Part shown: piece after piece, positions 1 through 64,000 of the stretch | How the letters are laid out: each line of letters starts with the position of its first letter | Numbering within the stretch: position 1 is the stretch's first letter | The notes under the pieces: model-generated | Database searches by the model: none | Seen by the model: the letters and a program-made list of their open reading frames with translations, nothing else | What the model was told of the DNA's origin: nothing | Program-made: the position numbers and the translations under genes | Sequence record: OR525702.1 | From: Escherichia phage vB-Eco-KMB23 | DNA: 64,000 nt | Reading direction: 5' to 3' (one strand)

Positions 1-1479
1 TACAATAGAAGCAATATCACGCCAAGTAAATAAAAGAGCAATATCAATTCTTGCCTTTTCACCTTCACTAAATGAAGCATAACTAAAATCTTCACGACCA
101 CGGGATTTAATTGTCTCATTAAATTCTTCATCTAATGTAAACACATAATCCGCTTCCATTATTTTAAGATAATGGTTAATCTGCTTATTAAATAATGGAA
201 TGTACTTTTTAATAATAGCACCTTTAATACCAGAATCTTTGAGCATATCAGTCAAAATTCCTCGGTGGTATTTTTCCATTACTAAATTAGTTTTTGTCTT
301 AACAATTTTATCAAGTTCTTCTTGAAGCAGTGCTATTTCATCAGCATGGTCAATAAACTCAGAAGATGCTTTTTCTATAGCTGCTTTAACTTTTTTAGCT
401 TTATCTACCGTCGTGATTAGAGATTGCTTTTTATTGCGAATATCATTTGCCAACGACTGTTGGGTTTTAATATTATCTCGGTATTCATCAACAAGAACTT
501 TTAAATTATCACGATGTGTTGAAAGCTGTTCAAACGAATGCGTACATTCAGAAACTTTATCTTTAATTTTAGAAACAACTTTATCACCGGAACTTAATTG
601 TGACAAGCAGGTTGGACATAATCCGCCTTCGTGATACATATTAATGACTTTATTATACGAGTCAATTTTTGATTTAATTAAAACTGCTTCTTGACCGATT
701 TTATTAAATGCATCAGTCGGGTCTTCATCTAAAACAATATTAACTAATCTTTCATTAGCTTCTTCTATTTCCGATTTTAGCGTTCTAGCTTCTTTTGCCA
801 AATCATCATACATATTTTGCAGACGAGTAAGGTTGTCACCAGTTAATTTTTTCTGGCGTTCAACGTTATCATTATATATTTTAATTTGTTGGATAATACT
901 ATCTTTTTTAACATCAAGCACTTGGTTTTGTGAATTTAATTCACGTATTAGTGCTTTATTAAGCTTATCCATTTCAGCTAATGTTCCTACCTCGAGCAGG
1001 TCTTCCACAAGCTTTCTTCGCGCAGGGGTCGACAAACCCATGAAAGGGGTATACCCTGCTGTACCAAGGACAACAATCTGCTTGAAACTGGCATATGACA
1101 TTCCGATAAGCTGTTCAAATTCTGCTTGGAAATCTTTACTGCTAGCAGATTCATTAAGACGTGTACCGTTAACGGTGATTTCGAAAACGTTCGGTTTTTG
1201 TCCTCTTTTGATATAGTACTTTTTCTCATCATATTCCATCCACAGTTCAACTAAAAGTTCTTTCTTATTTGTGCTGTTTATTAATTGGCCTTTCTTTACA
1301 TCACGAAATGGCTTGCCAAAAAGCCCAAATGTGATGGCTTCTAACATAGTAGACTTACCACCGCCATTTCGGCCAGTAATAAGAGTTTTTTGAACCTTAT
1401 CTAATTGAATGTCAACTCCATTTTGACCAACTGACATTATATTTTTATATTTTACTCTATTAAGTTTAAATGATTTCAT
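1..1479 (-). CDS. 46: Recombination endonuclease subunit gp46 (SbcC/Rad50-like ATPase), partial; C-terminus lies beyond window start
   Basis: Runs off the window so absent from ORF track; manual minus-strand translation from ATG at 1477-1479 gives MKSFKLNRVKYKNIMSVGQNG...TGRNGGGKSTMLEAITFG (Walker A), matching T4 gp46 N-terminus; lies downstream of gene 47 as in T4. Confidence 0.85.
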   Translation of the reverse strand, partial: MKSFKLNRVKYKNIMSVGQNGVDIQLDKVQKTLITGRNGGGKSTMLEAITFGLFGKPFRDVKKGQLINSTNKKELLVELWMEYDEKKYYIKRGQKPNVFEITVNGTRLNESASSKDFQAEFEQLIGMSYASFKQIVVLGTAGYTPFMGLSTPARRKLVEDLLEVGTLAEMDKLNKALIRELNSQNQVLDVKKDSIIQQIKIYNDNVERQKKLTGDNLTRLQNMYDDLAKEARTLKSEIEEANERLVNIVLDEDPTDAFNKIGQEAVLIKSKIDSYNKVINMYHEGGLCPTCLSQLSSGDKVVSKIKDKVSECTHSFEQLSTHRDNLKVLVDEYRDNIKTQQSLANDIRNKKQSLITTVDKAKKVKAAIEKASSEFIDHADEIALLQEELDKIVKTKTNLVMEKYHRGILTDMLKDSGIKGAIIKKYIPLFNKQINHYLKIMEADYVFTLDEEFNETIKSRGREDFSYASFSEGEKARIDIALLFTWRDIASIV

Positions 1480-1494
1480 TTTGTATCCAATTGT

Positions 1495-2349
1495 TCACAA
1501 TGAAGAAAATTCTTTAACTAAAGCCTGTAATGAAGCCTCTATTGGATATCCATTCTTAACTAACATTTTCCTAAACATCACATGTTTAGGACGATTATAT
1601 GATATCCACAATTCATACAATTTATCTTTATTATCCCAATGATAGCCTTTTCGTCGAGATGCTATATGAGCTTTTCTAATCTCCGGATTTTTCCAACTAG
1701 CAGCTACTGAATTTGATATAGCTATTTTATATTCAGGTTTTGATAAAGCAGCACGAACAGCCTTTTGGTGTTTAATTTTATTTTCTTCGTTATTAAACCA
1801 TTCCCTTGAAGCCATTGAAATTTTTTGTTTTGTTTTAAAATTATTTAATCTTTCTTTGTTATCTTTCCTATTTTTTGCTACTGAAAAATATTTTAATGCC
1901 CTTTCTCTAGCAGCATTTCTATTTTGCGGATTTGAATAATACTGTTGAAGCCTTTTTGATATTGTGTCACTTACATCTTGTTTTATAAAACTATATTCAG
2001 CAGCTATTAAATCAACTTCGGCTAAAGATAAATTTTTATATGTTTTTCCTGACATCATTCTATTTAAAGCATTTAGCATTTTTCCATTTTTACCTTTTGC
2101 TAATAAGAAATGTGCTTTAAAATGATTAAAATGACTTAAATTAACTAAATTCCATGTAGATTTTAAATATTCAGGAAATATTGATTTAGGAAGCACGTGG
2201 TGTGCTTCCGTTTTACCTGGAGTTTTAACAGTTGAATTCATAGAAATAAAATTAATGTAAGACTTGGCGTCTTCTTCACTCAACGCTAATTTTTCAACTA
2301 ATTCCTTTATTAAAAATTCATCATTAATGTCAAGTTTAAAATTCTTCAC
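1495..2349 (-). CDS. HNH-family homing endonuclease (free-standing, mob-like), 284 aa, GTG start
   Basis: HNH-like motif AHHVLPKSIFPE...NLVNLSHFNHFKAHF; C-terminal repeated basic WxNPE(I)RKA-type motifs typical of endonuclease DNA-binding modules; sits between genes 47 and 46. Confidence 0.7.
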   Translation of the reverse strand: MKNFKLDINDEFLIKELVEKLALSEEDAKSYINFISMNSTVKTPGKTEAHHVLPKSIFPEYLKSTWNLVNLSHFNHFKAHFLLAKGKNGKMLNALNRMMSGKTYKNLSLAEVDLIAAEYSFIKQDVSDTISKRLQQYYSNPQNRNAARERALKYFSVAKNRKDNKERLNNFKTKQKISMASREWFNNEENKIKHQKAVRAALSKPEYKIAISNSVAASWKNPEIRKAHIASRRKGYHWDNKDKLYELWISYNRPKHVMFRKMLVKNGYPIEASLQALVKEFSSL

Positions 2350-2536
2350 AAAAGATTCCTTTTAATGTATCTTTTAGACCATTCTATCATATCATCATAA
2401 TCTAAAAAGTATTCATCAAATTCAGCCATGCAAACAACACCTTGTGCTGCTTTTGATGTGATATAAATTATTCCAACATATCTAGAATCTTCTTCGGTGT
2501 AATCAATATTTGCTATGAATTCATCATTAATGTCAA
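2315..2536. repeat. Direct repeat pair (19-bp perfect core TTGACATTAATGATGAATT on minus strand) at 2315-2333 and 2518-2536
   Basis: Both copies encode (F/L)DINDEF at the starts of two adjacent ORFs, the HNH endonuclease and the upstream small ORF. Confidence 0.75.
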
Positions 2537-2609
2537 ATGTCGAAAACTTCACAGTATGCATCCTTAATACAAGATACAGCCATATCTCGTAATGATTTAG
2601 GTGTGTCAT
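2346..2609 (-). CDS. Hypothetical small protein (probable true start near 2561, MHTVKFSTFDINDEF)
   Basis: ORF track; overlaps neighbouring ORF in another frame so the N-terminal extension is doubtful. Confidence 0.45.
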   Translation of the reverse strand: MTHLNHYEIWLYLVLRMHTVKFSTFDINDEFIANIDYTEEDSRYVGIIYITSKAAQGVVCMAEFDEYFLDYDDMIEWSKRYIKRNLL

Positions 2610-2796
2610 TATCTAAAATGTTGAAGTTAAAAGATACAGCCCAGTCAGTGCAGACTGTAACCTTTTTAATACAATTATCTTCAACCTCTAGTGGTTCAAA
2701 CCAATATTCAATAATTTCTTTGTGCCCAATATCATCTTTTACTTCGCATTCAAAATGCTGACTCATCATAACATTTTTAAATTCATCAAAAGTCAT
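2533..2796 (-). CDS. Hypothetical protein, 87 aa
   Basis: ORF track; start overlaps gene 47 stop by 4 nt (typical phage coupling). Confidence 0.5.
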   Translation of the reverse strand: MTFDEFKNVMMSQHFECEVKDDIGHKEIIEYWFEPLEVEDNCIKKVTVCTDWAVSFNFNILDNDTPKSLRDMAVSCIKDAYCEVFDI

Positions 2797-3812
2797 TGTG
2801 TTGCCTCTACATATAACTGATTTGCGTATTGAATAAGTGCTTCGCGATCAGAATCAGTGATGTCTGGAATTGCATTAATGTATTCTTCCATCAATGTCTG
2901 AAGAGATTGAACTTCAACCTCTTCGCTATCATCTGACTCGACAGAGTTATCAATCTTTGACACAACTCGTAATGAATGCACAACTTTTTCTAGTTCAGAT
3001 TCGAACTTCGTCAGATTTTTGTCTACCTCAGTTACTATAACACGTACTGATAGATTTGTAAAATCTTTATAGTCAATTTTTCCCTTAAATGGATATTGAA
3101 TTCGACGATGCCAGGTAGTGTTGTTTGGAATAAATTCCATTCGTTCTGTTTCTGTATCAAACATCCAGAACCCACGAGGGTCATTCTCGTCACCTGCAGT
3201 TAGTGTCCATGGTGTCCCAATATATCTGACGTTTGCAGCCTCAGAGATAGTATGGAAGTGACCAGACCACACTTCTTTATAAGTCTTAAGGAAATCAGGT
3301 TCAAGACCATGAGATTTCATTCCTTTATAAAAATAAAATCCGTTCAGTTCCCAGTGACCAACGCAAAAAGAAGCAGATGAAGTTTTGATGTGCTCAAGAA
3401 TTTCACCAGTATTTTCTTCGCACATCCAAGGAATCAAATCAATCAAACACCCGTCAAAATCTACTGTAGTAGGCTTATCATATACTTTAACATTAGAATA
3501 TTTAGCCAAAAGCTCAGTAGAGGCATTTGGATGCATTACATTTTTGTAGTGGAGATCGTGATTTCCTACAATAGTATGTAATGTGATTCCAGCGTCATCA
3601 AGCATTTGAACTATTTCACGGGCAAACTCCATAGTTTTATGTGTGATTGCTTTTCGCACATCAAAAATATCACCATATTGAATCCATACAGTAATTCCAT
3701 TTTTCTTAGAATATTCTATCGCTTGCTTAATTCCATCAATTTGAATACCGCGAATCCACTCATCATCAGCTTTAACGCCTAAATGCCAATCACCTAAATT
3801 TAAAATTTTCAT
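2793..3812 (-). CDS. 47: Recombination endonuclease subunit gp47 (Mre11-like nuclease)
   Basis: 339 aa as in T4 gp47; phosphoesterase motifs LGDWHLG, GDIFD, GNHD, GHWE, GHFH. Confidence 0.9.
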   Translation of the reverse strand: MKILNLGDWHLGVKADDEWIRGIQIDGIKQAIEYSKKNGITVWIQYGDIFDVRKAITHKTMEFAREIVQMLDDAGITLHTIVGNHDLHYKNVMHPNASTELLAKYSNVKVYDKPTTVDFDGCLIDLIPWMCEENTGEILEHIKTSSASFCVGHWELNGFYFYKGMKSHGLEPDFLKTYKEVWSGHFHTISEAANVRYIGTPWTLTAGDENDPRGFWMFDTETERMEFIPNNTTWHRRIQYPFKGKIDYKDFTNLSVRVIVTEVDKNLTKFESELEKVVHSLRVVSKIDNSVESDDSEEVEVQSLQTLMEEYINAIPDITDSDREALIQYANQLYVEATQ

Positions 3813-3973
3813 ATATCAAGAACCGTCATTGAAATGCAAAATAAAATTATTGAAATAAATCCATCTGGAGTGCTAAAGAACCCAATCCAGCACGCTCTAG
3901 TGAATAGATAAAATGCAAGAAAAAGTATCACATATCCAAGAAATATCATTATATCAAACTCCGTATAAAGCTA

Positions 3974-3991
3974 AAGGGCCGAAGCCCTTTA
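3974..3991 (-). terminator. Stem-loop (GGGCC-tetraloop-GGCCC) overlapping a-gt stop; RNA stability or partial terminator
   Basis: aaagggccgaagcccttt; weak U-tract on minus strand. Confidence 0.35.
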
Positions 3992-5191
3992 TTTTGTAAT
4001 AATGTCAAACTGTTCTTTAAAGCAGAAGCTTGAATCTTGATGTTGATACAAAAATTCATACGCTTTTTCTCGCTCACGGTCATAAAGAGCTCGGTCAGAT
4101 GACAGTTCTTTAATACGTTCAAATGTTGATTCCATATCATTTTCATCAAACCAAATGATACCGCTATCATGCGAGGTCAAAGGAGTATTATCAACACGGA
4201 ATTTTAAATTTTCGCCAGTAGATTTCCAAAATACCGGAATTGTTCCACATGCACCAAGCTCGAGGTGAGTATATTCTAAAGAGCGCTGTAGATATTTTTT
4301 ATCCAACTTACTCAGCTGATAACCAAATCCGGATTTACTCATGCGTTCAAGCATTTCGCTATTTACATAACGGTCAAGAATTTGCGTTGGCAAATTAGGA
4401 GCAATTTTAATTTGGTCTACTTGATGAAGACGATAATACTCGTATGGAATTCCTTTTTCTTTAATAGGAATGAACGCTGGAGAACGTTCCAGACCTTCCA
4501 TAATAGTACTTAGTCCTGCAGGTTTAAGATGTTTTTCATGAAAATCAAACATCTGATAAAAACCTTTCCATGTAGTCGTACGACCAATCCAACGGTTGAT
4601 ATTCATGTTAATTTCAGAAACATCTTTCCAGTAGGTTGACCGAACCTTCGCAATATCCATAGGAGGCTGAAAGTTATATACTGTCGGTGCTTCTTCAATA
4701 TCATCAAACAGAGAAACAGTTTCTGGATACCATTCTTTCATCAGAACTTTATTAAAATCACCATTATCAGAATGGCTAAAAATAACATCAGCTCGACGAA
4801 CAGTTTCTTCTAATCCCAAATTTCGGCGCAAAGAAAGAGAAGAATGGTCATGTTGATAAACTACAACACGAACAGAAGGTTTAATGTTATCAATAATTTT
4901 TTTATAGTTATTAATAGTGTCTTCTTCAACCGAAGTAGCAGGAACTGAATTGATAATTAGAATATCACAATCATTTACCAGCTTAAGTGTTTTATCATAT
5001 TCTTTTGCCAATAAAACCGGAATTGAAAATGATTTATAATCATGCGCGCAATTACGAGTAAATGATTTATCTTTAGCATAAACCAAAGTTACTTCATGAC
5101 CATTCTTAATAAACCAATCACGTTGCTCAAGAGAAAATTTAGTTACACCACAACCTTCAAGACCTCGAGCCATAAAAATACATACTTTCAT
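3989..5191 (-). CDS. a-gt: DNA alpha-glucosyltransferase
   Basis: 400 aa; N-terminus MKVCIFMARGLEGCGVTKFSLEQRDWFIKNGHEVTLVYAKDKSF matches T4 alpha-glucosyltransferase as I recall it. Confidence 0.9.
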   Translation of the reverse strand: MKVCIFMARGLEGCGVTKFSLEQRDWFIKNGHEVTLVYAKDKSFTRNCAHDYKSFSIPVLLAKEYDKTLKLVNDCDILIINSVPATSVEEDTINNYKKIIDNIKPSVRVVVYQHDHSSLSLRRNLGLEETVRRADVIFSHSDNGDFNKVLMKEWYPETVSLFDDIEEAPTVYNFQPPMDIAKVRSTYWKDVSEINMNINRWIGRTTTWKGFYQMFDFHEKHLKPAGLSTIMEGLERSPAFIPIKEKGIPYEYYRLHQVDQIKIAPNLPTQILDRYVNSEMLERMSKSGFGYQLSKLDKKYLQRSLEYTHLELGACGTIPVFWKSTGENLKFRVDNTPLTSHDSGIIWFDENDMESTFERIKELSSDRALYDREREKAYEFLYQHQDSSFCFKEQFDIITK

Positions 5192-5241
5192 TTAATATCC
5201 TCTTTGTTTTGGTTTATTTTACCAAAAATTTATAAAGCAAT

Positions 5242-5261
5242 ATAGGAGCCGAAGCTCCTAT
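5242..5261 (-). terminator. Stem-loop, candidate terminator
   Basis: ataggagccgaagctcctat, tetraloop hairpin with moderately T-rich tail on minus strand. Confidence 0.45.
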
Positions 5262-5434
5262 CCACATAATACGCCATACAGAGGCTCGTTAGAACTTTTA
5301 AATTTTATGCGCTTATATTTTATAGTTCCTTCTGCTTTAGCTTTATCATGAGACGCTTTAAAGAGTCTCATCATTTCCTCTTTAGAGGAACGAATTTTAT
5401 TATAATCTATTTCAGAAGTCTGGGTGTTCATCTT

Positions 5435-5641
5435 TCATAACTGCCACCATTTTTTGACTTGATAAGAATCAACCCACACTTTCATATTAGGGTCTGCTCT
5501 TACAATAGGAGGATTAACTTCTTTAATTGAACTATCATGGTATTCTTTTTCAGAAATTTTCACACAAAGATGACCATTCAAAGATTCAGTAAATCCTGCA
5601 TTAATTTTAAGACGCTTGAATTTTACGTGTGTAAGCATCAA
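5435..5641 (-). CDS. Hypothetical small protein
   Basis: ORF track only; overlaps next ORF. Confidence 0.4.
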   Translation of the reverse strand: MMLTHVKFKRLKINAGFTESLNGHLCVKISEKEYHDSSIKEVNPPIVRADPNMKVWVDSYQVKKWWQL

Positions 5642-5924
5642 TCATATCCTCAATCTGCGATCTAGTAGTCTTCCAAAGAATACTGATAAGTTCATCGTTA
5701 TATGGCTGTTTTAGAATATCCCGACTTTTCTTGATAGCATATTCGTATTGAGCAAAATTATTATTTTCAGCTGCAATCTGAGCGTGCTTATAAAGACGAT
5801 TCAGTTCGCGTTTGTTTTTAGACAATAACTTATTTGCTTTTCTTTCTGCTTCAAGACGGTTCTTTTCTTCAATAGAAGAAATAAGCTTTTCCACTTCATC
5901 ATTAATTTCGGGTTTATCAGTCAT
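5607..5924 (-). CDS. Hypothetical protein, 105 aa, charged/helical
   Basis: ORF track; compact fit between neighbours. Confidence 0.5.
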   Translation of the reverse strand: MTDKPEINDEVEKLISSIEEKNRLEAERKANKLLSKNKRELNRLYKHAQIAAENNNFAQYEYAIKKSRDILKQPYNDELISILWKTTRSQIEDMIDAYTRKIQAS

Positions 5925-5925
5925 A

Positions 5926-6144
5926 TTATTTCTCTAATATAAAATAAAAATCATCATCTGTTAAATGATACCGATAGTTTAATTCTACACCATTAGATTT
6001 AAAAGCGGTATCATACGGATTTTCTGGATCAATATCAATGTCAAGAGCTAAAACTTCCCTGAGATACATTTTAAGTAAATAGGGAATAGCTTCAACTTCA
6101 GGTATTTCTTCCAAGAATCCGGAGAGGTTAATCGTTAGCCTCAT
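5926..6144 (-). CDS. Hypothetical protein, 72 aa
   Basis: ORF track; directly downstream of gene 55. Confidence 0.5.
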
Positions 6145-6685
6145 ATAAAAAATCCAAACTAGGAGAATCGTCTACAACACTTTTCTTTTCAGCCCCCGGT
6201 GTTCTATAGGTTGATTCTTCGTAATGCGTCATTTTATCGTAGATGTCTTGAATAAAAGTTTCATCTACTAACGCAACCATATCGTCGTCACGACTGTCAT
6301 AGACATTGTGAACGAAGTAACTATATTTCTTTGCAACTTCCTTACGTTCTTTTTTAATACGCTGGACGAATGCATTAAAACAAGCTTGAGTTATATATGC
6401 ATGTGGGTTTTTATATTTCGTTTCATCAAAATTATGAAGCCCCTTAATAGAAGCTTCTATACCATCTGCAATCATTTCTTGTTTCCAAGACTGGGTGTAT
6501 CCTGAAAAGTTGAAACGTTTAGATAAGCCTTCTGCAATAAGCATAATGGCTAATCCGATAGTATCATTCTGACGAACTACTTTATTTGGGTCTTTATTAT
6601 TTGCTAATTCTGTTTTCCAATCAATAATAGCTTGTAAAAGCTCTTTATTGTTTACGTAATTATATTTAGGCTTAGTTTCTGACAT
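6128..6685 (-). CDS. 55: Late-transcription sigma factor gp55
   Basis: From [24 protein letters not shown] the product is 185 aa, matching T4 gp55; the ORF track adds a 2-codon upstream extension. Confidence 0.9.
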
Positions 6686-6763
6686 TTTCACCTCTTAGCT
6701 CAATTCATAGATCTATTATATCATAATATTTGAAGATCTATCTTAAAGCATAGAGGATATCAG

Positions 6764-7033
6764 TTATCTAAGTAAACAGTATGCTTGGAACACTTTCTCC
6801 ATCATCTTTTTAAATTCATGAATATCTATATAATGACTAGTTAAATCAGCATGATATAAAAAGTCTAAAAACTTTTCATGTGTGCTAACATATTCACTTT
6901 CATTTAATTCAGAAACATGACTTTCCCAATATCCAACACCAGTCTTATTTGGGAAAAATGAAATTTTCATGTATTGGTCAACATAGAAAATGCCATAATT
7001 TTCAATAGTAATAGAAATATTAATAAATTTCAT
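6764..7033 (-). CDS. Hypothetical protein, 89 aa
   Basis: ORF track. Confidence 0.5.
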   Translation of the reverse strand: MKFINISITIENYGIFYVDQYMKISFFPNKTGVGYWESHVSELNESEYVSTHEKFLDFLYHADLTSHYIDIHEFKKMMEKVFQAYCLLR

Positions 7034-7245
7034 ACATTCATCAACTTAGCCGCTTCAAGAGCTGCATCTAGTGAATCAAATTGGTCAACATATTCAATCA
7101 ATTCGCCATAATTGGCATATAACCACCATTGGCTAAATTCATACTCAAGGATGAATCCGTTTCCTTCAATTTGAGTTAAACCAATGCCATTTGTATTTAC
7201 TTCATATCCAGCAAGACGCAAATCGTTAATAAGAGCTTCGTTCAT
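7030..7245 (-). CDS. Hypothetical protein, 71 aa
   Basis: ORF track; 4-nt overlaps with neighbours. Confidence 0.5.
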   Translation of the reverse strand: MNEALINDLRLAGYEVNTNGIGLTQIEGNGFILEYEFSQWWLYANYGELIEYVDQFDSLDAALEAAKLMNV

Positions 7246-7247
7246 AA

Positions 7248-7574
7248 TTATACCTTAGTAATTTTCAGGTCTGCAAATTTTTTCTTGCGTTGATTTTTCA
7301 TACGACGAATAGTTTTATCGGAAATTTCATGCTTTTGATAAGCTTTAGATTCTACACCAAAAGCTTTAACATCAAATTCTGACAAGATATATTGAACCAA
7401 CAATTCACGGACAGTATTGCGTCCAATCTTCTGATCATTCTGTTTCATCGTCTGATGAAGCTCTTTTTCCCATTTATCCAAAATTTGAGGAGTTACAATA
7501 TCGCCTTTTTCTAGCAAAGAAACTACTTTATCATATGCGTAAGAATTAATGACGTTTTTAATTTGAATAGTCAT
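7248..7574 (-). CDS. Hypothetical protein, 108 aa
   Basis: ORF track. Confidence 0.55.
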   Translation of the reverse strand: MTIQIKNVINSYAYDKVVSLLEKGDIVTPQILDKWEKELHQTMKQNDQKIGRNTVRELLVQYILSEFDVKAFGVESKAYQKHEISDKTIRRMKNQRKKKFADLKITKV

Positions 7575-7606
7575 ACATTATCCTCAATTACGTTAAAATT
7601 TTATTA

Positions 7607-7627
7607 TCCAAAAAGGGCCGAAGCCCT
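7607..7627 (-). terminator. Rho-independent terminator
   Basis: Minus strand AAGGGCTTCGGCCCTT followed by TTTTT; immediately after stop of 7627..7827. Confidence 0.65.
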
Positions 7628-7827
7628 TAGCTAAACTTTTTGGCACCCTTCCAGCCTTCATACATCATTGCGGCTGATATTAATATTGCTCCTGAGCAAC
7701 TTGAATATTTGTGATTCCAAAACCAGTTTAGAAAAACTTCATCATCAATACCTTGGGCTATCATATTTTCAAAGAACTGACGACGAGATTCGGCAATTCG
7801 TTGTGATAATTTAGATTCAGGATTCAT
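7627..7827 (-). CDS. Hypothetical protein, 66 aa
   Basis: ORF track; followed by terminator hairpin. Confidence 0.45.
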   Translation of the reverse strand: MNPESKLSQRIAESRRQFFENMIAQGIDDEVFLNWFWNHKYSSCSGAILISAAMMYEGWKGAKKFS

Positions 7828-8043
7828 TTAAATTTTCCAGTTACCGTTTTCATCAATAAATTTAATCCAGTCATTTACTGACCACTTAGTTGTATCACCT
7901 TTTGGAGTAACATTTAAAGTGTATAACCCCTGCTTAAAAAGCATTCGTTTGATATTCATAATTTCCTCAGCTGTAACGATAACACTCGTTTGATTTACGT
8001 TTAGCAACTCGTTGAGAAGTATTATAATCAAAATCATCGTCAA
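7828..8043 (-). CDS. Hypothetical small protein (start uncertain)
   Basis: ORF track; overlaps 7967..8305 by 77 nt in another frame. Confidence 0.35.
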   Translation of the reverse strand: MTMILIIILLNELLNVNQTSVIVTAEEIMNIKRMLFKQGLYTLNVTPKGDTTKWSVNDWIKFIDENGNWKI

Positions 8044-8305
8044 TGTAAACTGATTTTTTCAACTTTCTTACTTCACCACGTAATTGGCGATTTAGCTCAT
8101 CTTTAACTTCTGAATCAATGCCTTTCATTCTACGCCATTTATCTGAGCGAAAAATGTTTTCAACCATATCTTTATGACTTACACCATCAGGAGCTTTACG
8201 CTTTCCGAAATAGTCATAATCACGTACTTTTAAATCTTTACGACGATACGTTTTACCCATGGAGTTTAATTTCCTTAGCAACTGAACTAAATACAGCACG
8301 ATCAC
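7967..8305 (-). CDS. Hypothetical basic protein (likely start at MGKTYRRK)
   Basis: ORF track; downstream of an early promoter-like element at 8461-8490. Confidence 0.45.
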   Translation of the reverse strand: MIVLYLVQLLRKLNSMGKTYRRKDLKVRDYDYFGKRKAPDGVSHKDMVENIFRSDKWRRMKGIDSEVKDELNRQLRGEVRKLKKSVYIDDDFDYNTSQRVAKRKSNECYRYS

Positions 8306-8460
8306 AAATCATCTGTTTATTCCATTTAAGTACAGTATAATGAACATCTAGATCATCTACTGCTGTAACAATAACAATATGTCCGTTAACACGATAATAC
8401 TGATCCTTTTTAATCTCTTTATCAACCATATCAAATCCTCAAAGGCAATTCATATGTTAA

Positions 8461-8490
8461 TAATACCACGGTTTGAACTTGTTGTAAACA
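8461..8490 (-). promoter_or_regulatory. T4-type early promoter (sigma70-like)
   Basis: Minus strand: GTTTAC -35, 18-nt spacer, TATTAT -10, with upstream AT-rich element ttcacaaagtt. Confidence 0.5.
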
Positions 8491-8560
8491 ACTTTGTGAA
8501 AAATATTTTAGGGAATGACAAGAAGGGAACGATAGCTTAGAATGGTAATATACAGAATGC

Positions 8561-8584
8561 GAGAAAGAAAGGCCCAGAGGGCCC
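8561..8584 (-). terminator. Candidate terminator after nrdH
   Basis: Minus strand GGGCCCTCTGGGCC then TTTCTTTCTC. Confidence 0.5.
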
Positions 8585-8587
8585 GTC

Positions 8588-8896
8588 TTAATCTTCTATG
8601 ATATCTCTATCATATCCAAGTGAAATGAGAGTTTCTTTGAAGTGTTTAATGTTCTTTTGTCTAGAATCATTAATGAAAATGACCGGATAACGAATGTTAA
8701 GAGATGTGAATCCAGCGCGTTTAGCAAGAGATACAATCAGTGGACGATCATACTCAATCTTACCATTATTTGTAAGAACTTTATAGAAAGTAAAAGGAGC
8801 ATTGAGCTCCTTTAGAAGTTTTGTAACTGATTGACATCCAGGACAACGACCTACTTCATCTGGAATTCCATAGACTTCAATCTTATTTTGTTTCAC
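8588..8896 (-). CDS. nrdH: Glutaredoxin-like protein
   Basis: 102 aa with CPGC redox motif; positioned next to nrdG/nrdD. Confidence 0.7.
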   Translation of the reverse strand: MKQNKIEVYGIPDEVGRCPGCQSVTKLLKELNAPFTFYKVLTNNGKIEYDRPLIVSLAKRAGFTSLNIRYPVIFINDSRQKNIKHFKETLISLGYDRDIIED

Positions 8897-8898
8897 AA

Positions 8899-9111
8899 CT
8901 ATTCCTTACTAAGAGCAGCATTCAGCTTGTTAGTAATTTTATCCAGACGCTTATTGAACTCACTAGAAGATAAGCCTTTTTCTGGAGAAATTAAGCTAAT
9001 CACGAAAAATATAGCAATAAAAGGAATAAGAAAAATAGCACCAACTGCCATAAACAAAAAGAACGTTACAGTTGTAAGAAAATCAGCTAAACCTTTACGA
9101 AATTTATACAT
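8899..9111 (-). CDS. Small membrane protein, 70 aa
   Basis: Hydrophobic segment FLFMAVGAIFLIPFIAIFFVISLI. Confidence 0.5.
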   Translation of the reverse strand: MYKFRKGLADFLTTVTFFLFMAVGAIFLIPFIAIFFVISLISPEKGLSSSEFNKRLDKITNKLNAALSKE

Positions 9112-9226
9112 ATTTTACCCTTAATTGATTAACCAAGCATTGATAAGCACTAAACTATATTGCGAATAAAATTCTGGACCAAAATGAAAAATCATATCAT
9201 TTATAGTATCCATAATGTAATTCAAT

Positions 9227-9697
9227 TTAATCATGTGTCCACACCCCATCGGTATTTGACCAAAGTCGCTGATTATCTGATCCTCGCCACAGCTTTTTGG
9301 TCGGAAGATTTTTCTCATACTTCCCATCAATAATAACATCAACATATTTAAGCATTTCTAGTTGTTTAATATCTTCAAACTTATATCCTGTCCACAACCA
9401 AATGCTTTTATTGGGATAAAGATTTTTAATAGTTTGAACCACAGAGTGAATCACGTCTCTGTTATCAGGATAGAGAGGGTCACCTCCGGTTATAGTCAAT
9501 CCTTCTATATAATCATTATTCAAACATTCAATTAATTGTTCTAGTGTTTCACCAGTGAATGGAATACCATTTCTAGCATTCCATGTTGATTTATTATAAC
9601 ACCCTTCACATTTATGCAAACAACCTGTAACGAAAAGAACGACCCTGCAACCAGGGCCATTCACAAAATCACAAGGATAAAATCTATCATAATTCAT
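9227..9697 (-). CDS. nrdG: Anaerobic ribonucleotide reductase activating protein (radical SAM)
   Basis: 156 aa; Cys cluster GCLHKCEGCYN; overlaps nrdD stop by 4 nt. Confidence 0.85.
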   Translation of the reverse strand: MNYDRFYPCDFVNGPGCRVVLFVTGCLHKCEGCYNKSTWNARNGIPFTGETLEQLIECLNNDYIEGLTITGGDPLYPDNRDVIHSVVQTIKNLYPNKSIWLWTGYKFEDIKQLEMLKYVDVIIDGKYEKNLPTKKLWRGSDNQRLWSNTDGVWTHD

Positions 9698-11511
9698 TGG
9701 TGTTTAACCCTATGCATGATTTCTTTATTTTTACCGAGATTAAATCCGCGCTCGTTCGGATTTCCCAAATAACCACATGTTCTTCTTATTGTATTCATCT
9801 TTTTAGGATCAGTTTCTCCACAAATAGAACAAACAAATCCGTTTTCAGTAGGAGTCATTTCATGGGTACTTCCGCATGTAAAACACTTATCTACTGGCAT
9901 ATTAACACCAAAATAATCTAAATGCTGTGCAGCATAATCCCATACGGCCTCAAGGCCTTTCAAGTTATTTTTCATATCAGGAAGTTCAACATAAGAAATG
10001 TGACCACCTGTCGCAATGAAATGATATGGCGCTTCACGAGAAATCTTTTCAAACGGAGTAACATTTTCTTCTACTGAAACGTGGAAACTGTTAGTGTACC
10101 AGCCTTTATCAGTAACATCCTTTACACTTCCATATTTTTCTGTATCGAGTTTACAGAAGCGATAACAAAGGTTTTCAGCAGGAGTAGAATACAAGCTAAA
10201 AGCAAATCCGGTTCTTTCAGTCCACTGTTTAAGACGAGCATTCATTTTAGTTAAAATTTCTTGCCCAATATCACGACCGACAAGAATATTCAATTCGTGA
10301 ATACCAATGTATCCTAAAGACACTGAACTTCTACCGTTTTTAAATAACTCAATTATGTCGTCATCAGGTTTAAGACGAACCCCGAATGCACCTTCTTGGT
10401 AAAGAATAGGAGCAACAGTCGCTTTAACTCCTTTTAAGGAACTAATTCTACACATCAAAGCTTCAAAACATAAATCCATTCGCTCATTGAACAATTCAGT
10501 AAATTTCTGTTCATTGAACTGTGTTCCAATATAAGAATCTAATGCGATACGAGGAAGATTCAGTGTTACAACACCGAGATTATTACGTCCATCAAGAATT
10601 TCATTGCCAGTCGAATCTTTCCATACACTCAAGAAACTGCGGCAACCCATTGGAGAAACAGGAATAGATGAACCAGTGATAGCTTTATTGTTCTTAGCTG
10701 AAATAATATCAGGATACATCCTTTTGCTTGCACACTCTAGAGCAAGCTGCTTAATATCATAGTTCGGATCATCTTTATAAAGATTAACACCTTCTTCGAC
10801 GAACATAACAAGCTTAGGGAAAATAGGAGTTATCCCATCACGACCAAGACCTTTAATACGATTTTTCAGAATTGCTTTCTGAATCATTCGTTCAGTCCAG
10901 TCAGTTCCCGTACCAAATGTAATTGTTACAAAAGGCGTTTGTCCGTTTGAACTAAAGAGAGTATTTACTTCATATTCATAAGCTTGGAATGCATCGTATA
11001 CGTCTTTTTCTGTTTTAGATTGAGCATAATTCAACGCATCAGCGATTTGCCATTTTTCTGCATCCTCAATATGTTTTGCATATGTGCGTTTAACATAAGG
11101 AGAAAGTACTTTATCTACATTCGCAAAAGTCGTTCCGCCATATTGATGGGAAGCAACCTGTGCAGTAATTTGTGCCATAATTGCAGTAGCAACACCGATT
11201 GATTTAGGAGTTTCAATCTGCGCATTACCAAGCTTAAATCCGTTCTCAAGCATTCCTTTTAAATCTACTAAACAACAATTAGTAAATGGAAGAGCAGGGG
11301 AATAATCAATATCATGGAAATGAATAATTCCGCTTTCATGCGCTTTCATAATAAAAGACGGGACCATATTTTTGGCAATGTGTTTAGACACAATACCAGC
11401 CATAAGGTCCCGTTGAGTTGGAAAAACACGAGAATCTTTATTAGCATTCTCGTTCAAAAGGTCTTTATTAGTTTTATGAATCAATCCTTCAATTTCTTTT
11501 TCAATTGTCAT
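9694..11511 (-). CDS. nrdD: Anaerobic ribonucleoside-triphosphate reductase, intronless
   Basis: 605 aa continuous ORF; C-terminal Cys cluster and glycyl-radical tail RRTCGYLG. Confidence 0.9.
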   Translation of the reverse strand: MTIEKEIEGLIHKTNKDLLNENANKDSRVFPTQRDLMAGIVSKHIAKNMVPSFIMKAHESGIIHFHDIDYSPALPFTNCCLVDLKGMLENGFKLGNAQIETPKSIGVATAIMAQITAQVASHQYGGTTFANVDKVLSPYVKRTYAKHIEDAEKWQIADALNYAQSKTEKDVYDAFQAYEYEVNTLFSSNGQTPFVTITFGTGTDWTERMIQKAILKNRIKGLGRDGITPIFPKLVMFVEEGVNLYKDDPNYDIKQLALECASKRMYPDIISAKNNKAITGSSIPVSPMGCRSFLSVWKDSTGNEILDGRNNLGVVTLNLPRIALDSYIGTQFNEQKFTELFNERMDLCFEALMCRISSLKGVKATVAPILYQEGAFGVRLKPDDDIIELFKNGRSSVSLGYIGIHELNILVGRDIGQEILTKMNARLKQWTERTGFAFSLYSTPAENLCYRFCKLDTEKYGSVKDVTDKGWYTNSFHVSVEENVTPFEKISREAPYHFIATGGHISYVELPDMKNNLKGLEAVWDYAAQHLDYFGVNMPVDKCFTCGSTHEMTPTENGFVCSICGETDPKKMNTIRRTCGYLGNPNERGFNLGKNKEIMHRVKHQ

Positions 11512-11981
11512 TTTAAACTCTTTCTAAGCTGCTTCTTAAATGAAGCTATTAACTGTGTTTTAGTGTCAGATTCATTATATTCAAATCCTCTTTGAAGCAT
11601 CTCAGCCATCATTTCCTCTTTTCCTAAACGAGAAAATTCCTTTGATTTATCTCCAATAAAGTTAGGGTGAATATTATTTTGGGTGTAATCAGATTTTAAA
11701 TAAGTAAGTAAATTTTCTAACCATTCAAGATAATCAACACCTTGTCCCTTTAAGCCAGAACGATTAAATTTATGCTTCATTTGACCTTCTGCGGCATTGC
11801 AGAGATTACAAAGCAATCCACGTACCTTTCCTGCTTTTGGTCCATTTAATTCATGGTCATGGTCGAGGTGATTAGCTTGAACATCAGGATTTAGTTCTCG
11901 TTGGCAAATTAAGCATTTACCATTTTGTGCATCATAAAATTTCTGTTTTTCTTCTTTGTATAATTTGCCAGTCAATAACAT
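11508..11981 (-). CDS. 49: Endonuclease VII (Holliday junction resolvase)
   Basis: 157 aa; MLLTGKLYKEEKQKFYDAQNGKCLICQRELN...HLDHDHELNG matches T4 gp49. Confidence 0.9.
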   Translation of the reverse strand: MLLTGKLYKEEKQKFYDAQNGKCLICQRELNPDVQANHLDHDHELNGPKAGKVRGLLCNLCNAAEGQMKHKFNRSGLKGQGVDYLEWLENLLTYLKSDYTQNNIHPNFIGDKSKEFSRLGKEEMMAEMLQRGFEYNESDTKTQLIASFKKQLRKSLK

Positions 11982-12022
11982 AATAAACCCTTACCTTAAA
12001 TAGATAAGGGTATTTATTATTT

Positions 12023-12508
12023 TCAAGTATTGTAAAACATTTGATTCAATCGCTTATATTGCCGAATCTTTTGGTCAGAAAAAGAAATTTGGGTTTCAAG
12101 CCATTCAATATATTCTGCCGCAGCTTGCATCAAATTTCCTTCATAGCCATCGTTATTTTCTTGTGCAGCTAATTTAGCTAATGCGTATGAAATACGTTCA
12201 CCTTGAAAATCGGCTTTAGGCTTCTGAACAACTTGATTAGTTCGCTCTACAACTTCTTCAATTTCGCCATTTTCAATGGATTCAGTATTCCACAAGCACC
12301 AATACGTAATTGGCTTATCATAGATGTTAATAATCTTTCCGTCGGAAAGTTCAATTTCAATAATTCCAGTATCAGGCTCTATATCATCTTCACATTCTTT
12401 TGCAAGTTCACGAACTTTAAAGACAGTACCTGCACTAAGTTCCGGCCAGTAATTACACAGCCCTTTATCAGCACGATTAATTCTAAACCACTTATCTACT
12501 GCAATCAT
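12023..12508 (-). CDS. pin: Candidate protease inhibitor Pin (161 aa)
   Basis: Length and position between 49 and nrdC consistent with T4 pin; sequence identity not verified from memory. Confidence 0.5.
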   Translation of the reverse strand: MIAVDKWFRINRADKGLCNYWPELSAGTVFKVRELAKECEDDIEPDTGIIEIELSDGKIINIYDKPITYWCLWNTESIENGEIEEVVERTNQVVQKPKADFQGERISYALAKLAAQENNDGYEGNLMQAAAEYIEWLETQISFSDQKIRQYKRLNQMFYNT

Positions 12509-12632
12509 ACCCCCATCTCCATATCAATTAAGTCATTTATCGTCGGTTCATTATATACTGTTTCTTCATCAGTGTAAACCGGTTCTTCCGGCTCTGGCTC
12601 TACTGTTTCCCATCTAGCCGCCCACCAAGGTT

Positions 12633-12953
12633 TTATAGCGTAATCCATTCTCGTACTGTCTGAGTTACTACACGTTCACGGGGCTCGACTAGTTCAACAG
12701 TCGGAACTGCATAATACCAGTCAGAATGGTAAGAACCTGAGCGAGATTCATTTACAGACACATGAACGTTATGTTTTGGACTAAAATAAACACACTGACG
12801 ATATTGGCATTTACCATCTTGCACCCAGTCTTCTATTTCGATAGGTTTAAGATAATCCGAAAAATCGAAATCATAATTTTCTGAAAATGCATCATGGTCT
12901 TCGATGATTTCGCTCAGAACTGCATCAACATCTAATTTATTTTCAATATTCAT
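12633..12953 (-). CDS. Hypothetical protein, 106 aa
   Basis: ORF track. Confidence 0.5.
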   Translation of the reverse strand: MNIENKLDVDAVLSEIIEDHDAFSENYDFDFSDYLKPIEIEDWVQDGKCQYRQCVYFSPKHNVHVSVNESRSGSYHSDWYYAVPTVELVEPRERVVTQTVREWITL

Positions 12954-12963
12954 TTTTCACCAA

Positions 12964-13173
12964 TTAATTTCGCAATTTATTAAGTTCTTCATAATCAATC
13001 CAGGATTCTAGTCCTGATGGCAAATCAGATTCAATTTCCCAAAGAAGCTCTTCAATTTTCTGAAGACGATCTAATTCTTCGGCTGGAATAGTAACCATTG
13101 ACGGAGTTCTTGATACACTAATATCGTAGATCATATTTACCCCAGTTTGACCATGCAATCGCCATATTTCCAT
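12964..13173 (-). CDS. Hypothetical protein, 69 aa
   Basis: ORF track. Confidence 0.4.
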   Translation of the reverse strand: MEIWRLHGQTGVNMIYDISVSRTPSMVTIPAEELDRLQKIEELLWEIESDLPSGLESWIDYEELNKLRN

Positions 13174-13352
13174 TTAGAAATAGACTTTTCACCGTTAGAA
13201 TAATAAACTTCGAGTTTAGCACGATTATTTTTAATTTGAATAACCTTTGCTGTCATCAAAGTTCCATACCCGTAATAAACTGCAACCTCATCACCTACAT
13301 ATACCGCGCTTCCGCGGTAGTCATGGATATAATCAGTTCCTTCGAGCATCAT
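13137..13352 (-). CDS. Hypothetical protein, 71 aa
   Basis: ORF track; 4-nt overlap with nrdC stop. Confidence 0.45.
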   Translation of the reverse strand: MMLEGTDYIHDYRGSAVYVGDEVAVYYGYGTLMTAKVIQIKNNRAKLEVYYSNGEKSISKWKYGDCMVKLG

Positions 13353-13612
13353 TTAAAGTATTCCCGCAATTGGTCAAATCCACCAATATGACTTCCATCA
13401 GGAGCAAATACTTGTGGCATTGTCAAACCAATTTGAGTATCACGACCTAGTTTCGTCAGAAGCTCAGCGATTTTCTCATCATCAAAAACACCTTTTTCCG
13501 GCATAATGTTGATAAATTCAAACGGCTGTTTCTTCACGGTCAAAAGACGTTTTGCATTATCACAATACACACATTTGTGGATGTTGCTATCATAACCATA
13601 TACTTTAAACAT
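13349..13612 (-). CDS. nrdC: Thioredoxin/glutaredoxin
   Basis: 87 aa; MFKVYGYDSNIHKCVYCDNAKRLL with CVYC active site, matching T4 thioredoxin. Confidence 0.9.
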   Translation of the reverse strand: MFKVYGYDSNIHKCVYCDNAKRLLTVKKQPFEFINIMPEKGVFDDEKIAELLTKLGRDTQIGLTMPQVFAPDGSHIGGFDQLREYFK

Positions 13613-13613
13613 A

Positions 13614-13856
13614 TTATTCCTTAATTCCTAGTACTTGTTTAAAAGTCTCGTCGTAATCAAGACTTTGGCCCGTTTGTTCTTTATGTTTGTATATAATATC
13701 ACTTACTTCTGATAGCATATTTTTATATGAACGAGTTAAAGCAGATTTAAGCACGCTATATCTATCAGGAAATTTACCGTGTTCATTATAATACGCTATT
13801 GCTAATTCACGGACTGCCTTTTCAGCAGTCTCCATATATTCTTTACGCTTTGTCAT
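13614..13856 (-). CDS. Hypothetical protein (start adjusted to [13 protein letters not shown])
   Basis: ORF track gives 13614..13991, but that extension overlaps the upstream gene by 134 nt; an internal Met gives a tidy junction. Confidence 0.45.
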
Positions 13857-13857
13857 T

Positions 13858-14247
13858 TTAATCCAAAATATTATTAGGCATTGGTTGAACACTCGCAAGT
13901 TCTTTAAAGAACTCAGTAGAGTCAGGTAATTTAACCATTTCAGGAGCATGCTTACTAAATTTATGTTTGCAATGACGGCATTTATATTCAAGTTCCGGTT
14001 TACGCCAGTTAATCAATTGAACTTGTTCAGTACCGCATTCAGGACAATTAGGAACGTTTTTAGAAGCCCTTTCGCGACGTTCAACCATAACCATAATAGC
14101 ATCCCAGGCTGGAGGTTTAAAATCTAAATCGTCGCAGCCGTGAATCTTTCCACGCATTTCCATATCATCTTCCTCACCAGCCATAATAATTTTAATTAAA
14201 CTGGAATTACTTGAAGCTGCAATGTCTTCTAATAAACGCTTTTTCAT
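13858..14247 (-). CDS. Hypothetical zinc-ribbon protein, 129 aa
   Basis: CPECG...CRHCKHKF Cys4 motif. Confidence 0.5.
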
Positions 14248-15173
14248 TTCAATACCTCAATAGCATTACGTAAACCATTTGCTTTTGCATTAAGAGCTTT
14301 TAACAATTTGGTGTGTTCTGCAATTTGGGCTTCAACTTCAATCAAACGGGCATTGAGATATTCACGTTCTTCACTCAGATTATCAACCTTTTCTACTTTA
14401 GGCTCTTTTACAACTGTCTTATATGTATTAGGGTTCTTCAGTTTAATTAGAATGCGTGAACTGTATAACATTGAACCATTATCTTCGGTTTCGTCATACA
14501 TTTCCACTACGTCCATAATTTTTAACATCATGCGGAGTTTATAAGACAACGAACGAATAGTTTTGTTGTGCTTATTAATTTCTTTAGCTGTCATGGTGCC
14601 AAGATTACGTGAGTAATAATAAGGAACCTGGATATTAATTAATACTGATGAACCACCTGGCTTATGTGTTACTTCATCAGCAATAACCCAGTCCTTAACA
14701 TGAACTGTATTTGTACGGTCATCGCCTGCAGTAAACAGCTTGCGAGCATGCTTAAAAAGCATATTCACTTGGTCATTGAATTGACAAGCAAATTTATCAG
14801 CAAATTTAGTTTCAGGAATGGTAGATAACCAATCAGCCAAATGGGTCTTTTTAACATCGTTAACAATAGTAAATTCAACCAAATCAGTTATAGATGTCGC
14901 AGATTTAATGAAGCTCGGCTTCATAAAGTTTTTAATGTTATCACGAGCTACAGTAGAAGATAACATACGAGAACGTTTAAACCATTCAAGCAAATTGCCT
15001 AACGAATGAGAATAAGCGTTTTGAGTATCTTTACAGATATGATTTTCCTGACCAACATATTGAAGGAAATCACGAAGAATATTATTGATTACTGCTCTGT
15101 GCCCGATCTGATAATTACGGTGTTTAGTAATAAGACTGTCAAAATAATCAATATAATGTTTACGAGTTTTCAT
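14244..15173 (-). CDS. Hypothetical protein with C-terminal coiled coil, 309 aa
   Basis: ORF track; C-terminal heptad region [42 protein letters not shown]. Confidence 0.6.
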   Translation of the reverse strand: MKTRKHYIDYFDSLITKHRNYQIGHRAVINNILRDFLQYVGQENHICKDTQNAYSHSLGNLLEWFKRSRMLSSTVARDNIKNFMKPSFIKSATSITDLVEFTIVNDVKKTHLADWLSTIPETKFADKFACQFNDQVNMLFKHARKLFTAGDDRTNTVHVKDWVIADEVTHKPGGSSVLINIQVPYYYSRNLGTMTAKEINKHNKTIRSLSYKLRMMLKIMDVVEMYDETEDNGSMLYSSRILIKLKNPNTYKTVVKEPKVEKVDNLSEEREYLNARLIEVEAQIAEHTKLLKALNAKANGLRNAIEVLK

Positions 15174-15225
15174 GTTCTTCTCACTTGGTTAATGATTTAT
15201 ACTCCGAGCCATCCTTGGCTTTAAA

Positions 15226-16278
15226 TTACTTAATTAACTGTAAAGCTTGTTCTAGACGATCAAGACGATTAACAGATTCTTCCCAAATCCTTTTAGCCTG
15301 CTCATATTCTTTCTGCGCTTTATTAGAAATTTCTAGAACTTCTTTATAAGCTTTTTCTAGTGCAATAACTTCTGGACGAATTTCTACCGGTTCAGGTGAA
15401 TCATCAAGATTATCCATTAGTTCCTCAAGGGTAGTTTCTTCTTTAGGAGTATTCACAATTTCATCACATTTTTGTTGATAAATTTCTTTATCAGTCGGTG
15501 AGTACGCGCACTTTAATTCACGAAGGCTAATTACAATTTTATATCCTTCCCAACCGCATATATTCTTAAAAGGATATGTATGAATATTTTCTACTGTTTC
15601 CATACAAAGTAATGCAGTCTCTAACTGACGAGTTATAGTGCTAGCAATTGAGAAAAATTTATTAATATTCTTTTGGCTAGCGTTTGGTGTAAAAAATCCA
15701 TAATTCACAAAAATAGCTACTTTATTTTCATCAAGCTCATATTCTTTTACGATAATCATATCAGAAGCCAAAGGATGAATTTGACGATAATCGCCATAAC
15801 ATAATTTAGAAGCTGATTTTAGAATTTGTCCTTTGAAAAGTTTGAAATTACTAATCCAACGACGAGTAAAAATATTCTCAGGGTCTTCTTTATTATTAAG
15901 ATGATAAGAATTAACATCACCGAACCAATTATATCCTACTACATCTTTAGTTCGTTTAATTTCTTTCCCAAAATTACCAAGAATATCCCGATTAACCAAA
16001 TATGAAAGAAGACGAGACTCTTTAAAGGTTTTCTTGATAACATCTTTATCTACACGGCTAGAAATTTTACGAATTTCATGAATAAATTTAGTAGAAGAAA
16101 CAATACTTGCATCAACACTATTGAGCCATTGATTGATAATAGAAAGAACGATATTTTGACCAAACATCGGTATAGCTTTATCATCAATAACGCTATTGAA
16201 TGATTTGATATATTCGTTACGAGTCATAATAATCTCCTCAGTAGAAAGTAAGAACATTATACCACATCCTTGTGGCAA
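15226..16278 (-). CDS. Hypothetical protein with C-terminal coiled coil (probable start at MTRNEYIKSF, about 16227)
   Basis: ORF track; C-terminal heptad region KAYKEVLEISNKAQKEYEQAKRIWEESVNRLDRLEQALQLIK. Confidence 0.6.
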   Translation of the reverse strand: MPQGCGIMFLLSTEEIIMTRNEYIKSFNSVIDDKAIPMFGQNIVLSIINQWLNSVDASIVSSTKFIHEIRKISSRVDKDVIKKTFKESRLLSYLVNRDILGNFGKEIKRTKDVVGYNWFGDVNSYHLNNKEDPENIFTRRWISNFKLFKGQILKSASKLCYGDYRQIHPLASDMIIVKEYELDENKVAIFVNYGFFTPNASQKNINKFFSIASTITRQLETALLCMETVENIHTYPFKNICGWEGYKIVISLRELKCAYSPTDKEIYQQKCDEIVNTPKEETTLEELMDNLDDSPEPVEIRPEVIALEKAYKEVLEISNKAQKEYEQAKRIWEESVNRLDRLEQALQLIK

Positions 16279-16284
16279 TGTAAA

Positions 16285-17310
16285 CTAGTTCAGTGCATTT
16301 AGTGCATTGTTCAGTTTAGAACGTTGCTTCGTAAGATTTTTGACTTTTTCTTGAGCTTTTTCCAACATCTTTTCAGCTTCTAGCACTTCATTAGTTGCTT
16401 TAACGAGTTCATCATCTACTGCCTTGATAGACTTCTCAATCGCATCTGCATGCCATTTTTCAACAGGTTTAAGACTCGGATTTTCAATAGGAAGAAAATT
16501 CACTTTATTAAATTTCCATGCATCTTTATTACCTGAACTATACATCCAAAATTTAGGATCGTTTGATAAGTAATTGGATAAATTTAAATTTAAGTTATCT
16601 TGTACTTCCTGCTTTTTCTCTTGCGGGACTTCGTCCTTTCTCAAAAAATCATATTTAAATGAAACAACCATATCAAGTTCATATGTTGTTGTGTCTAATT
16701 TAAATCGTTCAAAACGAGGTAAAATCTTAGATTGAACAGCAGCAACAACATCCATATACTTAAATGCTTCTGTCAACTGTGATTTAAGGCATTCACAAAT
16801 TGAAAGAGAATTTTTAGTATTAGGCTTAAAGCTAATTCGTGCAGTTCTATTATTTTCCTTTAATGGTCTTACTTCCATCTGAAGAGTATAACCATCAAAT
16901 TTAAGATTCTTTAAGTTAATATCAGAACCTTTTAATCGACTAGCAGTAGACAAAATTTGCTTTAATTGTCTACGGAATAGAGCAATAAATCTCCATTCAA
17001 TACGATAATGATTTGGATTGAAAAATCCAGATGATAAATCGACCTTACTTTGACCAACGCCTTGAACAAATAGAGGATTTTTATAATCAATAGTTTTACA
17101 GAAATCGGTGAGTTGCTCACGAGCAGTCATTTGTGTAATATACCCAGCTTTACTAAAATGACGTAACCATTCACTGCTATTCATATATTTAAAGTGAATA
17201 TCACGATTAACTTTATCAAGGTCTAAATTATTTTGGCACAAAAATGTCATAACATCACGAGTATAGCTGGCATTACGAACCATATCTTCAATTTGAGAAC
17301 GAGTTTTCAT
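16285..17310 (-). CDS. Hypothetical protein with C-terminal coiled coil, 341 aa
   Basis: ORF track; C-terminal heptad region VKATNEVLEAEKMLEKAQEKVKNLTKQRSKLNNALNALN. Confidence 0.6.
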   Translation of the reverse strand: MKTRSQIEDMVRNASYTRDVMTFLCQNNLDLDKVNRDIHFKYMNSSEWLRHFSKAGYITQMTAREQLTDFCKTIDYKNPLFVQGVGQSKVDLSSGFFNPNHYRIEWRFIALFRRQLKQILSTASRLKGSDINLKNLKFDGYTLQMEVRPLKENNRTARISFKPNTKNSLSICECLKSQLTEAFKYMDVVAAVQSKILPRFERFKLDTTTYELDMVVSFKYDFLRKDEVPQEKKQEVQDNLNLNLSNYLSNDPKFWMYSSGNKDAWKFNKVNFLPIENPSLKPVEKWHADAIEKSIKAVDDELVKATNEVLEAEKMLEKAQEKVKNLTKQRSKLNNALNALN

Positions 17311-17318
17311 GGTGTTCC

Positions 17319-18221
17319 TTAAGATTTAAGTAAATCAACAATTTTAATTAATTTTTCACGCTCAGATTTAGCTTTACTACTCAATCCAGATAGTCTGAAA
17401 ATTTCATCGTCATACTGTTGAATAGAAATATTCAGCTCTTCAATTTGCTTATTAAAATAATCAATTTGTTCAGAATGTTTTTCGTTACTACGAACTGGTA
17501 CAGGTTTTGTAGGTAATTTAGATGAACTGGATTCATCCGGGCGATAAATTAAAATACAACTTGAACCAATCGGGCATTTTGCACCAGACGAATATTCTAA
17601 TGTTCCGGCTTCTTTTAAAACTTCAAAAGCTAAACAGAGATGATGCCCCATATTGACATAATCTGTAGAGTGAGCTCTGACGTAATAATCATCTCCACGA
17701 GTGCTAAATTTAAAGCATTTAAGGTCTTCTGTATTATTAGTTTTAAAAATCATTTGTTTATCTAGACCTTTAGCCAATCGAGCACCTAATGCTAATAATC
17801 GTCGTTGATTTTCCCACAAATCCGCAATCATTTGATCGAATGACAATTTCGGCATTAGTCGACCGTAAAGATCATAGCCTTTATTATAATTACGAAGAAT
17901 TTCACTCGCATTAATACGAGACAACGCTCCAATTTTATTAAGGGCTTTCATAATACGATTAGATAAACTCATTCCAGACTCGTTTGTTCGCTGTAAATGT
18001 TTTTCTAATCCAAATCCAATATCAACTTTAAACTTATCTAAAATTTCTGCATGAACATCTCTGTCAATAACATTCAAATCCAAAGTTGGGTTAAATCTAT
18101 GAAAAAATTTATCTGGCTCTCCACGACGAAGTACAGTCCATTCATTTAATTTTTTATTAACTAAAGATTTAATTACTGCATTGACATTATTAATTACTAC
18201 TGACATATTTTTCTCACTCAA
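17319..18221 (-). CDS. Hypothetical protein with C-terminal coiled coil, 300 aa
   Basis: ORF track; C-terminal heptad region NKQIEELNISIQQYDDEIFRLSGLSSKAKSEREKLIKIVDLLKS. Confidence 0.6.
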   Translation of the reverse strand: MSEKNMSVVINNVNAVIKSLVNKKLNEWTVLRRGEPDKFFHRFNPTLDLNVIDRDVHAEILDKFKVDIGFGLEKHLQRTNESGMSLSNRIMKALNKIGALSRINASEILRNYNKGYDLYGRLMPKLSFDQMIADLWENQRRLLALGARLAKGLDKQMIFKTNNTEDLKCFKFSTRGDDYYVRAHSTDYVNMGHHLCLAFEVLKEAGTLEYSSGAKCPIGSSCILIYRPDESSSSKLPTKPVPVRSNEKHSEQIDYFNKQIEELNISIQQYDDEIFRLSGLSSKAKSEREKLIKIVDLLKS

Positions 18222-18622
18222 TTTTCAATTTTACTAAATACACAGAATATGATGGAAAAGACTATATAAGCACCGCACACAGATTGAACTAATACCATTC
18301 CAAAGAACCAAACAATATTATCAAACAGTGTCTGTTTTACGTCGAAAGGACGTAAACTTACAGTAATATTATCACCTTTTTCTATTGAAGAATACATCTC
18401 TGGGGAAATATATTCACTAAATCTATAACCGTCTTTAAGTTCATATACGGCAATAAACGATAAACTAGACCCTTTTCCTTGTGTTCCTGTAATGGTATTA
18501 ACTACAGTAACATCATAATCTTTATAATGCATATAATCATTAATTGCGTAATAACCGTATGCAACTACTACACATAAACAACATATCAATAAATTCAATC
18601 TTTTAATTATCAACTGTTTCAT
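18218..18622 (-). CDS. Membrane protein, 134 aa
   Basis: N- and C-terminal hydrophobic helices (LICCLCVVVAYGYYAI; FGMVLVQSVCGAYIVFSIIFCVF). Confidence 0.55.
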   Translation of the reverse strand: MKQLIIKRLNLLICCLCVVVAYGYYAINDYMHYKDYDVTVVNTITGTQGKGSSLSFIAVYELKDGYRFSEYISPEMYSSIEKGDNITVSLRPFDVKQTLFDNIVWFFGMVLVQSVCGAYIVFSIIFCVFSKIEN

Positions 18623-18677
18623 AATAATCTCAATTAAAAGGGCTTAGAACCATTATACCATCCTTGGTATAAAGCGG

Positions 18678-19205
18678 TTATGCGAGTACCGTCTTTAACC
18701 GTTCTTCAAACTTCCGAAGAGTATTTTGGCGTTCAGCTCTTTGCTTTTTGTAAGTTTCAATACGCTCTGAAATGAGAGCGTATCGTTCATTTACTGATTC
18801 TTTCATAAAATCAGGAATTTCACGAGAAGCTTTAATCTCATCAAATTTATCAATAACAGCTTGCTCTTCAGCAATTAAGTTATCATACATTAAAATATCT
18901 TTCTTGATGAACTCAATATCTTCTTGAGTTACACGAGATAATTTAGATGCTTTATCCTTTTTGTACTGTTCGTTAGTATCACGAGACCAGTGTAATGTAC
19001 GATTTTTATTCGTATTTTTGTAAATTTCTACAATACCAATTTCATCAATAATAACGATCCAATTCCAACGGGATTTGTAAATTTGTCCTCCATCAACAGT
19101 GATTTCACCTCCGATTGAGATGTCATTAAAGAACTTACTCTGTGCTTCAGATTTAAATTTACCATCGTTGTAATTTACTAAGTTGAAAATATCTTTAGCG
19201 TTCAT
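18678..19205 (-). CDS. Hypothetical protein (start adjusted to MNAKDIFNLV)
   Basis: ORF-track start 19265 lies inside an early promoter; the internal ATG at 19203-19205 is preceded by a GGAGG RBS. Confidence 0.55.
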   Translation of the reverse strand: MNAKDIFNLVNYNDGKFKSEAQSKFFNDISIGGEITVDGGQIYKSRWNWIVIIDEIGIVEIYKNTNKNRTLHWSRDTNEQYKKDKASKLSRVTQEDIEFIKKDILMYDNLIAEEQAVIDKFDEIKASREIPDFMKESVNERYALISERIETYKKQRAERQNTLRKFEERLKTVLA

Positions 19206-19233
19206 TTTCTGTTCCTCCGTAGTTGATAGTTGT

Positions 19234-19263
19234 ATAGTACCACAGAGGAACAGTCTTGTAAAC
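19234..19263 (-). promoter_or_regulatory. T4-type early promoter
   Basis: Minus strand GTTTAC ... TACTAT; GGAGG RBS and ATG follow. Confidence 0.5.
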
Positions 19264-19265
19264 AA

Positions 19266-19580
19266 CTAAAAGAAACTTCTTTCACAATTTTTTCCACTGA
19301 ACCAAGCACTTACCGCTTTCTTAGTCTCAGGAGCAGTGTTATCCATAAACCATTCAAAGGCAGCCTTTTTATGATTCTGGAGGGCTTCTCGGGCTTTAAT
19401 CTGCTCACGGTCTATTAACACTAACATATGAGCCTTTCTTGTCACCAAGGGCTTCTTATGATTTTTTGAATACTCCCAGTCATTTGTCCATCGCATCGTT
19501 GTTGCGAACTGAAATACTGCTTCTTTAATTTTAGTTTCGTAAATTTCACGAGCCTTTGAGTATAACATCATTACCTCCAT
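19266..19580 (-). CDS. Hypothetical protein, 104 aa
   Basis: ORF track. Confidence 0.5.
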   Translation of the reverse strand: MEVMMLYSKAREIYETKIKEAVFQFATTMRWTNDWEYSKNHKKPLVTRKAHMLVLIDREQIKAREALQNHKKAAFEWFMDNTAPETKKAVSAWFSGKNCERSFF

Positions 19581-19669
19581 TTACCAGTTTAATTCTAGTC
19601 ATCTTTTTGATGGCAGTCCATATAATCTATTTCTGAACTGCCTTTTTATCTTAGAAGGCCTCTTATGAA

Positions 19670-20638
19670 TTATTTCAGAAGAGTAACCTCAGCGATTTCT
19701 TCCCAACCGTTTTTGTCGGTCATAATAAAGTCAGCAAGATAAAGAGCAGTACGCAGTGAAACATTGCGTAAACGATTAACATTGACTTTCATCCATGATA
19801 ATGCTTTATAAGTTTCTTCATCAGAAAGACCACGCTTTTGCATCATGTCAGTTGAAAGAATAACATCTTCAACCCTGACCATAATTTCTTCATTAGTGTG
19901 AACACCCAAATCCAAATAAACTGAGCGGGACACTAATGCTTGTAAATGTGGAGCAAGTTTAGTACCACGGTCTAATTCGCGGTCAATGTCAACGTTTGTG
20001 ATAAAAACAATCGTTCCTTTAAATTCAAACTCACGCTCAATGCCTTTTTCTTCTAAGTAAGAAGATGCGGTGCTCCAGCAGACTTTACGGGTCTCTCCAG
20101 TGTCCAGAGCAGCTTTCAGAAGATTAAGAATGTCCATATCAGAGAAAACATCCACATCATCAATCAAAAGGACAGAATTCTCTTCACGATTATTCCAAAG
20201 CTGCTCATAAAGACCAATACCAGAGATTTTACCATTAATGCTTTTATATTCAATGTATCCAATATCATTTGCTTTATTTAAAGCTTTATCTAAAGAATAC
20301 GTTTTACCAATACCTGCTGCACCAGAGATAATTAATGAACGAATGTTTCCGTTAATAATACCATTCGTCATCATTCCCATAACATTAAATCTTTTATTAA
20401 TGCGGGTTTTCATATCTTCATACGATTCTTTAACTTCTTCAACTTTTACACCATCATATGAAATGTCTGATTTGTAAACCCAAACACCGCGACGTTTACC
20501 GTCAATTTCAACAAAAACTTTACCATCTCCTTGTGCATCTACCGGAGCATTATCTGGGAACCATTCGCCTAAGAGCTCAAAAGTTCCAGAGATTTCTTTA
20601 CCGAAGTAGATACCCTTATTGATAGTTACAGTTTTCAT
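19670..20638 (-). CDS. P-loop ATPase (AAA-like), about 322 aa
   Basis: Walker A ISGAAGIGKT, Walker B VLLIDDVD, sensor-like IVFITN; start taken at MKTVTINK (GGAG RBS), ORF track adds 4 codons. Confidence 0.65.
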   Translation of the reverse strand: MKTVTINKGIYFGKEISGTFELLGEWFPDNAPVDAQGDGKVFVEIDGKRRGVWVYKSDISYDGVKVEEVKESYEDMKTRINKRFNVMGMMTNGIINGNIRSLIISGAAGIGKTYSLDKALNKANDIGYIEYKSINGKISGIGLYEQLWNNREENSVLLIDDVDVFSDMDILNLLKAALDTGETRKVCWSTASSYLEEKGIEREFEFKGTIVFITNVDIDRELDRGTKLAPHLQALVSRSVYLDLGVHTNEEIMVRVEDVILSTDMMQKRGLSDEETYKALSWMKVNVNRLRNVSLRTALYLADFIMTDKNGWEEIAEVTLLK

Positions 20639-20672
20639 TTTATTCTCCAAATCCGTATCAGTTGATAGTTGT

Positions 20673-20702
20673 ATAGTACCATAAAGCTTTATGCTTGTAA
20701 AC
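20673..20702 (-). promoter_or_regulatory. T4-type early promoter upstream of P-loop ATPase gene
   Basis: Minus strand aaaaatttttcacaaaactGTTTACa ... TACTAT; same motif family as the other early promoters. Confidence 0.5.
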
Positions 20703-20726
20703 AGTTTTGTGAAAAATTTTTGAAAT

Positions 20727-20750
20727 AAAAAAGGGAGCCCGAAGGCTCCC
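20727..20750 (-). terminator. Rho-independent terminator after NTase gene
   Basis: Minus strand GGGAGCCTTCGGGCTCCC followed by TTTTTT. Confidence 0.7.
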
Positions 20751-20752
20751 TA

Positions 20753-21766
20753 TCATTTATAATAACTTCGGTGGTTTTCAAGATAGACCTTCTCAAGGAA
20801 GTCATCCCAGAAACTCATGTCTACTGTTTTAGGCATACCATTCTTAGAAGCTTCAGTAGATGCTGCTTCTACTTGATCGACCACATCTTCCAAAAACTCT
20901 TGAACTGTTTTAAATGGATGTTTACCCAACTTCACGTCGAGAATAAATGGAGCATCTTGGAGTGGATAAATCAAGTCGCCAGTTTTGTAAATTTCCAATA
21001 GTTGAAGTCCACCACGACAAGCATGACTTAGTGCTTTCCAATCAATACCTTCATTAGCTTCGGCCTTACGAGCACGTTCACCATATTCAGCATCTAATTT
21101 GTTCAGTGACTGCTTAAGCTCAATAAGAGAAAGCGTTGTCTGATATTTACGACCCAGCACTGTATAGAACGTTTGTGGACCTGTTTTCTCATGATTATGG
21201 AATACCCATTCACAGAATTCGTTCTCTGGAAGACGATGCTTAATATCTTCAACTTTAGTACGACGCTGCTTAATGGAACCGTCTTCTTGGTAATCAACCC
21301 ATTGCTCAGGGATTTGATTAACTACTTTCAATACATCACGTAATGCAGCCAAACGAGAACCCTTGACGCCGTATTTAGAAGCTTGCTTGCGGACATATCC
21401 TAAATAGGATTTCATGTTAGTCGTATAAAAACGAGAACGGTTGTCTTGAATAAACTTCCACACATCAGGCAAATCAGATTTAACCACTAGTTCAGGTGGA
21501 GTGTGAAGCATATCCAATGCTACAGTTTCACCATCTGCTGCTAATTTAAAGAAATATTTAAGACTGTATAGTTCATGGTCAATATCATCTTTAGTGTTTT
21601 TAGATGATGTGTTGTTAGTGTTTTTACTCATGTGCTCTTTGACATTTCCGATAAGAATATCACGAGCAGGAGGAACAAAGATTTCTTTAAAATCTACATC
21701 AGATTCTGGGGTAGAAGTTCCATAAAGATGACTACCAAAATAGCTTTTCATTACTGTTTTCATCAT
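20753..21766 (-). CDS. Predicted pol-beta-superfamily nucleotidyltransferase, 337 aa
   Basis: N-terminal motif YFGSHLYGTSTPESDVDFKEIFV (GS...[DE]h[DE]h NTase signature); followed by strong terminator hairpin. Confidence 0.55.
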   Translation of the reverse strand: MMKTVMKSYFGSHLYGTSTPESDVDFKEIFVPPARDILIGNVKEHMSKNTNNTSSKNTKDDIDHELYSLKYFFKLAADGETVALDMLHTPPELVVKSDLPDVWKFIQDNRSRFYTTNMKSYLGYVRKQASKYGVKGSRLAALRDVLKVVNQIPEQWVDYQEDGSIKQRRTKVEDIKHRLPENEFCEWVFHNHEKTGPQTFYTVLGRKYQTTLSLIELKQSLNKLDAEYGERARKAEANEGIDWKALSHACRGGLQLLEIYKTGDLIYPLQDAPFILDVKLGKHPFKTVQEFLEDVVDQVEAASTEASKNGMPKTVDMSFWDDFLEKVYLENHRSYYK

Positions 21767-22224
21767 TCAGCCTTATATTCAATAACAGGACATACTTTAG
21801 CTTTACGAGCTTTTAAAAATTCAACGATAATCGATTTCTTGGGTTGAATAGGAGGTAAACCTTTATTTTTCCTATCAATGTTTTCTACGTGTAAAGCATA
21901 ATCCTTTTTCCATTTATAATCTTTATATTTTTCACGCAAATGTACAGGAATAACAAATGAACCAATAATAAGTAAAACAACCAAAAGCGCAAGTATAAAT
22001 GCTGATGGAAGCAAAGTCCATAAACTACCAAAAATAAGCCAACGCTGTAAACTTTCTGCACAAATAATTGTTAGCCCTACGAGTATAGCACACCCAAAAA
22101 TAGAAACGAAAAATGTAGGGATAACAATAGACCAAAAATATGCGCATAGTGTCTTAGGTCGTTGCCATTCATCGTTAAACAATTTGAATAATTTATAGTG
22201 CCAAGAGTTTTCATTAATAATCAT
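21763..22224 (-). CDS. Membrane protein, 153 aa
   Basis: Several hydrophobic helices; stop overlaps the NTase start (ATGA). Confidence 0.55.
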   Translation of the reverse strand: MIINENSWHYKLFKLFNDEWQRPKTLCAYFWSIVIPTFFVSIFGCAILVGLTIICAESLQRWLIFGSLWTLLPSAFILALLVVLLIIGSFVIPVHLREKYKDYKWKKDYALHVENIDRKNKGLPPIQPKKSIIVEFLKARKAKVCPVIEYKAE

Positions 22225-22226
22225 AA

Positions 22227-22748
22227 CTATCCTTTCATTGAAGGCGTAACAGTTGTTAAATACTTAATCATAGCTTCAGCTTCTGATTTTGATAGTGAAA
22301 TTTCTTCACCGTTTTGGCGAATAGAAACAAAATCTGGATGACGATCACCACCAGCTTTTAAAACACACATATAAGTATCAGCTTCGCCTTCAATATTTGA
22401 AATGATTGAAGCAGTTCCACATGAATGCGGTTTTTGATAAATCAATACAGCTTTTCTTCCACCATTTGACTGTTCATAGGCTTTTAATACATCAAACAAA
22501 TCAGTTCTTTTATCAATAGCTAAGATGTTATTTTCATCTTCAATATTAAATCCTTCGGATACTTCATAAAGAGTTACCCATAAATCACCGATGTCAATAA
22601 CAGCATTTACTTTTCCACGGCTTTCAAGAGTATGACAAATTTTCTTGATTTCGTCATAACTCATTTTAATAATATCATCTCCTTGACTAAGGAAGATGTC
22701 ATTTTTAAATTCAACACGAATTAAACCACTTCCACTTGAAATAAACAT
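22227..22748 (-). CDS. Hypothetical protein, 173 aa (paralog of 22755..23321)
   Basis: Shares C-terminal motif SKSEAEAMIKYLTTVTPSM with the neighbour's TKDEAIALKTYLDSVIPTM. Confidence 0.55.
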   Translation of the reverse strand: MFISSGSGLIRVEFKNDIFLSQGDDIIKMSYDEIKKICHTLESRGKVNAVIDIGDLWVTLYEVSEGFNIEDENNILAIDKRTDLFDVLKAYEQSNGGRKAVLIYQKPHSCGTASIISNIEGEADTYMCVLKAGGDRHPDFVSIRQNGEEISLSKSEAEAMIKYLTTVTPSMKG

Positions 22749-22754
22749 ATTTCC

Positions 22755-23321
22755 TCACTTTGAAATCATAGTTGGAATGACAGAATCAAGATAAGTCTTT
22801 AGCGCAATAGCTTCGTCTTTGGTAAATGTGACAATATGTGCTCGAAAATCATCAATTTGACGAATAGTTAAGACATCTCCTTCTTCATAACATTTTGATA
22901 CATTTAAAACAGTTTCATCATTCTGATCGCACTGATCGCAAGCGTTAGTAATAATAGCATTGCAATTTTTAAGCCATTTTAAACTATGTTTTCTTTCATT
23001 AGAATAATAAAAATATTTAATGTAAGTTATAAAATTATCCCAATTATTAATTGATAAGCATATTGACTCGCTTTTAATATTAAATCCTGGGCATGAAGAA
23101 TAAAAATGAATTTTATGCTCATCATTAATGCTTACAATTTTATCAGTGTAAGCGTATTCAATTTGGGTTAAACGAACAATTTCACTAGGTGTAAAATATA
23201 GCATATCGTCTTCTTGCGTCAAACGATACATGTTATTTACTTTTTCTATAGCCAATTCGCCAAAAAGCGGACTAACTTCTAATACTAATCGTTTCATATT
23301 GATTCTCTTCGACTCACTCAC
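22755..23321 (-). CDS. Hypothetical protein, 188 aa, GTG start (or ATG at MKRLV)
   Basis: ORF track; paralogous C-terminus to 22227..22748. Confidence 0.55.
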   Translation of the reverse strand: MSESKRINMKRLVLEVSPLFGELAIEKVNNMYRLTQEDDMLYFTPSEIVRLTQIEYAYTDKIVSINDEHKIHFYSSCPGFNIKSESICLSINNWDNFITYIKYFYYSNERKHSLKWLKNCNAIITNACDQCDQNDETVLNVSKCYEEGDVLTIRQIDDFRAHIVTFTKDEAIALKTYLDSVIPTMISK

Positions 23322-23323
23322 AA

Positions 23324-23428
23324 TTACATACTCCTTTGAATAATATCAATAATGTTGTTCACCAGATTATAAGTAAACATTGGGTAATTATATTGAATCA
23401 TCACATACACAACAAACAAAACTTTCAT
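23324..23428 (-). CDS. Candidate 34-aa hydrophobic peptide (MKVLFVVYVMIQYNYPMFTYNLVNNIIDIIQRSM)
   Basis: Below ORF-track cutoff; found by manual translation; AAGGAG RBS 6 nt upstream of ATG, immediately downstream of an early promoter. Confidence 0.3.
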   Translation of the reverse strand: MKVLFVVYVMIQYNYPMFTYNLVNNIIDIIQRSM

Positions 23429-23444
23429 TCTCTTCTCCTTGACA

Positions 23445-23486
23445 GTTGACAAGATTACTATACCATAACCTTGTCAACTTGTAAAC
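23445..23486 (-). promoter_or_regulatory. Early promoter with overlapping dyad symmetry, start of the NTase operon
   Basis: Minus strand GTTTACA -35 and TATAGT -10; 9-bp inverted repeat GTTGACAAG/CTTGTCAAC (23445-23453 and 23470-23478) brackets the -10. Confidence 0.45.
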
Positions 23487-23488
23487 CA

Positions 23489-23662
23489 TTAAATGACGTT
23501 TTCAATAAAATTCTGAAGCTTTGTATGAGCATCAACCATGATTTTCATTTCTTCTTTGGCGAAAGCTGTACCTCTTTCCCGAGAAGAACATTCATAATCA
23601 GAAACTGCATTAGCATATTCTTCAATTAGCTTCATTAAAAACATCTGCTTTTCAGTTTTCAT
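23489..23662 (-). CDS. Candidate 57-aa small protein (MKTEKQMFLMKLIEEYANAV...)
   Basis: Below ORF-track cutoff; manual translation; start overlaps stop of upstream gene (coupling); coordinates approximate. Confidence 0.3.
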   Translation of the reverse strand: MKTEKQMFLMKLIEEYANAVSDYECSSRERGTAFAKEEMKIMVDAHTKLQNFIENVI

Positions 23663-23846
23663 TATTCCACCTAATCATTTCAAGGTATTGAACTAACTTA
23701 GCTTTGGATTTATCCAAATCCTTTTTAGCTGCTTCTATACCATCGTATGAGTATCCTTCACAATGCTCAACTGCCAATTGGTATGAATCTATTTCAACAT
23801 CACGTGCTAATTTAATGATTTTTTCAAACTGTTCACGTGTTAGCAT
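23652..23846 (-). CDS. Hypothetical small protein, 64 aa (EQ-K family)
   Basis: ORF track; N-terminus MLTREQFEKIIKLARDV. Confidence 0.45.
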   Translation of the reverse strand: MLTREQFEKIIKLARDVEIDSYQLAVEHCEGYSYDGIEAAKKDLDKSKAKLVQYLEMIRWNNEN

Positions 23847-23848
23847 AC

Positions 23849-24052
23849 TTAAACTCTCGTATTATGATCGATAATTTCATCAAGAAACATATCTAAAGCT
23901 TCTACAGCATTATCAACTTTAGCTTCAAGTTCTTCAGCACCTTTATTTGCAATGCCTGACGAAAACCAAGCAAAGTCACTAAGTTCCTCATCTGCTTTGC
24001 GAATTAAAGCTACCAATTCCTTAATTTTATCCGCTTGTTCGATACTAATCAT
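23849..24052 (-). CDS. Hypothetical small protein (start adjusted to [16 protein letters not shown])
   Basis: ORF track gives 23849..24088; internal Met avoids overlap with upstream gene. Confidence 0.45.
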   Translation of the reverse strand: MISIEQADKIKELVALIRKADEELSDFAWFSSGIANKGAEELEAKVDNAVEALDMFLDEIIDHNTRV

Positions 24053-24240
24053 TATTCCACCACATATGAAAGAGAGAATATTGCACACGCCATGTGAGTT
24101 GCAACTTCATCACACATATTATAACGTTTCTTAAGAAGTTCTACAAGTTCTTCACTAGTAACTTCATCCATGTCGACGAAAAAATCACCATTAATGATGA
24201 CGTAGATATTTCCTTCTTGATTGAGTGCTTCAATTTTCAT
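24052..24240 (-). CDS. Hypothetical small protein (start adjusted to [10 protein letters not shown])
   Basis: ORF-track start lies inside a promoter; internal ATG preceded by GAGGAG RBS. Confidence 0.45.
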
Positions 24241-24268
24241 GATGTTCTCCTCTTTATCCGATAGTTGT

Positions 24269-24298
24269 ATAGTATCACAGCTCAAACGGAAAGTAAAC
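24269..24298 (-). promoter_or_regulatory. T4-type early promoter
   Basis: Minus strand GTTTAC ... TACTAT; downstream GAGGAG RBS. Confidence 0.5.
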
Positions 24299-24308
24299 CG
24301 GTAAAATG

Positions 24309-24330
24309 AAAAAAGTCTCCCGAAGGAGAC
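24309..24330 (-). terminator. Rho-independent terminator
   Basis: Minus strand GTCTCCTTCGGGAGAC followed by TTTTTT. Confidence 0.7.
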
Positions 24331-24335
24331 TAATG

Positions 24336-24722
24336 TTATTCGAGGGAAAGAAGATACTTACTCTGGTAAAACATTCCAGTAATATCATCTATCGTGCTTT
24401 GAATGGCTGGAGGCATTTCTTTATAAATGCTGTTAGATTGGTCTAGTATGCGATCAATCATTTTAATTGTGTCGGTAGGAAGTTTACTGGCATCTGGAAT
24501 TGAAGGTGTGTATTTTCTACCAGAATACCCCAAATATTGCTCACCAAATTTATCAATCAAATCTGGCAACTCGGAGAAAATAAAATCGTATGCTTTGTGT
24601 CTAGCATAACTTTTAGTTTCAAAATGTGCAGAATGAAAATAAGCTTGTGCAGCCATTAATAAACCTAAGTATTCATCTGCCTTTGAAGGTTTTCCACTTT
24701 GTGAAAAGTCGCTGAATTTCAT
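24336..24722 (-). CDS. Hypothetical protein, 128 aa, downstream of rI
   Basis: ORF track; followed by terminator hairpin. Confidence 0.55.
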
Positions 24723-25012
24723 TCAGTCTCCAATTTAATGTTCATAATTCTAGCGTATGATTGTGCCATCTCCGCGCCTCGTTCTATACATTCAAAATCA
24801 GAAGAGCACGGGTCATTTTTATAGGTCGTTCTCATAAAACTATAGAACTGTTCAGACGATTCTACGCTTTTATTTTCAAAAAGCATATAAACGTGCCTAA
24901 TACCAGATTCCATAAATTTATCAAAATGAGGATCGACATTCGCTTCAATCGATGGAGATAAAACAAATGACAATCCTAGCATGGCAAAAAGTGCCGTTGC
25001 TTTTAAGGCCAT
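24719..25012 (-). CDS. rI: Lysis inhibition regulator RI (signal-anchored periplasmic protein)
   Basis: 97 aa; N-terminal hydrophobic signal MALKATALFAMLGLSFVLSPSIEA; length and position match T4 rI. Confidence 0.8.
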   Translation of the reverse strand: MALKATALFAMLGLSFVLSPSIEANVDPHFDKFMESGIRHVYMLFENKSVESSEQFYSFMRTTYKNDPCSSDFECIERGAEMAQSYARIMNIKLETE

Positions 25013-25024
25013 AAAGGCCTCCTA

Positions 25025-25237
25025 TCATTTTTGTCCTGTATTTACTTTATGCCGATGCACGGCCTTAACTTTATCAAGGTATTTTTCAAAATTTCGCAAT
25101 CTAGTATAGTCTGCCGGAGATTGATTGAGTGATACTTCTCGACGCAAAGCTGAAATGATATTTCCAACTTCCCTACGAATTTCATCTAATTGAAGCACAG
25201 TAAGATTGCGAAGTTGCTTTTCAGTTAATTGTAGCAT
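25025..25237 (-). CDS. Hypothetical protein, 70 aa
   Basis: ORF track; between tk and rI. Confidence 0.5.
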
Positions 25238-25279
25238 ATATACCCCTTTAGTTAGATAAACCTATTTATAACTTTTGCA

Positions 25280-25861
25280 CTAACCGAGCTTTTTAGTTAA
25301 TTCATTCCAATGTTTTCTGCACAAAGAAACATAAATTTCATCACCAATACAGATTTGATTACCTTCTTTAACTGGTGTTCCATCTTCCATTAATCGAGCT
25401 GTCATAATCGCTTTTTTGCCGCAATGACAAACTGCCTTTAGTTCAATAAGTTTATCTGCAATCGCTAAAAGTTCTTTAGAACCTTCAAACAATTTTCCAG
25501 CGAAATCAGTCCTTAATCCATAAGCCATAACAGGAACATTATATGTATCAACAATTCGGCTTAATTGGTGCACCTGTTCAGTTTTTAAAAACTGGGCTTC
25601 ATCTACAAATACGCAATGAATATCTTTTTGTGCTTCAGCCCATTTATAGAACTCGAAAATATCCATATCATCTGTAATAATATTCGCTTCCTGCTTAATT
25701 CCAATGCGAGAAACGACTTCACAGACAGAATCGCGAGTATCAATAGCAGGCTTAAGAACTAATACACTCATTCCACGTTCTTTATAATTATGCGCAGCAG
25801 TCAAAAGAGAAGCAGATTTTCCAGCATTCATTGCTGCATAAGTAAAAATTAAACTCGCCAT
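25280..25861 (-). CDS. tk: Thymidine kinase
   Basis: 193 aa; P-loop YAAMNAGKSASLL; C-terminal zinc-binding Cys pairs. Confidence 0.9.
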   Translation of the reverse strand: MASLIFTYAAMNAGKSASLLTAAHNYKERGMSVLVLKPAIDTRDSVCEVVSRIGIKQEANIITDDMDIFEFYKWAEAQKDIHCVFVDEAQFLKTEQVHQLSRIVDTYNVPVMAYGLRTDFAGKLFEGSKELLAIADKLIELKAVCHCGKKAIMTARLMEDGTPVKEGNQICIGDEIYVSLCRKHWNELTKKLG

Positions 25862-25862
25862 C

Positions 25863-26051
25863 TTAGTCCTTAGTTAAATTTTCTAAATATGTTTCTAAAT
25901 CATTTTCAGCTTTATCGATAGATTTTACTAATTTGTAATATGTTTCGGCATCTCCATATTCAGAAGATATTTCAAAAGACAAATCCTTTTCTAAACTAAT
26001 AATTTCACCAACTAAAAATAATATTTCGTTCTTTTGTTCGCGAGTAATCAT
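25863..26051 (-). CDS. Hypothetical small protein, 62 aa (EQ-K family)
   Basis: N-terminus MITREQKNEILFLVGEI. Confidence 0.45.
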   Translation of the reverse strand: MITREQKNEILFLVGEIISLEKDLSFEISSEYGDAETYYKLVKSIDKAENDLETYLENLTKD

Positions 26052-26233
26052 AAGGAATTTATATAATTAATAAGTTCTTGTTCTTTATTATCGAATTCTT
26101 TAGAAAGTTCTTCGTACTCGTTTGCACTAAAAGGACCGCATTCATTACAAACTTTTTCCAATTCGCTATTTTTATCCATAACTTCGTGGATAAGAGAAAA
26201 GAGTTTGTCTTTTTGTTCTTTGCTTAGGCTCAT
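26048..26233 (-). CDS. Hypothetical small protein, 61 aa (EQ-K family)
   Basis: N-terminus MSLSKEQKDKLFSLIHEV. Confidence 0.45.
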   Translation of the reverse strand: MSLSKEQKDKLFSLIHEVMDKNSELEKVCNECGPFSANEYEELSKEFDNKEQELINYINSL

Positions 26234-26399
26234 ATATTAATTTCCAGAAGTTTTAAAATAATTCGCTTTTGCTTAAATATTTCCATAGTTAAATGATCAG
26301 TATCTTTTTGACCAATTCCAATGGCAAAACCTTTATTAGCAGCGAGTTCAATTAAATTATCAAGTTCACGTAACACTTCGTACTGTAACTCAGAACTAT

Positions 26400-26612
26400 T
26401 CATTTCGGTTTACCTTCTTTAACGAAATCTGGATAAGGATAAAATCCCGAATAAAATCCTTCACCTTTATGATTGACGCATCCTTTATTAGAACAATAGC
26501 ACCAATAATCGAAATCACAAGCCATTTCATCGTTGCATAAAGCAAAAACAACCGGCCACTTACACTTTTCACAATGGGCATTTTTAAGAATACTAGTTTG
26601 GCTCATAACCAT
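26400..26612 (-). CDS. Cys-rich small protein, probable zinc binder (likely start at MSQTS, 26606)
   Basis: HCEKCKW...CYCSNKGCVNH; preferred over the overlapping-frame ORF 26396..26581. Confidence 0.45.
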   Translation of the reverse strand: MVMSQTSILKNAHCEKCKWPVVFALCNDEMACDFDYWCYCSNKGCVNHKGEGFYSGFYPYPDFVKEGKPK

Positions 26613-26830
26613 GTCACCTTTAAGCAGTATTCTTCTACATGCTGTTTACGACCTTTCTTATCAATAAAGGTATATTCAACGAATGTTCCAATGTAGTCTT
26701 TATCTACATCATGTGGACTATTAATTGGACATTTAGTACGGCAAATGCGTTCCCATTGACGAATAATTACTGCCTTATTCTTTGGGTCATACGGATGTGG
26801 ATAATGTATATTCATAATAACGGTTCCCAA
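26603..26830 (-). CDS. Hypothetical protein, 75 aa
   Basis: ORF track. Confidence 0.45.
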   Translation of the reverse strand: MGTVIMNIHYPHPYDPKNKAVIIRQWERICRTKCPINSPHDVDKDYIGTFVEYTFIDKKGRKQHVEEYCLKVTWL

Positions 26831-27279
26831 TCAACAATCACAATTTCTAATTTAGAGGAATATGTATCTAAAATCCCCTCAATAATATCCCAGTTCCCTT
26901 TACCCATGCCTGCACCAATCCTAGGCATATAGATTGTAGGTTTAATCAGTTTATTTTCACCAAACTCATTTAATTCTAACATACAATTCATTAAAGCGGA
27001 ATACTCAAAATTTGGCCCCGGTTGAAATTGAGTATAAAGATTGAAGCAGTAAGCTTTATGAGTCCTAAAGTATTTTTCATAGACTGAGTAAGAACCGAGT
27101 TTAGTTACATCGCCCCATTCTGTCTGTAATTTATCAGCTTCCAAAATTTTAGGGAAAGCTTTGGTTAATTGACCCGCTACGCCTGAACCCATAGTATGAA
27201 AACAATTGCATCCATGCGCAATATTTTTACCTTCAGCGAAAAGGGCGACAATATCGCCCTTGATATATTTTACAATCAT
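26812..27279 (-). CDS. TARG1/OARD1-like macrodomain protein (putative ADP-ribose glycohydrolase)
   Basis: KGDIVALFAEGKNIAHGCNCFHTMGSGVAGQL and IYMPRIGAGMGKGNWDII parallel human OARD1 motifs as recalled (AHCISEDCRMGAGIA; MPRIGCGLD). Confidence 0.7.
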   Translation of the reverse strand: MIVKYIKGDIVALFAEGKNIAHGCNCFHTMGSGVAGQLTKAFPKILEADKLQTEWGDVTKLGSYSVYEKYFRTHKAYCFNLYTQFQPGPNFEYSALMNCMLELNEFGENKLIKPTIYMPRIGAGMGKGNWDIIEGILDTYSSKLEIVIVDWEPLL

Positions 27280-27617
27280 CTAGTACTCAATCCTCGATTA
27301 TAAGAATCTACCAAACGGTCAACCATTGAATGACAAGCGGCTTTATCTTTCTCCTCCGCAACTGAACATTCTAAGGTATTCCACTTTTTAGCATATCGTT
27401 TTAACAATGTATCATTTTTGTATCTGCTTGATTTATCTCTTTCTCCGTCTTTATATGCATATATTAATTTCTGCGCAAATTCAGCTTGGCATGCTTTATT
27501 TTTCCCGCAATAATCCGCTGCAGTACGGTTTACATACTCTCTAATTTCAGTATATGATGTATCTGCTAACGCAGAAAATGAAATTAATCCTATACATAAA
27601 ACCAAAATTTTAGTCAT
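27276..27617 (-). CDS. Secreted/periplasmic small Cys-containing protein, 113 aa
   Basis: N-terminal signal peptide MTKILVLCIGLISFSALA; four Cys in mature part. Confidence 0.55.
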   Translation of the reverse strand: MTKILVLCIGLISFSALADTSYTEIREYVNRTAADYCGKNKACQAEFAQKLIYAYKDGERDKSSRYKNDTLLKRYAKKWNTLECSVAEEKDKAACHSMVDRLVDSYNRGLSTR

Positions 27618-28155
27618 TTACTATTTCCAAAAGTTTATTATTTTTAAGGTAATTAGCCTTTTCTAGGACTTCAGAAGCATATTTAGAACCTGCTTTAACA
27701 TTCCATCCCGAATTATAAGAGGATATTGCTTTTCTTATATCGCCCTTATGTATATTTAACCAATAAGAAAGTTCAATGTACGCCCAGGAAGCTGAATTGG
27801 ATCGTTTATTCAACATTCTTTTTATTTCAGCATCGGTCATATTATAACCAAGTTCCTTAACTCTTGCTCGCATAGTAGGCAAATAATTTTGGAACATTCC
27901 GTAGGCGTGATGCTTTGGTTTAGATTTTAAATTAACTCCGCCAGAGCTTTCTTGCCATAAAATGGCTGCCATTATATGACCTAATCCGCTCTTGTGGATA
28001 TTTTTGTGTGTTTTATATTTTCCATCCTTAGAAAATTGTTCCCCGAATTGATACGCGTAACGCATGTTATCGAGTTGGACATTACTGAAAGTATGCTCGG
28101 AGCTATGTGCCATCATTGAAATGGCCAATAGACCAGCGAGTAGTGCTTTTCTCAT
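27610..28155 (-). CDS. Periplasmic lytic transglycosylase-like (SLT/GH23-like) protein
   Basis: Signal peptide MRKALLAGLLAISMMAHS; SLT motifs WQESSGG (catalytic ES), GMFQ, SYNSGW. Confidence 0.65.
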   Translation of the reverse strand: MRKALLAGLLAISMMAHSSEHTFSNVQLDNMRYAYQFGEQFSKDGKYKTHKNIHKSGLGHIMAAILWQESSGGVNLKSKPKHHAYGMFQNYLPTMRARVKELGYNMTDAEIKRMLNKRSNSASWAYIELSYWLNIHKGDIRKAISSYNSGWNVKAGSKYASEVLEKANYLKNNKLLEIVND

Positions 28156-28162
28156 GCTTACC

Positions 28163-28624
28163 TCATTGAGTTTTAATTACTGCTTTAGAAGCCTTTCCTG
28201 GTAAACGACGACTGTTGATAATTGCCATCCTGCATTGAAGCGACGGGTCTTTGAACTTCGCATTAGGTTTACAAACTGTAAATCCAAGCCAAAGATTTCC
28301 ATCTGTGATTTCTAAACGTCCAGGACGATATTCAACCCCATCAATAAAATCCTCGTCAATGTCAGGACGCGGAGGCATACTCAGGAATTCATTAACTTCT
28401 AAAACATGGTCTTTTATTTTATGGAATAATTCAAAAACGTATGTCTCATCAATCTCCCGTTGAATTGCGCGATCAAGAAGATGCTGAGAATATTTTAGAT
28501 GAAACGATGAGACTCCTGCTGCTTTTGATGCCTCACGAATCTCATTGTTAATTTGACGAAACTCCGACTCAAAGTGACGACGAAGCTTATTTCGACGGAT
28601 AAAAACTTCTGTATTGATAGTCAT
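28163..28624 (-). CDS. regB: Sequence-specific endoribonuclease RegB
   Basis: 153 aa as in T4 RegB; own early promoter and AAGAGGAG RBS upstream. Confidence 0.8.
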   Translation of the reverse strand: MTINTEVFIRRNKLRRHFESEFRQINNEIREASKAAGVSSFHLKYSQHLLDRAIQREIDETYVFELFHKIKDHVLEVNEFLSMPPRPDIDEDFIDGVEYRPGRLEITDGNLWLGFTVCKPNAKFKDPSLQCRMAIINSRRLPGKASKAVIKTQ

Positions 28625-28651
28625 GTTATTCTCCTCTTAACTGATAGAAAA

Positions 28652-28681
28652 ATTATACCACAGTCAAGAGGAAAAGTAAAC
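28652..28681 (-). promoter_or_regulatory. T4-type early promoter upstream of regB
   Basis: Minus strand GTTTAC, 18-nt spacer, TATAAT. Confidence 0.55.
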
Positions 28682-28683
28682 AA

Positions 28684-29004
28684 TTATTCTTTAAATCTAA
28701 TCAATTTATTCATAGACTTTGAAACTTCTGCACGAACCTCATGTAGATTTTTGAGCTGTTCAAGACGCTGCGTATAGTAAGCAATTTCATCTTCTTCGAG
28801 ACAGTCCTGTGAATCTTCTTTAAGATAACGTGCATAGTCCTGAAAAGCGTTACGAACTACTTCCTGAAAATCATCAAGACTTTGAATTTTCTTAGGAGCA
28901 GCAGATACACGACGAGGGGCAGTATAATACTCATAACCAAACCCTGCGCTTAATTGAGCCATTAGTATTTTTCCTCTGGTTGGAACACTGCACGACAAGC
29001 CCAC
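28684..29004 (-). CDS. Hypothetical protein, 106 aa
   Basis: ORF track. Confidence 0.5.
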
Positions 29005-29264
29005 ATACTGGCTTCTTTGAGTTTCGTTTTAGCAATAGTTAACTGATCGAGGCTTTCAGCATAATTCTTCGCGAGTTCATCATCTTCACAGCTATCAAAT
29101 GCTTCCCAAAATTCATCGTATAAAGCATCAAAGATAAGTCCTAAACGAACTTCAGCGTCTTTGATAGCATTCACTTTACTGATTTTCTCTTCGGTATGCG
29201 GCTTATAACCCTTAATATCTTCAATCATATTTGACTTCCTCACCAGTACATAAATCATATTCAA
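28962..29264 (-). CDS. Hypothetical acidic protein, 100 aa
   Basis: ORF track. Confidence 0.5.
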
Positions 29265-29442
29265 CTAAACGAATAGGTTCATGAATGCCATATCCCTGAA
29301 CAGAAATTTCTGTCGTGGGATAAATTCCATCAATATCACCCATATTCCAGGCTTCATTAAATTGCTGTTCGCCTGAATTACTAAACCACTCGGCGAAAGC
29401 ATTTAGCACATCTTCAGAACCTTCAATAATTATCTTTGCCAT
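29221..29442 (-). CDS. Hypothetical acidic protein, 73 aa
   Basis: ORF track. Confidence 0.45.
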   Translation of the reverse strand: MAKIIIEGSEDVLNAFAEWFSNSGEQQFNEAWNMGDIDGIYPTTEISVQGYGIHEPIRLVEYDLCTGEEVKYD

Positions 29443-29804
29443 TACAAACTCTCGGTGAAGGTACGAGCGATAACGTCGCGCTGCTGTTCCGGAGTCAGAG
29501 AGTTAAAGCGAACTGCATAACCGGATACACGGATGGTCAGCTGCGGATATTTTTCCGGATGCTTAACTGCATCTTCCAGAGTTTCACGACGCAGAACGTT
29601 AACGTTCAGGTGTTGACCACCTTCAATTTTAACTGTAGGTTGTGTTTCAATTTCAATTTCACGGGCATGCAAACCATAGAAAATTTCTGGGTCTACAAAA
29701 GAGTCCTCTTTAAAGGTTTTAGAGACAATAATTCGTGCTTGAATACCATCTTCAAAATAAATAGTACCTTTATGTGTGCCTTCAAGAATTTGATATGCTT
29801 TCAT
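29442..29804 (-). CDS. Autonomous glycyl-radical cofactor (GrcA/YfiD-like; T4 Y06I-like)
   Basis: C-terminal pyruvate-formate-lyase glycyl-radical motif [27 protein letters not shown]. Confidence 0.8.
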
Positions 29805-29811
29805 ATAAACC

Positions 29812-30192
29812 TCAATTAGAAAATAAATTTATCCAAGATTGTTCTTTAATTAAAAACGGCTCAGAATCATATGCCATTAAACTTTGCGTAATTAATCCTT
29901 TAAAAGGTCCATCAATAAATTCCATGGTAAAATATGGAATTTTATTCATTAGCCGTGCATTAGGAGCAGTACATAAAACTCTGCATCCTTTGAATACACC
30001 TTTTTGTAATTTGTATTGCTTGGGATAAAATTCGCTCAAAATGTTATTATTTGCTAAAATTTCAAAATGATTCACCAATTTATTTTTAATAGTTTTTGGC
30101 GAAAAATAAAGATATTCGAAAAGTTGCGTATCTGTCATCATTGCATTCCAATTACGAAAAACTGCGGACGAGTAATACCACCAATACAGCAT
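29812..30192 (-). CDS. Hypothetical protein (start uncertain; overlaps upstream ORF)
   Basis: ORF track; 55-nt overlap with 30138..30731 in a different frame. Confidence 0.4.
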
Positions 30193-30731
30193 TTACTATT
30201 GCAGCAATATTGCACAGTTTCAATATGAATATCGTAAATTTTATCCATATCAGGAGATTTAACAGGCTCATCGATTATATACAAAATTCGAGAAAGCGAT
30301 AAACCTCTGAACTTGCTACCTCTATTACCAACAAAACTACGGACAGAATCAGTAAATAAACGGAATCGAATATCATCGCTAGAATAACGAGAAAATTCTT
30401 TTTTAATGCGGCCCACAGAAATTTTAGCGTAAGCTGAAGTATTAGAAAGAACAATAACTGTTCCACCATCATACAACCAATTAGCGGCAAAATTAGTTGC
30501 TGCAGTTGATTTACCGGATTGTCTGCCACCATCTAAACGAAGTGTACAATATTCTTTAAATAAATACGACGAATCAGGTACATAAAATCCACTATTACAA
30601 ATTTCTTCTACTCTAGCGTCAGAATGGTGTGTAAAAGCATTCATCAGGGATAGATAAGGACCAGTTAAAAATGTTCTCATGTTATTTCTCTTAAGGTTTT
30701 TGGGCCATTCCGTGGCGCATGAATTGTCCAT
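30138..30731 (-). CDS. Small P-loop NTPase-like protein
   Basis: Walker A DGGRQSGKST and Walker B-like LYIIDE. Confidence 0.5.
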   Translation of the reverse strand: MDNSCATEWPKNLKRNNMRTFLTGPYLSLMNAFTHHSDARVEEICNSGFYVPDSSYLFKEYCTLRLDGGRQSGKSTAATNFAANWLYDGGTVIVLSNTSAYAKISVGRIKKEFSRYSSDDIRFRLFTDSVRSFVGNRGSKFRGLSLSRILYIIDEPVKSPDMDKIYDIHIETVQYCCNSKCCIGGITRPQFFVIGMQ

Positions 30732-30824
30732 TTCTGTATTTACCCATTACCGCACTTGGGCTCGACCTTATTACAGGTTGGCGGGAATCCCTCATAGAAT
30801 CATGAGGTCCAGGTTGTTCCCATA

Positions 30825-31298
30825 TTATTTGAACGATTTAACGTACTGAATAGAACCTTTACTATTTACAAAGGCAATTTTACCATTTTTATTATACATT
30901 GTAGCAGTACGTTGATAGCCATAAGTTTGTTTACCAGATTGATAACCAACTAATGCAAAATTATCTTCACCCATTTTATTCTGTTTAGCGCGAATGCGTT
31001 CATGACCATGTGCCATAAGAACCTTAGCATCACCAGTTGCAATGGATCGACGAGTTTTTTCATCTTCAACTGTATTAACAAAGTCGTCAAATGAATCAAA
31101 TTTAGCATGAGATTTATTATACAGTTTTCCATCTACTGCATAATTATATCCTTGTACATCCATCTCAATTTCTGTACCATCATCCAATACAGCAGTAATT
31201 TTCTGTCCTTTTTTAAATTTCAAAAGATCAGTAAAAGATTCAGCAATAATTTGAGAATTAATAGCTGCTTCAGTGATAAATTCTTGATATGTTTTCAT
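30825..31298 (-). CDS. Internal (capsid-targeted, injected) protein, IPII/IPIII-class
   Basis: N-terminal capsid-targeting sequence MKTYQEFITEA (T4 IP consensus MKTYQEFIAE with prohead-protease site I-x-E); adjacent to e as ipII/ipIII are in T4. Confidence 0.7.
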   Translation of the reverse strand: MKTYQEFITEAAINSQIIAESFTDLLKFKKGQKITAVLDDGTEIEMDVQGYNYAVDGKLYNKSHAKFDSFDDFVNTVEDEKTRRSIATGDAKVLMAHGHERIRAKQNKMGEDNFALVGYQSGKQTYGYQRTATMYNKNGKIAFVNSKGSIQYVKSFK

Positions 31299-31351
31299 GT
31301 GTTTCCTTTAAATATTTTAATTAGTAATTTGTCTCTTCAAGCAACTGTGAA

Positions 31352-31382
31352 TATACTATCACAATTCTAGGAGAAAGTAAAC
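31352..31382 (-). promoter_or_regulatory. T4-type early promoter upstream of internal-protein gene
   Basis: Minus strand GTTTAC ... TAGTAT. Confidence 0.45.
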
Positions 31383-31386
31383 AACT

Positions 31387-31917
<531 letters not shown>

Positions 31918-32373
31918 TTAAAAGAGGCTGTTCATTATTCGGTAAAGTGAAGGACCCATCACATATTGCCACTGAGTACGAGGAATAAGAGCAAAAGCAT
32001 CCATCTCTGGAATCATAACGCCATCTTTATTTTCAAAATAAGACTCGCAATGGCAATTTCTGAACATCTCATGCTCTACTGGAATCGTATAATAAAATAA
32101 CTGTAAGTCTTTATTACTAGAATATTTAAATACACCTAGGTCTTCTAGAAGGTCTGGATTATAATTGCTAAAACCGGTCTCTTCTAAGCATTCTCTTTTT
32201 GCAGCTTCCAGTGCATTCAAATCAGAACTTTCTACACGGCCCTTTGGAATATCCCAACGATGTGCCATCATTCCAGGCTTACGAGAACCAGTAACCCGAC
32301 CCATAAATAAATCTTTATCTTCTGTCATAAAGATAATACCAGCTGATAGTGTTTTCATTTTAATTTCCTGCAT
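31918..32373 (-). CDS. nudE: Nudix hydrolase
   Basis: 151 aa; Nudix box GRVESSDLNALEAAKRECLEETG. Confidence 0.85.
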   Translation of the reverse strand: MQEIKMKTLSAGIIFMTEDKDLFMGRVTGSRKPGMMAHRWDIPKGRVESSDLNALEAAKRECLEETGFSNYNPDLLEDLGVFKYSSNKDLQLFYYTIPVEHEMFRNCHCESYFENKDGVMIPEMDAFALIPRTQWQYVMGPSLYRIMNSLF

Positions 32374-32843
32374 TCAGTGATAAAGTTATTTAAATTTTGA
32401 GTATATTTCTTTTCATCAAAAATCTTTTGTTGTCTGCGTAAACGCCATGGCATTTCAATGAACACGCACCACATTCCTGATAATATTGCTGCTGTCAAAA
32501 TATTAACAAGCATAATTAAAAGAATCCAATCTCCTGTTCTGCCTATTGGACTTTCACCAAAGAAGCAAAATACAAATGATGTCACAGGAAAACTAATGAT
32601 ATACCACAGAATCATAATCTTATTTGTAAACCAATCAGCGTTCGTTAGCTTAGCGCGACCATTATGAATACACACGAATTTATCATCTGTTATAATAGAT
32701 GGCTTAGCTGCTTGATATCCCATTCTAAACTCCCTAATCAACAAATTTTTCATATCTTCGGAACAACCATTCCAGTCAACTCTATTAACTGAAATGCCAT
32801 CATCCCCATCATCTAAATCATACCAGCGAGTTTTTAAAATCAT
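32355..32843 (-). CDS. Membrane protein, C-terminal CRKLK tail
   Basis: Two hydrophobic helices; C-terminus FITECRKLK. Confidence 0.5.
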   Translation of the reverse strand: MILKTRWYDLDDGDDGISVNRVDWNGCSEDMKNLLIREFRMGYQAAKPSIITDDKFVCIHNGRAKLTNADWFTNKIMILWYIISFPVTSFVFCFFGESPIGRTGDWILLIMLVNILTAAILSGMWCVFIEMPWRLRRQQKIFDEKKYTQNLNNFITECRKLK

Positions 32844-33202
32844 TTAATTTTCCTGCAATCACTCACAAACTCTTCCATTGATTCTTTTTCAATATAAGAC
32901 ATGTAGTTGTTATATTCCTTTAATTGTATTTTGTAATCCTTTTTTCTTTGCCAATTTATTTTAAAATTATCATAATGAAAATATAACATGGTACCAAAGA
33001 ATGAAAATAATGAAATAATTTTAGTATAGTGAAGTTCACTCCAAACTTCTATTATATTTACTGTGCCGTCAATGTTTAAAATAATACAGTCAATTAACAA
33101 TCCAAAAAGACTACCCGCAAGAGCTGCAGCCAACGCCACAGCAAAAATTAAAAATGACTCAGGAAGAGAATATTTGACTTTATTTAGTTTTGGCTTTTGC
33201 AT
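32840..33202 (-). CDS. Small 2-TM membrane protein, C-terminal CRKIK tail
   Basis: Hydrophobic helices LIFAVALAAALAGSLFGLLI and IISLFSFFGTMLYF; C-terminus EEFVSDCRKIK. Confidence 0.55.
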   Translation of the reverse strand: MQKPKLNKVKYSLPESFLIFAVALAAALAGSLFGLLIDCIILNIDGTVNIIEVWSELHYTKIISLFSFFGTMLYFHYDNFKINWQRKKDYKIQLKEYNNYMSYIEKESMEEFVSDCRKIK

Positions 33203-33576
33203 CGTGATTCCTTAACAAATTTCATAATTTCATCAAATTCATGTGCAGCAAGTTTAAGCTGATGTTCCTTTTTAATCTTTTTACACTGGGCTTTCCAATC
33301 ACGTACACGTTTACGATAGTGTCTTCCTTGATACCAGTATCCCACCCAATTTACAGGTACTAATAAAAATGGAACTATCATTGGAAGAATTAGTGTTGAC
33401 GCAAATATTACATTAGATTCAATATCAGTCATAACATCTATAACTATTCCAACCCCCAGTAGAATTACAAATGATACAGCTATTACAGGACCTATTAATA
33501 CATCAGTAGAAATTAGCTGGCGCTTTAATTCATACTTCAACGGTTTACTTGGAAGATACATTGATGGCTTTGACAT
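33184..33576 (-). CDS. Small 2-TM membrane protein, paralog of previous two
   Basis: Hydrophobic helices; C-terminal segment QCKKIKKEH...MKFVKESRCK. Confidence 0.55.
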   Translation of the reverse strand: MSKPSMYLPSKPLKYELKRQLISTDVLIGPVIAVSFVILLGVGIVIDVMTDIESNVIFASTLILPMIVPFLLVPVNWVGYWYQGRHYRKRVRDWKAQCKKIKKEHQLKLAAHEFDEIMKFVKESRCKSQN

Positions 33577-34159
33577 ATTCTCTACATTCCTTCACAAATT
33601 TTTCTAATAATAAATCGCTTTCAAAATTGGGATTTTCCACGAATTTATCAAAAAGATCATCAACAATAGTTAAGATATTCTTTTTACTAAGAATACGCTT
33701 ATTTTCATGCTTCGTTTCAGAATCAACTATAAGAGTAAAGAAATATTTCTTGCCCTGAAATTTTACAGTAGTATCAATATAGAATAAATTTGACTTTTGT
33801 AAATTACGTTTAAACCATGCATCACTTAAACTATAAACGCCAAGATAATCATAATCGTCGTTTAAATAACAGACCGTCCATTCAGGAGAAACAAAATCAG
33901 TAAATTCAACGTCAAAATCGCATGTTAATGAATGAATTGATTCAATACTGTTAATAAGTATTCCAGGACGTATTAAAGACTTTTTACCTCTAGAAAATCT
34001 TCCAGAAAGATTTTCATCAGTTTCATATGAAGAACCCCAATAATAATTACGTCCTTCTGCCATGCGTTTAAGAGCATTTAGTAATTGGTCTGGAACATCA
34101 ACCTGTCTTTGGAACTCTTCAAACATTGAATTAAAATCACTTTGCATTTTCATTTTCAT
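33545..34159 (-). CDS. Hypothetical protein, 204 aa
   Basis: ORF track. Confidence 0.55.
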   Translation of the reverse strand: MKMKMQSDFNSMFEEFQRQVDVPDQLLNALKRMAEGRNYYWGSSYETDENLSGRFSRGKKSLIRPGILINSIESIHSLTCDFDVEFTDFVSPEWTVCYLNDDYDYLGVYSLSDAWFKRNLQKSNLFYIDTTVKFQGKKYFFTLIVDSETKHENKRILSKKNILTIVDDLFDKFVENPNFESDLLLEKFVKECREYVKAINVSSK

Positions 34160-34180
34160 TCCTATTTACTCCAAGTAATA

Positions 34181-34194
34181 GGGGCCGAAGCCCC
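34181..34194 (-). terminator. GC-rich tetraloop stem-loop (RNA stability element or weak terminator)
   Basis: ggggccgaagcccc; no clear U-tract. Confidence 0.3.
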
Positions 34195-34200
34195 TTATCA

Positions 34201-34794
34201 TTATTTCAGAGAATTAATGTATTCCTGAACATCGGCAGAGGTAGTTTCAACCCCAGAAGTATTACCATTAAAGGTTTCAACTCGAGCAAGGGTATCTTCA
34301 ATATCAACCTTAGTCAGTGCTGCAATTTCAACTACATCATCTGCAGTACTAATTCCAAGGGCATTTGCTGCACGAGTTTCACGGATATATTCCAATTTAA
34401 CTGCAAGTTCTTGGCGAGCATCATCTAACTCAACTACTTTCTTGGCAATTTCAATTCGCATTTCAGCATAACCATCAGCTTTAGTAGTCAACTGCTCAGC
34501 TGTTCGACGATATAGTAAACCGAGTTTAGCATGCATTGTTACATCTTGACCTTCAGAAAGGAGCTTGCGAATTTCGCGCTCTTTTGATTCGGCCTGCTTA
34601 TTCTTTTCGACAATAAGTTCACGAATACGCTTTTCTTCGTTAATAGATTTAATGGAAGCAGTTTTTAGGTCTTTAATCTTATCAAGTAGTTTTGCTGCTG
34701 CAGCAGTATACTGTTCTTCAACAGATAGATTTTTAGCCATAGCAGAACCAAGTTTAGTGCGAATAAACTCAACAATTTTCTTCAGTGTGTTCAT
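34201..34794 (-). CDS. Coiled-coil protein with PspA/IM30-like character, 197 aa
   Basis: Long heptad-repeat helices; loose resemblance to PspA (e.g. [10 protein letters not shown] vs PspA DEAMARFESF); weak. Confidence 0.5.
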
Positions 34795-34836
34795 AGTATT
34801 TCCTTAGGTTGATTAAAATTAAAATCCACAGAAAAA

Positions 34837-35370
34837 TTATATCATGCTATTTAAGAGATGTAAACTATTTTTAATTTTACAAATTCGTTCAGCTTCTTCA
34901 ACAGCGGCAGTGATAATGCTTTTAGCTATAGGAGTACTAATACTAGTAGCTTTTACACTTAACACGATTTCTTTATCTTTACCAGGCCAACCCCACGATT
35001 TTTCACCATGAGTGCCTTTAATTACAGCAGACACCTCAAGTGAGCATCCATTATCACATGTTTTTACATTAACAACCCAAGTGTCACTTTTCTCAACCGG
35101 TTTATCCCAGTAAATATTAAGAATACGTGGGACATCAAATTTAGCAGGGCAAATCTTAACAGTAAGACCTTCGCTTTCTAGCCAATTAATAAGAGGGCGT
35201 TCATACATGCGGCGATGTGGGCTTTGAACTCGACAAGCTTTGTACCCATTGCTTGCGGCTTCACTAAGCTCTTCTAATACCTGCTTTTGCATTATTGATA
35301 AGATACCATCAAAAGATTTTTCGGAAGTTTCATTCAGTTCGGTATAAAGAGACATAACAGTTTTCCTCAA
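34837..35370 (-). CDS. Hypothetical protein, 177 aa
   Basis: ORF track. Confidence 0.55.
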   Translation of the reverse strand: MRKTVMSLYTELNETSEKSFDGILSIMQKQVLEELSEAASNGYKACRVQSPHRRMYERPLINWLESEGLTVKICPAKFDVPRILNIYWDKPVEKSDTWVVNVKTCDNGCSLEVSAVIKGTHGEKSWGWPGKDKEIVLSVKATSISTPIAKSIITAAVEEAERICKIKNSLHLLNSMI

Positions 35371-35411
35371 ATTATAGGCTCATAATATCTCAATCATGAG
35401 CCTATGTAAAC

Positions 35412-35687
35412 TTATTTCATATTATTGAAATATTCTTCTGCAATTTCGTCGTTATCATGATAAACTTTAGAAGACAGTTTAACATAACCTTCAGCAGTGA
35501 ACATGTTAATCACAACCTTTACAGTATACCACTGACCATCTTCATTACCCATTACTGCGTAAGTTTCAAACATCGGATGATCAGGACCGATAACTTTAAT
35601 ATCATTCACTGTACGACCAAAATCTTCTGAAACACATTTCATAAAGAAGTTGAACAGTTCGCCGTAATTATCCATTTCATTCTCCAA
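35412..35687 (-). CDS. Hypothetical protein, 91 aa
   Basis: ORF track; early promoter immediately upstream. Confidence 0.5.
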   Translation of the reverse strand: MENEMDNYGELFNFFMKCVSEDFGRTVNDIKVIGPDHPMFETYAVMGNEDGQWYTVKVVINMFTAEGYVKLSSKVYHDNDEIAEEYFNNMK

Positions 35688-35718
35688 GTTGTTTTCTGTA
35701 TCAGTAGTTGATAGTTGT

Positions 35719-35748
35719 ATAGTACCATAGAAGAACAGGGATGTAAAC
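35719..35748 (-). promoter_or_regulatory. T4-type early promoter
   Basis: Minus strand aaaaaatttttcacaaaactGTTTACa ... TACTAT. Confidence 0.5.
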
Positions 35749-35881
35749 AGTTTTGTGAAAAATTTTTTAAAAAGTTTTGGGGAATTCTAGGGCAAGGAGG
35801 GGAAATTAAAGGATAGGATAATATATTATAAAGGGTAGAAACTAAATGATGCCTAGAGAGGCCTGGAAAGGCCTAGATACC

Positions 35882-35906
35882 AAAAAGCCCCAACCTTTTG
35901 GTCGGG
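35882..35906 (-). terminator. Rho-independent terminator
   Basis: Minus strand CCCGACC-AAAA-GGTTGGG then GCTTTTTG. Confidence 0.6.
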
Positions 35907-35916
35907 ACTAAGAATG

Positions 35917-36390
35917 TTATTTGATTTGTTTAGCAGACCAAATGCGGTCTTTAATAATTTTTTGGATGTCTTCAACATACTCGAGAGAATGAGCATGTGG
36001 GTTATCTTTAAAGCTATGAGCACGAGCTAGCTTTTGGCCTTCAGTTTTGATTACTAAAAGCTCTTTAAGGATAGCTTCATATTTGGAGATAATTCCTTTA
36101 ACGATATTTTTTTCTTGTGCGACTTTAGGATCTGCTTTAGGAGCAGGTTTACCCGAAGCCTTTGCAAAAGCAGCGCCAGTAGCAACTAAACTTTTCCAGG
36201 CCATACTAACTGCATTTCCCGTAAATCCTTCCGCTTTCATGTCGCGTGCGAACTGGAATCGTGATTCATCAGAAGCATCTTTGTAAGAATATTTACCCGC
36301 TGCAATGGCTGCTTTTGCGACAGCTTGAATTTCGGTGCTAGATGCTTCATTTAACACCGCTTCATTTAAAAATTGAGTATATGATTTCAT
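35917..36390 (-). CDS. Internal-protein-like (capsid-targeting sequence) protein, 157 aa
   Basis: N-terminus MKSYTQFLNEA resembles the IP capsid-targeting sequence with L-x-E cleavage motif; Ala/Lys-rich body. Confidence 0.6.
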   Translation of the reverse strand: MKSYTQFLNEAVLNEASSTEIQAVAKAAIAAGKYSYKDASDESRFQFARDMKAEGFTGNAVSMAWKSLVATGAAFAKASGKPAPKADPKVAQEKNIVKGIISKYEAILKELLVIKTEGQKLARAHSFKDNPHAHSLEYVEDIQKIIKDRIWSAKQIK

Positions 36391-36440
36391 CTTATTTCCT
36401 GTTTTAATTCGTGGTTTTAATATACTACTATATTTATACC

Positions 36441-36468
36441 AAAAAGCCCCAACCTTTCAGTCGGGGCT
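36441..36468 (-). terminator. Rho-independent terminator (homologous to the 35882-35906 element)
   Basis: Minus strand AGCCCCGAC-TGAAA-GGTTGGGGCT then TTTTT; ends the tRNA/small-RNA transcription unit. Confidence 0.6.
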
Positions 36469-36479
36469 AAGCCTTGCGG

Positions 36480-36780
36480 CAACCTTGTCGGGGTTCCACC
36501 TGCTAAGGCAAGTGTTTGTACGAAACGCCGGGATTCGAACCCGGTTATTAAGTAGTTGACGCTACTCAATATTTTAAAAGGCCATATCTCGACCATATCC
36601 GAACGTTCCGTCAAAAACGCTACTCGGTTTACGGCAAACATATTTCCTCGAATCGATAATTCGGTGCGCCGTTTCTGCTGTGATAGTAAAGAGCCAGAAC
36701 ACAGTAAAACTGTGGGAGGAAACTATACTCCAGGGAACATCAGTCCGACGACTTACCGGTAGCGACCCGGTTTCTTAGTA
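36480..36780 (-). ncRNA. Putative stable small RNA region (T4 species 1/2 RNA-like), partly tRNA-like
   Basis: Non-coding stretch between tRNA cluster and a strong terminator; contains a perfect T-arm-like CCGGGTTCGAATCCCGG (minus strand) but no canonical cloverleaf found by eye. Confidence 0.25.
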
Positions 36781-37125
36781 TTCTTTTAAAGCATCAACCT
36801 GTTCACGACGTTTACGCCATAAATCAATTACTTCATACGCAGATTCAGCATTTCGAATTGGACGGCATTTATATAAAGACTTGTGATTTTGATATTGTGT
36901 AGATAACGGAATTTTATCTAAAAGGTCTTTACGTTCAAAATATTCGTAACCATCTAAACCAAATGAACGATTTTTGAGAAATTGCCAATGACCAAATTCG
37001 TTTTCGACATAAACATAATCTGCATGCTGATAAAGCAAATTAATTACACGTTCAGAAATAACAGTATCATTATGATTAAAATAGAATGTTAAATCATGAA
37101 CTACTAAATAAACATTACCTTTCAT
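36775..37125 (-). CDS. Hypothetical protein, 116 aa, inside the tRNA region
   Basis: ORF track. Confidence 0.45.
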   Translation of the reverse strand: MKGNVYLVVHDLTFYFNHNDTVISERVINLLYQHADYVYVENEFGHWQFLKNRSFGLDGYEYFERKDLLDKIPLSTQYQNHKSLYKCRPIRNAESAYEVIDLWRKRREQVDALKEY

Positions 37126-37143
37126 ATTTTCCTCACTTATAAT

Positions 37144-37219
37144 TGGTCGAGGCAGTAGGGATCGAACCTACGACCCAGGACTTAGAAGGTCCTTGCTCTT
37201 CCTTCTGAGCTATGCCCCG
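37144..37219 (-). tRNA. tRNA-Arg (anticodon UCU), CCA encoded
   Basis: Manual cloverleaf: acceptor CGGGGCA/TGCCTCG, anticodon loop CTTCTAA, T-arm GTAGG-TTCGATC-CCTAC. Confidence 0.8.
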
Positions 37220-37223
37220 TAAT

Positions 37224-37299
37224 TGGGGTGACCGATGGGAGTCGAACCCATGACTACGAGAATCACAATCTCGAGTTCTACCAACTGAACTACGGCCAC
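37224..37299 (-). tRNA. tRNA-His (anticodon GUG), CCA encoded, no encoded G(-1)
   Basis: Manual cloverleaf: acceptor GTGGCCG/CGGTCAC, anticodon stem CGAGA/TCTCG, loop TTGTGAT. Confidence 0.7.
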
Positions 37300-37413
37300 A
37301 TTAATACCTACTCCAACAATCATGATGTCTTCACACGAAATTAAGAGAAGAGTGATCAGTTCAACCCCTATAATCGCGTCAAGTAGATATTAATGTGACA
37401 GTTGTCACAAATT

Positions 37414-37488
37414 TGGCGGACGTGATAGGATTCGAACCTATAACCAATCGCTTAACAGGCGATCGCTCTGCCATTGAGCTACACATCC
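37414..37488 (-). tRNA. tRNA-Asn (anticodon GUU)
   Basis: Manual cloverleaf: acceptor GGATGTG, anticodon stem ATCGC/GCGAT, loop CTGTTAA, T-loop TTCGAAT. Confidence 0.7.
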
Positions 37489-37492
37489 AAAT

Positions 37493-37579
37493 TGGTGGGG
37501 AGTGGTGGAGTCGAACCACCCGAGTCGCAATGACAATGGATTTACAGTCCACACCGCTACCTCTACGGGATAACTCCCC
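37493..37579 (-). tRNA. tRNA-Tyr (anticodon GUA), long variable arm
   Basis: 87 nt; anticodon loop CTGTAAA; class II variable arm; T-loop TTCGACT. Confidence 0.7.
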
Positions 37580-37591
37580 TAATTCATAATT

Positions 37592-37666
37592 TGGTGGCCC
37601 TGGGTGGAATTGAACCACCATCTGGCGATTATGAGTCGCTTGCTTGAACCTTCCAGCTACAGGGCC
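37592..37666 (-). tRNA. tRNA with CAU anticodon (Met, or Ile if lysidine-modified as for T4 tRNA-Ile)
   Basis: Anticodon loop CTCATAA; acceptor GGCCCTG/CAGGGCC. Confidence 0.65.
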
Positions 37667-37667
37667 T

Positions 37668-37743
37668 TGGTGCTGATTGACGGAATCGAACCGCCGACCT
37701 TCTCATTACAAGTGAGTTGTTCTACCTACTGAGCTAAATCAGC
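37668..37743 (-). tRNA. tRNA-Thr (anticodon UGU)
   Basis: Acceptor GCTGATT/AATCAGC; anticodon stem ACTCA/TGAGA, loop CTTGTAA; 1-nt spacer from previous tRNA. Confidence 0.8.
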
Positions 37744-37748
37744 AAAAC

Positions 37749-37838
37749 TGGCGGAGGCGATAGGATTTGAACCTATGAGTCGCCGGAGCGACTGCCGGTT
37801 TTCAAGACCGGTGCATTAAACCACTCTGCCACGCCTCC
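37749..37838 (-). tRNA. tRNA-Ser (anticodon UGA), long variable arm
   Basis: 90 nt; anticodon stem CCGGT/ACCGG, loop CTTGAAA; T-loop TTCAAAT. Confidence 0.8.
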
Positions 37839-37844
37839 AAATAT

Positions 37845-38495
37845 TTATATATTGTTAATTTGATTTAGAATTCTTTTTGCTTGAGTATGACTTACACCAA
37901 TATGCTTAGCATATTTAGATAATTCACCACGTTTAGAAAAATCATATAATTTAGAAATTTCTATTCTTCTTTTTCTTTCATCCGCAGAAACTTTTGATTC
38001 GTTTGCTTTTGCTATTTTACGTTTAGCTTCTTGAGAATGAGTTTTACCAGCAAAGCCATTCTTCATTAATCCATTTGAAGACCATCCTTTTAATTTTCCG
38101 TTAGAATGTGCCTTTTTAACACCCAATGAAATTAATTCGCGTTGCTGATCTGTCATAGGATAATTATTTATATGATCCCATCCACCTTCACCGCCGAGTT
38201 TTAAATTATACACATCTGGTTTATTTAAAAACTCTTCTGTGACAATATTTTTCTCAGCTTCAAGCATAGATTCTTTATCATCAAAATACTCTAATATTTC
38301 TTTAGAAAAATTTTCTATACCATATTTATCTTGGGCTCTTTTTAATAATTTACCAGAACCCATATATCCATCATCTAAATTTTCGGTAGAATGCACACCA
38401 ATATAAATTTTATTATTAATTTTATTTGTTATTTTATAAAGATAAAAATGCATATCAGTCCCTAATAAAGAACTGAGCGTCTCACGACGAGTCAT
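37845..38495 (-). CDS. segB: GIY-YIG homing endonuclease (SegB-like) embedded in tRNA cluster
   Basis: GIY-YIG module FYLYKITNKINNKIYIGVHS; C-terminal basic helix-turn-helix-like region; start codon ambiguous (38495 or MHFYLYK at about 38453). Confidence 0.75.
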   Translation of the reverse strand: MTRRETLSSLLGTDMHFYLYKITNKINNKIYIGVHSTENLDDGYMGSGKLLKRAQDKYGIENFSKEILEYFDDKESMLEAEKNIVTEEFLNKPDVYNLKLGGEGGWDHINNYPMTDQQRELISLGVKKAHSNGKLKGWSSNGLMKNGFAGKTHSQEAKRKIAKANESKVSADERKRRIEISKLYDFSKRGELSKYAKHIGVSHTQAKRILNQINNI

Positions 38496-38499
38496 AAAT

Positions 38500-38573
<74 letters not shown>

Positions 38574-38578
38574 AAATT

Positions 38579-38665
38579 TGGTGCGAGAAGTGGGACTCGA
38601 ACCCACAAGGAAATCATTCCGCAGCATTTTAAGTGCTGTGCCTTTACCAATTTGACCATTCTCGC
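38579..38665 (-). tRNA. tRNA-Leu (anticodon UAA), long variable arm
   Basis: 87 nt; anticodon stem CAGCA/TGCTG, loop CTTAAAA; acceptor GCGAGAA/TTCTCGC. Confidence 0.8.
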
Positions 38666-38666
38666 G

Positions 38667-38739
38667 CTGGGAATAAAGGACTCGAACCTTTGCATCCTGG
38701 AATCAAAATCCAGTGCCTTACCAACTTGGCTAATTCCCA
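38667..38739 (-). tRNA. tRNA-Gln (anticodon UUG), 3' CCA not encoded
   Basis: Anticodon stem CTGGA/TCCAG, loop TTTTGAT; acceptor TGGGAAT/ATTCCCA; abuts tRNA-Leu with 1-2 nt spacer. Confidence 0.75.
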
Positions 38740-38740
38740 A

Positions 38741-38790
38741 TTATTAACAAAGGCTCTTAAGCAAGAACCCTTGATGATAGAGGGTATTAA
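38741..38790 (-). promoter_or_regulatory. Candidate middle (MotA-box) promoter for tRNA cluster
   Basis: Minus strand cTTGCTTAa (MotA-box-like) 12-14 nt upstream of TAATAA/ATAATT, just 5' of tRNA-Gln; weak. Confidence 0.3.
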
Positions 38791-38836
38791 TCAGTGCGGT
38801 ATGAGTTAATAATAACAAATAATTCTTAAAGCATAT

Positions 38837-39121
38837 TTACCATTTATGATACGTATTTACGATGCATTCAAGACTTAAAGGATTCTTGAAAATATCATAT
38901 TCAAGAGGACCTTTTTCTGTTTCAATAAAGAAATCAAAATTTACTGTATTAAATTTACGGTCTTCCTTCACTAATTTAACCTGAGAAGATGAACGGTCAA
39001 TGTAAACCTTTTCAACTTCAAAACATGTTAAAATGCCATAATCATCAATCAAGGCTTTAGCTGCTTCTTGATCATATTTATATCCATTTTCAATGGACGA
39101 TACTTTAGCATAAAGAATCAT
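38837..39121 (-). CDS. Hypothetical protein, 94 aa
   Basis: ORF track. Confidence 0.5.
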   Translation of the reverse strand: MILYAKVSSIENGYKYDQEAAKALIDDYGILTCFEVEKVYIDRSSSQVKLVKEDRKFNTVNFDFFIETEKGPLEYDIFKNPLSLECIVNTYHKW

Positions 39122-39123
39122 TG

Positions 39124-39534
39124 TCAGCCTCTATCAACGATAGCATGAGTATGGGCATTTACGATTTGCCACCAGTCGAAACGATTGAAACCATAATCTG
39201 GTTTATTTTCATTTTCTTTAATGATATCACGCAGCTTATCTTCTGTTTCAGCATACGCAATTAAATCATCATATCCACCACAAGGGTAATAATTATCACC
39301 TGCGAATAAAAGAAAATTTACCTTAGATGGATTTACATAATAATGGTCTTTAGGATATTTAGTTCCTCTCCAATCAGTTACTTCAACATAACGGTAAGAA
39401 AATCCATTTTTACTTTCAATCCAACTCCACGCTTCAAAAGGAGTATTAAAAACTTTATCAGGTATTAAATTACCTTCAAAATGAGAAGGATTTGCATAAT
39501 CCCCAGCATAAACATAATATTCGTTAATACTCAT
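39124..39534 (-). CDS. Hypothetical protein, 136 aa
   Basis: ORF track. Confidence 0.55.
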   Translation of the reverse strand: MSINEYYVYAGDYANPSHFEGNLIPDKVFNTPFEAWSWIESKNGFSYRYVEVTDWRGTKYPKDHYYVNPSKVNFLLFAGDNYYPCGGYDDLIAYAETEDKLRDIIKENENKPDYGFNRFDWWQIVNAHTHAIVDRG

Positions 39535-39720
39535 TTATTCACCTTTAGAAATTTTATCCATAACGATAGCAATTAAACCAATTAAAAATGCTACTACAAG
39601 TGAAAACGCATTTTCTGCTGTAGTTAATAATCCGCATATAAATCCAACAAACATTGAAAAACTAAAAGCAGAAGCAGAAATTGCAATAGCAACATTTCGA
39701 ATTAATTCACAACGTTTCAT
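39535..39720 (-). CDS. Small membrane protein, 61 aa
   Basis: Two hydrophobic helices; GAGGAG RBS and early promoter upstream. Confidence 0.5.
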   Translation of the reverse strand: MKRCELIRNVAIAISASAFSFSMFVGFICGLLTTAENAFSLVVAFLIGLIAIVMDKISKGE

Positions 39721-39748
39721 TTTATTCTCCTCGGTAGTTGATAGGGTA

Positions 39749-39778
39749 ATAGTATCACTACCCTATCTAAAAGTAAAC
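39749..39778 (-). promoter_or_regulatory. T4-type early promoter with -10 centred in a 9-bp inverted repeat
   Basis: GTTTAC -35; -10 core atagtatcac flanked by GATAGGGTA / TACCCTATC (39740-39748, 39759-39767). Confidence 0.5.
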
Positions 39779-40012
39779 TTATTTTTTACGAAAAATTGAT
39801 TTATTTTCTGCTGCCCATTTTTCAATAACTGCAGCAGGACCAGTAACAACAATTTTATCACCGTAATCTTCTGCGGCGAGTTGACCGAAATTATCTAATG
39901 CATCACGAAGAACTCCATGAGGCATTTCACCCATTTTATCTTTCTTGCCGGTGTAAATAAACTCAACTTTTACATCAGAAGATTCAGCGATAAACTCTTT
40001 GAAAGTTTTCAT
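39779..40012 (-). CDS. Internal-protein-like (capsid-targeting sequence) protein, about 78 aa
   Basis: Start placed at MKTFKEFIAESS (capsid-targeting consensus) rather than the track's upstream extension; own early promoter at about 40047-40076. Confidence 0.6.
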   Translation of the reverse strand: MKTFKEFIAESSDVKVEFIYTGKKDKMGEMPHGVLRDALDNFGQLAAEDYGDKIVVTGPAAVIEKWAAENKSIFRKK

Positions 40013-40046
40013 TTTGATTTCCATTTGGTTTTGTTTTGATAGAGTA

Positions 40047-40076
40047 ATAGTATCACTACTAAAACCCTGTGTAAAC
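40047..40076 (-). promoter_or_regulatory. T4-type early promoter upstream of internal-protein-like gene
   Basis: Minus strand ttcacaaagttGTTTACac ... TACTAT; upstream 30 nt duplicated at 40402-40431. Confidence 0.5.
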
Positions 40077-40088
40077 AACTTTGTGAAA

Positions 40089-40346
40089 TTATTTTAAATC
40101 TTCTAATCGTTTCTTCATCTTAGAACCATTTTTAGCAATTTCTCCTGCATCTGAGCATAATGCTAAAAGTGCTTTAACTTTAGTTTGGTCTCCTTTAAAA
40201 GATGAAGGATCGACTGCAGCAGCAAGTTCTTTAATACGAGAGAAAAGACGCTCAGCTTCAGCTAAAGCCATTCCAAGCTTTACTTCCATACCGTGGGAAG
40301 ATTCGGTGATAGTAGTTTTTGTAGCAAACTCTTTGAAAGTTTTCAT
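40089..40346 (-). CDS. Internal protein I-like (capsid-targeted, injected), 85 aa
   Basis: N-terminus MKTFKEFATKTTITES with I-x-E cleavage motif; adjacent to 57B as ipI is in T4; own early promoter. Confidence 0.65.
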   Translation of the reverse strand: MKTFKEFATKTTITESSHGMEVKLGMALAEAERLFSRIKELAAAVDPSSFKGDQTKVKALLALCSDAGEIAKNGSKMKKRLEDLK

Positions 40347-40377
40347 TTTTATTTTCCTAATTAATTTTGATGAGGTA

Positions 40378-40407
40378 ATAGTATCACTACCTCATCAGTA
40401 TGTAAAC
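40378..40407 (-). promoter_or_regulatory. T4-type early promoter upstream of ipI-like gene, -10 centred in inverted repeat
   Basis: GTTTAC -35; -10 core atagtatcac flanked by GATGAGGTA / TACCTCATC (40369-40377, 40388-40396). Confidence 0.5.
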
Positions 40408-40419
40408 AACTTTGTGAAA

Positions 40420-41116
<697 letters not shown>

Positions 41117-41117
<1 letters not shown>

Positions 41118-41842
41118 TATAGTACCTTTAGTGTATTTTTAATTTTAGAAAAAAGTTCTTCAAGAGAACCATCGTTTGTAATTACTAAATCACCATCACG
41201 AATTGGCAATCCAGCTTCTGTAATATGTGTATCATTGGATTTTTGACCAGGACGAACTACATGAATTACTGTAGCACCCATCGCCCTAGCCGCATCCATT
41301 TCATGATCTTGACGAGTATCAGGAACGATATAATAATCATAACCTGAGTTAAATTTATCAAGATAATCTAAAGCAAATAATTTTACCCAATACATGCGGT
41401 CGAAGTTATTAACAATCAAATCCGTACCTAGGGCTTGCATCAGACGACGGACTGACCATTGATCTTCAATATTATTTATAACGTCAGCAATCTTATTAAA
41501 TGCTACGAAAGTAACTGATTCTTTTCCTTCGTCATCAAAAACAAACACACCTTTAATTGGGCTTTTACTATTAAGATAGCAAAATGCTTGTTCCATAATC
41601 GTGATTACTTCTAATTTAGTCAGATTTAAATTAGTCTCACGATCATAGTCAATTCCTTCAAACTCTTTACGAGTTAAGCAAGGATAGTCAGTGTTTGCTG
41701 CAAATACTCCCCATGCATAAGCCAATGCATCCTTAATAGGACCAGCAAGTTGGTATTTAACTGCAGAATAATTATTCATGATAAAATCTGCAGTAGTATC
41801 TTTTCCGCTACGCTTTACACCACTTAAAAAGATTAGTTTCAT
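41117..41842 (-). CDS. 1: Deoxynucleoside monophosphate kinase
   Basis: 241 aa; P-loop MKLIFLSGVKRSGKDTTADFI. Confidence 0.9.
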
Positions 41843-41891
41843 ATGTTTCTCCTCAAATTTAGTTAAGATTATAACACATGAAACTGAAGCA

Positions 41892-42422
41892 TTAAACTTC
41901 TGCTATAATTTTTCCATCTTTTTCTACTTGAAAATAGGTGTAAGGAATCGTTGCAGTACATACTAAAGCCGGGTCTGAATCTTCCGTATAGCTAAATTCT
42001 ACTTCAGATAGGTCAGAAACCCAAGGCTTATAAAAATTTATTGACATCACGATTTCAGTTTTGCTATTATCTAAGATGTAAAGCGTAATGTACTCAGGAC
42101 CTGTTTTTTGGGCAGTATTTTCACCTGTAAGATAGTTGCTAGTTCCTAGCATCCATTCATACATTCCTATCCACGACTTAAGTTCTTCATCAACTATAAA
42201 TCTCACAATGAGTGGATCATACTCGAATGTAACACCTGGACGTTGTGCTCGGCCCAGTCCAAACGGCCCAGTCACGGTATCAGTAACAGGTATTCTAATT
42301 CCTGGAATAGGAACTGACTGAGCATTTAAAGTAAAAGCAGATGTAGTATTACTATGTGGTATTGATACTACAAAGTTAGTTGTATTTGCTTGGTTAAAAA
42401 TTTGTTGTAGAGCTTGCGACAT
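41892..42422 (-). CDS. 3: Tail completion and sheath stabiliser protein gp3
   Basis: 176 aa from MSQALQQIFNQ as in T4; the ORF-track 202-aa version adds 26 codons that run into a tandem repeat. Confidence 0.8.
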   Translation of the reverse strand: MSQALQQIFNQANTTNFVVSIPHSNTTSAFTLNAQSVPIPGIRIPVTDTVTGPFGLGRAQRPGVTFEYDPLIVRFIVDEELKSWIGMYEWMLGTSNYLTGENTAQKTGPEYITLYILDNSKTEIVMSINFYKPWVSDLSEVEFSYTEDSDPALVCTATIPYTYFQVEKDGKIIAEV

Positions 42423-42474
42423 ATATTCCTCATAATGCTTTATAACTGTTGGTGGTATAATGGGTCTAAGTCCC

Positions 42475-42511
42475 TTCCATTCAATTCCATTCAATTCCAT
42501 TCAATTCCATT
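42475..42511. repeat. Tandem repeat, 10-bp unit TTCCATTCAA x3 plus partial copy
   Basis: ttccattcaattccattcaattccattcaattccatt read directly; lies in the gene 2 / gene 3 intergenic region. Confidence 0.9.
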
Positions 42512-42548
42512 TAGAACAAACAACAGAAAAGAATGGAAGATAATAGAA

Positions 42549-43373
42549 TTAGATATTTGACCAGACTTTGTTTGCAGAGAAACGTTTTCCTTTTGAAACG
42601 AACTGCTGAAGTGGCATCAACACAACGTTCGCCCAGTCTTTCGGGGCGATTTCAACAAGGCTACCCATAATATTACCAGGTATATATGCCTTAATCATTT
42701 GGTCTGCACCCCTAAATCCTTTCACTTGACTCCAATCAATTTTTAATTTCGTTTTATTAGTAATAGTAGGTGTATTTGAATATTGCTTTAAAAGCTCTTC
42801 TAGAAATTGCTGACGAGCTTTAGGTGGAATATAGTGCAAGTTTAATCCGTACATTAAATTATGCTTACCTAAACCAAGGTAAATTATCAAAGGAAATTTA
42901 TCCCAGTAAGGAAGAGTTTCCTTGTGTTTAGCATCATAAGCAAAAGCATATATTCGTCCCGGCTGCGGGCGAACAACTTTATGTCCTTTTACTTGCTTAA
43001 TAGTTTCAGCAAACCACTTTCTGGTTTTATTATTAATTGCTGCACCTTCATTACGAATTTTATCACGCAATGTTTGTCTGAATGAATTTATCATAAGCAG
43101 TTGTCTTTCTTGCTTATTGAGTTTATTCATTGGTTTTGATTCAAGCTTTTGAATCTTTTCAGCCGTTTTAATTCCTGAAGCATATTTTGACATTGCTGAA
43201 GTAAACGTAGAGTATTTGATTCCTCTTTCTTCAGCAAATTGCTTTCCTGTCATTCCTTTTGCTTTGGCCTTTTTATATTCAAGACCTATCTGAATCCATT
43301 TCTTTTCGTTTAATGATTGCTTAACCTTTGGAACTTGGGGAGTGCTTTCATTAATTATTTGAAAAATAGCCAT
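42549..43373 (-). CDS. 2: DNA end protector protein gp2
   Basis: 274 aa as T4 gp2; basic protein; stop overlaps gene 4 start region. Confidence 0.85.
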
Positions 43374-43825
43374 TATGCCCCCTTAAAGCCAAGAGCTCGT
43401 AATCCATCTTCTGTTAGAATTCTAAATTTTATTCCACGCTTTTCAGCTAAAGCTTGCGCTGCTTTCCATTTGTCGGTATTAACGGAATATGTATAAATTT
43501 CATTCATAAATCTTTTCTTCGCTGCAGTTGTTAGATGTGCTGGTTTAACTGGTGGTTGTGTTTCTTTTTTAGGTTTTATTTCAATAAAAAATTCTTGTCC
43601 AGAAGAATCTTTCATCCAAATATCCATGAAGTATCTACGTTTTTTCCCTTCTGCATTACAAAAATAAGGAATTACTGCTGTTTCACTACCCCATGCAATA
43701 ATTTCTGGATTTTTATCTAACCATTCAAAAAAGAATTTTTCCCAATTTGATCTATACGTAATTTTTTTAGGGTCACCTCTATACTTTGATATATTTTTAG
43801 GAACCCATTTTCCAGAATATGCCAT
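43373..43825 (-). CDS. 4: Head completion protein gp4
   Basis: 150 aa as T4 gp4; divergent from gene 53 across a late-promoter region. Confidence 0.85.
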
Positions 43826-43846
43826 TGGATTCTCCTTATAAATAGA

Positions 43847-43854
43847 TAATATAT
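43847..43854 (+). promoter_or_regulatory. Late promoter (TATAAATA) for gene 53
   Basis: Exact TATAAATA about 20 nt upstream of gene 53 ATG, in the divergent 4/53 intergenic region. Confidence 0.6.
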
Positions 43855-43872
43855 TTATAAACAGGAGGGCCC

Positions 43873-44463
43873 ATGCTCTTTACATTTTTTGATCCGATTG
43901 AATATGCGGCCAAAACGGTGAATAAAAACGCGCCGACTATTCCTATGACAGATATTTTTAGAAACTATAAAGACTATTTTAAACGCGCTCTTGCGGGATA
44001 CCGCTTACGTACTTATTATATCAAAGGTTCACCACGCCCGGAAGAATTAGCAAATACTATATATGGAAATCCACAGTTGTATTGGGTTTTATTGATGTGT
44101 AATGATAATTATGACCCGTATTATGGATGGATTACTTCACAAGAAGCTGCTTATCAAGCATCTATACAAAAATACAAAAATGTGGGTGGAGACCAGATAG
44201 TATATCATGTGAATGAGAACGGTGAAAAATTTTATAATTTAATATCATACGATGATAATCCATATGTTTGGTATGACAAAGGTGATAAAGCTAGAAAATA
44301 TCCTCAATATGAAGGAGCACTTGCTGCGGTCGATACGTATGAAGCTGCTGTTCTTGAAAATGAAAAACTTCGTCAAATAAAAATAATAGCAAAATCCGAC
44401 ATTAATTCATTTATGAACGACCTTATACGTATAATGGAGAAATCTTATGGAAATGATAAGTAA
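43873..44463 (+). CDS. 53: Baseplate wedge protein gp53
   Basis: 196 aa as T4 gp53; TATAAATA late promoter upstream. Confidence 0.9.
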   Translation: MLFTFFDPIEYAAKTVNKNAPTIPMTDIFRNYKDYFKRALAGYRLRTYYIKGSPRPEELANTIYGNPQLYWVLLMCNDNYDPYYGWITSQEAAYQASIQKYKNVGGDQIVYHVNENGEKFYNLISYDDNPYVWYDKGDKARKYPQYEGALAAVDTYEAAVLENEKLRQIKIIAKSDINSFMNDLIRIMEKSYGNDK

Positions 44464-46174
44464 TAACCTTAATTGGTTTGTTGGTGTTGTTGAAGATAGA
44501 ATGGACCCATTAAAATTAGGTCGTGTTCGTGTTCGTGTGGTTGGTTTGCATCCACCCCAAAGAGCACAAGGTGATGTAATGGGTATTCCAACTGAAAAAT
44601 TACCATGGATGTCAGTTATTCAACCTATAACTTCTGCAGCGATGTCAGGAATTGGAGGTTCTGTTACAGGGCCAGTAGAAGGAACTAGAGTTTATGGTCA
44701 TTTTTTAGACAAATGGAAAACTAACGGAATTGTCCTTGGCACATATGGTGGAATAGTTCGCGAAAAACCGAATAGACTTGAAGGATTTTCTGACCCAACT
44801 GGGCAGTATCCTAGACGTTTAGGAAATGATACGAACGTATTAAACCAAGGCGGAGAAGTAGGATATGATTCGTCTTCTAACATTATCCAAGATAGTAACT
44901 TAGACACCGCAATAAATCCCGATGATAGACCACTATCAGAGATTCCAACCGATGATAATCCAAATATGTCAATGGCTGAAATGCTTCGCCGTGATGAAGG
45001 ATTAAGACTAAAAGTTTATTGGGATACAGAAGGATATCCGACAATTGGTATTGGTCATCTTATCATGAAGCAGCCAGTTCGTGATATGACCCAAATTAAT
45101 AAAGTTTTATCAAAACAAGTTGGTCGTGAAATTACCGGAAATCCAGGTTCTATTACAATGGAAGAAGCGGTAACTTTATTTGAACGCGATTTGGCTGATA
45201 TGCAACGTGACATTAAATCACATTCTAAAGTAGGACCAGTCTGGCAAGCTGTAAACCGTTCTCGTCAAATGGCATTAGAAAATATGGCATTTCAGATGGG
45301 CGTTGGCGGTGTAGCTAAATTTAACACAATGTTAACTGCTATGTTAGCCGGAGATTGGGAAAAGGCATATAAAGCTGGTCGTGATTCATTGTGGTATCAA
45401 CAAACAAAAGGCCGTGCATCCCGTGTTACCATGATTATTCTTACAGGGAATTTGGAATCATATGGTGTTGAAGTGAAAACCCCAGCTAGGTCTCTATCAG
45501 CAATGGCTGCTACTGTAGCTAAATCTTCTGACCCTGCTGATCCTCCTATTCCAAATGACTCGAGAATTTTATTCAAAGAACCAGTTTCTTCATATAAAGG
45601 TGAATATCCTTATGTGCATACAATGGAAACTGAAAGTGGACATATTCAGGAATTTGATGATACCCCTGGGCAAGAACGATACAGATTAGTTCATCCAACT
45701 GGAACTTATGAAGAAGTATCACCGTCAGGAAGAAGAACAAGAAAAACTGTTGATAATTTGTATGATATAACCAACGCTGATGGTAATTTTTTGGTAGCCG
45801 GTGATAAAAAGACTAACGTCGGTGGTTCAGAAATTTATTACAACATGGATAATCGTCTTCACCAAATAGATGGAAGCAATACAATATTTGTACGTGGCGA
45901 TGAAACTAAGACGGTTGAAGGTAATGGAACTATCCTAGTCAAAGGTAATGTTACTATTGTAGTTGAAGGCAATGCTGACATTACAGTTAAAGGAGATGCT
46001 ACCACTTTAGTTGAAGGTAATCAAACTAATACAGTAAATGGAAATCTTTCTTGGAAAGTTGCTGGGACAGTTGATTGGGACGTTGGCGGTGATTGGACAG
46101 AAAAAATGGCATCTATGAGTTCTATTTCATCTGGTCAATACACAATTGATGGATCGAGGATTGACATTGGCTAA
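44447..46174 (+). CDS. 5: Baseplate hub / tail-associated lysozyme gp5
   Basis: 575 aa; internal lysozyme domain MAEMLRRDEGLRLKVYWDTEGYPTIGIGHL; C-terminal beta-helix VEGN repeats. Confidence 0.95.
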   Translation: MEMISNNLNWFVGVVEDRMDPLKLGRVRVRVVGLHPPQRAQGDVMGIPTEKLPWMSVIQPITSAAMSGIGGSVTGPVEGTRVYGHFLDKWKTNGIVLGTYGGIVREKPNRLEGFSDPTGQYPRRLGNDTNVLNQGGEVGYDSSSNIIQDSNLDTAINPDDRPLSEIPTDDNPNMSMAEMLRRDEGLRLKVYWDTEGYPTIGIGHLIMKQPVRDMTQINKVLSKQVGREITGNPGSITMEEAVTLFERDLADMQRDIKSHSKVGPVWQAVNRSRQMALENMAFQMGVGGVAKFNTMLTAMLAGDWEKAYKAGRDSLWYQQTKGRASRVTMIILTGNLESYGVEVKTPARSLSAMAATVAKSSDPADPPIPNDSRILFKEPVSSYKGEYPYVHTMETESGHIQEFDDTPGQERYRLVHPTGTYEEVSPSGRRTRKTVDNLYDITNADGNFLVAGDKKTNVGGSEIYYNMDNRLHQIDGSNTIFVRGDETKTVEGNGTILVKGNVTIVVEGNADITVKGDATTLVEGNQTNTVNGNLSWKVAGTVDWDVGGDWTEKMASMSSISSGQYTIDGSRIDIG

Positions 46175-46703
46175 TATACTTCCAATGAGCGCTGATTTAG
46201 GAGAATCCATGGAAGGTTCTTCTATCGACGTCACCTTTACCGCTCAATTAGAAACAGGTGAAACGTTAGTATCTATAAATATAACTAGTTACGAAGAAAC
46301 TCCTGGAGTTTTAGTAGAAGAAAATCGCTTATATGGAACATATGAATCTGTATTTGGTTTCGGAAATGACGCGTTGAAATATCGTTTAGGCGATGAATTT
46401 AAAACTGCTGCTTCATGGGAAGAACTTCCTACTGATTCTGATACTCAGTTGTATTTGTGGAAAGCTCCTCAAAATCTCCAGAAGACATTCACTTACGAAG
46501 TAACATTAATATATGACTACCAAGAACAAAGTGAATCTGGAGGTTCTGGCAGTAATTCTAGGTCATCTTCTGATACTACTGAACCGGCAGATCCTCCTGC
46601 TCCAGTAAGAAAAACTCTCGTTAAAAATTATACTAAAACTATAGTTGGAAATTGGAGTCGTTGGGCTAATAAACTGAGAAGCTATGTGTATGAGAGGCCA
46701 TAA
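46146..46703 (+). CDS. 5.1: gp5.1-like protein
   Basis: ORF between 5 and 5.4 in T4 order; start may be at an internal Met. Confidence 0.6.
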
Positions 46704-46997
46704 ATGTCAGGATTAAGTTATGATAAGTGTGTTACTGCTGGCCATGAAGCGTGGCCTCCAACAGTTGTGAATGCTACACAAAGTAAAGTATTCACTGGAG
46801 GAATTGCTGTTCTCGTAGCAGGCGATCCAATTACAGAACATACAGAAATTAAAAAGCCATATGAAACACATGGCGGAGTGACACAACCCAGAACTTCTAA
46901 AGTATATGTCACTGGAAAGAAAGCTGTTCAAATGGCTGATCCAATATCATGCGGTGATACTGTGGCTCAGGCATCATCTAAAGTATTCATTAAATAG
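46704..46997 (+). CDS. 5.4: Baseplate spike tip protein gp5.4 (PAAR-like)
   Basis: 97 aa as T4 gp5.4. Confidence 0.85.
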
Positions 46998-47005
46998 GAT
47001 TTAAA

Positions 47006-48988
47006 ATGGCAAATACCCCTGTAAATTATCAATTAACAAGAACAGCAAATGCTATTCCCGAGATATTCGTCGGGGGTACGTTTGCTGAAATAAAACAAAA
47101 CCTCATTGAATGGCTTAATGGTCAAAATGAATTTTTGGATTATGATTTTGAAGGCTCAAGATTAAACGTTCTGTGTGACCTTTTAGCTTATAATACATTA
47201 TACATTCAACAGTTTGGTAATGCTGCTGTGTATGAAAGCTTTATGCGTACTGCTAACTTACGAAGTTCAGTTGTTCAAGCTGCACAAGATAACGGATATT
47301 TACCTACTTCAAAATCCGCTGCGCAGACCGAAATTATGTTAACATGCACCGACGCATTGAATAGGAATTACATTACTATTCCTCGCGGAACTCGCTTTTT
47401 AGCATATGCAAAAGATACTTCTGTTAATCCATACAACTTCGTTTCTACCGAAGACGTTATTGCTATTCGTGATAAAAATAACCAATATTTTCCGCGTTTA
47501 AAATTGGCCCAGGGACGTATAGTAAGAACTGAAATCATTTATGATAAATTAACACCTATTATCATTTATGATAAAAATATTGATAGAAACCAGGTTAAAT
47601 TATATGTTGATGGAGCGGAATGGATTAACTGGACGAGAAAGTCAATGGTTCATGCTGGTTCAACATCAACGATTTATTATATGCGTGAAACTATTGATGG
47701 AAACACTGAATTCTATTTTGGTGAAGGTGAAATTTCTGTTAATGCTTCTGAAGGAGCTTTGACCGCTAATTATATCGGAGGTCTTAAACCTACTCAGAAC
47801 TCTACGATTGTTATTGAGTACATTAGTACTAATGGTGCTGACGCGAACGGAGCAGTCGGATTTTCATACGCAGATACATTAACAAATATAACTGTCATCA
47901 ATATTAATGAAAATCCAAACGATGACCCAGATTTTGTTGGGGCAGATGGCGGCGGTGATCCAGAAGATATTGAGCGTATTCGCGAATTGGGTACTATTAA
48001 ACGCGAAACCCAGCAACGATGCGTAACTGCGACTGACTATGATACATTCGTTTCAGAGAGATTTGGTTCTATTATTCAAGCAGTTCAAACTTTCACTGAT
48101 TCTACTAAACCTGGGTATGCATTTATTGCTGCTAAACCTAAATCAGGTCTGTATCTAACTACTGTACAACGTGAAGATATTAAAAATTATCTCAAAGACT
48201 ATAATTTAGCTCCTATTACGCCATCAATTATTTCTCCTAATTATCTTTTTATTAAGACTAATTTAAAAGTCACATATGCTTTAAATAAACTGCAAGAATC
48301 CGAGCAGTGGCTTGAAGGTCAAATAATTGATAAAATTGATCGCTATTATACCGAAGATGTAGAAATTTTTAACTCGTCTTTTGCCAAGTCTAAGATGTTG
48401 ACATATGTAGATGATGCAGATCATTCTGTCATTGGTTCATCAGCGACTATTCAAATGGTTCGTGAAGTACAAAACTTCTATAAAACACCTGAAGCAGGTA
48501 TTAAATACAATAATCAAATAAAAGATCGTTCTATGGAATCTAATACGTTTTCATTTAATTCTGGACGAAAGGTTGTAAATCCTGATACTGGTTTAGAAGA
48601 AGATGTATTATATGACGTTCGTATAGTATCAACAGACCGAGATTCTAAAGGAATCGGTAAAGTTATTATTGGTCCATTTGCTTCTGGCGATGTTACAGAA
48701 AATGAAAACATTCAGCCGTATACAGGCAACGATTTTAACAAATTAGCAAATTCTGATGGACGCGACAAATACTATGTTATCGGTGAAATAAATTACCCAG
48801 CTGACATGATTTATTGGAATATCGCTAAAATTAATTTAACATCTGAAAAATTTGAAGTTCAGACTATTGAATTATATTCTGACCCAACCGATGATGTTAT
48901 CTTTACTCGCGATGGTTCACTGATTGTATTTGAAAATGACTTACGTCCGCAATACTTAACTATCGATTTGGAGCCTATATCACAATGA
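47006..48988 (+). CDS. 6: Baseplate wedge protein gp6
   Basis: 660 aa as T4 gp6. Confidence 0.9.
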   Translation: MANTPVNYQLTRTANAIPEIFVGGTFAEIKQNLIEWLNGQNEFLDYDFEGSRLNVLCDLLAYNTLYIQQFGNAAVYESFMRTANLRSSVVQAAQDNGYLPTSKSAAQTEIMLTCTDALNRNYITIPRGTRFLAYAKDTSVNPYNFVSTEDVIAIRDKNNQYFPRLKLAQGRIVRTEIIYDKLTPIIIYDKNIDRNQVKLYVDGAEWINWTRKSMVHAGSTSTIYYMRETIDGNTEFYFGEGEISVNASEGALTANYIGGLKPTQNSTIVIEYISTNGADANGAVGFSYADTLTNITVININENPNDDPDFVGADGGGDPEDIERIRELGTIKRETQQRCVTATDYDTFVSERFGSIIQAVQTFTDSTKPGYAFIAAKPKSGLYLTTVQREDIKNYLKDYNLAPITPSIISPNYLFIKTNLKVTYALNKLQESEQWLEGQIIDKIDRYYTEDVEIFNSSFAKSKMLTYVDDADHSVIGSSATIQMVREVQNFYKTPEAGIKYNNQIKDRSMESNTFSFNSGRKVVNPDTGLEEDVLYDVRIVSTDRDSKGIGKVIIGPFASGDVTENENIQPYTGNDFNKLANSDGRDKYYVIGEINYPADMIYWNIAKINLTSEKFEVQTIELYSDPTDDVIFTRDGSLIVFENDLRPQYLTIDLEPISQ

Positions 48989-51900
48989 CAGTAAAAGCAC
49001 CTTCAGTCACTAGTCTCAGAATTTCCAAGTTATCCGCAAATCAGGTGCAAGTACGCTGGGATGACGTTGGTGCTAATTTCTACTATTTTGTAGAAATCGC
49101 TGAGACAAAAACAAACTCGGGGGAAAATCTCCCGAGTAATCAATACAGATGGATTAACTTAGGATATACTGCAAATAACAGCTTCTTTTTTGATGATGCT
49201 GACCCATTGACATCATACGTTATTAGAGTAGCTACAGCTGCACAAGATTTTGAGCAGTCTGATTGGATTTATACCGAAGAGTTTGAAACTTTTGCTACAA
49301 ATGCTTATACATTTCAAAACATGATTGAAATGCAATTAGCTAATAAATTCATTCAGGAAAAATTTACTCTTAATAATTCTGATTATGTTAATTTTAATAA
49401 TGACACTATAATGGCTGCATTGATGAATGAATCATTTCAATTCAGCCCATCATATGTTGACGTTTCATCAATAAGTAATTTTATTATTGGTGAAAATGAG
49501 TATCATGAAATACAGGGTTCTATTCAGCAAGTATGTAAGGATATTAACCGAGTTTATTTGATGGAATCAGAAGGGATTTTATACCTTTTTGAGCGCTATC
49601 AACCTGTAGTTAAAGTATCCAATGATAAAGGACAAACTTGGAAAGCTGTAAAGCTCTTCAATGACCGCGTAGGATATCCTTTATCTAAGACAGTATATTA
49701 CCAATCTGCGAACACAACATACGTTCTAGGATACGACAAGATTTTCTATGGCCGCAAATCTACTGATGTTAGATGGTCAGCTGATGATGTCAGATTTAGT
49801 TCGCAAGATATAACATTTGCTAAACTTGGTGACCAATTACATCTAGGATTTGATGTAGAAATTTTTGCCACTTACGCGACTTTACCAGCGAATGTATACC
49901 GCATTGCAGAAGCTATTACTTGTACAGATGATTACATTTACGTTGTCGCCAGAGACAAAGTTAGATACATAAAAACGAGTAATGCACCTATAGATTCTGA
50001 TCCATTATCTCCAACATATTCGGAAAGACTTTTTGAACCCGATACAATGACTATAACTGGAAATCCTAAAGCAGTATGCTATAAAATGGATTCTATCGGT
50101 GATAAAGTTTTTGCTCTTATTATTGGTGAAGTTGAAACATTAAATGCTAATCCTAGAACATCAAAAATAATTGATTCCGCTGATAAAGGAATATATGTTT
50201 TAAATCATGACGAAAAAACATGGAAAAGAGTTTTTGGTAATACTGAAGAAGAAAGAAGACGTATTCAACCCGGATATGCGAATATGTCAACTGATGGTAA
50301 ATTAGTTTCTCTATCATCGAGTAATTTTAAATTTTTAAGTGATAATGTTGTTAATGACCCTGAAACTGCAGCAAAATATCAGTTAATCGGTGCTGTTAAA
50401 TATGAATTTCCTCGTGAATGGTTAGCTGATAAGCATTATCATATGATGGCATTTATAGCAGATGAAAAGTCTGATTGGGAAACTTTTACGCCTCAGCCGA
50501 TGAAATACTACGCAGAACCGTTCTTTAACTGGTCTAAAAAATCTAACACACGTTGTTGGATAAACAACTCCGATAGGGTTGTAGTAGTTTATGCTGATTT
50601 AAAATACACTAAAGTTATAGAAAATATTCCGGAAACATCACCAGATAGATTAGTTCATGAATACTGGGATGATGGCGATTGTACTATAGTAATGCCAAAT
50701 GTTAAATTCACTGGATTTAAAAAATATGCATCTGGGATGCTTTTCTATAAAGCCTCTGGTGAAATAATTTCTTACTATGATTTTAACTATCGCGTGAGAG
50801 ATACAGTAGAAATTATTTGGAAGCCAACTGAAGTATTTTTAAAAGCATTTTTACAAAACCAAGAGCATGAAACTCCTTGGTCGCCCGAAGAAGAGCGTGG
50901 ATTAGCTGACCCTGATTTAAGACCATTGATTGGCACAATGATGCCTGATTCTTATTTGTTGCAGGATTCGAATTTTGAGGCATTTTGCGAAGCATATATT
51001 CAGTATCTTTCTGATGGATATGGAACTCAGTATAACAATTTACGAAATTTAATTCGTAACAAATATCCACGAGAAGAGCATGCATGGGAATATTTGTGGT
51101 CAGAGATATATAAAAGAAACATTTATTTAAATGCTGACAAACGTGATGCTGTTACAAGATTTTTCGAATCACGTAGCTATGATTTTTATTCTACTAAAGG
51201 AATTGAAGCATCATACAAATTTCTTTTTAAAGTTCTTTATAATGAAGAAGTTGAAATTGAAATTGAATCTGGGGCTGGTACTGAATATGATATAATCGTT
51301 CAATCTGATTCTTTGACTGAAGACTTAGTAGGACAAACGATTTATACAGCTACAGGAAGATGTAATGTTACTTATATAGAAAGAAGCTATTCTAATGGTA
51401 AATTGCAATGGACCGTAACTATTCATAATCTTTTGGGAAGATTGATTGCCGGTCAAGAAGTTAAAGCAGAAAGACTTCCTAGTTTTGAAGGCGAAATTAT
51501 TCGTGGGGTTAAAGGAAAGGATTTGCTTCAAAATAATATAGACTATATTAATAGAAGTCGATCATATTATGTAATGAAAATTAAATCCAACTTACCTTCT
51601 TCCCGCTGGAAATCTGACGTTATTCGTTTTGTTCATCCAGTAGGATTTGGATTTATAGCAATTACCCTTTTAACTATGTTTATTAATGTTGGTTTAACTC
51701 TTAAACATACAGAGACCATAATTAATAAATACAAAAACTATAAATGGGATTCTGGATTGCCTACTGAATATGCTGATAGAGTAGCTAAATTAACTCCGAC
51801 TGGTGAAATTGAGCATGATTCGGTAACAGGCGAAGCAATTTATGAGCCTGGCCCAATGGCTGGTGTAGAATATCCTCTTCCTGATGACTATAATGCTGAA

Positions 51901-52083
51901 AATAACAATTCAATATTTCAAGGTCAATTTCCGTCTGAACGACGTAAATTAATGAGTCCTCTATTTGACGCATCTGGAACAACATTTGCACAATTTAGGG
52001 ATTTAGTTAATAAACGTCTAAAAGATAATATAGGAAATCCAAGAGACCCTGAAAATCCAACACAGGTTAAAATAGATGAATGA
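48985..52083 (+). CDS. 7: Baseplate wedge initiator gp7
   Basis: 1032 aa as T4 gp7; 4-nt overlap with gene 6. Confidence 0.9.
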   Translation: MTVKAPSVTSLRISKLSANQVQVRWDDVGANFYYFVEIAETKTNSGENLPSNQYRWINLGYTANNSFFFDDADPLTSYVIRVATAAQDFEQSDWIYTEEFETFATNAYTFQNMIEMQLANKFIQEKFTLNNSDYVNFNNDTIMAALMNESFQFSPSYVDVSSISNFIIGENEYHEIQGSIQQVCKDINRVYLMESEGILYLFERYQPVVKVSNDKGQTWKAVKLFNDRVGYPLSKTVYYQSANTTYVLGYDKIFYGRKSTDVRWSADDVRFSSQDITFAKLGDQLHLGFDVEIFATYATLPANVYRIAEAITCTDDYIYVVARDKVRYIKTSNAPIDSDPLSPTYSERLFEPDTMTITGNPKAVCYKMDSIGDKVFALIIGEVETLNANPRTSKIIDSADKGIYVLNHDEKTWKRVFGNTEEERRRIQPGYANMSTDGKLVSLSSSNFKFLSDNVVNDPETAAKYQLIGAVKYEFPREWLADKHYHMMAFIADEKSDWETFTPQPMKYYAEPFFNWSKKSNTRCWINNSDRVVVVYADLKYTKVIENIPETSPDRLVHEYWDDGDCTIVMPNVKFTGFKKYASGMLFYKASGEIISYYDFNYRVRDTVEIIWKPTEVFLKAFLQNQEHETPWSPEEERGLADPDLRPLIGTMMPDSYLLQDSNFEAFCEAYIQYLSDGYGTQYNNLRNLIRNKYPREEHAWEYLWSEIYKRNIYLNADKRDAVTRFFESRSYDFYSTKGIEASYKFLFKVLYNEEVEIEIESGAGTEYDIIVQSDSLTEDLVGQTIYTATGRCNVTYIERSYSNGKLQWTVTIHNLLGRLIAGQEVKAERLPSFEGEIIRGVKGKDLLQNNIDYINRSRSYYVMKIKSNLPSSRWKSDVIRFVHPVGFGFIAITLLTMFINVGLTLKHTETIINKYKNYKWDSGLPTEYADRVAKLTPTGEIEHDSVTGEAIYEPGPMAGVEYPLPDDYNAENNNSIFQGQFPSERRKLMSPLFDASGTTFAQFRDLVNKRLKDNIGNPRDPENPTQVKIDE

Positions 52084-53080
52084 TTCAAGTGTTATCTATC
52101 GTGCGATAGTTACTTCAAAATTTAGAACAGAAAAAATGTTGAATTTTTATAATTCAATTGGAAGTGGTCCGGATAAAAACACTATCTTTATCACATTTGG
52201 AAGATCAGAACCGTGGTCATCAAATGAAAATGAGGTGGGCTTTGCTCCACCTTATCCTACCGATTCCGTATTAGGTGTAACTGACATGTGGACTCATATG
52301 ATGGGAACAGTAAAAGTTCTTCCATCAATGCTTGATGCAGTTATTCCTCGCAGAGATTGGGGAGATACTAGATATCCGGATCCATACACATTTAGAATTA
52401 ACGATATTGTAGTATGTAACTCAGCTCCTTACAACGCTACTGAATCAGGCGCAGGCTGGTTAGTATATCGTTGTTTAGATGTTCCTGATACCGGAATGTG
52501 TTCAATAACATCTTTAACTGATAAGGATGAATGCCTTAAGTTAGGTGGAAAATGGACTCCTTCTGCTAGGTCAATGACTCCGCCTGAAGGCCGAGGAGAT
52601 GCTGAAGGAACAATTGAACCTGGAGACGGATATGTTTGGGAATATTTATTTGAGATTCCGCCCGATGTATCTATAAATAGATGCACGAATGAATATATCG
52701 TGGTTCCTTGGCCTGAGGAATTAAAAGAAGACCCGACTAGATGGGGATATGAAGATAATCTCACTTGGCAACAAGATGATTTTGGATTAATTTACCGTGT
52801 TAAGGCAAATACTATCCGTTTTAAAGCATATTTAGATTCAGTTTATTTTCCTGAAGCTGCATTGCCAGGAAATAAAGGATTTAGACAAATATCAATAATC
52901 ACGAATCCTCTTGAAGCTAAAGCTCATCCAAATGACCCAAACGTTAAAGCTGAAAAGGATTATTATGATCCGGAAGATTTAATGAGGCATTCGGGCGAAA
53001 TGATTTATATGGAAAATAGGCCACCTATTATCATGGCAATGGATCAAACAGAAGAAATCAATATTCTGTTTACATTTTAA
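52076..53080 (+). CDS. 8: Baseplate wedge protein gp8
   Basis: 334 aa as T4 gp8; followed by terminator hairpin. Confidence 0.9.
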   Translation: MNDSSVIYRAIVTSKFRTEKMLNFYNSIGSGPDKNTIFITFGRSEPWSSNENEVGFAPPYPTDSVLGVTDMWTHMMGTVKVLPSMLDAVIPRRDWGDTRYPDPYTFRINDIVVCNSAPYNATESGAGWLVYRCLDVPDTGMCSITSLTDKDECLKLGGKWTPSARSMTPPEGRGDAEGTIEPGDGYVWEYLFEIPPDVSINRCTNEYIVVPWPEELKEDPTRWGYEDNLTWQQDDFGLIYRVKANTIRFKAYLDSVYFPEAALPGNKGFRQISIITNPLEAKAHPNDPNVKAEKDYYDPEDLMRHSGEMIYMENRPPIIMAMDQTEEINILFTF

Positions 53081-53085
53081 CTTAA

Positions 53086-53110
53086 GGGAGCCCATGGGCT
53101 CCCTTTTTCT
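53086..53110 (+). terminator. Rho-independent terminator after gene 8
   Basis: GGGAGCCCATGGGCTCCC followed by TTTTTCTTT. Confidence 0.7.
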
Positions 53111-53111
53111 T

Positions 53112-53119
53112 TATAAATA
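53112..53119 (+). promoter_or_regulatory. Late promoter (TATAAATA) for gene 9
   Basis: Exact TATAAATA right after the gp8 terminator and about 25 nt before gene 9 ATG. Confidence 0.6.
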
Positions 53120-53143
53120 CTATAAACTCATAAGGAAACCGCT

Positions 53144-54010
53144 ATGTTCATTCAAGAACCAAAGAAATTGATTGATACCGGCGAAATTGGTAACGCTTCT
53201 ACTGGTGATATCTTATTCGACGGTGGTAATAAAATTAATAGTGATTTTAACGCAATTTATAATGCGTTTGGCGATCAACGTAAAATGGCAGTAGCAAATG
53301 GAACTGGAGCAGATGGCCAAATTATCCATGCTACTGGATATTATCAAAAACACTCTATTGCAGAGTACGCAACTCCGGTAAAAGTTGGCACTAGGCATGA
53401 TATTGATACCTCTACTGTAGGTGTTAAAGTTATCATTGAAAGAGGCGAACTCGGCGATTGTGTTGAATTCATTAACTCAAATGGATCAATATCAGTTACT
53501 AATCCTTTAACAATTCAAGCTATTGATTCAATTAAAGGTGTTTCGGGTAATTTAGTAGTAACTAGTCCATATAGTAAAGTAACTTTACGCTGTATTTCAT
53601 CTGATAATTCTACGTCGGTTTGGAATTATTCTATTGAAAGTATGTTTGGACAAAAGGAATCACCAGCTGAAGGTACATGGAATATTTCTACATCTGGATC
53701 AGTTGACATTCCATTATTTCATCGCACTGAATACAATATGGCTAAATTGCTAGTTACGTGCCAATCAGTAGATGGAAGAAAAATTAAAACGGCAGAAATA
53801 AATATTCTTGTGGATACTGTTAATTCAGAGGTCATTTCTTCTGAATATGCTGTCATGCGAGTTGGGAATGAAACCGAAGAAGACGAAATCGCTAATATTG
53901 CATTTAGTATTAAAGAAAATTATGTAACGGCGACTATAAGTTCTCCAACTGTCGGTATGAGAGCAGCAGTTAAAGTTATCGCTACGCAGAAAATCGGGGT
54001 GGCTCAATAA
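53144..54010 (+). CDS. 9: Baseplate wedge / long tail fibre connector gp9
   Basis: 288 aa as T4 gp9; late promoter TATAAATA at 53112-53119. Confidence 0.9.
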   Translation: MFIQEPKKLIDTGEIGNASTGDILFDGGNKINSDFNAIYNAFGDQRKMAVANGTGADGQIIHATGYYQKHSIAEYATPVKVGTRHDIDTSTVGVKVIIERGELGDCVEFINSNGSISVTNPLTIQAIDSIKGVSGNLVVTSPYSKVTLRCISSDNSTSVWNYSIESMFGQKESPAEGTWNISTSGSVDIPLFHRTEYNMAKLLVTCQSVDGRKIKTAEINILVDTVNSEVISSEYAVMRVGNETEEDEIANIAFSIKENYVTATISSPTVGMRAAVKVIATQKIGVAQ

Positions 54011-55818
54011 TGAAACAAAATATTAATATCGGTAATGTTGTAGATGATGGTACCGGTGACTACCTGCGTAAAGGTGGTATAAAAATAAATGAAAACTTTG
54101 ATGAGCTTTATTATGAACTCGGTGATGGTGATGTTCCATATTCAGCTGGTGCCTGGAAAACTTATAATGCTTCATCAGGACAAATATTAACAGCAGAATG
54201 GGGAAAATCATACGCTATTAATACATCTTCTGGAAGAGTGACTATAAATCTTCCAAAGGGCACAGTCAATGATTACAACAAGGTAATTAGAGCTAGAGAC
54301 GTATTTGCTACATGGAACGTCAACCCCGTTACACTAGTAGCTGCTTCCGGCGATACGATTAAAGGGTCTGCAGTACCAGTTGAAATTAATGTTCAATTCA
54401 GCGATTTAGAACTAGTGTATTGTGCCCCAGGACGTTGGGAATATGTCAAAAATAAACAAATTGACAAAATTACCAGTTCAGACATTAGTAATGTAGCTCG
54501 TAAAGAATTTTTAGTCGAAGTCCAAGGACAAACAGACTTTTTAGATGTTTTCCGTGGAACCAGTTATAATGTAAATAACATCAGAGTAAAACATCGTGGT
54601 AACGAATTGTATTATGGCGATGTGTTTAGCGAAAACAGTGATTTTGGCTCTCCGGGCGAAAATGAAGGAGAACTAGTTCCTCTTGATGGATTTAATATTC
54701 GATTAAGACAGCCTTGTAATATTGGTGACACTGTTCAAATTGAAACATTTATGGATGGTGTATCACAGTGGAGAAGTTCATATACAAGACGTCAAATTAG
54801 ATTGTTAGATTCAAAATTAACGTCAAAAACTTCTTTAGAAGGAAGCATTTACGTTACTGATTTATCAACAATGAAATCAATTCCATTTTCTGCTTTTGGA
54901 TTAATTCCAGGAGAACCTATTAATCCTAACTCTCTTGAGGTTCGTTTTAATGGAATTTTGCAGGAATTAGCTGGCACAGTTGGAATGCCATTATTTCATT
55001 GTGTTGGTGCCGATTCAGACGATGAAGTAGAATGCTCTGTTTTAGGTGGAACTTGGGAACAATCTCATACCGATTATTCAGTTGAAACTGATGAAAACGG
55101 CATACCGGAAATTTTACATTTCGATAGAGTATTTGAGCATGGTGACATTATCAATATCACCTGGTTTAATAATGATTTGGGTACATTATTAACAAAAGAT
55201 GAGATTATTGATGAAACTGATAATCTTTATGTATCGCAAGGACCGGGAGTAGATATTTCTGGTGATGTAAATTTAACAGACTTCGATAAAATTGGTTGGC
55301 CAAATGTAGAAGCAGTTCAATCTTACCAACGCGAATTTAATGCTGTTTCAAATATCTTTGATACGATTTATCCTATTGGAACTATATATGAAAACGCTGT
55401 TAATCCAAACAACCCTGTTACATATATGGGATTCGGCTCATGGAAATTATTTGGGCAAGGAAAAGTTTTAGTTGGATGGAATGAAGATATTTCGGATCCG
55501 AATTTTGCTCTAAATAACAACGATTTAGATTCTGGCGGAAATCCTTCACATACTGCAGGTGGAACAGGTGGTTCTACTTCTGTTACATTGGAAAATGCTA
55601 ATCTTCCTGCAACTGAAACAGATGAAGAAGTTCTAATAGTTGATGAAAATGGATCAGTCATTGTTGGTGGATGTCAATACGATCCAGATGAATCTGGTCC
55701 AGTTTACACGAAATACCGTGAAGCTAAAGCATCTACTAACTCTACTCACACTCCGCCAACATCAATAACTAACATTCAACCATACATTACAGTTTATCGT
55801 TGGATAAGGATTGCATAA
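54010..55818 (+). CDS. 10: Baseplate wedge protein gp10
   Basis: 602 aa as T4 gp10. Confidence 0.9.
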
Positions 55819-56477
55819 TGAGTTTACTTAATAATAAAGCGGGAGTTATTTCCCGCTTAGCCGATTTTCTTGGTTTTAGACCTAAAACTGGCGACATCGA
55901 TGTAATGAATCGTCAATCAGTTGGGTCAGTGACAATTTCTCAACTAGCGAAAGGATTTTATGAACCAAACGTAGAATCAGCTATTAATGATGTTCATAAT
56001 TTTTCTATAAAAGACGTTGGTACAATTATTACTAATAAAACTGGTGTTTCTCCTGAGGGTGTTTCTCAAACTGATTATTGGGCGTTTTCGGGAACTGTAA
56101 CAGATGATTCGCTTCCTCCTGGTTCTCCTGTTACTGTATTAGTATTTGGTCTTCCGGTTTCAGCAACAACAGGAATGACAGCTATCGAGTTTGTTGCCAA
56201 AGTTCGCGTTGCGCTGCAAGAAGCTATTGCGTCATTTACTGCTATCAATTCATATAAAGACCATCCAACTGACGGTAGTAAATTAGAAGTTACTTATTTA
56301 GATAATCAGAAACATGTATTAAGCACATATTCTACATATGGAATAACTATTTCCCAAGAAATTATTTCAGAATCTAAGCCTGGATATGGCACATGGAATT
56401 TGCTTGGTGCACAAACTGTAACTTTAGATAATCAGCAAACTCCAATAGTACTTTATCATTTTGAGAGAACAGCATGA
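55818..56477 (+). CDS. 11: Baseplate wedge / short tail fibre attachment protein gp11
   Basis: 219 aa from [19 protein letters not shown] as T4 gp11; ORF track adds 6 codons. Confidence 0.9.
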
Positions 56478-58057
56478 GTAATAATACATATCAACACGTT
56501 TCTAATGAATCTCGCTATGTAAAATTTGATCCAACCGGTACAAATTTTCCGGCAGAGATTACTGATGTTCAGGCTGCTATAGCAGCCATTTCTCCTGCTG
56601 GTGTAAATGGAGTTCCTGACGCATCATCAACAACAAAGGGAATTTTATTTCTTGCCACTGAACAGGAAGTTATCGACGGAACTGATAATACCAAAGCAGT
56701 TACACCAGCAACGCTGGCAACAAGATTATCTTATCCAAACGCAACTGAAACTGTTTATGGATTAACAAGATATTCAACCAATGATGAAGCAATTGCCGGA
56801 GTTAATAATGAATCTTCTATAACTCCTGCTAAATTTACTGTTGCCCTTAATAATGCCTTTGAAACTCGTGTTTCAACTGAATCATCAAATGGAGTTATTA
56901 AAATTTCATCTCTACCGCAAGCATTAGCTGGCGCAGATGATACTACTGCAATGACTCCGTTAAAAACACAGCAGTTAGCTATTAAATTAATTGCGCAAAT
57001 CGCTCCTTCTGAAACCACAGCTACCGAATCTGACCAAGGTGTTGTTCAATTAGCGACAGTAGCTCAAGTTCGTCAAGGAACATTAAGAGAAGGCTATGCA
57101 ATTTCTCCTTATACGTTAATGAATTCTACTGCTACTGAAGAATATAAAGGCGTAATTAAATTAGGAACACAATCAGAAGTTAACTCGAATAATGCTTCTG
57201 TTGCGGTTACTGGCGCAACTCTTAATGGTCGTGGTTCTACAACGTCAATGAGAGGCGTAGTTAAATTAACTACAACCGCCGGCTCACAGAGTGGAGGTGA
57301 TGCTTCATCAGCACTAGCTTGGAATGCTGATGTTATCCACCAAAGAGGTGGTCAAACTATTAATGGAACACTTCGCATTAATAATACGCTCACGATAGCT
57401 TCAGGTGGAGCAAATATTACCGGAACAGTTAACATGACCGGTGGTTATATTCAAGGTAAGCGTGTCGTAACACAAAATGAAATTGATAGAACCATTCCTG
57501 TCGGAGCTATTATGATGTGGGCCGCTGATAGTCTTCCTAGTGATGCTTGGCGTTTTTGCCATGGCGGAACTGTTTCAGCATCAGATTGTCCATTATATGC
57601 TTCTAGAATTGGAACAAGATACGGCGGAAGTTCATCAAATCCTGGATTACCTGATATGCGCGGTCTTTTTGTTCGTGGCTCTGGTCGTGGCTCTCACTTA
57701 ACAAATCCAAATGTTAACGGTAATGACCAATTTGGCAAGCCTAGATTAGGCGTAGGTTGTACTGGTGGGTATGTTGGTGAAGTACAAAAACAACAGATGT
57801 CTTATCATAAACATGCTGGCGGATTTGGTGAGCATGATGATTCTGGAGCATTCGGTAATACCCGTAGATCAAATTTTGTTGGTACACGTAAAGGACTTGA
57901 CTGGGATAACCGTTCATATTTCACCAATGACGGTTATGAAATTGACCCAGCATCACAACGAAATTCCAAATATACATTAAATCGTCCTGAATTAATTGGA
58001 AATGAAACACGTCCATGGAACATTTCTTTAAACTACATAATTAAGGTAAAAGAATGA
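56474..58057 (+). CDS. 12: Short tail fibre protein gp12
   Basis: 527 aa as T4 gp12. Confidence 0.9.
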
Positions 58058-59517
58058 CAGATATTGTACTGAATGACTTACCATTCGTTGACGGCCCTCC
58101 TGCAGAGGGCCAGAGCCGCATTTCCTGGATTAAAAACGGCGAAGAAATATTAGGAGCTGACACACAGTATGGAAGCGAAGGTTCAATGAATAGACCTACA
58201 GTTTCTGTACTAAGAAATGTTGAAGTTCTTGATAAAAACATTGGAATACTCAAAACATCTTTAGAATCCGCGAATAGTGATATTAAAACAATTCAGGGCA
58301 TCTTAGATGTATCTGGTGATATTGAAGCTTTGGCCCAAATAAGTATCAATAAAAAGGATATTTCTGACCTTAAAACGCTAACCAGTGAACATACAGAAAT
58401 ATTAAATGGGACTAATAGTACGGTTGACAGCATTCTTGCTGATATTGGTCCATTTAACTCCGAGGCCAACTCTGTATACAGAACGATCAGAAATGATTTA
58501 CTGTGGATAAAGCGTGAACTTGGACAATATACAGGCCAAGATATTAATGGTCTTCCTGTTGTAGGAAATCCTAGCACAGGAATGAAGCATCGCATTATTA
58601 ATAATACTGATGTCATCACTTCACAGGGAATACGTTTAAGCGAATTAGAAACAAAATTCATTGAATCTGATGTAGGTTCTTTAACTATTGAAGTTGGTAA
58701 TCTTCGCGAAGAGCTTGGACCTAAACCACCGTCATTTTCACAAAACATCTACAGTCGTTTAAATGAAATTGACACTAAACAGACAACAGTTGAGTCTGAC
58801 ATTAGTGCTATTAAGACCTCAATAGGATATCCAGGAAATAATTCGATTATCACGAGTATTAATACAAACACTGATAATATTGCATCTATTAATTTAGAGC
58901 TAAATCAAAGTGGAGGTATTAAACAGCGTTTAACCGTTATTGAAACTTCTATTGGTTCAGATGATATTCCTTCGAGTATTAAAGGCCAAATCAAAGATAA
59001 TACAACTTCAATCGAAGCTCTAAATGGAATCGTCGGTGAAAACACTTCATCCGGTTTAAGAGCGAATGTTTCGTGGTTAAACCAAATTGTTGGAACTGAT
59101 TCTAGCGGTGGACAACCTTCTCCTCCTGGGTCTCTTTTAAACCGAGTTTCTACAATTGAAACTTCTGTTTCAAGCTTGAACAACGATGTTCAGAACCTAC
59201 AAGTAGAGATTGGTAATAACAGCACAGGAATTAAAGGGCAAGTTGTAGCGTTAAATACTTTAGTAAATGGAACTAATCCAAATGGTTCAACTGTCGAAGA
59301 ACGTGGATTAACCAATTCAATAAAAGCTAACGAAACCAACATTGCATCAGTTACACAAGAAGTGAATACAGCCAAAGGTAGTATATCTTCTCTGCAAGGT
59401 GATGTTCAAGCTCTACAAGAAGCAGGTTATATTCCTGAAGCTCCAAAAGATGGTCAAGCTTACGTTCGTAAAGACGGCGAATGGGTATTACTTTCTACCT
59501 TTTTATCACCAGCATAA
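58054..59517 (+). CDS. wac: Fibritin (whisker/neck antenna)
   Basis: 487 aa; coiled-coil segments; C-terminal foldon [27 protein letters not shown]. Confidence 0.95.
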
Positions 59518-59520
59518 CAT

Positions 59521-59546
59521 GGGGCCGCAAGGCCCCAAAGGATTTT
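59521..59546 (+). terminator. Stem-loop after wac, candidate terminator
   Basis: GGGGCCGCAAGGCCCC followed by aaaggattttt. Confidence 0.4.
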
Positions 59547-59549
59547 TAA

Positions 59550-61251
<1,702 letters not shown>

Positions 61252-61292
61252 TAAATATTATAAACTAATTAAAGCCCAGATTAGGAGAAATC

Positions 61293-64000
<2,708 letters not shown>

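Follow-up and report, generated by a model that had tools for sequence, protein, structure and literature searches.

Escherichia phage vB-Eco-KMB23 (OR525702.1) carries a predicted homing endonuclease gene directly in front of the essential gene 46, and the beginning of this gene resembles the beginning of the small upstream gene 46.1. The locus raises the question of which gene supplied the endonuclease with its start, and how gene 46 kept a start of its own. The window analysed here is a stretch of 64,000 nucleotides of this phage, and all positions are counted from its first letter.

Locus organization and the predicted endonuclease

The genes are all encoded on the minus strand, in the order 47, 46.2, 46.1, endonuclease ORF and 46:

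2793..3812, minus strand: gene 47, SbcD-like nuclease subunit, which opens the co-oriented block (Metallophos match; T4 annotation)
2533..2796, minus strand: gene 46.2, T4_Y03C family (Pfam PF25721, 2.6e-43; T4 annotation)
2346..2552, minus strand: gene 46.1 (DUF5487), 207 nt, GTG start at 2552 (Pfam DUF5487, 2.1e-48; T4 and PP01 annotation)
1495..2349, minus strand: predicted Mob-type HNH homing endonuclease ORF, 284 codons (ORF list; PHROG 655; homology to T4 MobB and MobD; annotation of RefSeq relatives)
1..1479, minus strand: gene 46, SbcC/Rad50-like subunit, which runs off the window start (AAA_23 and SMC_N matches; T4 alignment)

The sequence-only reading of this region had reported a 284-aa HNH endonuclease gene that begins with GTG, and the ORF list contains this ORF at 1495-2349 on the minus strand. 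Its placement between genes 47 and 46 is correct in broad terms; the actual neighbours are 46.1 and 46, and both 46.2 and 46.1 intervene after gene 47. The upstream ORF had been given an ATG start, which had to be replaced by the GTG at 2552 that is annotated as the 46.1 start in T4 and PP01. The first six codons of 46.1 overlap the 3' end of 46.2, and the GTG of the endonuclease ORF overlaps the stop codon of 46.1 (GTGA). The region is AT-rich and the endonuclease ORF has a G+C content of 28%.

The earlier identification of the protein as an HNH endonuclease was supported by PHROG matches, by homology to T4 MobB and MobD and by conserved residues. The protein matches PHROG 655 ('homing endonuclease') at 7.8e-45, and PHROG 12434 also supports HNH. 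A BLASTP search aligned it to T4 MobB (32% over 98 aa, E 1e-8), a tblastn search to T4 MobD (E 2e-11 to 3e-11), and RefSeq relatives annotate the gene as 'homing endonuclease'. No HNH match for the protein was obtained in Pfam, NCBIfam, PDB sequence or profile searches. The predicted catalytic core was assigned as follows:

2098..2211, minus strand: beta-beta-alpha catalytic core, residues 47-84 (TEAHHVLPKS...WNLVNLSHFNHFKAHFLLA), from conserved residues and an AlphaFold model

Residues H50, H51, P54, N67, H76 and H80 are invariant among 55 homologues. The AlphaFold model, which was based on a 6-sequence alignment, shows a strand at 47-51, a strand at 68-72 and a helix at 73-84, with a pLDDT of about 88-90 for residues 11-90. 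Residues 1-10 are unstructured in the model and the endonuclease fold starts at about residue 11. No C-terminal NUMOD-type module was detected in this protein; NUMOD3 is present in 17 of the 55 homologues and an I-HmuI NUMOD-like domain in 2. A word-indexed protein search returned only 7 homologues, none of them of intermediate identity. Judged from its sequence, the protein is a predicted Mob-type HNH homing endonuclease, and thus an element of an already known kind and not a new class. A table in a 2010 review lists one 'other HNH' each in T2, T6 and RB51 (PMC2993671), and these entries probably correspond to the present gene.

The gene 46 start and the structure of the insert

Alignment of the region to T4, which the sequence-only reading had proposed as a way to define the limits of the insertion, placed an 870-nt in-frame insert at 1462-2331. 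The start of gene 46 in its original place, the insert and the elements at its distal end are as follows:

2332..2363, minus strand: resident gene 46 initiation region, now serving the HNH ORF, AAAAGGAATCTTTT followed by GTG AAG AAT TTT AAA CTT (MKNFKL), identical to the gene 46 starts of T4 and RB3
1462..2331, minus strand: 870-nt insert as seen against T4, divisible by three and in the gene 46 reading frame (T4 alignment)
1480..1494, minus strand: 15-nt spacer ACAATTGGATACAAA from the HNH stop to the new gene 46 ATG, with GGA 6 nt upstream of this ATG
1462..1479, minus strand: replacement gene 46 start ATG AAA TCA TTT AAA CTT (MKSFKL), supplied by the insert and differing from the resident start at 5 of 18 nt

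In the T4 alignment the junction falls after GTGAAGAATTTTAAACTT, and an identical left junction is found in RB3, T2, T6 and PP01. The boundaries of the insert can slide by 9 nt, because the 9-nt direct repeat TTTAAACTT bounds it at both ends (2332-2340 and 1462-1470). A target-site duplication was considered for this flanking TTTAAACTT and rejected, as the two copies belong to two diverged gene 46 starts (13 of 18 nt identical).

The start used by the endonuclease, GTGAAGAAT, is the gene 46 start that occupies its original place in 446 endonuclease-free genomes. All 38 nt between -20 and +18 of the endonuclease GTG agree with the gene 46 start of T4, and the Shine-Dalgarno sequence GGA lies 7 nt upstream of the GTG, within AAGGA. 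The same 31-32-nt start occurs in 517 T-even-type records, where it is followed by gene 46 in 446 cases and by the HNH body in 71. Compared to the 46.1 start, the 38 nt have few matches outside TGTGAAG. The first 12 endonuclease codons had been described as near-identical to the start of 46.1, which is true for GTG AAG and for codons 7-12, but not for codons 1-6, which are those of the T4 gene 46 start. Similarly, the proposed borrowing of a translation-initiation region was confirmed as such, but with another source: it was taken from the downstream gene 46, whose initiation region was left in place, and not from a duplicated 46.1 start. That the insertion left a footprint in the form of a duplicated 46.1 start, which would cover all 12 codons and include the 46.1 initiation region, is very improbable. 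Such a duplication agrees with the ungapped 45-nt match (78%) between both starts, which includes GTGAAG and a shared 19-mer and is in register with the 46.1 GTG, but it does not fit the complete identity of the 38 nt to gene 46 of T4, the presence of the same start in place in the 446 endonuclease-free genomes or the position of the 19-mer copies, which do not flank the insert.

Because the HNH stop codon is followed by 15 nt with a GGA and then, at the end of the insert, by a second six-codon start, the essential gene 46 is restarted intact. ATGAAATCATTTAAA likewise starts gene 46 in Mosigvirus SHSML-52-1. In a 290-aa cluster member the endonuclease continues through the spacer, in the +1 frame (…EFLHCEQLDTK*), up to a TGA that overlaps the gene 46 ATG. 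The 15-nt spacer is, by this comparison, probably former C-terminal coding sequence of the HNH gene; a relic of the 46.1 3' end was disfavoured in view of the read-through. The new gene 46 start brought by the insert had been overlooked in the sequence-only reading.

With this arrangement, the endonuclease ORF has no start of its own and reads on from AAGGA, GTG and MKNFKL of gene 46. Since it uses the resident gene 46 start, the endonuclease is expected to be translated from the 47-46.2-46.1 message and coupled to 46.1, which would mirror the translation of gene 46 in T4.

The 19-nt repeat and a proposed route of insertion

The two copies of the 19-mer are located within 46.1 and at the 5' edge of the insert:

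2518..2536, minus strand: repeat copy A, TTGACATTAATGATGAATT, in 46.1 codons 7-12; begins at the 46.2 stop codon TGA (2533-2535)
2315..2333, minus strand: repeat copy B, TTGACATTAATGATGAATT, HNH codons 7-12 (DINDEF); the insert opens with 17 of its nt

The repeat is exact, with a start-to-start distance of 203 nt, as had been noted before. It is embedded in the ungapped 45-nt match (78% identity), and no close direct repeat elsewhere in the 64 kb of the window is longer. With the GTG start of 46.1 the N-termini MKFSTFDINDEF and MKNFKLDINDEF, the latter being the endonuclease peptide from the GTG at 2349, are in exact register; past TGTGAAG the in-register likeness of both starts is weak (26 of 68 positions). 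Chance similarity in an AT-rich genome is hardly credible as an explanation. Short repeats are abundant in this AT-rich region with its 28% G+C ORF, but in second-order Markov simulations a close exact repeat (at most 300 nt apart) of at least 19 nt was obtained in 0 of 200 64-kb sequences, and one of at least 17 nt in 1 of 3000 1.7-kb sequences, and the two copies moreover share frame and codon register.

A connection between the repeat and the insertion, as suggested earlier, was borne out by the genome comparison: T4, RB3 and all 446 endonuclease-free genomes carry the 46.1 copy only, and none of these genomes has both copies, the pattern that would have argued for a repeat older than the insertion. 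The idea that the 19-mer is a duplication-like footprint of the insertion had to be given up, as copy A lies 186 nt outside the insert and copy B at its 5' edge. A transposon target-site duplication was rejected as well, since the copies do not flank the inserted DNA. The motif F-x-I-x-D-x-[FYW] is conserved in 46.1 of Gaprivervirus, Mosigvirus, Karamvirus, Dhakavirus and Gelderlandvirus; copy A is therefore native to 46.1, and the sequence comparison gives the direction of copying as from 46.1 to the endonuclease.

The N-terminal extension of the endonuclease was compared to its family. The distance from the Met to an invariant Tyr is mostly 19-24 residues in 54 homologues versus 31 here, and HMMER alignments typically start at query residue 13-30 versus homologue residue 4-20. 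According to these alignments, the DINDEF segment is a graft that is extra to the endonuclease family fold. Several homologues start with MN(x)D(x)F or similar, so part of 'NDEF' could be native to the endonuclease, with its identity to 46.1 acquired via short templated in-situ conversion. A native origin of 'DIN', considered because the Kha5h homologue starts with MDIN, was rejected, since MDI is imposed there by the end of gene 56 and is also found in the unrelated SegF.

It is improbable that the repeat was kept for a function, either as an mRNA regulatory site (translational operator or structure) or as an interaction peptide, DINDEF, for example with gp46/gp47. Consistent with a function, all examined carriers retain an unbroken, in-frame copy, the sole change being a synonymous C>T in copy B of T2, and both copies are found at codons 7-12 of ORFs whose GTG overlaps the upstream gene. 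The conservation carries little weight, because the carriers are ~99% identical throughout. Moreover, the RNA folds at both starts are no stabler than those of shuffled sequences (z -0.9 to +0.9), there is no excess of promoters or terminators, and residues 1-10 are disordered and missing from the family. Folding of the three start regions gave no structure beyond that of shuffles. A sigma-70-type promoter scan identified 13 sites versus 13.5 expected, and TTGACA in the repeat was dropped as a -35 box because such sites are not above expectation. The late-promoter sequence TATAAATA was not found within 1-25,000.

We consider it likely that a Mob-type HNH gene was inserted into gene 46 of a T2/T6-like phage, in frame and behind codon 6, where it captured the gene 46 start, carried along a scar of 46.1 and spread by homing. 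The ancestral ORF would have been fused to the 46.1 start and would have replaced 46.1, like the 44%-identical homologue in Mosigvirus-type loci. This intermediate would have the layout 46.2, 46.1 codons 1-12 joined to the endonuclease, and 46, and the fusion would show the hybrid junction CGACATTTGACATTAATGATGAATTTTTAATAAAGG. Unequal in-register exchange between the look-alike starts (TGTGAAG...TT) could then have shifted the ORF to the gene 46 start, leaving 46.1 complete again. The 19-mer is most plausibly the recombination scar of the earlier fusion to the 46.1 start. The postulated intermediate was not found in the phage collection, IMG/VR or metagenomes. Exact-pattern scans for the endonuclease 5' end in other contexts gave 0 matches in IMG/VR and 0 in metagenome contigs, and a chimeric query of 46.1 codons 1-12 and the endonuclease matched only in two pieces with a span of 511 nt, the arrangement found in the window itself. 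The two-step origin stays inferential, as no intermediate genome was found, and a description of this junction was not found in the literature.

A one-step join to codon 6 of gene 46, with the 17-nt DINDEF stretch templated later from the imperfect repeat in 46.1, by template switching or gene conversion in the course of break repair or replication, and with no fusion ancestor, is possible but doubtful. It agrees with the failure to find the fusion intermediate; both starts are imperfect direct repeats 203 nt apart, family members starting with MN.D.F could seed the similarity, and T4 offers known cases of templated mutagenesis between imperfect repeats. However, the one-step join requires a prior chance likeness of the native endonuclease 5' end to 46.1, the family N-terminal lengths suggest that the entire extension of 10-12 residues is foreign, and the locus of the phage F2 type shows that direct fusion to the 46.1 start happens.

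Distribution, proposed homing and comparison with known systems

The endonuclease gene is present in 71 and absent from 446 of the 517 otherwise collinear T-even-type genomes, with the same junction in the carriers. The gene is thus optional at one site, in agreement with the earlier view of an inserted homing endonuclease gene. The copies in T2 and RB51/RB68 are frameshifted. Carriers are further characterized by the beginning of gene 46:

1416..1479, minus strand: gene 46 patch, nt 1-64, predicted recognition/immunity region, always 'T4 type' in carriers

In carrier versus non-carrier pairs from three genera, dense differences occur only within nt 1-64 of gene 46. A single patch type is shared by all 70 full-length carriers; none has the alternative patch, which is borne by ~359 non-carriers. 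The patch is not strictly diagnostic of carriage, because T4 has the carrier-type patch without the endonuclease gene. From this pattern, the patch is predicted to be both the target of the endonuclease and its immunity region, and ~codons 10-21 of gene 46 form a concrete candidate target. Following the insertion after codon 6, spread would have occurred by intronless homing, in which the enzyme cuts gene-free genomes somewhere in the first ~64 nt of gene 46 and break repair copies in the gene plus a cleavage-resistant flank; we infer this spread from the comparative signatures.

Tentatively, the locus may exemplify serial start capture, in which selfish or accessory ORFs of T-even phages enter operons by in-frame grafting on a resident start while the start is duplicated for the displaced gene; the 19-mer would then be the fossil of a hop from 46.1 to 46. 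In phage TH22 the starts of 46.1 and 46 share TGAAGACTTTT, 203 nt apart, and 46.1 may itself go back to an earlier insertion by start capture. If general, start capture would be a rule for gene gain in T4-type phages without new promoters or ribosome-binding sites. The locus offers a base-level view of how a selfish nuclease can be harmless inside an essential gene, by taking the start and bringing a replacement. As the classical phages T6 and T2 carry the endonuclease (decayed in T2), it bears on marker exclusion and on mosaicism near the recombination genes. The site tolerates an 870-nt in-frame insertion in T-even genomes and may help phage engineering.

Essential genes split by endonuclease insertion are known from Aeromonas phage Aeh1, where mobE interrupts nrdA, and from T4, where genes 60 and 39 are parted by mobA. 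As in these cases, an HNH gene lies here inside an essential DNA-metabolism coding region, with a stop and a restart and with retention of function. The difference is that two functional polypeptides result in Aeh1 and T4, whereas here gene 46 is interrupted behind codon 6 and its first six codons occur twice, so that gp46 is whole apart from N3S.

Like T4 MobE, MobB and MobD, of which MobB and MobD have catalytic domains homologous to that of the present protein, the endonuclease is free-standing, is located between or within DNA-metabolism genes, and is present in some T-even phages and absent from others. The start of mobE overlaps the stop of nrdA (UAAUGA) and translational coupling has been proposed (PMC2988022); the start of the present ORF also overlaps the stop of the upstream gene. 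According to the same review, 5 of 12 free-standing endonuclease ORFs in T4 overlap the upstream ORF, and coupling was proposed (PMC2988022). No RNA hairpin of the mobE/I-TevI type or late promoter was detected at the present ORF. Unlike the T4 Mob genes, it begins with an in-frame fusion of six codons from the interrupted gene and six from the neighbour, and its insert carries a spare start for the interrupted gene.

The use of a resident start signal has a parallel at the gene 56/soc locus, where the unrelated endonucleases T4 SegF (GIY-YIG) and the Mob-like HNH of Kha5h both start at an ATG within the last 11 nt of gene 56 (ATGGATATTAA, MDI...). The captured codons there represent the 3' end of the upstream gene in another frame, whereas at the present locus the genuine start of the essential gene downstream was captured, hence the need for duplication.

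The closest counterparts are homologues of 44% identity, which occupy this locus in Escherichia phages F2 and 172859UKE1 and Salmonella phage SEA1. They belong to the same subfamily, lie directly upstream of gene 46 and are accompanied by a similar divergent patch at nt 1-64. In these phages the endonuclease replaces 46.1 and overlaps the gene 46 start with its 3' end; in F2 and 172859UKE1 it is fused to codons 1-7 of 46.1. The present window, by contrast, has an intact 46.1 and an ORF that sits on the gene 46 start, with no more than a six-codon relic of 46.1 in it. The element is of an ordinary type, and it is the junction that is instructive.

Gene order and identity of the inserted ORF

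All genes within window positions 1-5200 are located on the minus strand. A 284-codon ORF is the fourth of the five genes listed below.

Genes at the 47-46 locus, in order of transcription
2793-3812, minus strand: gene 47, first
2533-2796, minus strand: 46.2, second
2346-2552 (annotated GTG start), minus strand: 46.1, third
1495-2349, minus strand: 284-codon ORF, fourth
ATG at 1479, continuing past the window edge, minus strand: gene 46, fifth

The GTG of the ORF overlaps the stop codon of 46.1 (GTGA), and a 15-nt spacer separates its TGA (1495-1497) from the ATG of gene 46. The 284-aa protein was not recognized in Pfam and NCBIfam searches. It matched PHROG 655 'homing endonuclease' (7.8e-45) and aligned with T4 MobB at 1e-8 and with MobD at about 2e-11, and an exhaustive HMMER search identified 975 representatives (E<1e-3). 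Across 55 aligned homologues, Y31, H50, H51, P54, N67, H76 and H80 are invariant; NUMOD3 motifs are present in 17 of the 55 and Pfam HNH models match a few. In an AlphaFold model, the invariant residues are carried by two strands (47-51 and 68-72) and a helix (73-84), at pLDDT about 88-90. The ORF product is a predicted Mob-type HNH homing endonuclease, an already known kind of element. Met and the invariant Tyr lie 31 residues apart in the ORF product, versus mostly 19-24 in the family, and in the HMMER alignments query residue 13-30 is typically found opposite homologue residue 4-20. In the model, residues 1-10 are unstructured and helix 1 starts from residue 11. The first 10-12 residues have been grafted on.

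No late promoter, no excess of promoters or terminators and no unusually stable RNA fold was found around the three starts, which fits expression from the operon message and not the control by a hairpin and a late promoter that other T4 endonucleases are described as having (PMC2988022). A perfect 8-bp inverted repeat (GGAAGCAC ACCAC GTGCTTCC) at 2189-2209, flagged on the opposite strand by a terminator scan, lies in the codons of the catalytic TEAHHVLP motif. In T4, mobB directly follows a-gt (compared locus 5886-6680); the window contains only short ORFs (≤105 aa) beyond a-gt, at 5192-6144, and its phage appears to lack mobB yet to carry the gene 46 endonuclease.

The two ends of the insert and the 19-nt repeat

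A 19-nt exact direct repeat, TTGACATTAATGATGAATT, is present at 2315-2333 in the ORF and at 2518-2536 in 46.1, with a spacing of 203 nt, and is embedded in a 45-nt ungapped match (78%). No close direct repeat in the 64-kb window exceeds it in length. In second-order Markov simulations, 19 nt or more was reached in 0 of 200 sequences of 64 kb, and 17 nt in 1 of 3000 local 1.7-kb sequences. The repeat is real and not due to chance. Other long exact repeats of the window (17-31 nt at 8483, 20696, 35742, 40070 and 40401; further ones at 19219/20660/35704, 3973/7612 and 42475-42511) are dispersed and intergenic-looking; they include the TGTAAACA.CTTTGTGAAA type, the shared hairpin AAAGGGCCGAAGCCCTT and the 10-nt tandem repeat TTCCATTCAA.

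The sequence-only reading had taken the first 12 codons of the ORF as a copy of the 46.1 start, which was not borne out for codons 1-6. In T4, which lacks the ORF, gene 46 opens with AAAAGGAATCTTTTGTGAAGAATTTTAAACTT followed by AATAGAG, and its GTG overlaps the 46.1 stop. The window is identical to T4 through AAACTT and then continues with GACATTAATGATGAATT into the ORF, an identity indicating that the ribosome-binding site, GTG and codons 1-6 (MKNFKL) of the ORF represent the resident gene 46 start, kept in place. A 64-nt junction query run against phage records matched the gene 46 start in 517 records, of which 71 run on into the ORF; in the other 446 the match ends at nt 31-32, at the transition to gene 46 proper.

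The likeness to 46.1 is confined to codons 7-12 of each gene (17 nt, or 19 with the flanking TT), in exact register counted from the two GTGs. The 46.1 copy opens at the 46.2 stop codon, right after the 46.2/46.1 overlap. F-D-I-N-D-E-F belongs natively to 46.1, as F-x-I-x-D-x-[FYW] is present in 46.1 homologues of Gaprivervirus (MKTFEFNLDDEF), Mosigvirus, Karamvirus, Dhakavirus and Gelderlandvirus; the endonuclease copy therefore derives from 46.1. The sequence-only reading would have been refuted by endonuclease-free relatives carrying both copies; such genomes (T4, RB3 and the 446 records) carry the 46.1 copy only, and the reading withstands this check.

Measured against T4, the insert spans 870 nt (1462-2331; divisible by three), and its 3' end reads ...TGA ACAATTGGATACAAA ATG AAA TCA TTT AAA CTT, followed by AATAGAG. 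The new gene 46 start encodes MKSFKL, with 5 of its 18 nt changed from the old start, and has a Shine-Dalgarno-like GGA, also from the insert, 6 nt upstream. Both starts contain TTTAAACTT, which therefore flanks the insert. In a 290-aa cluster member (P0169), the T-run at window about 1498-1510 is one T shorter; its reading frame continues in +1 through the 15-nt spacer (…EFLHCEQLDTK, stop), ends at a TGA that overlaps the ATG of gene 46 and gives a C-terminal length resembling that of the homologues in phages F2 and SEA1. The spacer therefore probably coded for part of the endonuclease until a 1-nt change in the T-run truncated the ORF, and the usual 284-aa form may be a derivative that has lost its C-terminal end. 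The feature is real, rightly spotted and partly misread, the captured start being that of gene 46 and not of 46.1. The junction is instructive: the gene 46 start has been captured, a 46.1-derived scar is carried and a spare gene 46 start is supplied.

Distribution of the endonuclease and the gene 46 patch

Carriage of the endonuclease gene is optional (71 of 517 records), and the copies of different carriers are about 99% identical. Frameshifted copies, which are decaying, occur in T2 (locus 901-1753; split into ORFs of 204 and 85 aa) and RB51/RB68 (truncated, 208 aa). Three independent carrier/non-carrier pairs were compared: the window with RB3, SEA1 with UTK0003, and F2 and 172859UKE1 with SHSML-52-1 (carriers named first). 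In all three, dense differences are found only inside gene 46 nt 1-64 (window 1416-1479), the last clustered ones at nt 62-64, and the 115 nt from nt 75 to 190 are 98-99% identical. Gene 46 nt 1-64 exists, in three genera, as two sharply bounded haplotypes whose boundary lies at the endonuclease insertion point. Carrier-specific changes in common are at nt 34, 51, 54-57 and 61-62, and the patch encodes Y-Q-N...V-G-G in non-carriers versus Y-K/S-N...V-G-Q in carriers. The non-carrier patch was found in none of 70 full-length carrier matches, and the RB3-type patch is present in about 359 non-carriers. Such a pattern would be expected from co-conversion of a cleavage-resistant flank, and it points to gene 46 codons about 10-21 as the predicted target. 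T4 has the carrier-type patch without the gene; a deletion between the TTTAAACTT repeats may have removed the gene and would restore the T4 sequence exactly.

In Enterobacteria phage Ac3 (OK040907.1), locus about 700-2251, corresponding to window about 800-2349, is synonymously recoded across the endonuclease ORF and at least 680 nt from the gene 46 start. Most of the 432 differences fall at third codon positions and are T>C or A>G/C, and G+C is 45% versus 28%; the recoding begins exactly at the start codon, which became GTT, and a frameshift is present. The segment does not look like natural divergence but like a synthetic codon-optimised sequence or a contaminant of the assembly.

Proposed origin of the 19-nt repeat and precedents for start capture

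The simplest history for the 19-mer would comprise two steps. In a genome of T4 type, the ORF would first have displaced the greater part of 46.1, joined after 46.1 codon 12 in the manner seen in F2. The fused start would then have recombined, unequally and in register, with the resembling start of gene 46 in a genome that had 46.1, producing the present order and a scar of six 46.1 codons. AAGGA, a distance of 7-8 nt, TGTGAAG and the TT of codon 6 are common to 46.1-type and gene 46 starts. One-step insertion followed by short templated conversion from 46.1 is a serious rival, favoured by the fact that no 46.1-endonuclease fusion intermediate of the two-step history was found in the phage collection, IMG/VR or metagenomes. 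In Escherichia virus TH22 (MT446396.1; locus about 1500-1760), the 46.1 start ATGAAGACTTTTGAATTTAAT resembles the 46 start GTGAAGACTTTTAAGCTTAAG (11 nt exact, also spaced 203 nt), a hint that 46.1, too, may have captured the start of gene 46 in the past.

The use of a resident start by the ORF has precedents. Escherichia phages F2 and 172859UKE1 contain, at the same place and in lieu of 46.1, a 44%-identical homologue joined to the first seven 46.1 codons (MTKTDYE; ATGACGAAGACTGAYTATGAAA); in Salmonella phage SEA1 it replaces the 46.1 homologue altogether. At the gene 56/soc locus, T4 SegF (GIY-YIG) and an unannotated Mob-like HNH ORF of Kha5h occupy one slot in different phages and both open with ATGGATATTAA, which forms the 3'-terminal 11 nt of gene 56 and contains the ATG at which each starts (T4 locus 1271-1281, Kha5h locus 2001-2011). 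Five of the 12 free-standing endonuclease ORFs of T4 overlap the upstream ORF, for which translational coupling or scanning has been proposed (PMC2988022).

Follow-up and report, generated by a model that had tools for sequence, protein, structure and literature searches.

Results

The window, by which we mean the whole stretch of 64,000 nucleotides that was analysed, contains the early-gene region of a Tequatrovirus (T4-like phage). Its coding strand is the minus strand, and the region matches Tequatrovirus genomes at 97% identity. A preliminary description had drawn attention to three pairs of neighbouring small ORFs on this strand: 7828..8043 (TTG start, 71 aa) with 7967..8305 (GTG, 112 aa), 12964..13173 (ATG, 69 aa) with 13137..13352 (ATG, 71 aa), and 2346..2609 (ATG, 87 aa) with 2533..2796 (ATG, 87 aa). 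All six ORFs are present at these coordinates, and the members of each pair do overlap in different frames (by 77, 37 and 77 nt, respectively), but they are the longest ORFs only and not genes. At the starts that we found to be supported, the first pair (homologues of T4 genes 55.5 and 55.4) is separated by a gap of 7 nt, the second (here called ORFs A and B) by a gap of 2 nt, and the third (homologues of genes 46.2 and 46.1) overlaps by 20 nt.

Both ORFs of the first pair, 7967..8305 and 7828..8043, are over-extended at the 5' end. The gene 55.5 homologue (97 aa, 7967..8260, minus strand) starts at ATG 8260, not at GTG 8305. In this short form it is covered completely by the Pfam family DUF5499 (1-97/97, 217.1 bits; the Pfam gathering cut-off for T4 small early-gene families is 27 bits). 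The gene is annotated as 294 nt in T4 and its relatives, and ATGGGTAAA at the 55.5 start is kept down to 44% identity despite differing upstream contexts. Its Shine-Dalgarno (SD) sequence, AAGGA at 8276..8272, gives a pairing dG of -6.0 for ATG 8260 vs -3.3 for GTG 8305. The spacing of 11 nt between this SD and the ATG is longer than usual, and for this reason the start call weighs homology above the SD. Upstream lies a 55.6-like gene (8253..8429, minus strand), the stop of which overlaps the 55.5 start by 8 nt (ATGGGTAA); the same 8-nt overlap is annotated identically in T4 (41464..41471).

The gene 55.4 homologue (43 aa, 7828..7959, minus strand) starts at ATG 7959, not at TTG 8043. Again the short form is matched from end to end by a Pfam family (DUF5484, 1-43/43, 119.9 bits), the T4 annotation gives the gene as 132 nt, and SD pairing separates the two codons (-6.1 for ATG 7959 vs +0.4 for TTG 8043). 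As read from the sequence, the 55.5 stop TGA (7969..7967) overlaps the 55.4 SD GAGG (7968..7965), so that the two motifs together occupy 7965..7969 on the minus strand, 7 nt before the ATG. Relatives keep this 55.5/55.4 junction as TGAggaaa(t/a/c)tATGAAT. An open alternative frame 5' of 55.4 spans 99 nt in 17 of the 18 relatives with a called downstream start. Selection for this open frame was considered and ruled out by the codon-position pattern, with 22 of the 34 variable columns of the 55.4 extension falling on 55.5 codon position 3, and by a recoding null (P = 0.60). The 99-nt open frame is a by-product of 55.5 conservation. A stop codon interrupts the 55.4 extension in the relative L012.

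In the third pair, the gene 46.2 homologue (87 aa, 2533..2796, minus strand; T4 annotation 35168..35431) is matched by Pfam T4_Y03C at 1-84/85 (146.6 bits). The gene 46.1 homologue (68 aa, 2346..2552, minus strand) starts at GTG 2552, not at ATG 2609. Pfam DUF5487 covers its short form at 1-66/66 (165.9 bits), the T4 annotation gives 207 nt, and an AAGGA (2565..2561) lies 8 nt 5' of the GTG (dG -5.9 vs +0.4 for ATG 2609). The homologous start codon is ATG in the relative L058 and in the Mosigvirus Shf125875; the Mosigvirus homologue has its annotated ATG start exactly at the position of the window GTG, and the far ATG of 46.1 is absent in L058. The 3' end of 46.2 and the 5' end of 46.1 share a genuine out-of-frame overlap of 20 nt (2533..2552, minus strand), without a single variable column among 8 unique sequences. 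Elsewhere this overlap measures 14-17 nt (L058) and 14 nt (Shf125875). In the 46.1 extension, five of the six variable columns fall on 46.2 codon position 3. A Mosigvirus tblastn alignment seemed to carry the homology of 46.1 on into the extension by 10 residues; we rejected it as evidence for a longer gene, as the aligned stretch proved to be the conserved DNA that encodes the 46.2 C-terminus, translated in the other frame. In this phage, unlike T4, 46.1 is followed by an additional HNH endonuclease gene.

ORF A (71 aa, 13137..13352, minus strand) is a DUF7205 member with the N-terminal domain only: it matches positions 7-72/128 of the Pfam profile and 1-70/122 of phrog_2112. Its start codon and the nrdC stop overlap as ATGA, and it is annotated as a CDS of 216 nt in NR1 and of 213 nt in Sf23. 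ORF B (56 aa, 12964..13134, minus strand), an LPSGLESW module, starts at ATG 13134, not at ATG 13173 (SD dG -6.0 vs -2.8), and is spanned by phrog_3402 at 1-56/56. A GGGG run (13140..13143, minus strand), composed of the last Gly codon of A and one preceding G, serves as SD of B at a distance of 5 nt from the ATG. Homologues of B in Klebsiella phages (Jiaodavirus) use the homologous ATG as their start (MSYDI...), preceded by GAGGA, and in these phages A and B are separated by an 18-nt intergenic spacer without a G-run. Throughout the B extension the peptide read in frame A does not vary, every substitution being synonymous in A; two of the substitutions create frame-B stop codons that interrupt the extension, in the relatives L031 and L033. 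At the position of ATG 13173 we found GTG in L029, L030, L032 and NR1, and the codon is missing in L031 and L033. Neither A nor B had a significant match in sequence searches of solved structures, and ORF B showed weak similarity to T7 gp5.9 (20.4 bits, under the 24.5 cut-off).

The A/B junction is polymorphic in deposited sequences. The G4 form occurs in 267 records and a G5 form in 9 records; G5 makes A and B a single ORF in 8 distinct phages among those deposited, and in UGKSEcP2 the fused A-B is annotated as a CDS of 129 aa. The B module is also found joined to other N-terminal domains in other T4-like phages. Natural fusion in a minority of phages implies that the fused product is at least viable, and the alternation between fused and separate forms can be seen as a natural experiment which suggests that the two products may work together.

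Scoring of ribosome-binding sites put the best SD pairing at the internal codon in each pair, at about -6 kcal/mol (-5.9 to -6.1 kcal/mol for the internal starts vs +0.4 to -3.3 for the longest-ORF starts). The curated annotations of T4, Sf23 and NR1 give starts identical to those called here, and the synteny and strand of 55.5, 55.4, 46.1 and 46.2 (the 47/46 and nrdH/55 intervals) are the same in these three phages. The expectation of the preliminary description that the true starts are internal is thus borne out for all three pairs by SD scores, starts in relatives and annotation. Its more specific expectation of internal ATGs holds for ATG 7959 and ATG 13134 but not for 46.1, which starts at GTG 2552. 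In a T4 proteomics supplement, 55.4, 55.5 and 46.2 are assigned in their annotated forms to classes of protein timing; this is a record of detection only, and 46.1 is given no protein class. A literature search for T4 ribosome-profiling, N-terminomics or direct N-terminus or initiation-site data on these genes returned none.

With longest-ORF calling across the whole window, apparent overlaps of at least 30 nt occur in 10 of 109 adjacent gene pairs, and seven of these ten shrink to 8 nt or less at the best-SD start. Once starts are corrected, junction lengths across the window peak at 4, 1 and 8 nt. A null model in which the upstream gene was recoded synonymously (5000 trials) gave far-start extensions of at least the observed length in 55%, 58% and 78% of trials for the three pairs. 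The overlap pattern is no stronger than expected by chance.

Frameshift-dependent expression, which had been proposed as the other possible meaning of the long overlaps, gained no support: a slippery heptamer and downstream RNA structure were both missing, and the extensions are not constrained as coding sequence. A motif scan of the three overlaps, which also took in tetramers and codons for +1 re-pairing, detected neither X_XXY_YYZ heptamers nor homopolymers of at least 5 nt. The steps from 55.5 to 55.4 and from 46.2 to 46.1 are +1 relationships with just ordinary AAA_N/TTT_N codons. From A to B the relationship is -1, and the sole Z_ZZN tetramer in the overlap is G_GGG, directly before the TAA stop. 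Predicted folding in the 87 nt 3' of the upstream-gene stops was no better than in shuffled sequences (z = -0.77 for A/B, -0.98 and +1.20 for the others). Purifying selection on the trans-frame ORF was not detected; variable columns concentrate on the third codon position of the upstream gene, and stops interrupt the trans-frame extensions in L012, L031 and L033. Scan and folding together left only G_GGG at A/B as a candidate among the three overlaps, and this one is disfavoured by published data. In systematic measurements in E. coli, G_GG.G was barely or not at all shift-prone, and the authors explained its signal above background by initiation further downstream, with the G-run serving as SD (PMC4066793).

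Discussion

Taken together, we are highly confident that the long overlaps are a start-calling artefact of densely packed, ordinary T4-like early genes and that no frameshifting is involved. Overlaps of 37-77 nt appear because the downstream frames happen to be open 5' of the real start and happen to contain an ATG, GTG or TTG there. Internal starts with good ribosome-binding sites, which the preliminary description had named as the finding that would speak against frameshifting, are present in every case. The genes of the region lie on polycistronic messages read from the minus strand. The analysis places their real starts at ATG 8260 (55.5), ATG 7959 (55.4), ATG 13134 (B) and GTG 2552 (46.1), and every one of these has its SD inside the 3' end of the gene before it. 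The downstream cistrons would be translated by normal SD-directed initiation, and translational coupling probably helps: ribosomes that terminate at the start or close to it may unmask the SD and reinitiate. Termination-reinitiation junctions in bacterial and phage operons have overlaps of up to about 20-32 nt, with the SD in the upstream CDS. The junctions described here have this geometry (+8, -7, -2 and +20 nt, the SD within the upstream CDS, dG about -6 kcal/mol), and it is from this geometry and general knowledge that we infer coupling in this phage.

A different reading concerns A and B only. If a low-level -1 frameshift took place at CUG GGG UAA (13145..13137), an A-B fusion would be made beside separate A and B: tRNA-Gly would slip one base back on G_GGG at the stop and continue with GUA AAU AUG into B. 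B does lie in the -1 frame relative to A with G_GGG right before the TAA stop, the slip would yield exactly the protein of the G5 variant (...KLGVNMIYD...) known from 8 deposited phages, and the B module also occurs fused to other N-terminal domains. Against this stand the E. coli measurements in which G_GG.G shifted barely or not at all (PMC4066793), the lack of a heptamer and of significant downstream structure (z = -0.77), the conserved ATG and SD that B has of its own, the Jiaodavirus spacer of 18 nt without a G-run, and the G4 form in 267 records. We therefore regard such a frameshift as very improbable. In a broader version, the GGGG run (13143..13140) might allow low-frequency joining of A and B, either because the ribosome slips by -1 at G_GGG-UAA or because the polymerase slips; this too is a long shot. 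If it were true, the phage would make a two-module protein both in separate pieces and as a fusion, the fusion being the one that the G5 phages encode directly, and its B module is one that is fused recurrently to different partners in other T4-like phages.

It might also be argued that TTG 8043, ATG 13173 and ATG 2609 are used besides the internal starts, giving N-terminally extended isoforms and true overlaps of 37-77 nt. The extensions are open in the window and in most close relatives, and T4 gene 49, in the same region, has in-frame dual starts (two CDSs with a common end). Moreover, 55.4 aligns at profile positions 32-74 of phrog_24953 (length 74), so that the over-long 55.4 was probably used in some deposited annotations and in one PHROG family too. 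However, the far starts have no usable SD (dG +0.4, -2.8 and +0.4), and they and their extensions are not maintained: ATG 13173 is replaced by GTG or, in the two relatives with stops in the extension, absent, the 55.4 extension contains a stop in L012, and L058 lacks the far ATG of 46.1. Substitutions show constraint in the frame of the upstream gene only, and the curated Pfam families reach no further than the short N-termini. Extended isoforms are thus highly unlikely, and for none of the three pairs is there evidence that the upstream start is used.

The least probable reading, that A and B are one gene split by a 1-nt deletion or a homopolymer sequencing error with B as a pseudogene fragment, can point to the single 129-aa ORF that one added G restores and to the similarity with the N- and C-termini of SH7 gp78 noted by the Sf23 annotators, but we reject it, as the separate form is the majority (267 vs 9 records), diverged Jiaodavirus phages have separate A and B with an 18-nt spacer and an SD for B, B fits the stand-alone 56-position family phrog_3402 end to end, and the fused protein fills just positions 7-72 of the 128-position DUF7205 profile, for which reason we consider the A-B fusion derived and not ancestral.

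Hence we return to ordinary early genes with internal starts. The overlap finding is an ordinary one, and its real parts are already covered by the T4 reference annotation: the short stop-start junctions and the 20-nt 46.2/46.1 overlap with its GTG start are known from T4. Our result is mainly negative: no recoding signal is hidden in the window, and gene calls should not take over the long overlaps, which are only apparent. The G4/G5 polymorphism at the A/B junction was noticed on the side and is of modest interest.

When compared with known systems, the three pairs resemble programmed -1 frameshifting (dnaX, IS911/IS3, the phage tail-chaperone G/GT) in that two ORFs seem to overlap in different frames and, for A/B, in a downstream frame at -1 and a Z_ZZN tetramer before the stop. 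They differ from these systems in lacking both an X_XXY_YYZ heptamer and a stimulatory structure, in that the trans-frame extension is unconstrained, and in that each downstream gene begins at a conserved start of its own. T4 gene 49, which encodes a long and a short endonuclease VII, is a documented case from the same region in which one frame uses more than one start codon; its products, unlike the three pairs here, are in the same frame and involve no overlap with another gene. Coupled cistrons of the ATGA/TAATG type have in common with the junctions described here that the genes lie on the same strand with stop and start a few nucleotides apart or overlapping. The closest counterpart is T4 itself (NC_000866: 41039..41646 and 34981..35431), which has the same 55.6-55.5-55.4 and 46.2-46.1 genes with a few percent sequence divergence, and carries gene 49.3 where this phage carries ORFs A and B. 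Gene lengths are equal in the two phages (294 nt for 55.5, 132 nt for 55.4, 207 nt for 46.1 and 264 nt for 46.2), and so are the junctions, with the 8-nt overlap, the 7-nt gap and the 20-nt overlap with a GTG start.

Apparent overlaps and the choice of start codons

All six ORFs of the preliminary description lie on the minus strand at exactly the positions it gave, and the three pairs do overlap in different frames, by 77 nt (7967..8043), 37 nt (13137..13173) and 77 nt (2533..2609). These ORFs are mechanical longest ORFs, opened at the first ATG, GTG or TTG past a stop, and in three of the six the far-upstream start is weak or not an ATG (TTG 8043, GTG 8305 and ATG 2609). The pattern is very probably explained by an artefact of start calling over normal T4-like genes, and the recurrent 37-77-nt overlaps do not survive as a real feature, the one between 46.2 and 46.1 really being 20 nt long. 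In ribosome binding site scoring, internal starts pair at -5.9 to -6.1 kcal/mol and far starts at +0.4 to -3.3. The proposal that the true starts are internal holds for all three pairs, with ATGs for 55.5 (8260), 55.4 (7959) and ORF B (13134) and a GTG (2552) in place of an ATG for 46.1.

In a simple gene set covering the whole window, longest-ORF calling produced apparent overlaps of at least 30 nt in 10 of 109 adjacent pairs; seven of these ten shrink to 8 nt or less once the starts with the best Shine-Dalgarno sequence (SD) are chosen. Three moderate overlaps are left: 46.2/46.1 (20 nt), a-gt.4/a-gt.3 (32 nt, 5607..5638, minus strand, identical to the T4 annotation at 39079..39110) and a pair near a nudix hydrolase gene (32 nt, 33545..33576, minus strand). 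No real overlap in the window is longer than the latter two, which also exceed every corrected overlap of the three pairs studied. The relative PinkRuby has an annotated 32-nt overlap between two genes in a region that was mapped as approximately collinear with that around 33545..33576. Once corrected, junctions are most often 4, 1 or 8 nt long, and peaks at such lengths are the usual signature of coupled cistrons. Under synonymous recoding, far-start extensions as long as those observed at the focal junctions arise with P = 0.55-0.78; the overlap pattern is no more than chance.

Genomic context

The window is AT-rich (GC 32-41%), and the GC skew is strongly negative across its first ~43 kb, consistent with minus-strand genes. 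Positions 7000-14000 match many Tequatrovirus (T4-like) genomes over the full length at ~97% identity. The annotated records of T4, Sf23 and vB_Eco_NR1 allowed the minus-strand early-gene block to be named as nrdC - (A, B) - 49.2 - 49.1 - pin - 49 - nrdD - nrdG - 55.8 - nrdH - 55.6 - 55.5 - 55.4 - 55.3 ... 55 - a-gt - 47 - 46.2 - 46.1 - 46. Here nrdD (9694..11511, minus strand) is one uninterrupted ORF of 605 aa that abuts nrdG directly, whereas in T4 the I-TevII group I intron interrupts nrdD and the homing endonuclease mobC separates it from nrdG; the window phage carries neither mobile element.

An extra gene for an HNH homing endonuclease of 284 aa (1495..2349, minus strand) lies between 46.1 and 46 and explains ~870 nt that are not present in T4, Sf23 and NR1. 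Its product matches phrog_655 (E 8e-45), and a Pfam search gave no match. The gene occupies what was the GTGA start of gp46 together with six initial codons (VKNFKL); next comes DINDEF, a repeat of the 46.1 N-terminus, and gp46 itself restarts at ATG ~1477, reading MKSFKLNRVKYKNIMSVGQN. Bounded by junctions at ~2349 and ~1477, the gene has the look of a free-standing homing endonuclease inserted in the typical way, its target flanks duplicated.

Genes 55.6, 55.5 and 55.4

The start of 55.5, ATG 8260, is embedded in the end of 55.6 (...CAT GGG TAA) with an 8-nt overlap (ATGGGTAA), and its stop, TGA 7969..7967, overlaps the GAGG SD of 55.4, which begins at ATG 7959, 7 nt past that stop (all on the minus strand). 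Predicted pairing with the 16S rRNA 3' end is -6.0 kcal/mol for ATG 8260 versus -3.3 for GTG 8305, and -6.1 for ATG 7959 versus +0.4 for TTG 8043. Since the 55.5 SD sits 11 nt from its ATG in the window, homology outweighs the SD as an argument for this start. The short proteins match Pfam families end to end (55.5, DUF5499, 1-97 of 97; 55.4, DUF5484, 1-43 of 43), and T4, Sf23 and NR1 annotate the genes at 294 and 132 nt, as in the window. Across 21 IMG/VR relatives the 55.5 start ATGGGTAAA is retained even where protein identity drops to 44% and the upstream context is quite different. Every relative of at least 72% protein identity (L008-L024, L028) also retains the junction TGAggaaa(t/a/c)tATGAAT, which is not present in the three loci of 44% identity, themselves without 55.4.

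Of the 18 relatives with a downstream start called, 17 have an open frame of 99 nt ahead of the 55.4 ATG. Third codon positions of 55.5 hold 22 of the 34 variable columns of the overlap (18 unique sequences); these are second positions of the alternative frame, where any change alters the amino acid, and the alternative-frame peptide ahead of 55.4 is freely variable, with a stop in relative L012. When 55.5 was recoded synonymously with phage codon usage to see how long the alternative frame stays open, 60% of trials kept it open over 99 nt or more, and 55% gave a far start at least as distant as the observed one. Selection for an open frame upstream of 55.4 was considered and rejected: by the codon-position pattern and the recoding null, its openness merely follows from the protein that 55.5 encodes.

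One relative, L020 (IMGVR_UViG_2706795356_000001), has no 55.4; there the same TGAggaaaatATGAAT junction links 55.5 with a 55.3-like gene (MNPQSLLSQRIAE...), an arrangement suggesting that 55.4 was deleted via recombination between shared ATGAAT gene starts. In the family model phrog_24953 (profile length 74), the 43-aa 55.4 (7828..7959, minus strand) aligns at positions 32-74, which suggests that some deposited genomes annotate an over-extended 55.4 (about 71-74 aa) and that this error was carried into the model.

Genes 46.2 and 46.1

For 46.1, GTG 2552 (minus strand) is the best start, 8 nt past AAGGA (-5.9 kcal/mol); ATG 2609 (+0.4) and ATG 2561 (-3.3, without spacer) were rejected. T4 annotation gives 46.1 the same 207 nt and a 20-nt overlap on 46.2 (35168..35187). 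DUF5487 matches the 68-aa 46.1 over 1-66 of 66, and T4_Y03C matches 46.2 over 1-84 of 85. A diverged relative, L058, has ATG at the homologous codon (MKTFEFNLDDEF vs VKFSTFDINDEF; overlap 14-17 nt), and Mosigvirus Shf125875 has an annotated ATG exactly where the window has GTG relative to 46.2 (...GAGGAtgcgtataATG vs ...AAGGAtgcatactGTG), with an overlap of 14 nt; in Aeromonas phage PS49 the homologue begins at an ATGA junction with the upstream gene. Searching by tblastn with the long 87-aa ORF gave ~38%-identity matches aligned from residue 10. As evidence against GTG 2552 these were discarded, because the upstream likeness is that of the conserved 46.2 C-terminus (CI[K/E]DAY) in the other frame. 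In the 57-nt extension, five of six variable columns fall on 46.2 third positions, and the true 20-nt overlap shows no variation (8 unique sequences). The short overlap is real and conserved and, like the junctions of 55.6, 55.5 and 55.4, already known from T4 annotation; no real overlap of 77 nt exists between these genes.

ORFs A and B

T4 carries gene 49.3 where the window has A and B, so these are not T4 genes. ORF A (13137..13352, minus strand) starts at an ATGA overlapping the nrdC stop and ends ...AAA CTG GGG TAA; B (12964..13134, minus strand) starts at ATG 13134, two bases past A, with GGGG(T) as SD 5 nt upstream and a pairing of -6.0 kcal/mol versus -2.8 for ATG 13173. B has 171 nt in the NR1 and Sf23 annotations and matches phrog_3402 end to end (1-56 of 56). 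In Mineola and KP182, Klebsiella phages of Jiaodavirus, the end of A reads ...KWKYGECMVKL(stop), an 18-nt spacer with GAGGA follows, and B has the homologous start codon (MSYDI... vs MIYDI... in the window). The frame-A peptide KWKYGDCMVKLG shows no variation among close relatives; all real substitutions in the 39-nt extension of B are synonymous in frame A and on first positions of frame B. Through them the far ATG becomes GTG, and stops arise in L031 (TGA, from GGC to GGT) and L033 (TAA, from GTC to GTT).

The Sf23 annotators had remarked that two ORFs, A and B, resemble the N- and C-termini of one SH7 protein, and we examined frameshifting at this junction for that reason. Relative to A, the frame of B is -1; if tRNA-Gly slipped by -1 on G_GGG at the TAA stop, the product would be a fusion that deposited DNA also encodes directly: UGKSEcP2 has a single annotated 129-aa CDS in place of A and B, and its alignment with the separate form differs only in GGGGG for GGGG, giving ...KLGVNMIYD.... 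Seed-restricted megablast queries of deposited records for this polymorphism (13140..13143, minus strand) counted five Gs in nine records, i.e. eight distinct phages from several laboratories (including SH7, UGKSEcP1/2, Killian and F26), and four Gs in 267, T2 among them. Programmed frameshifting is nevertheless most improbable here, given that G_GG.G was not frameshift-prone in an E. coli study of all Z_ZZN tetramers (PMC4066793), that the overlap holds no slippery heptamer and that downstream structure is not significant (z = -0.77). In the same study the G_GG.G signal above background was put down to initiation a few nt further on, with the G-run serving as SD (PMC4066793), and the sequence suggests just this role for GGGG ahead of B.

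The fused gene was also considered as the ancestral state; of the 128 positions of the DUF7205 profile, the fused protein still fills no more than 7-72, and the fusion is thus derived. In most T4-like phages the B module (consensus …EELLWEIE..LPSGLESWID.EEL.KLRG; phrog_3402 label 'antitoxin from a toxin-antitoxin system') stands alone as a gene of about 50-60 aa. The five-G variants join it to ORF A, and in L040 (152 aa) its partner is a T4-49.3-like domain; in L035/L036 its frame is open for 222 nt upstream as far as an ATG, and B may there be fused to a third N-terminal domain. Repeated fusion of B to its upstream neighbour hints at a functional partnership. Among solved structures no relative of B was found, and its resemblance to T7 gp5.9 is below threshold only.

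Translation of the small genes

Start positions, SDs inside the 3' end of the upstream gene, conservation across genera and unconstrained extensions are matters of observation. By what is generally known of translation in bacteria and T4, every small gene would be translated off a polycistronic early mRNA via ordinary SD-directed initiation, probably helped by translational coupling, in which ribosomes ending the upstream gene leave the SD accessible and possibly reinitiate on the next gene. At the 20-nt overlap of 46.2 and 46.1, coupling would involve short backward repositioning. A T4 omics supplement classes 55.4, 55.5, 55.6 and 46.2, in their annotated short forms, by protein-level timing, and lists 46.1 with an RNA class and without a protein class; our literature search found no initiation-site or N-terminal data.

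Comparison with known systems

Programmed frameshifting is recognized by a slippery motif, a stimulator and a conserved trans-frame ORF. Each was looked for in the window pairs and none was found, which leaves the frameshift-dependent expression that had been raised for these overlaps without support. The genes are members of the T4 families 55.5, 55.4, 46.1 and 46.2, and their junctions agree with the T4 reference annotation.

Follow-up and report, generated by a model that had tools for sequence, protein, structure and literature searches.

The window, a 64,000-nucleotide stretch of Escherichia phage vB-Eco-KMB23 (sequence record OR525702.1), comes from a Tequatrovirus and shows 98% DNA identity to Tequatrovirus genomes. 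Four consecutive minus-strand open reading frames at positions 14244 to 18206 are the orthologues of T4 nrdC.3, nrdC.4, nrdC.5, and nrdC.6. They lie between nrdC.2 and nrdC.7 in the T4 order, and the surrounding gene order matches that of T4 from nrdC to nrdC.11 (synteny with NC_000866 and SHBML-50-1). With their T4 counterparts the proteins share 61% identity (NrdC.3), 95% (NrdC.4), 94% (NrdC.5), and 97% (NrdC.6); the NrdC.3 protein is 76% identical to its homolog from Mosigvirus LF82-1. A first-pass annotation, made from the sequence alone, had described four consecutive genes here and proposed a comparison with the T4 nrdC.x genes; the four genes are confirmed. The features of the locus are as follows.

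14244-15173, minus strand: nrdC.3 orthologue, 309 aa (PHROG 1435, E = 8e-117)
14247-14378, minus strand: heptad helix at the C terminus of NrdC.3 (residues 266-309, approximately), with LRNAIEVLK at its end (heptad score rank 2; hydrophobic spacing)
15226-16227, minus strand: nrdC.4 orthologue, 333 aa (PHROG 1435, E = 3.5e-168)
15229-15378, minus strand: heptad helix at the C terminus of NrdC.4 (residues 284-333, approximately), with LEQALQLIK at its end (heptad score rank 4)
16256-16284, minus strand: putative T4-early-type promoter before nrdC.4, GTTTACA, 17 nt, TGgTATAAT (consensus match 11/12, with TG)
16285-17310, minus strand: nrdC.5 orthologue, 341 aa (Pfam DUF7235 and PHROG 2351)
16288-16467, minus strand: NrdC.5 C-terminal coiled-coil helix, residues 282-341, ending LNNALNALN (AlphaFold2; heptad score rank 1; 4-3-4-3 spacing)
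17319-18206, minus strand: nrdC.6 orthologue, 295 aa (PHROG 2257, E = 1e-152; PF26899)
17322-17474, minus strand: helical hairpin at the C terminus of NrdC.6, formed by residues 245-271 and residues 277-294, with LIKIVDLLKS at its end (AlphaFold2)

The nrdC.4 start is the ATG at 16227, preceded by a GAGGAG ribosome-binding site, 7 nt upstream, and by the T4-early-type promoter, a candidate by its match to the consensus; the listed TTG at 16278 is an artefact. The nrdC.6 start is likewise an ATG, at 18206, and not the TTG at 18221. Two of the proteins begin with MKTR, as had been noticed at first pass, and a third starts with MTRNEY, a variation of the same motif. Each protein matches its own database family at full length and with a high score. 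NrdC.5 belongs to DUF7235 with a score of 408 bits against a gathering cutoff of 30 bits; NrdC.3, NrdC.4, and NrdC.6 have no DUF7235 match in Pfam and so stand outside that family, as remote homologs only.

Pairwise BLAST recovers part of the relationship among the four. NrdC.3 and NrdC.4 share 25% identity over 231 amino acids (BLASTP, E = 4e-8), and neither NrdC.5 nor NrdC.6 shows similarity to the other or to NrdC.3 and NrdC.4. Profile comparison with hhalign, a check of the kind that the first-pass annotation had proposed, joins all four. The NrdC.3 and NrdC.4 families align with 98% probability (E = 1.7e-13), and NrdC.4 aligns with NrdC.5 collinearly over 235 columns (91%, E = 1e-6). NrdC.6 matches a merged profile of NrdC.3, NrdC.4, NrdC.5, and their Jiaodavirus relatives at 94.8% (E = 5.5e-8), with a score of 61 against a maximum of 19.4 in 80 shuffles; its direct pairings with the other paralogues are weak (P = 0.004 to 0.03), in a consistent register. 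The similarity is independent of the coils. Without its coil, the NrdC.5 body matches the NrdC.3/NrdC.4/Jiaodavirus body at 93% (E = 3e-7, profile-profile), and NrdC.6 still matches the merged profile after coil removal (91%, E = 1e-6); its score is 49.5, whereas 60 column shuffles reach 19.3 at most. The bodies are collinear from the first residues, with a start of the type M(K)TRxEYIxxF in all, and carry two common motifs, [FL]xKxGxLSxxxAxExLxNFxK and LLxxxA(S/R)(K/R)LxxGxD. The earlier impression of unrelated N-terminal domains is not supported. Judged by these alignments, nrdC.3 to nrdC.6 are probably tandem duplicates of one ancestral early gene, copied at full length and diverging fast.

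Current databases keep three separate families, PHROG 1435 (NrdC.3 and NrdC.4), PHROG 2351/DUF7235, and PHROG 2257/PF26899, with PF26897 also listed; all are function-unassigned, and here they are merged as one superfamily. The superfamily also appears to reach syntenic genes in T4-like phages of Klebsiella (Jiaodavirus) and Acinetobacter (Lasallevirus), whose products keep the terminal motif described below. Independent support comes from Klebsiella phage Mineola: Pfam DUF7235 matches one of its proteins (E = 0.005), and a profile of that protein in turn matches both NrdC.3/NrdC.4 (96.7%, E = 4e-10) and NrdC.5 (82%).

The proteins share one layout. An N-terminal domain, basic and for the most part helical, is followed by a small beta-beta-alpha-beta-beta domain, then by a flexible linker of variable length and a heptad tail of 45 to 60 residues. 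The heads are basic (pI 9.2 to 9.6, net charge +8 to +13) and the tails neutral or acidic. In Foldseek, the AlphaFold2 model of NrdC.6 (pLDDT 76.8) matched proteins of 304 to 346 amino acids from other Straboviridae over their full length (probability 1.0, E = 2e-6 to 7e-4, TM 0.4 to 0.49), including one from Mineola, which we equated with Mineola_080 by phage name and length (326 aa). The two matches from Acinetobacter phage Acj61 are products of adjacent genes between nrdC and nrdC.10, each with a terminal coil. Because the NrdC.5 model is poor (pLDDT 44), the shared fold is seen structurally for NrdC.6 and its distant homologs only. No solved structure resembling the NrdC.3-6 family was found. 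A tyrosine recombinase N-terminal SAM-like domain was considered for the heads and rejected: a single one of 27 members matched it, below threshold, through weak hits of NrdC.3 residues 30 to 86 (NCBIfam E = 0.0016, Pfam E = 0.07).

A terminal coil in each protein was the central claim of the first-pass annotation, and a heptad-patterned helix does occupy the last 45 to 60 residues of all four. On an ad hoc, home-made heptad score computed over the last 42 residues of the 63 window ORFs of at least 120 amino acids, a background that includes the four genes themselves, NrdC.5 ranks 1, NrdC.3 ranks 2, NrdC.4 ranks 4, and NrdC.6 ranks 7; the chance that four given genes all fall in the top 7 of 63 is C(7,4)/C(63,4) = 6e-5. 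In the family alignments, conserved hydrophobic residues at 3-4 spacing run through about seven heptads in NrdC.5 and are less regular in NrdC.3 and NrdC.4. Measured as 3-4 spacing in a helix free of Pro and Gly for at least four heptads, the coiled coil is clean in NrdC.5, acceptable in NrdC.3 and NrdC.4, and interrupted in NrdC.6. AlphaFold2 models the NrdC.5 tail, which also has sub-threshold matches to coiled-coil Pfam families, as one helix (282-340, pLDDT 56 to 77). The NrdC.6 tail follows a disordered linker (226-240) and is modeled as two helices (pLDDT 72 to 88) broken at SGLSS, and is therefore better called a helical hairpin than one continuous coil. In NrdC.4 the helix is preceded by an acidic, Pro-containing linker (pI 4.1).

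The last 45 residues are the most conserved part of the protein in all four orthologue sets; pairwise identity there is 76% versus 66% for the body in NrdC.3, 71% versus 36% in NrdC.4, and 61% versus 39% in NrdC.6. Between paralogues, coil-only profiles give weak, register-inconsistent matches, no better than those to the unrelated NrdC.8 coil, and the only tail element common to all four is the terminal LxxA[LI]xxL[KN].

The locus is an accessory, non-essential, fluid region. Copy number of the family differs among genera, and the family is absent beside nrdC in Krischvirus and Pseudotevenvirus. The nrdC.3 gene is mosaic, with 60%-identity alleles inside Tequatrovirus. Deletions and fusions occur at the locus in some genomes, along with a remnant and frameshifted annotations. 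In-frame natural chimeras are rare (phage Manna, with an NrdC.6 head on an NrdC.4 tail, and P0056), and they are deletion junctions at the short shared sequence QQxxDEI. Each gene has an intact ORF in 553 to 741 phage records, and orthologues across genera, at identities down to 25 to 50%, keep the motifs and tails.

T4 is the best-studied phage, yet roles are known for only about half of its genes. For one member of the array a role has been reported (Srikant et al. 2022, PMC9391042): on cells that carry dsr1, T4 nrdC.5 restores plating and thereby counteracts Dsr1, a SIR2 (NADase-type) defence protein. That paper gives no mechanism or structure for NrdC.5 and mentions neither paralogy nor the tail. 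The Dsr1 sensor recognizes the major capsid protein (PMC13581612). All of nrdC.3 to nrdC.6 are non-essential on K-12, and a HIDEN-SEQ comparison shows no fitness effect for any of them, a point against an anti-defence battery. The gene at 16285-17310 is the orthologue of T4 nrdC.5, and its product, 94% identical to the T4 protein from which the relation to Dsr1 is known, probably has the same role by orthology. NrdC.3, NrdC.4, and NrdC.6, its remote paralogues, are likewise built from head, linker, and coil; unlike T4 NrdC.5, they fall below the DUF7235 cutoff, and no target is known for them. They are good anti-immunity candidates because their paralogue NrdC.5 defeats Dsr1, with roles that would be extrapolated from a single paralogue at 15 to 25% identity.

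We favor, with a probability of roughly 0.55, the reading that nrdC.3 to nrdC.6 are tandem full-length paralogues forming a battery of oligomeric anti-defence, or host-range, proteins. One ancestral early gene would have duplicated in tandem and its copies then diverged fast. The variable head of each product would bind one particular host immune protein, presumably directly, and the conserved tail would assemble the protein into a homo-oligomer, which would raise its avidity for immune sensors that are themselves oligomeric and prevent the paralogues from mixing. Oligomerization through the tail is presumed; the models are of monomers, in which the NrdC.6 tail folds back on itself. A more ambitious version, possible but on the whole doubtful, is that NrdC.3-6 are a Straboviridae-wide, hitherto unrecognized set of immune antagonists, modular in build and new in fold, whose heads block different Dsr1/Avs-type sensors, whose tails form multivalent oligomers, and whose repertoire is retargeted by duplication, allele exchange, and tail-swapping chimeras.

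The first-pass annotation had explained the array by shuffling of unrelated N-terminal domains onto a common C-terminal oligomerization or docking module. The blindness of pairwise BLAST to NrdC.5 and NrdC.6, the LxxA[LI]xxL[KN] that ends all four proteins, and the natural tail-swapping chimeras of Manna and P0056 would all suit that idea. However, the coil-less bodies are homologous far above shuffles and share an N-terminal motif, the chimeras are deletion junctions rather than module acquisitions, and the coils resemble one another no more than they resemble that of NrdC.8. What survives is a single family of common descent with a terminal heptad-type helix in each member; shuffling and a shared module do not, and on these comparisons the model, highly unlikely in our estimate, appears already largely refuted. 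The tails could still serve for docking to a shared partner rather than for self-association, either in mixed paralogue oligomers or on a common phage or host coiled-coil protein that gathers the heads. Conservation of the tail within each orthologue set, surface positions included, is consistent with this, as is the terminal motif, which every paralogue has kept and which the homologs from Klebsiella and Acinetobacter phages also carry, and the T4 internal proteins offer an analogy, with a short common targeting sequence on variable bodies. Yet beyond the last nine residues the tails of same-genome paralogues differ as unrelated coils do, a divergence expected of paralogues that stay apart or have different binding partners, and no partner is known; we regard docking as fairly unlikely.

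Unlikely too is a role on the DNA or RNA of host or phage, in which a basic head and a dimerizing coil would make these early proteins oligomeric regulators or nucleic-acid binders and the NrdC.5 rescue from Dsr1 would be indirect; the four basic heads beside neutral or acidic tails, the Arg/Lys conserved within the A(S/R)(K/R)L motif, and the weak SAM-like match of NrdC.3 point that way. Scarcely credible is a view of the array as duplicated DNA in decay, most of whose copies currently have no function. Dispensability of all four genes on K-12 and the deletions, remnant, and frameshifted annotations in some genomes fit decay, but intact ORFs in hundreds of phage records, the motifs and tails retained by divergent cross-genus orthologues, and the predicted promoter and ribosome-binding site of nrdC.4 itself argue against it.

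If the four are indeed one family with one anti-Dsr1 member, three orphan genes would become specific, testable counter-defence candidates, as would their relatives in Klebsiella and Acinetobacter phages, and a variable head on an oligomerizing tail would provide a structural hypothesis for NrdC.5 action. Host range of T4-like phages is relevant to phage therapy, and the clinical strains open to infection by a given phage may be decided by accessory batteries of this kind.

Accessory proteins related to one another also cluster at a variable locus in the case of the T4 internal proteins IPI, IPII, and IPIII, whose bodies evolve fast while a short element at one terminus is conserved; they are small, carry an N-terminal capsid-targeting sequence, and are packaged. 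The likeness, by analogy only, is that of a variable-locus accessory cluster in which at least some members defeat host defences, and IPIII indeed has a host-range role (PMC9391042). Unlike the internal proteins, the nrdC.3-6 products are early-expressed, have 300 to 340 amino acids and a conserved C-terminal coil, and bear no sequence relation to them. Another parallel is DSAD1, a phage inhibitor that binds the sensor part of DSR2 directly (PMC10973363, PMC11087589). Like NrdC.5, it neutralizes a defence-associated sirtuin, and direct binding may by analogy be the mechanism of NrdC.5; its target is DSR2 rather than Dsr1, it comes from another phage group, and the two are likened by described role, with no similarity claimed. 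Close to the array itself, the nearby gene product gp49.2 inhibits OLD (PMC13096335), and nrdC.1 inhibits Septu (bioRxiv 10.1101/2025.11.20.689424).

The window is Tequatrovirus DNA. Two Shigella phages, ESh31 and SHBML-50-1, are 98% identical to the stretch 14000-18700, which matched 740 phage records. From nrdC through nrdC.11, the gene order is the same in the window and in T4. The four genes are known T4 ORFs, one with a published phenotype, and databases place them in three separate families that are treated as unrelated and carry no assigned function. The four array genes are as follows.

14244-15173, minus strand, nrdC.3 orthologue (309 aa; 61% identity to the T4 protein)
15226-16227, minus strand, nrdC.4 orthologue (333 aa; 95% identity to the T4 protein)
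16285-17310, minus strand, nrdC.5 orthologue (341 aa; 94% identity to the T4 protein)
17319-18206, minus strand, nrdC.6 orthologue (295 aa; 97% identity to the T4 protein)

The first-pass annotation had drawn four consecutive ORFs here, and these stood, while two of its limits, those of nrdC.4 and nrdC.6, proved to be mechanical TTG extensions. The ATG at 16227 is the nrdC.4 start, with a GAGGAG ribosome-binding site and an early-type promoter match (GTTTACA-17-TGgTATAAT) upstream, and the ATG at 18206 is the nrdC.6 start, in agreement with annotations in related phages. In the T4 reference NC_000866 (L003:9067-9894), nrdC.6 is annotated short, with its C terminus out of frame and without a coil; the full-length gene, of 295 to 296 aa, is present in other T4 records. 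The RB69 NrdC.5 entry (P0184) has a likewise aberrant C terminus, and both cases are probably sequencing or annotation frameshifts.

Sequence comparison identifies the four genes as tandem paralogues over their full length. The closest pair, nrdC.3 and nrdC.4, is detected by BLASTP (E = 4e-8, 25% identity across 231 aa), and PHROGs family 1435 holds both. With family alignments that combined genomes of Dhakavirus, Gaprivervirus, and Mosigvirus with metagenomic homologues, hhalign gave 98% for nrdC.3 against nrdC.4 and 91% (E = 1e-6; 235 collinear columns) for nrdC.4 against nrdC.5. A bridging protein was found in Klebsiella phages of the genus Jiaodavirus, where the Roth34 and Mineola orthologues, 43% identical to each other, are encoded directly upstream of an NrdC.2-like gene, which is the nrdC.3 position. 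Their profile gave 96.7% (E = 4e-10) with nrdC.3/4 and 82% (E = 1e-5) with nrdC.5, and the Mineola protein is matched by DUF7235, the curated Pfam model of NrdC.5 (E = 0.005). With shallow alignments, nrdC.6 was not linked at first; its first matches were weak (P = 0.004 to 0.04), yet their registers were mutually consistent and all column-shuffled controls scored lower. The link required a merged profile built from nrdC.3, nrdC.4, nrdC.5, and the Jiaodavirus sequences, against which the nrdC.6 family gave 94.8% (E = 5.5e-8, 249 columns), with a score of 61.0 compared to 19.4 for the highest of 80 shuffles. The pairwise profile comparison that the first-pass annotation had proposed as a check returned common ancestry among the four, in the case of nrdC.6 by way of the merged profile.

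Each ORF had been described as ending in a coiled coil, and heptad ranks, hydrophobic spacing, and predicted helices together confirm this with two provisos, the uncalibrated scoring and the form of the nrdC.6 tail. A home-made, uncalibrated a/d-versus-surface scale was applied in 28-residue windows to all window ORFs of at least 120 aa (n = 63). Ranked over the last 42 residues, nrdC.5 came 1st, nrdC.3 2nd, nrdC.8 3rd, nrdC.4 4th, and nrdC.6 7th; by our own arithmetic on this home-made score, four specified genes would all fall within the top seven of 63 with a chance of about 6e-5. In the family alignments, conserved hydrophobic residues at 3-4 spacing extend over about seven heptads in nrdC.5 and are less regular in nrdC.3 and nrdC.4, and the nrdC.6 tract consists of two segments with SGLSS between them. 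Assorted coiled-coil Pfam families gave sub-threshold matches in the tail region of many family members. The AlphaFold2 model of nrdC.6 (pLDDT 76.8, pTM 0.64) has a helical domain (residues 3-146), a beta-beta-alpha-beta-beta unit (165-221), a disordered linker (226-240), and a helical hairpin (245-271 and 277-294), so that by this prediction nrdC.6 may end in a hairpin instead of one coil. The nrdC.5 model, built from a 17-sequence alignment, is of low confidence (pLDDT 43.9) and was for that reason left out of the fold search; it has the same order of secondary structure, with residues 282-340 as one helix. The nrdC.8 orthologue (18678-19205, minus strand, 175 aa) also has a C-terminal heptad-like helix; as a fifth family member it was ruled out (hhalign P = 0.016, with the coil region alone matched).

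The first-pass annotation had read the common coils as an oligomerisation or docking module of a domain-shuffled family with unrelated-looking heads. Because a coiled coil could inflate profile scores, the comparisons were repeated with the tails removed from query and target alike. Even so, the body of nrdC.6 (29-201) gave 91% (E = 1.1e-6) and scored 49.5, where the shuffles reached at most 19.3, and the nrdC.5 body gave 93% (E = 3e-7) against the combined nrdC.3, nrdC.4, and Jiaodavirus bodies. Coil-only profiles gave weak paralogue matches in inconsistent registers, no better than those against the nrdC.8 coil, and the sole tail element common to the paralogues is LxxA[LI]xxL[KN] at the very end, a post hoc regular expression that carries no weight as evidence of significance. 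The family signal thus lies in the bodies and not in the tails. All families also share the motifs [FL]xKxGxLSxxxAxExLxNFxK and LLxxxA(S/R)(K/R)LxxGxD, as well as a start motif, M(K)TRxEYIxxF, which accounts for the earlier observation that two of the proteins begin MKTR. The body-only matches and common motifs refute the claim of unrelated N-terminal parts and contradict the shuffling model, which we now consider very improbable.

The family extends to more distant T4-like phages. In a Foldseek search of BFVD, the nrdC.6 model had full-length matches beyond nrdC.6 orthologues, to uncharacterised proteins of 304 to 346 aa (probability 1.0, E of 2e-6 to 7e-4, TM of 0.4 to 0.49, 10 to 16% identity) from phages of Enterobacter, Pectobacterium, Acinetobacter, Yersinia, Klebsiella, and Serratia. 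Two of these are adjacent genes in the nrdC to nrdC.10 interval of Acj61, both with a coil at the end, and the merged profile matched Acj61p121 at P = 2.5e-4. The family was not found beside nrdC in one Krischvirus and one Pseudotevenvirus. Exhaustive HMMER searching of 1.84 billion proteins with the nrdC.3 plus nrdC.4 profile yielded 10 representatives and did not connect this pair with nrdC.5 or nrdC.6; judged from sequence searches, the family is very narrow. Sequence searches of the PDB with each of the four proteins gave no match, PDB fold comparison gave no resembling structure for the family, and NCBIfam and PADLOC searches returned sub-threshold noise alone. A tyrosine-recombinase SAM-like domain in nrdC.3 was dropped as a candidate, having been seen in 1 of 27 family members. 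All four proteins combine a basic head (pI 9.2 to 9.6, net charge +8 to +13) with a tail that ranges from neutral to acidic; in nrdC.4 the linker has a strongly acidic pI of 4.1.

Within each orthologue set, conservation is highest over the last 45 residues, with tail versus body pairwise identities of 76 versus 66%, 71 versus 36%, 36 versus 22%, and 61 versus 39% for nrdC.3, nrdC.4, nrdC.5, and nrdC.6 in turn, and linkers vary in length. Copy number is four in Tequatrovirus, three in Dhakavirus and Gaprivervirus (without nrdC.3) and in Mosigvirus (without nrdC.4), two in Acj61, and one in Jiaodavirus. Tequatrovirus nrdC.3 occurs in two allele classes of about 60% identity, and that of the window (14244-15173) is a mosaic, with a T4-like first 80 or so residues (85 to 95% identity to T4) and a Mosigvirus-like body (30 to 50% identity to T4, 80 to 95% to the Mosigvirus LF82-1 homologue). 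Natural deletions and in-frame fusions among the paralogues occur.

Manna_094 of Salmonella phage Manna (L006:5215-6252) has NrdC.6 1-262 fused to NrdC.4 251-333 at a shared QQxxDEI, and protein P0056 is an in-frame fusion of NrdC.5 145-273 and NrdC.3 129-309. In Shigella phage Sf25 gp220 (P0058), NrdC.6 residues 176-258 are duplicated internally. In Escherichia phage Pinarejo (L007:6001-6141), nrdC.6 is reduced to its last 47 codons, 98% identical and unannotated, in the nrdC.7/nrdC.5 interval; this stretch is a deletion remnant.

In T4, nrdC.5 is an early gene and non-essential; its expression allows a T4 deletion mutant to plate again on cells that carry dsr1, a SIR2 defence gene (PMC9391042). 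The phage protein recognised by the sensor domain of Dsr1 is the major capsid protein (PMC13581612). In the same island, gp49.2 is an OLD inhibitor (PMC13096335) and nrdC.1 a Septu inhibitor (bioRxiv 10.1101/2025.11.20.689424); nrdC.3, nrdC.4, nrdC.5, and nrdC.6 of T4 are all non-essential on K-12 (supplement to the latter). Orthologues of gp49.2 (12633-12953) and nrdC lie at 12633-13612 (minus strand), adjoining the array, and that of nrdC.1 lies inside 13614-13991, which places the four genes inside a recognised anti-defence island. From this published context, we infer that the four genes together encode a battery of host-range, or anti-defence, proteins, an assignment secure only for the NrdC.5 orthologue; superfamily membership makes NrdC.3, NrdC.4, and NrdC.6 candidates for a counter-defence function. 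The variable, basic head (pI 9.2 to 9.6) of each protein would engage a host immune protein, and oligomerisation would be the task of the conserved tail. That the tail instead serves to dock onto one shared partner, or to bring different paralogues together, seems unlikely to us, and that the proteins are nucleic-acid-binding regulators slightly less likely again. On this reading, the array would belong with phage accessory anti-defence gene families. In the databases and literature searched, we found no record of a single superfamily with a head-linker-coil plan, of its extension to syntenic genes of distant T4-like phages, or of the nomination of NrdC.3, NrdC.4, and NrdC.6, and an earlier description of each is possible. 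Next to the array, the nrdC.2 orthologue (13858-14247, minus strand, 129 aa) has a CxxC...CxxC zinc-ribbon signature (Pfam Zn_ribbon_8, E = 1.5e-5); nrdC.2 differs among close relatives, and the T4 protein is shorter, at 104 aa.

Follow-up and report, generated by a model that had tools for sequence, protein, structure and literature searches.

An RlaP-family nucleotidyltransferase in a T4-type early gene block of an Escherichia phage as a candidate for tRNA-repair counter-defence

The window analyzed here, a stretch of 64,000 nucleotides from Escherichia phage vB-Eco-KMB23 (OR525702.1), carries at positions 20727-23490 a short gene block that closes with a gene for a protein with a nucleotidyltransferase signature. 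What this block is, on which substrate the enzyme may act and whether its neighbors serve the same function are the questions that this locus raises. A first-pass annotation had described a promoter-to-terminator early operon coding for a small hydrophobic peptide, two paralogs, a membrane protein and the nucleotidyltransferase; all of these elements lie on the minus strand where it had placed them (Table 1).

Table 1. Features of the gene block and its borders in the window
Feature	Coordinates	Strand	Remarks
Early-type sigma-70 promoter	23457..23485	-	10/12 consensus matches
Dyad/hairpin, -10 element in loop	23444..23479	-	arms 23466-23479 and 23444-23457
mobD.2 ortholog, 34-aa hydrophobic peptide	23324..23428	-	91% identical to T4 MobD.2
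mobD.1 ortholog, 188 aa from GTG	22755..23321	-	88% identical to T4 MobD.1
Second y05I-family paralog, 173 aa, missing from T4	22227..22748	-	Pfam T4_y05I_N + T4_y05I_C
153-aa membrane protein (MEM, PHROG 944)	21763..22224	-	two hydrophobic segments, basic C-terminal tail
nrdC.11 ortholog, 337-aa RlaP-family Pol-beta nucleotidyltransferase	20753..21766	-	97.6% identical to T4 NrdC.11
Intrinsic terminator	20723..20751	-	8-bp GC-rich stem, UUCG loop, U-run

By sequence comparison, the block is the counterpart of the T4 region mobD.2 – mobD.1 – [mobD] – nrdC.11 (NC_000866, 55.4-57.9 kb), with which it shares gene order, strand, a promoter with a dyad and a terminator, and the source genome of the window is a Tequatrovirus (T4-like). 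With the block as query, megablast found 670 phage records, and in 428 of these the match extended over at least 80% of the block. It is a standard Tevenvirinae early gene block that is already known, and not a new module. The first-pass annotation had raised the possibility of a conserved T4 module of already known function; judged from the identities to the T4 orthologs it is such a module, whereas its function is predicted rather than known. T4 differs from the window in that the HNH homing endonuclease gene mobD takes the place of the genes for the 173-aa paralog and the membrane protein. Since mobD (at least 95% identity) occurs in about 47 phage records and the membrane protein (at least 80%) in 426, the window represents the majority arrangement and T4 the exception. 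With two of the usual module genes missing, T4 represents the complete module poorly. Every protein of the block was without a match in NCBIfam, and a search of positions 20500-24500 against Rfam gave none at gathering score. The region adjoining rI is hyperplastic.

The genes of the block are tightly packed and co-oriented, with an early-type promoter at one border and an intrinsic terminator at the other. The promoter consists of TTTACA (23485-23480), a 17 nt spacer and TATAGT (23462-23457) with an upstream TG (extended -10), and the identical promoter sequence precedes mobD.2 in T4. The terminator, called strong by the first-pass annotation, reads AGGGAGCC-UUCG-GGCUCCCU followed by U6 (20751-20732); Dhakavirus and Mosigvirus possess a terminator of like architecture with a different stem sequence. 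Simple patterns for T4 late promoters (TATAAATA) and for MotA-box middle promoters found neither inside the block. T4 mobD.2, mobD.1, mobD and nrdC.11 belong to the early RNA class (PMC9697503, supplements 4 and 6), with mobD.1 being early as RNA and as protein and nrdC.11 early as RNA and middle as protein (PMC9697503). Together with the promoter consensus, the early RNA class of the T4 orthologs marks the block as an early transcription unit, the expression data being those of T4. Early after infection, host RNA polymerase would start at the block's own early-type promoter and stop at the UUCG-loop terminator after nrdC.11. Another early-type promoter lies upstream at about 24297, and no terminator was found between it and the block promoter, so that read-through from upstream probably adds to transcription of the block. 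The early operon of the first-pass annotation thus stands as regards promoter, terminator and early expression, but the unit probably does not run strictly from a single promoter to a single terminator. In phage fPS-2, a predicted early promoter sits inside mobD.2 and not at the dyad, and it is for this reason without bearing on the block promoter.

The first gene codes for the hydrophobic peptide MobD.2 (MKVLFVVYVMIQYNYPMFTYNLVNNIIDIIQRSM) and indeed has a strong Shine-Dalgarno sequence, AAGGAG, 6 nt ahead of its ATG. Its product falls into PHROG 3515 (E = 6.5e-22) and was detected by tblastn in 840 phage records; a literature search on mobD.2 returned nothing relevant.

The two following proteins are, as proposed, paralogs (27% identity, E = 3e-9), and profile matches assign both to the MobD.1 family (Pfam T4_y05I). 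The 188-aa protein scores 141 bits against T4_y05I_N and 82 bits against T4_y05I_C, and the 173-aa protein 116 bits (1.1e-33) and 82 bits (3.4e-23), respectively, with cut-offs of 24.9 and 27. The start of mobD.1 is ambiguous, as an ATG at 23297 would give a protein of 180 aa. The 173-aa paralog was found by tblastn in 460 phage records, nearly all of Tequatrovirus type, and a scan of IMG/VR with the y05I profile gave 3 loci. In the structural model of MobD.1, two four-strand-plus-helix repeats form one N-terminal domain with a PUR/Whirly-like fold, resembling Pur-alpha (3k44), MRP1/2 (2gia) and p24 (1l3a) at a sequence identity of just 4-10%; unlike in those proteins, neither PUR nor Whirly is matched in Pfam. 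The N-domain is thus predicted to be of a single-strand nucleic-acid-binding type. The C-terminal domain, which might be a third and dimerizing PUR repeat, is modelled with a pLDDT below 50, and hhalign detected no significant similarity between it and either N-domain repeat (best P = 0.007). A BFVD fold search with the MobD.1 model returned family members only, and no literature on the function of y05I or MobD.1 was found.

An alternative explanation takes the MobD.1-family proteins for transcription factors that bind the dyad on both sides of the -10 element and thereby regulate their own operon, the nucleotidyltransferase being a co-transcribed passenger. The name of the Pfam family, 'y05I-like putative transcription factor', speaks for this, as do the likeness of the N-domain to the transcription regulators Pur-alpha, Whirly and PC4 and the fact that the dyad arms differ between genera and the proteins likewise. 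The dyad itself is real: its arms are complementary at 13 of 14 positions with 8 nt between them. As RNA it would form a 15-bp stem, and the corresponding 86-nt stretch folds with a dG of -23.3 kcal/mol (z = -4.45), which none of 200 shuffled sequences equalled. The arm sequences vary among Tequatrovirus, Mosigvirus and Gelderlandvirus while their complementarity is kept: all 88 of 88 cells are paired and nine of 11 pairs have changed on both sides, a result reached by none of 500 shuffles. The covariation identifies the promoter dyad as a hairpin. All one-sided arm changes yield G-U pairs on the sense strand, and since this compatibility exists on the sense strand only, pairing of RNA is favored over a symmetric operator. 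The RNA hairpin is possible only in transcripts started further upstream. Further evidence against a regulator of this kind comes from Gelderlandvirus, where the hairpin is accompanied by no more than an 81-aa C-domain protein, and from Dhakavirus and Gaprivervirus, which carry full-length y05I and in which, by eye, neither mobD.2 nor an obvious promoter is seen upstream. PUR/Whirly folds, moreover, bind single strands and not palindromic duplexes. We thus regard autoregulation by these proteins as very unlikely.

The 337-aa protein NrdC.11 carries the GS...SDVDF signature noted before, namely G11-S12 and S22-D23-V24-D25-F26, and is 100% identical to a RefSeq protein named "nucleotidyltransferase". 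Its profile matches place it in RlaP (PF10127), an RNA-ligase-associated Pol-beta nucleotidyltransferase family (44 bits, cut-off 23, E = 2.9e-11), whereby the alignment comprises the N-terminal nucleotidyltransferase half only (profile positions 23-142 of 249), and in PHROG 388 (1.5e-137). Each of 32 diverse relatives (34-55% identical) likewise matched RlaP, with a best E of 2.2e-19, and nothing else. Clustered at 50% identity, the family amounts to 3716 clusters with E <= 1e-3, for most of which the alignment runs over the full length. Homologs that are 28-70% and 34-55% identical all retain G11, D23 and D25 and nearly all retain S12, and at position 85 they have D, with E in two distant phages; NrdC.11 hence combines three conserved catalytic carboxylates with the G[GS] motif expected of a Pol-beta nucleotidyltransferase fold. 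Sequence matches in the PDB, sought with the single sequence and two profiles, included nothing relevant. An AlphaFold2 model built from 13 sequences of at least 77% identity (pLDDT 55.6) leaves residues 1-64 unmodelled and is too poor for a fold search; in this low-confidence model residues 58-336 are almost all helical.

Since generic Pol-beta motifs of the type GS...DxD are also found in defence and signalling enzymes, and the gene is an accessory one that is dispensable in T4, NrdC.11 could be a CD-NTase-like cyclase, an MNT-type antitoxin against a HEPN toxin or an AbiE-type superinfection-exclusion toxin. These analogies, together with that of a sponge, had been drawn in the first-pass annotation and found no support. 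No PADLOC defence-system model matches any of six proteins, and the match to NTP_transf_2 stays below threshold (E = 0.091), in line with the exclusive RlaP matches of the relatives. The block contains no HEPN or effector partner, the neighbors being y05I, the membrane protein and an AAA ATPase, and bacterial homologs adjoin RtcB or Hen1 and not defence effectors. We consider a role of this type highly improbable. What survives of the anti-defence idea is, by analogy, a possible counter-defence through RNA repair, while its other senses are unsupported.

For the RlaP family, activity data have been reported in a 2025 preprint, which also names T4 NrdC.11 as a member (PMC12776372). Two Pseudomonas RlaPs add 1-2 NMP to RNA 3'-OH ends, with Mn2+ being preferred (PMC12776372). 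They favor mimics of damaged tRNA, and here the 5' half of a cleaved-tRNA mimic, and rescue aminoacylation of a tRNA missing one nucleotide (PMC12776372). RlaPs also label rRNA, full-length tRNA and tRNA fragments with little NTP specificity (PMC12776372). As characterized RlaPs choose nucleotides poorly, it is doubtful how efficiently true repair would proceed, a point also raised by the authors of that study (PMC12776372). NrdC.11 shares with the RlaPs of the Pseudomonas RtcB operons the Pfam family, the GS and DxD motifs and a third acidic residue, as well as a layout with the nucleotidyltransferase domain at the N-terminus and a long helical region after it, the latter in NrdC.11 according to the low-confidence model; in the crystal structure of PfRlaP, the last helix of the C-terminal helical domain packs back onto the nucleotidyltransferase domain (PMC12776372). 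In contrast to the Pseudomonas proteins, NrdC.11 belongs to sequence cluster 5 instead of 1a (PMC12776372), carries at residues 56-63 a conserved insert, KNT-DD-D, and is encoded by a gene that is not adjacent to an RNA ligase gene.

Within the same family, a repair activity has to be weighed against an extension of RNA 3' ends that does not serve the anticodon loop, such as re-addition of tRNA 3'-terminal nucleotides that host toxins have removed or blocked, or tailing of host or phage RNAs that changes their stability during early takeover. The broad labelling of RNAs by RlaPs, the missing ligase neighbor in the phage and the early expression would all be compatible with this. The preference for the 5' half of a cleaved tRNA mimic argues against it, as does the neighborhood of the bacterial genes: of 80 loci from bacteria or archaea that encode a full-length NrdC.11-like protein, eight have RtcB no more than 5 kb away and 3-4 have Hen1, and one Nitrosospira locus has RtcB, the NrdC.11-like gene and Hen1 in a same-strand array. 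RlaP and RNA ligases show matching distributions among jumbo phages (PMC7824862). RNA ligase or kinase genes are present neither in the block nor in the 40-62 kb region of T4 (about 15 kb on one side and 4 kb on the other). An RNA 3'-end extension of this kind appears unlikely to us while keeping an appreciable probability.

We favor, with moderate confidence, that the block is a T4-type early block whose RlaP protein NrdC.11 acts in tRNA repair as counter-defence; the RNA substrate and the repair role are what we infer here. Where 'excising' anticodon nucleases of the host, of the RloC type, have cut nucleotides out of the anticodon loop of a tRNA, NrdC.11 would put them back, after which the Pnk/Rnl1 pathway of the phage could seal the tRNA into a functional molecule. 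T4 Pnk and Rnl1 follow a like logic in the same phage lineage, since they repair host-cleaved tRNA against the anticodon nuclease PrrC. They merely heal and seal the ends, however, whereas NrdC.11 would by analogy add back missing nucleotides, and their genes are not adjacent to nrdC.11. The segment from nrdC.11 to mobD.3 can be deleted in T4 (PMC9825161), and this dispensability fits the expectation for an accessory or counter-defence function.

Whether the neighbors of NrdC.11 take part is a separate matter. The membrane protein has two hydrophobic segments of ~30 residues each and a +8 C-terminal tail, and its stop overlaps the nrdC.11 start in an ATGA (21763-21766), as the first-pass annotation had seen. 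It occurs in 873 phage records. In every MEM-bearing Tevenvirinae locus examined, from seven genera, a y05I-domain gene (in part the C-domain only) lies directly upstream; two more distant loci carry MEM with no y05I match. The stop-start overlap with NrdC.11 occurs in four genera. The synteny y05I(_C)–MEM–NrdC.11 is kept across the sampled Tevenvirinae genera. MobD.1-family proteins and MEM are thus conserved neighbors of NrdC.11 and may be its partners, perhaps also physically. More distant phages of Vibrio, Aeromonas and Sinorhizobium have NrdC.11 without y05I or membrane partners, so that these two are not obligatory cofactors. The gene products might also share a transcript and nothing else, with MEM and MobD.2 acting at the envelope, e.g. 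in exclusion or lysis timing near rI, and y05I and NrdC.11 being unrelated to this. Phages with NrdC.11 alone would agree with such a separation, as would T4, which lost MEM and the second paralog to mobD and retains NrdC.11, and the location beside rI in a hyperplastic region. The y05I–MEM adjacency in all seven genera and the overlap in four of them speak against it, and we regard a complete separation as unlikely. Improbable as well, and put forward here as speculation, is a membrane-tethered RNA-end repair complex in which a y05I-domain strand binder, the two-segment, basic-tailed MEM and NrdC.11 would restore RloC-excised tRNA nucleotides, with the covarying hairpin, whose loop holds the -10 element, as a distinct RNA-level control on read-through transcripts only.

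As a discovery the block is of little importance, the nucleotidyltransferase having been noted since 2006 (COG3541) and named RlaP in the 2025 preprint; its value is that of a test case. The y05I–membrane–NrdC.11 synteny, the predicted PUR/Whirly-like fold of MobD.1, the bacterial RtcB and Hen1 neighbors and the covarying promoter hairpin provide experimental handles. It has been proposed that RloC-type nucleases overcome the tRNA repair of phages through excision of a nucleotide; the obvious candidate for an antidote would be a phage RlaP such as NrdC.11.

All elements that the first-pass annotation had read as an early operon ending in a pol-beta-type nucleotidyltransferase gene are present on the minus strand, as judged from the ORF list, the promoter and terminator scans and inspection of the sequence, and its reading of the operon architecture was right (see table). 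Where that annotation had called for a comparison with T4, the outcome is that the block is an already known, conserved T4-type module. A megablast search with 20600-23600 matched 670 phage records, 428 of them with at least 80% query coverage, nearly all Escherichia, Shigella or Yersinia T4-like phages with a top identity of 97.8%. The T4 RefSeq record carries nrdC.10, nrdC.11, mobD, mobD.1, mobD.2, mobD.2a-mobD.5, rI.-1 and rI in the order and on the strand seen in the window, and labels nrdC.11 "nucleotidyltransferase" and mobD an HNH homing endonuclease.

Features of the block and of comparison loci (coordinates without an L-number refer to the window)
Feature	Coordinates	Strand	T4 counterpart (identity)	Remarks
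Promoter	23485-23457	minus		TTTACA-17 nt-TATAGT, TG upstream; promoter scan and sequence read
Dyad around -10 element	arms 23466-23479 and 23444-23457	minus
34-aa hydrophobic ORF (mobD.2)	23324-23428	minus	MobD.2 (91%)	behind AAGGAG
188-aa ORF (mobD.1)	22755-23321	minus	MobD.1 (88%)	GTG start; alternative ATG at 23297 (180 aa)
173-aa ORF		minus	none	ORF list; distant paralog of MobD.1 (26% identity)
153-aa ORF (membrane protein)		minus	none	ORF list
337-aa ORF (nrdC.11)		minus	NrdC.11 (97.6%)	ATG overlaps 153-aa stop (ATGA)
Terminator	20751-20723	minus		8-bp GC-rich, UUCG loop, U-run
326-aa downstream ORF (nrdC.10)	19670-20650	minus	NrdC.10 (99%)
nrdC.10 early-type promoter	20673-20701	minus		GTTTACA...TACTAT
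mobD.2a ORF, window	23489-23662	minus		57 aa
mobD.2a ORF, T4	L003 4050-4166			38 aa
mobD, T4	L003 2430-3209			HNH homing endonuclease
Endonuclease gene, RB16	L014 2487-3020			HNH homing endonuclease
Stand-alone y05I C-domain genes	L016 3625-3870; L017 3011-3256; L004 2771-3001; L018 3049-3270; L019 3037-3267

In T4, mobD occupies the exact place of the 173-aa and 153-aa genes of the window, while promoter and dyad are the same except for one G-to-A change. As mobD at ≥95% identity is found in about 47 records, compared with 426 for the membrane protein at ≥80% identity and 460 in total for the 173-aa paralog, the arrangement of the window is the common one and T4 is exceptional. The mobD insertion in T4 goes along with the loss of both the second y05I paralog and the membrane protein. 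Both T4 and RB16 carry an HNH homing endonuclease gene directly upstream of nrdC.11 and overlapping its 5′ end, and the conserved nrdC.11 start may be a recurrent homing target. T4 mobD.2a, whose frame is shifted by a 1-nt difference from the window copy, looks truncated. Directly after the terminator, nrdC.10 encodes an AAA/STAND-like ATPase (weak Pfam matches, all under the gathering cut-offs) and is preceded by its own promoter, within a partially palindromic sequence. Misnaming by propagation is widespread among public phage records: NrdC.11 and NrdC.10 are often labelled 'thioredoxin', and MobD.1 and MobD.4 'molybdopterin-guanine dinucleotide biosynthesis protein MobD', labels that apparently go back to the nrdC.x and mobD.x gene names. 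A T4 time course of transcriptome and proteome (PMC9697503, supplementary files 4 and 6) classifies mobD.1 and mobD as early at both the RNA and the protein level and nrdC.11 as early RNA but middle protein; mobD.2 is early RNA, and its protein was not detected. Viable genome-reduced T4 has lost nrdC.11-mobD.3 among other fragments (PMC9825161).

Both the 188-aa and the 173-aa protein contain the Pfam domains T4_y05I_N and T4_y05I_C, described as "putative transcription factor". The family is small: 5.8 billion proteins searched with a profile gave 52 clusters, and the minority of these clusters that carry a source name all come from T4-like phages or enterobacterial assemblies. In an AF2 model from a 20-sequence alignment, residues 1-100 form two four-strand-plus-helix repeats (block-mean pLDDT 70-92), by which the N-domain is predicted to adopt a PUR/Whirly-like fold, typical of single-stranded DNA/RNA binders; the C-domain gave no resolved fold. 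The window MobD.1 carries a tandem duplication of three residues, CDQCDQ (residues ~125-131), that is missing in T4 and most relatives. Two metagenomic proteins look like products of recombination or deletion inside the block, P0140 fusing a MobD.1-type N-terminal portion with the C-terminal portion of the 173-aa paralog and P0170 an N-terminal y05I fragment with the C-terminal portion of NrdC.11. The 153-aa membrane protein (PHROG 944, with homologs in 873 phage records) has hydrophobic segments at 27-56 and 64-94 and a C-terminal tail of 59 residues with a net charge of +8.

We compared gene order in 27 loci by an HMM scan of their ORFs. In Tequatro-, Mosig-, Dhaka-, Gapriver-, Jiaoda-, Gelderland- and Karamvirus, the gene directly upstream of that for the membrane protein encodes a y05I-domain protein, either full-length or in a C-domain-only form of 73-81 aa. 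The start of nrdC.11 overlaps the membrane-protein stop in Tequatro-, Mosig-, Dhaka- and Gaprivervirus, and two or three small ORFs separate the two genes in Jiaoda- and Gelderlandvirus. An Acinetobacter phage (one small ORF between them) and a Serratia phage (~2.7 kb apart) have the membrane protein and NrdC.11 without a y05I match, and Vibrio, Aeromonas and Sinorhizobium phages have NrdC.11 without either. This suggests that y05I, membrane protein and NrdC.11 are functionally linked, above all the y05I C-domain and the membrane protein. As the sole y05I member of Karam-, Gelderland- and Jiaodavirus is a stand-alone C-domain protein always encoded directly before the membrane-protein gene, the conserved partner would be the C-domain and not the PUR-like N-domain.

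A perfect dyad is found at the same place before mobD.2 in three genera (window 23444-23479; L006 2113-2150; L015; L017), with a different sequence in each: 5′ arm AGTTGACAAGGTTA, loop TGGTATAG and 3′ arm TAATCTTGTCAACT in Tequatrovirus; TTGGTAGGACTA, TGTTATAG and TAGTCCTACCAA in Mosigvirus; ATGATGAGATA, TGTTATAAT and TATCTCATCAT in Gelderlandvirus. In an arms-only alignment of these three lineages, with the arms chosen as complementary stretches and the loop swapped for a constant string so that a 1-nt offset did not arise, 88 of 88 cells were paired and both sides had changed in 9 of 11 pairs, which was reached by none of 500 shuffles; sliding the partners lowered pairing to 28-72%. One Mosigvirus carries a G:C-to-A:T double change, and three one-sided changes (A-to-G, G-to-A and C-to-T) each leave the sense strand paired, as G-U or A-U. 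The covariation and the G-U pairs, confined to the sense strand, imply a putative RNA hairpin under selection. Because the -10 element lies in the loop, the promoter's own transcript holds the 3′ arm only, and only read-through RNA from upstream would be able to form the hairpin; the terminator scan found no terminator between this promoter and an early-type promoter at about 24297. The hairpin might serve in RNA processing or stability. A role as an operator bound by the y05I proteins is a poorer fit, since Gelderlandvirus possesses the hairpin but only a C-domain y05I protein, and Dhaka- and Gaprivervirus encode full-length y05I, yet no mobD.2 was found there and no obvious upstream promoter was apparent by eye. 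Since 8-bp dyads also surround the -10 element at two other early-type promoters of the window (31355 and 16261, minus strand), such dyads may occur more generally at T4-type early promoters.

The first-pass annotation placed the 337-aa protein (N-terminus MMKTVMKSYFGSHLYGTSTPESDVDF) correctly in the nucleotidyltransferase superfamily, but the relatives it named, CD-NTases, MNT antitoxins and AbiE-like toxins, were not the nearest ones. Pfam assigns the protein to RlaP (PF10127, "RNA repair pathway DNA polymerase beta family") with a score of 44 bits (cut-off 23), the alignment spanning its N-terminal half only; the generic NTP_transf_2 model stayed below threshold, and PADLOC defence models matched neither this nor any neighbouring protein. 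It also matches PHROG 388 "nucleotidyltransferase" (1.5e-137). By tblastn, NrdC.11 occurs in 1517 phage records, from Straboviridae with Escherichia, Klebsiella, Aeromonas, Acinetobacter and Vibrio hosts, and in Sinorhizobium phage phiM12. A HMMER search of 1.84 billion cluster representatives gave 3716 clusters at E ≤ 1e-3, and almost all of the best 150 align full-length. All 32 relatives aligned from this set (34-55% identical) match RlaP and share G11, G16, S22, D23, D25, N57, D61, Y132, R231, D242, K244, H248, R251 and P268, with D85 nearly invariant. G11-S12, D23, D25 and D/E at 85, kept in phage homologs down to 28% identity, are the G[GS] motif and the three catalytic carboxylates to be expected. 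The AF2 model of NrdC.11 was poor, and no solved structure matched it in sequence.

Orthologs of nrdC.11 were assigned to the COG3541 nucleotidyltransferases in 2006 (PMC1524935). A December 2025 preprint characterised two Pseudomonas RlaPs, which extend RNA 3′-OH ends by one or two NMPs, favour a cleaved-tRNA mimic and Mn2+, are inactive on DNA or protein and partially rescue aminoacylation of a tRNA from whose anticodon loop one nucleotide is missing; it explicitly includes "T4NrdC.11" in the family (cluster 5 of its sequence-similarity network) and proposes RlaP as an antidote to RloC-like nucleases that excise a nucleotide after cleavage (PMC12776372). A jumbo-phage comparison makes the same prediction for RlaP, which tracks RNA ligases (PMC7824862). 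We surveyed one genome per bacterial or archaeal species and clustered the neighbours of 80 full-length NrdC.11-like genes (30-53% identical). RtcB lies within 5 kb in 8 of the 80 loci (Pfam RtcB E = 3e-124) and Hen1 nearby in three or four (Hen1_L E = 1e-92 to 9e-114), with all three genes in a same-strand array at one Nitrosospira locus. In four bacterial genomes (L064, L073, L074 and L094), an HD_4-domain protein (Pfam E = 4.5e-21) is encoded adjoining or overlapping the NrdC.11-like gene and could be a further recurrent partner beside RtcB and Hen1. No ligase gene adjoins nrdC.11 in the window or in the T4 annotation. The RtcB and Hen1 neighbours indicate that the link to RNA repair holds for the NrdC.11-like subfamily in cells, and for phage NrdC.11 this function is a published prediction, backed by the biochemistry of its homologs.
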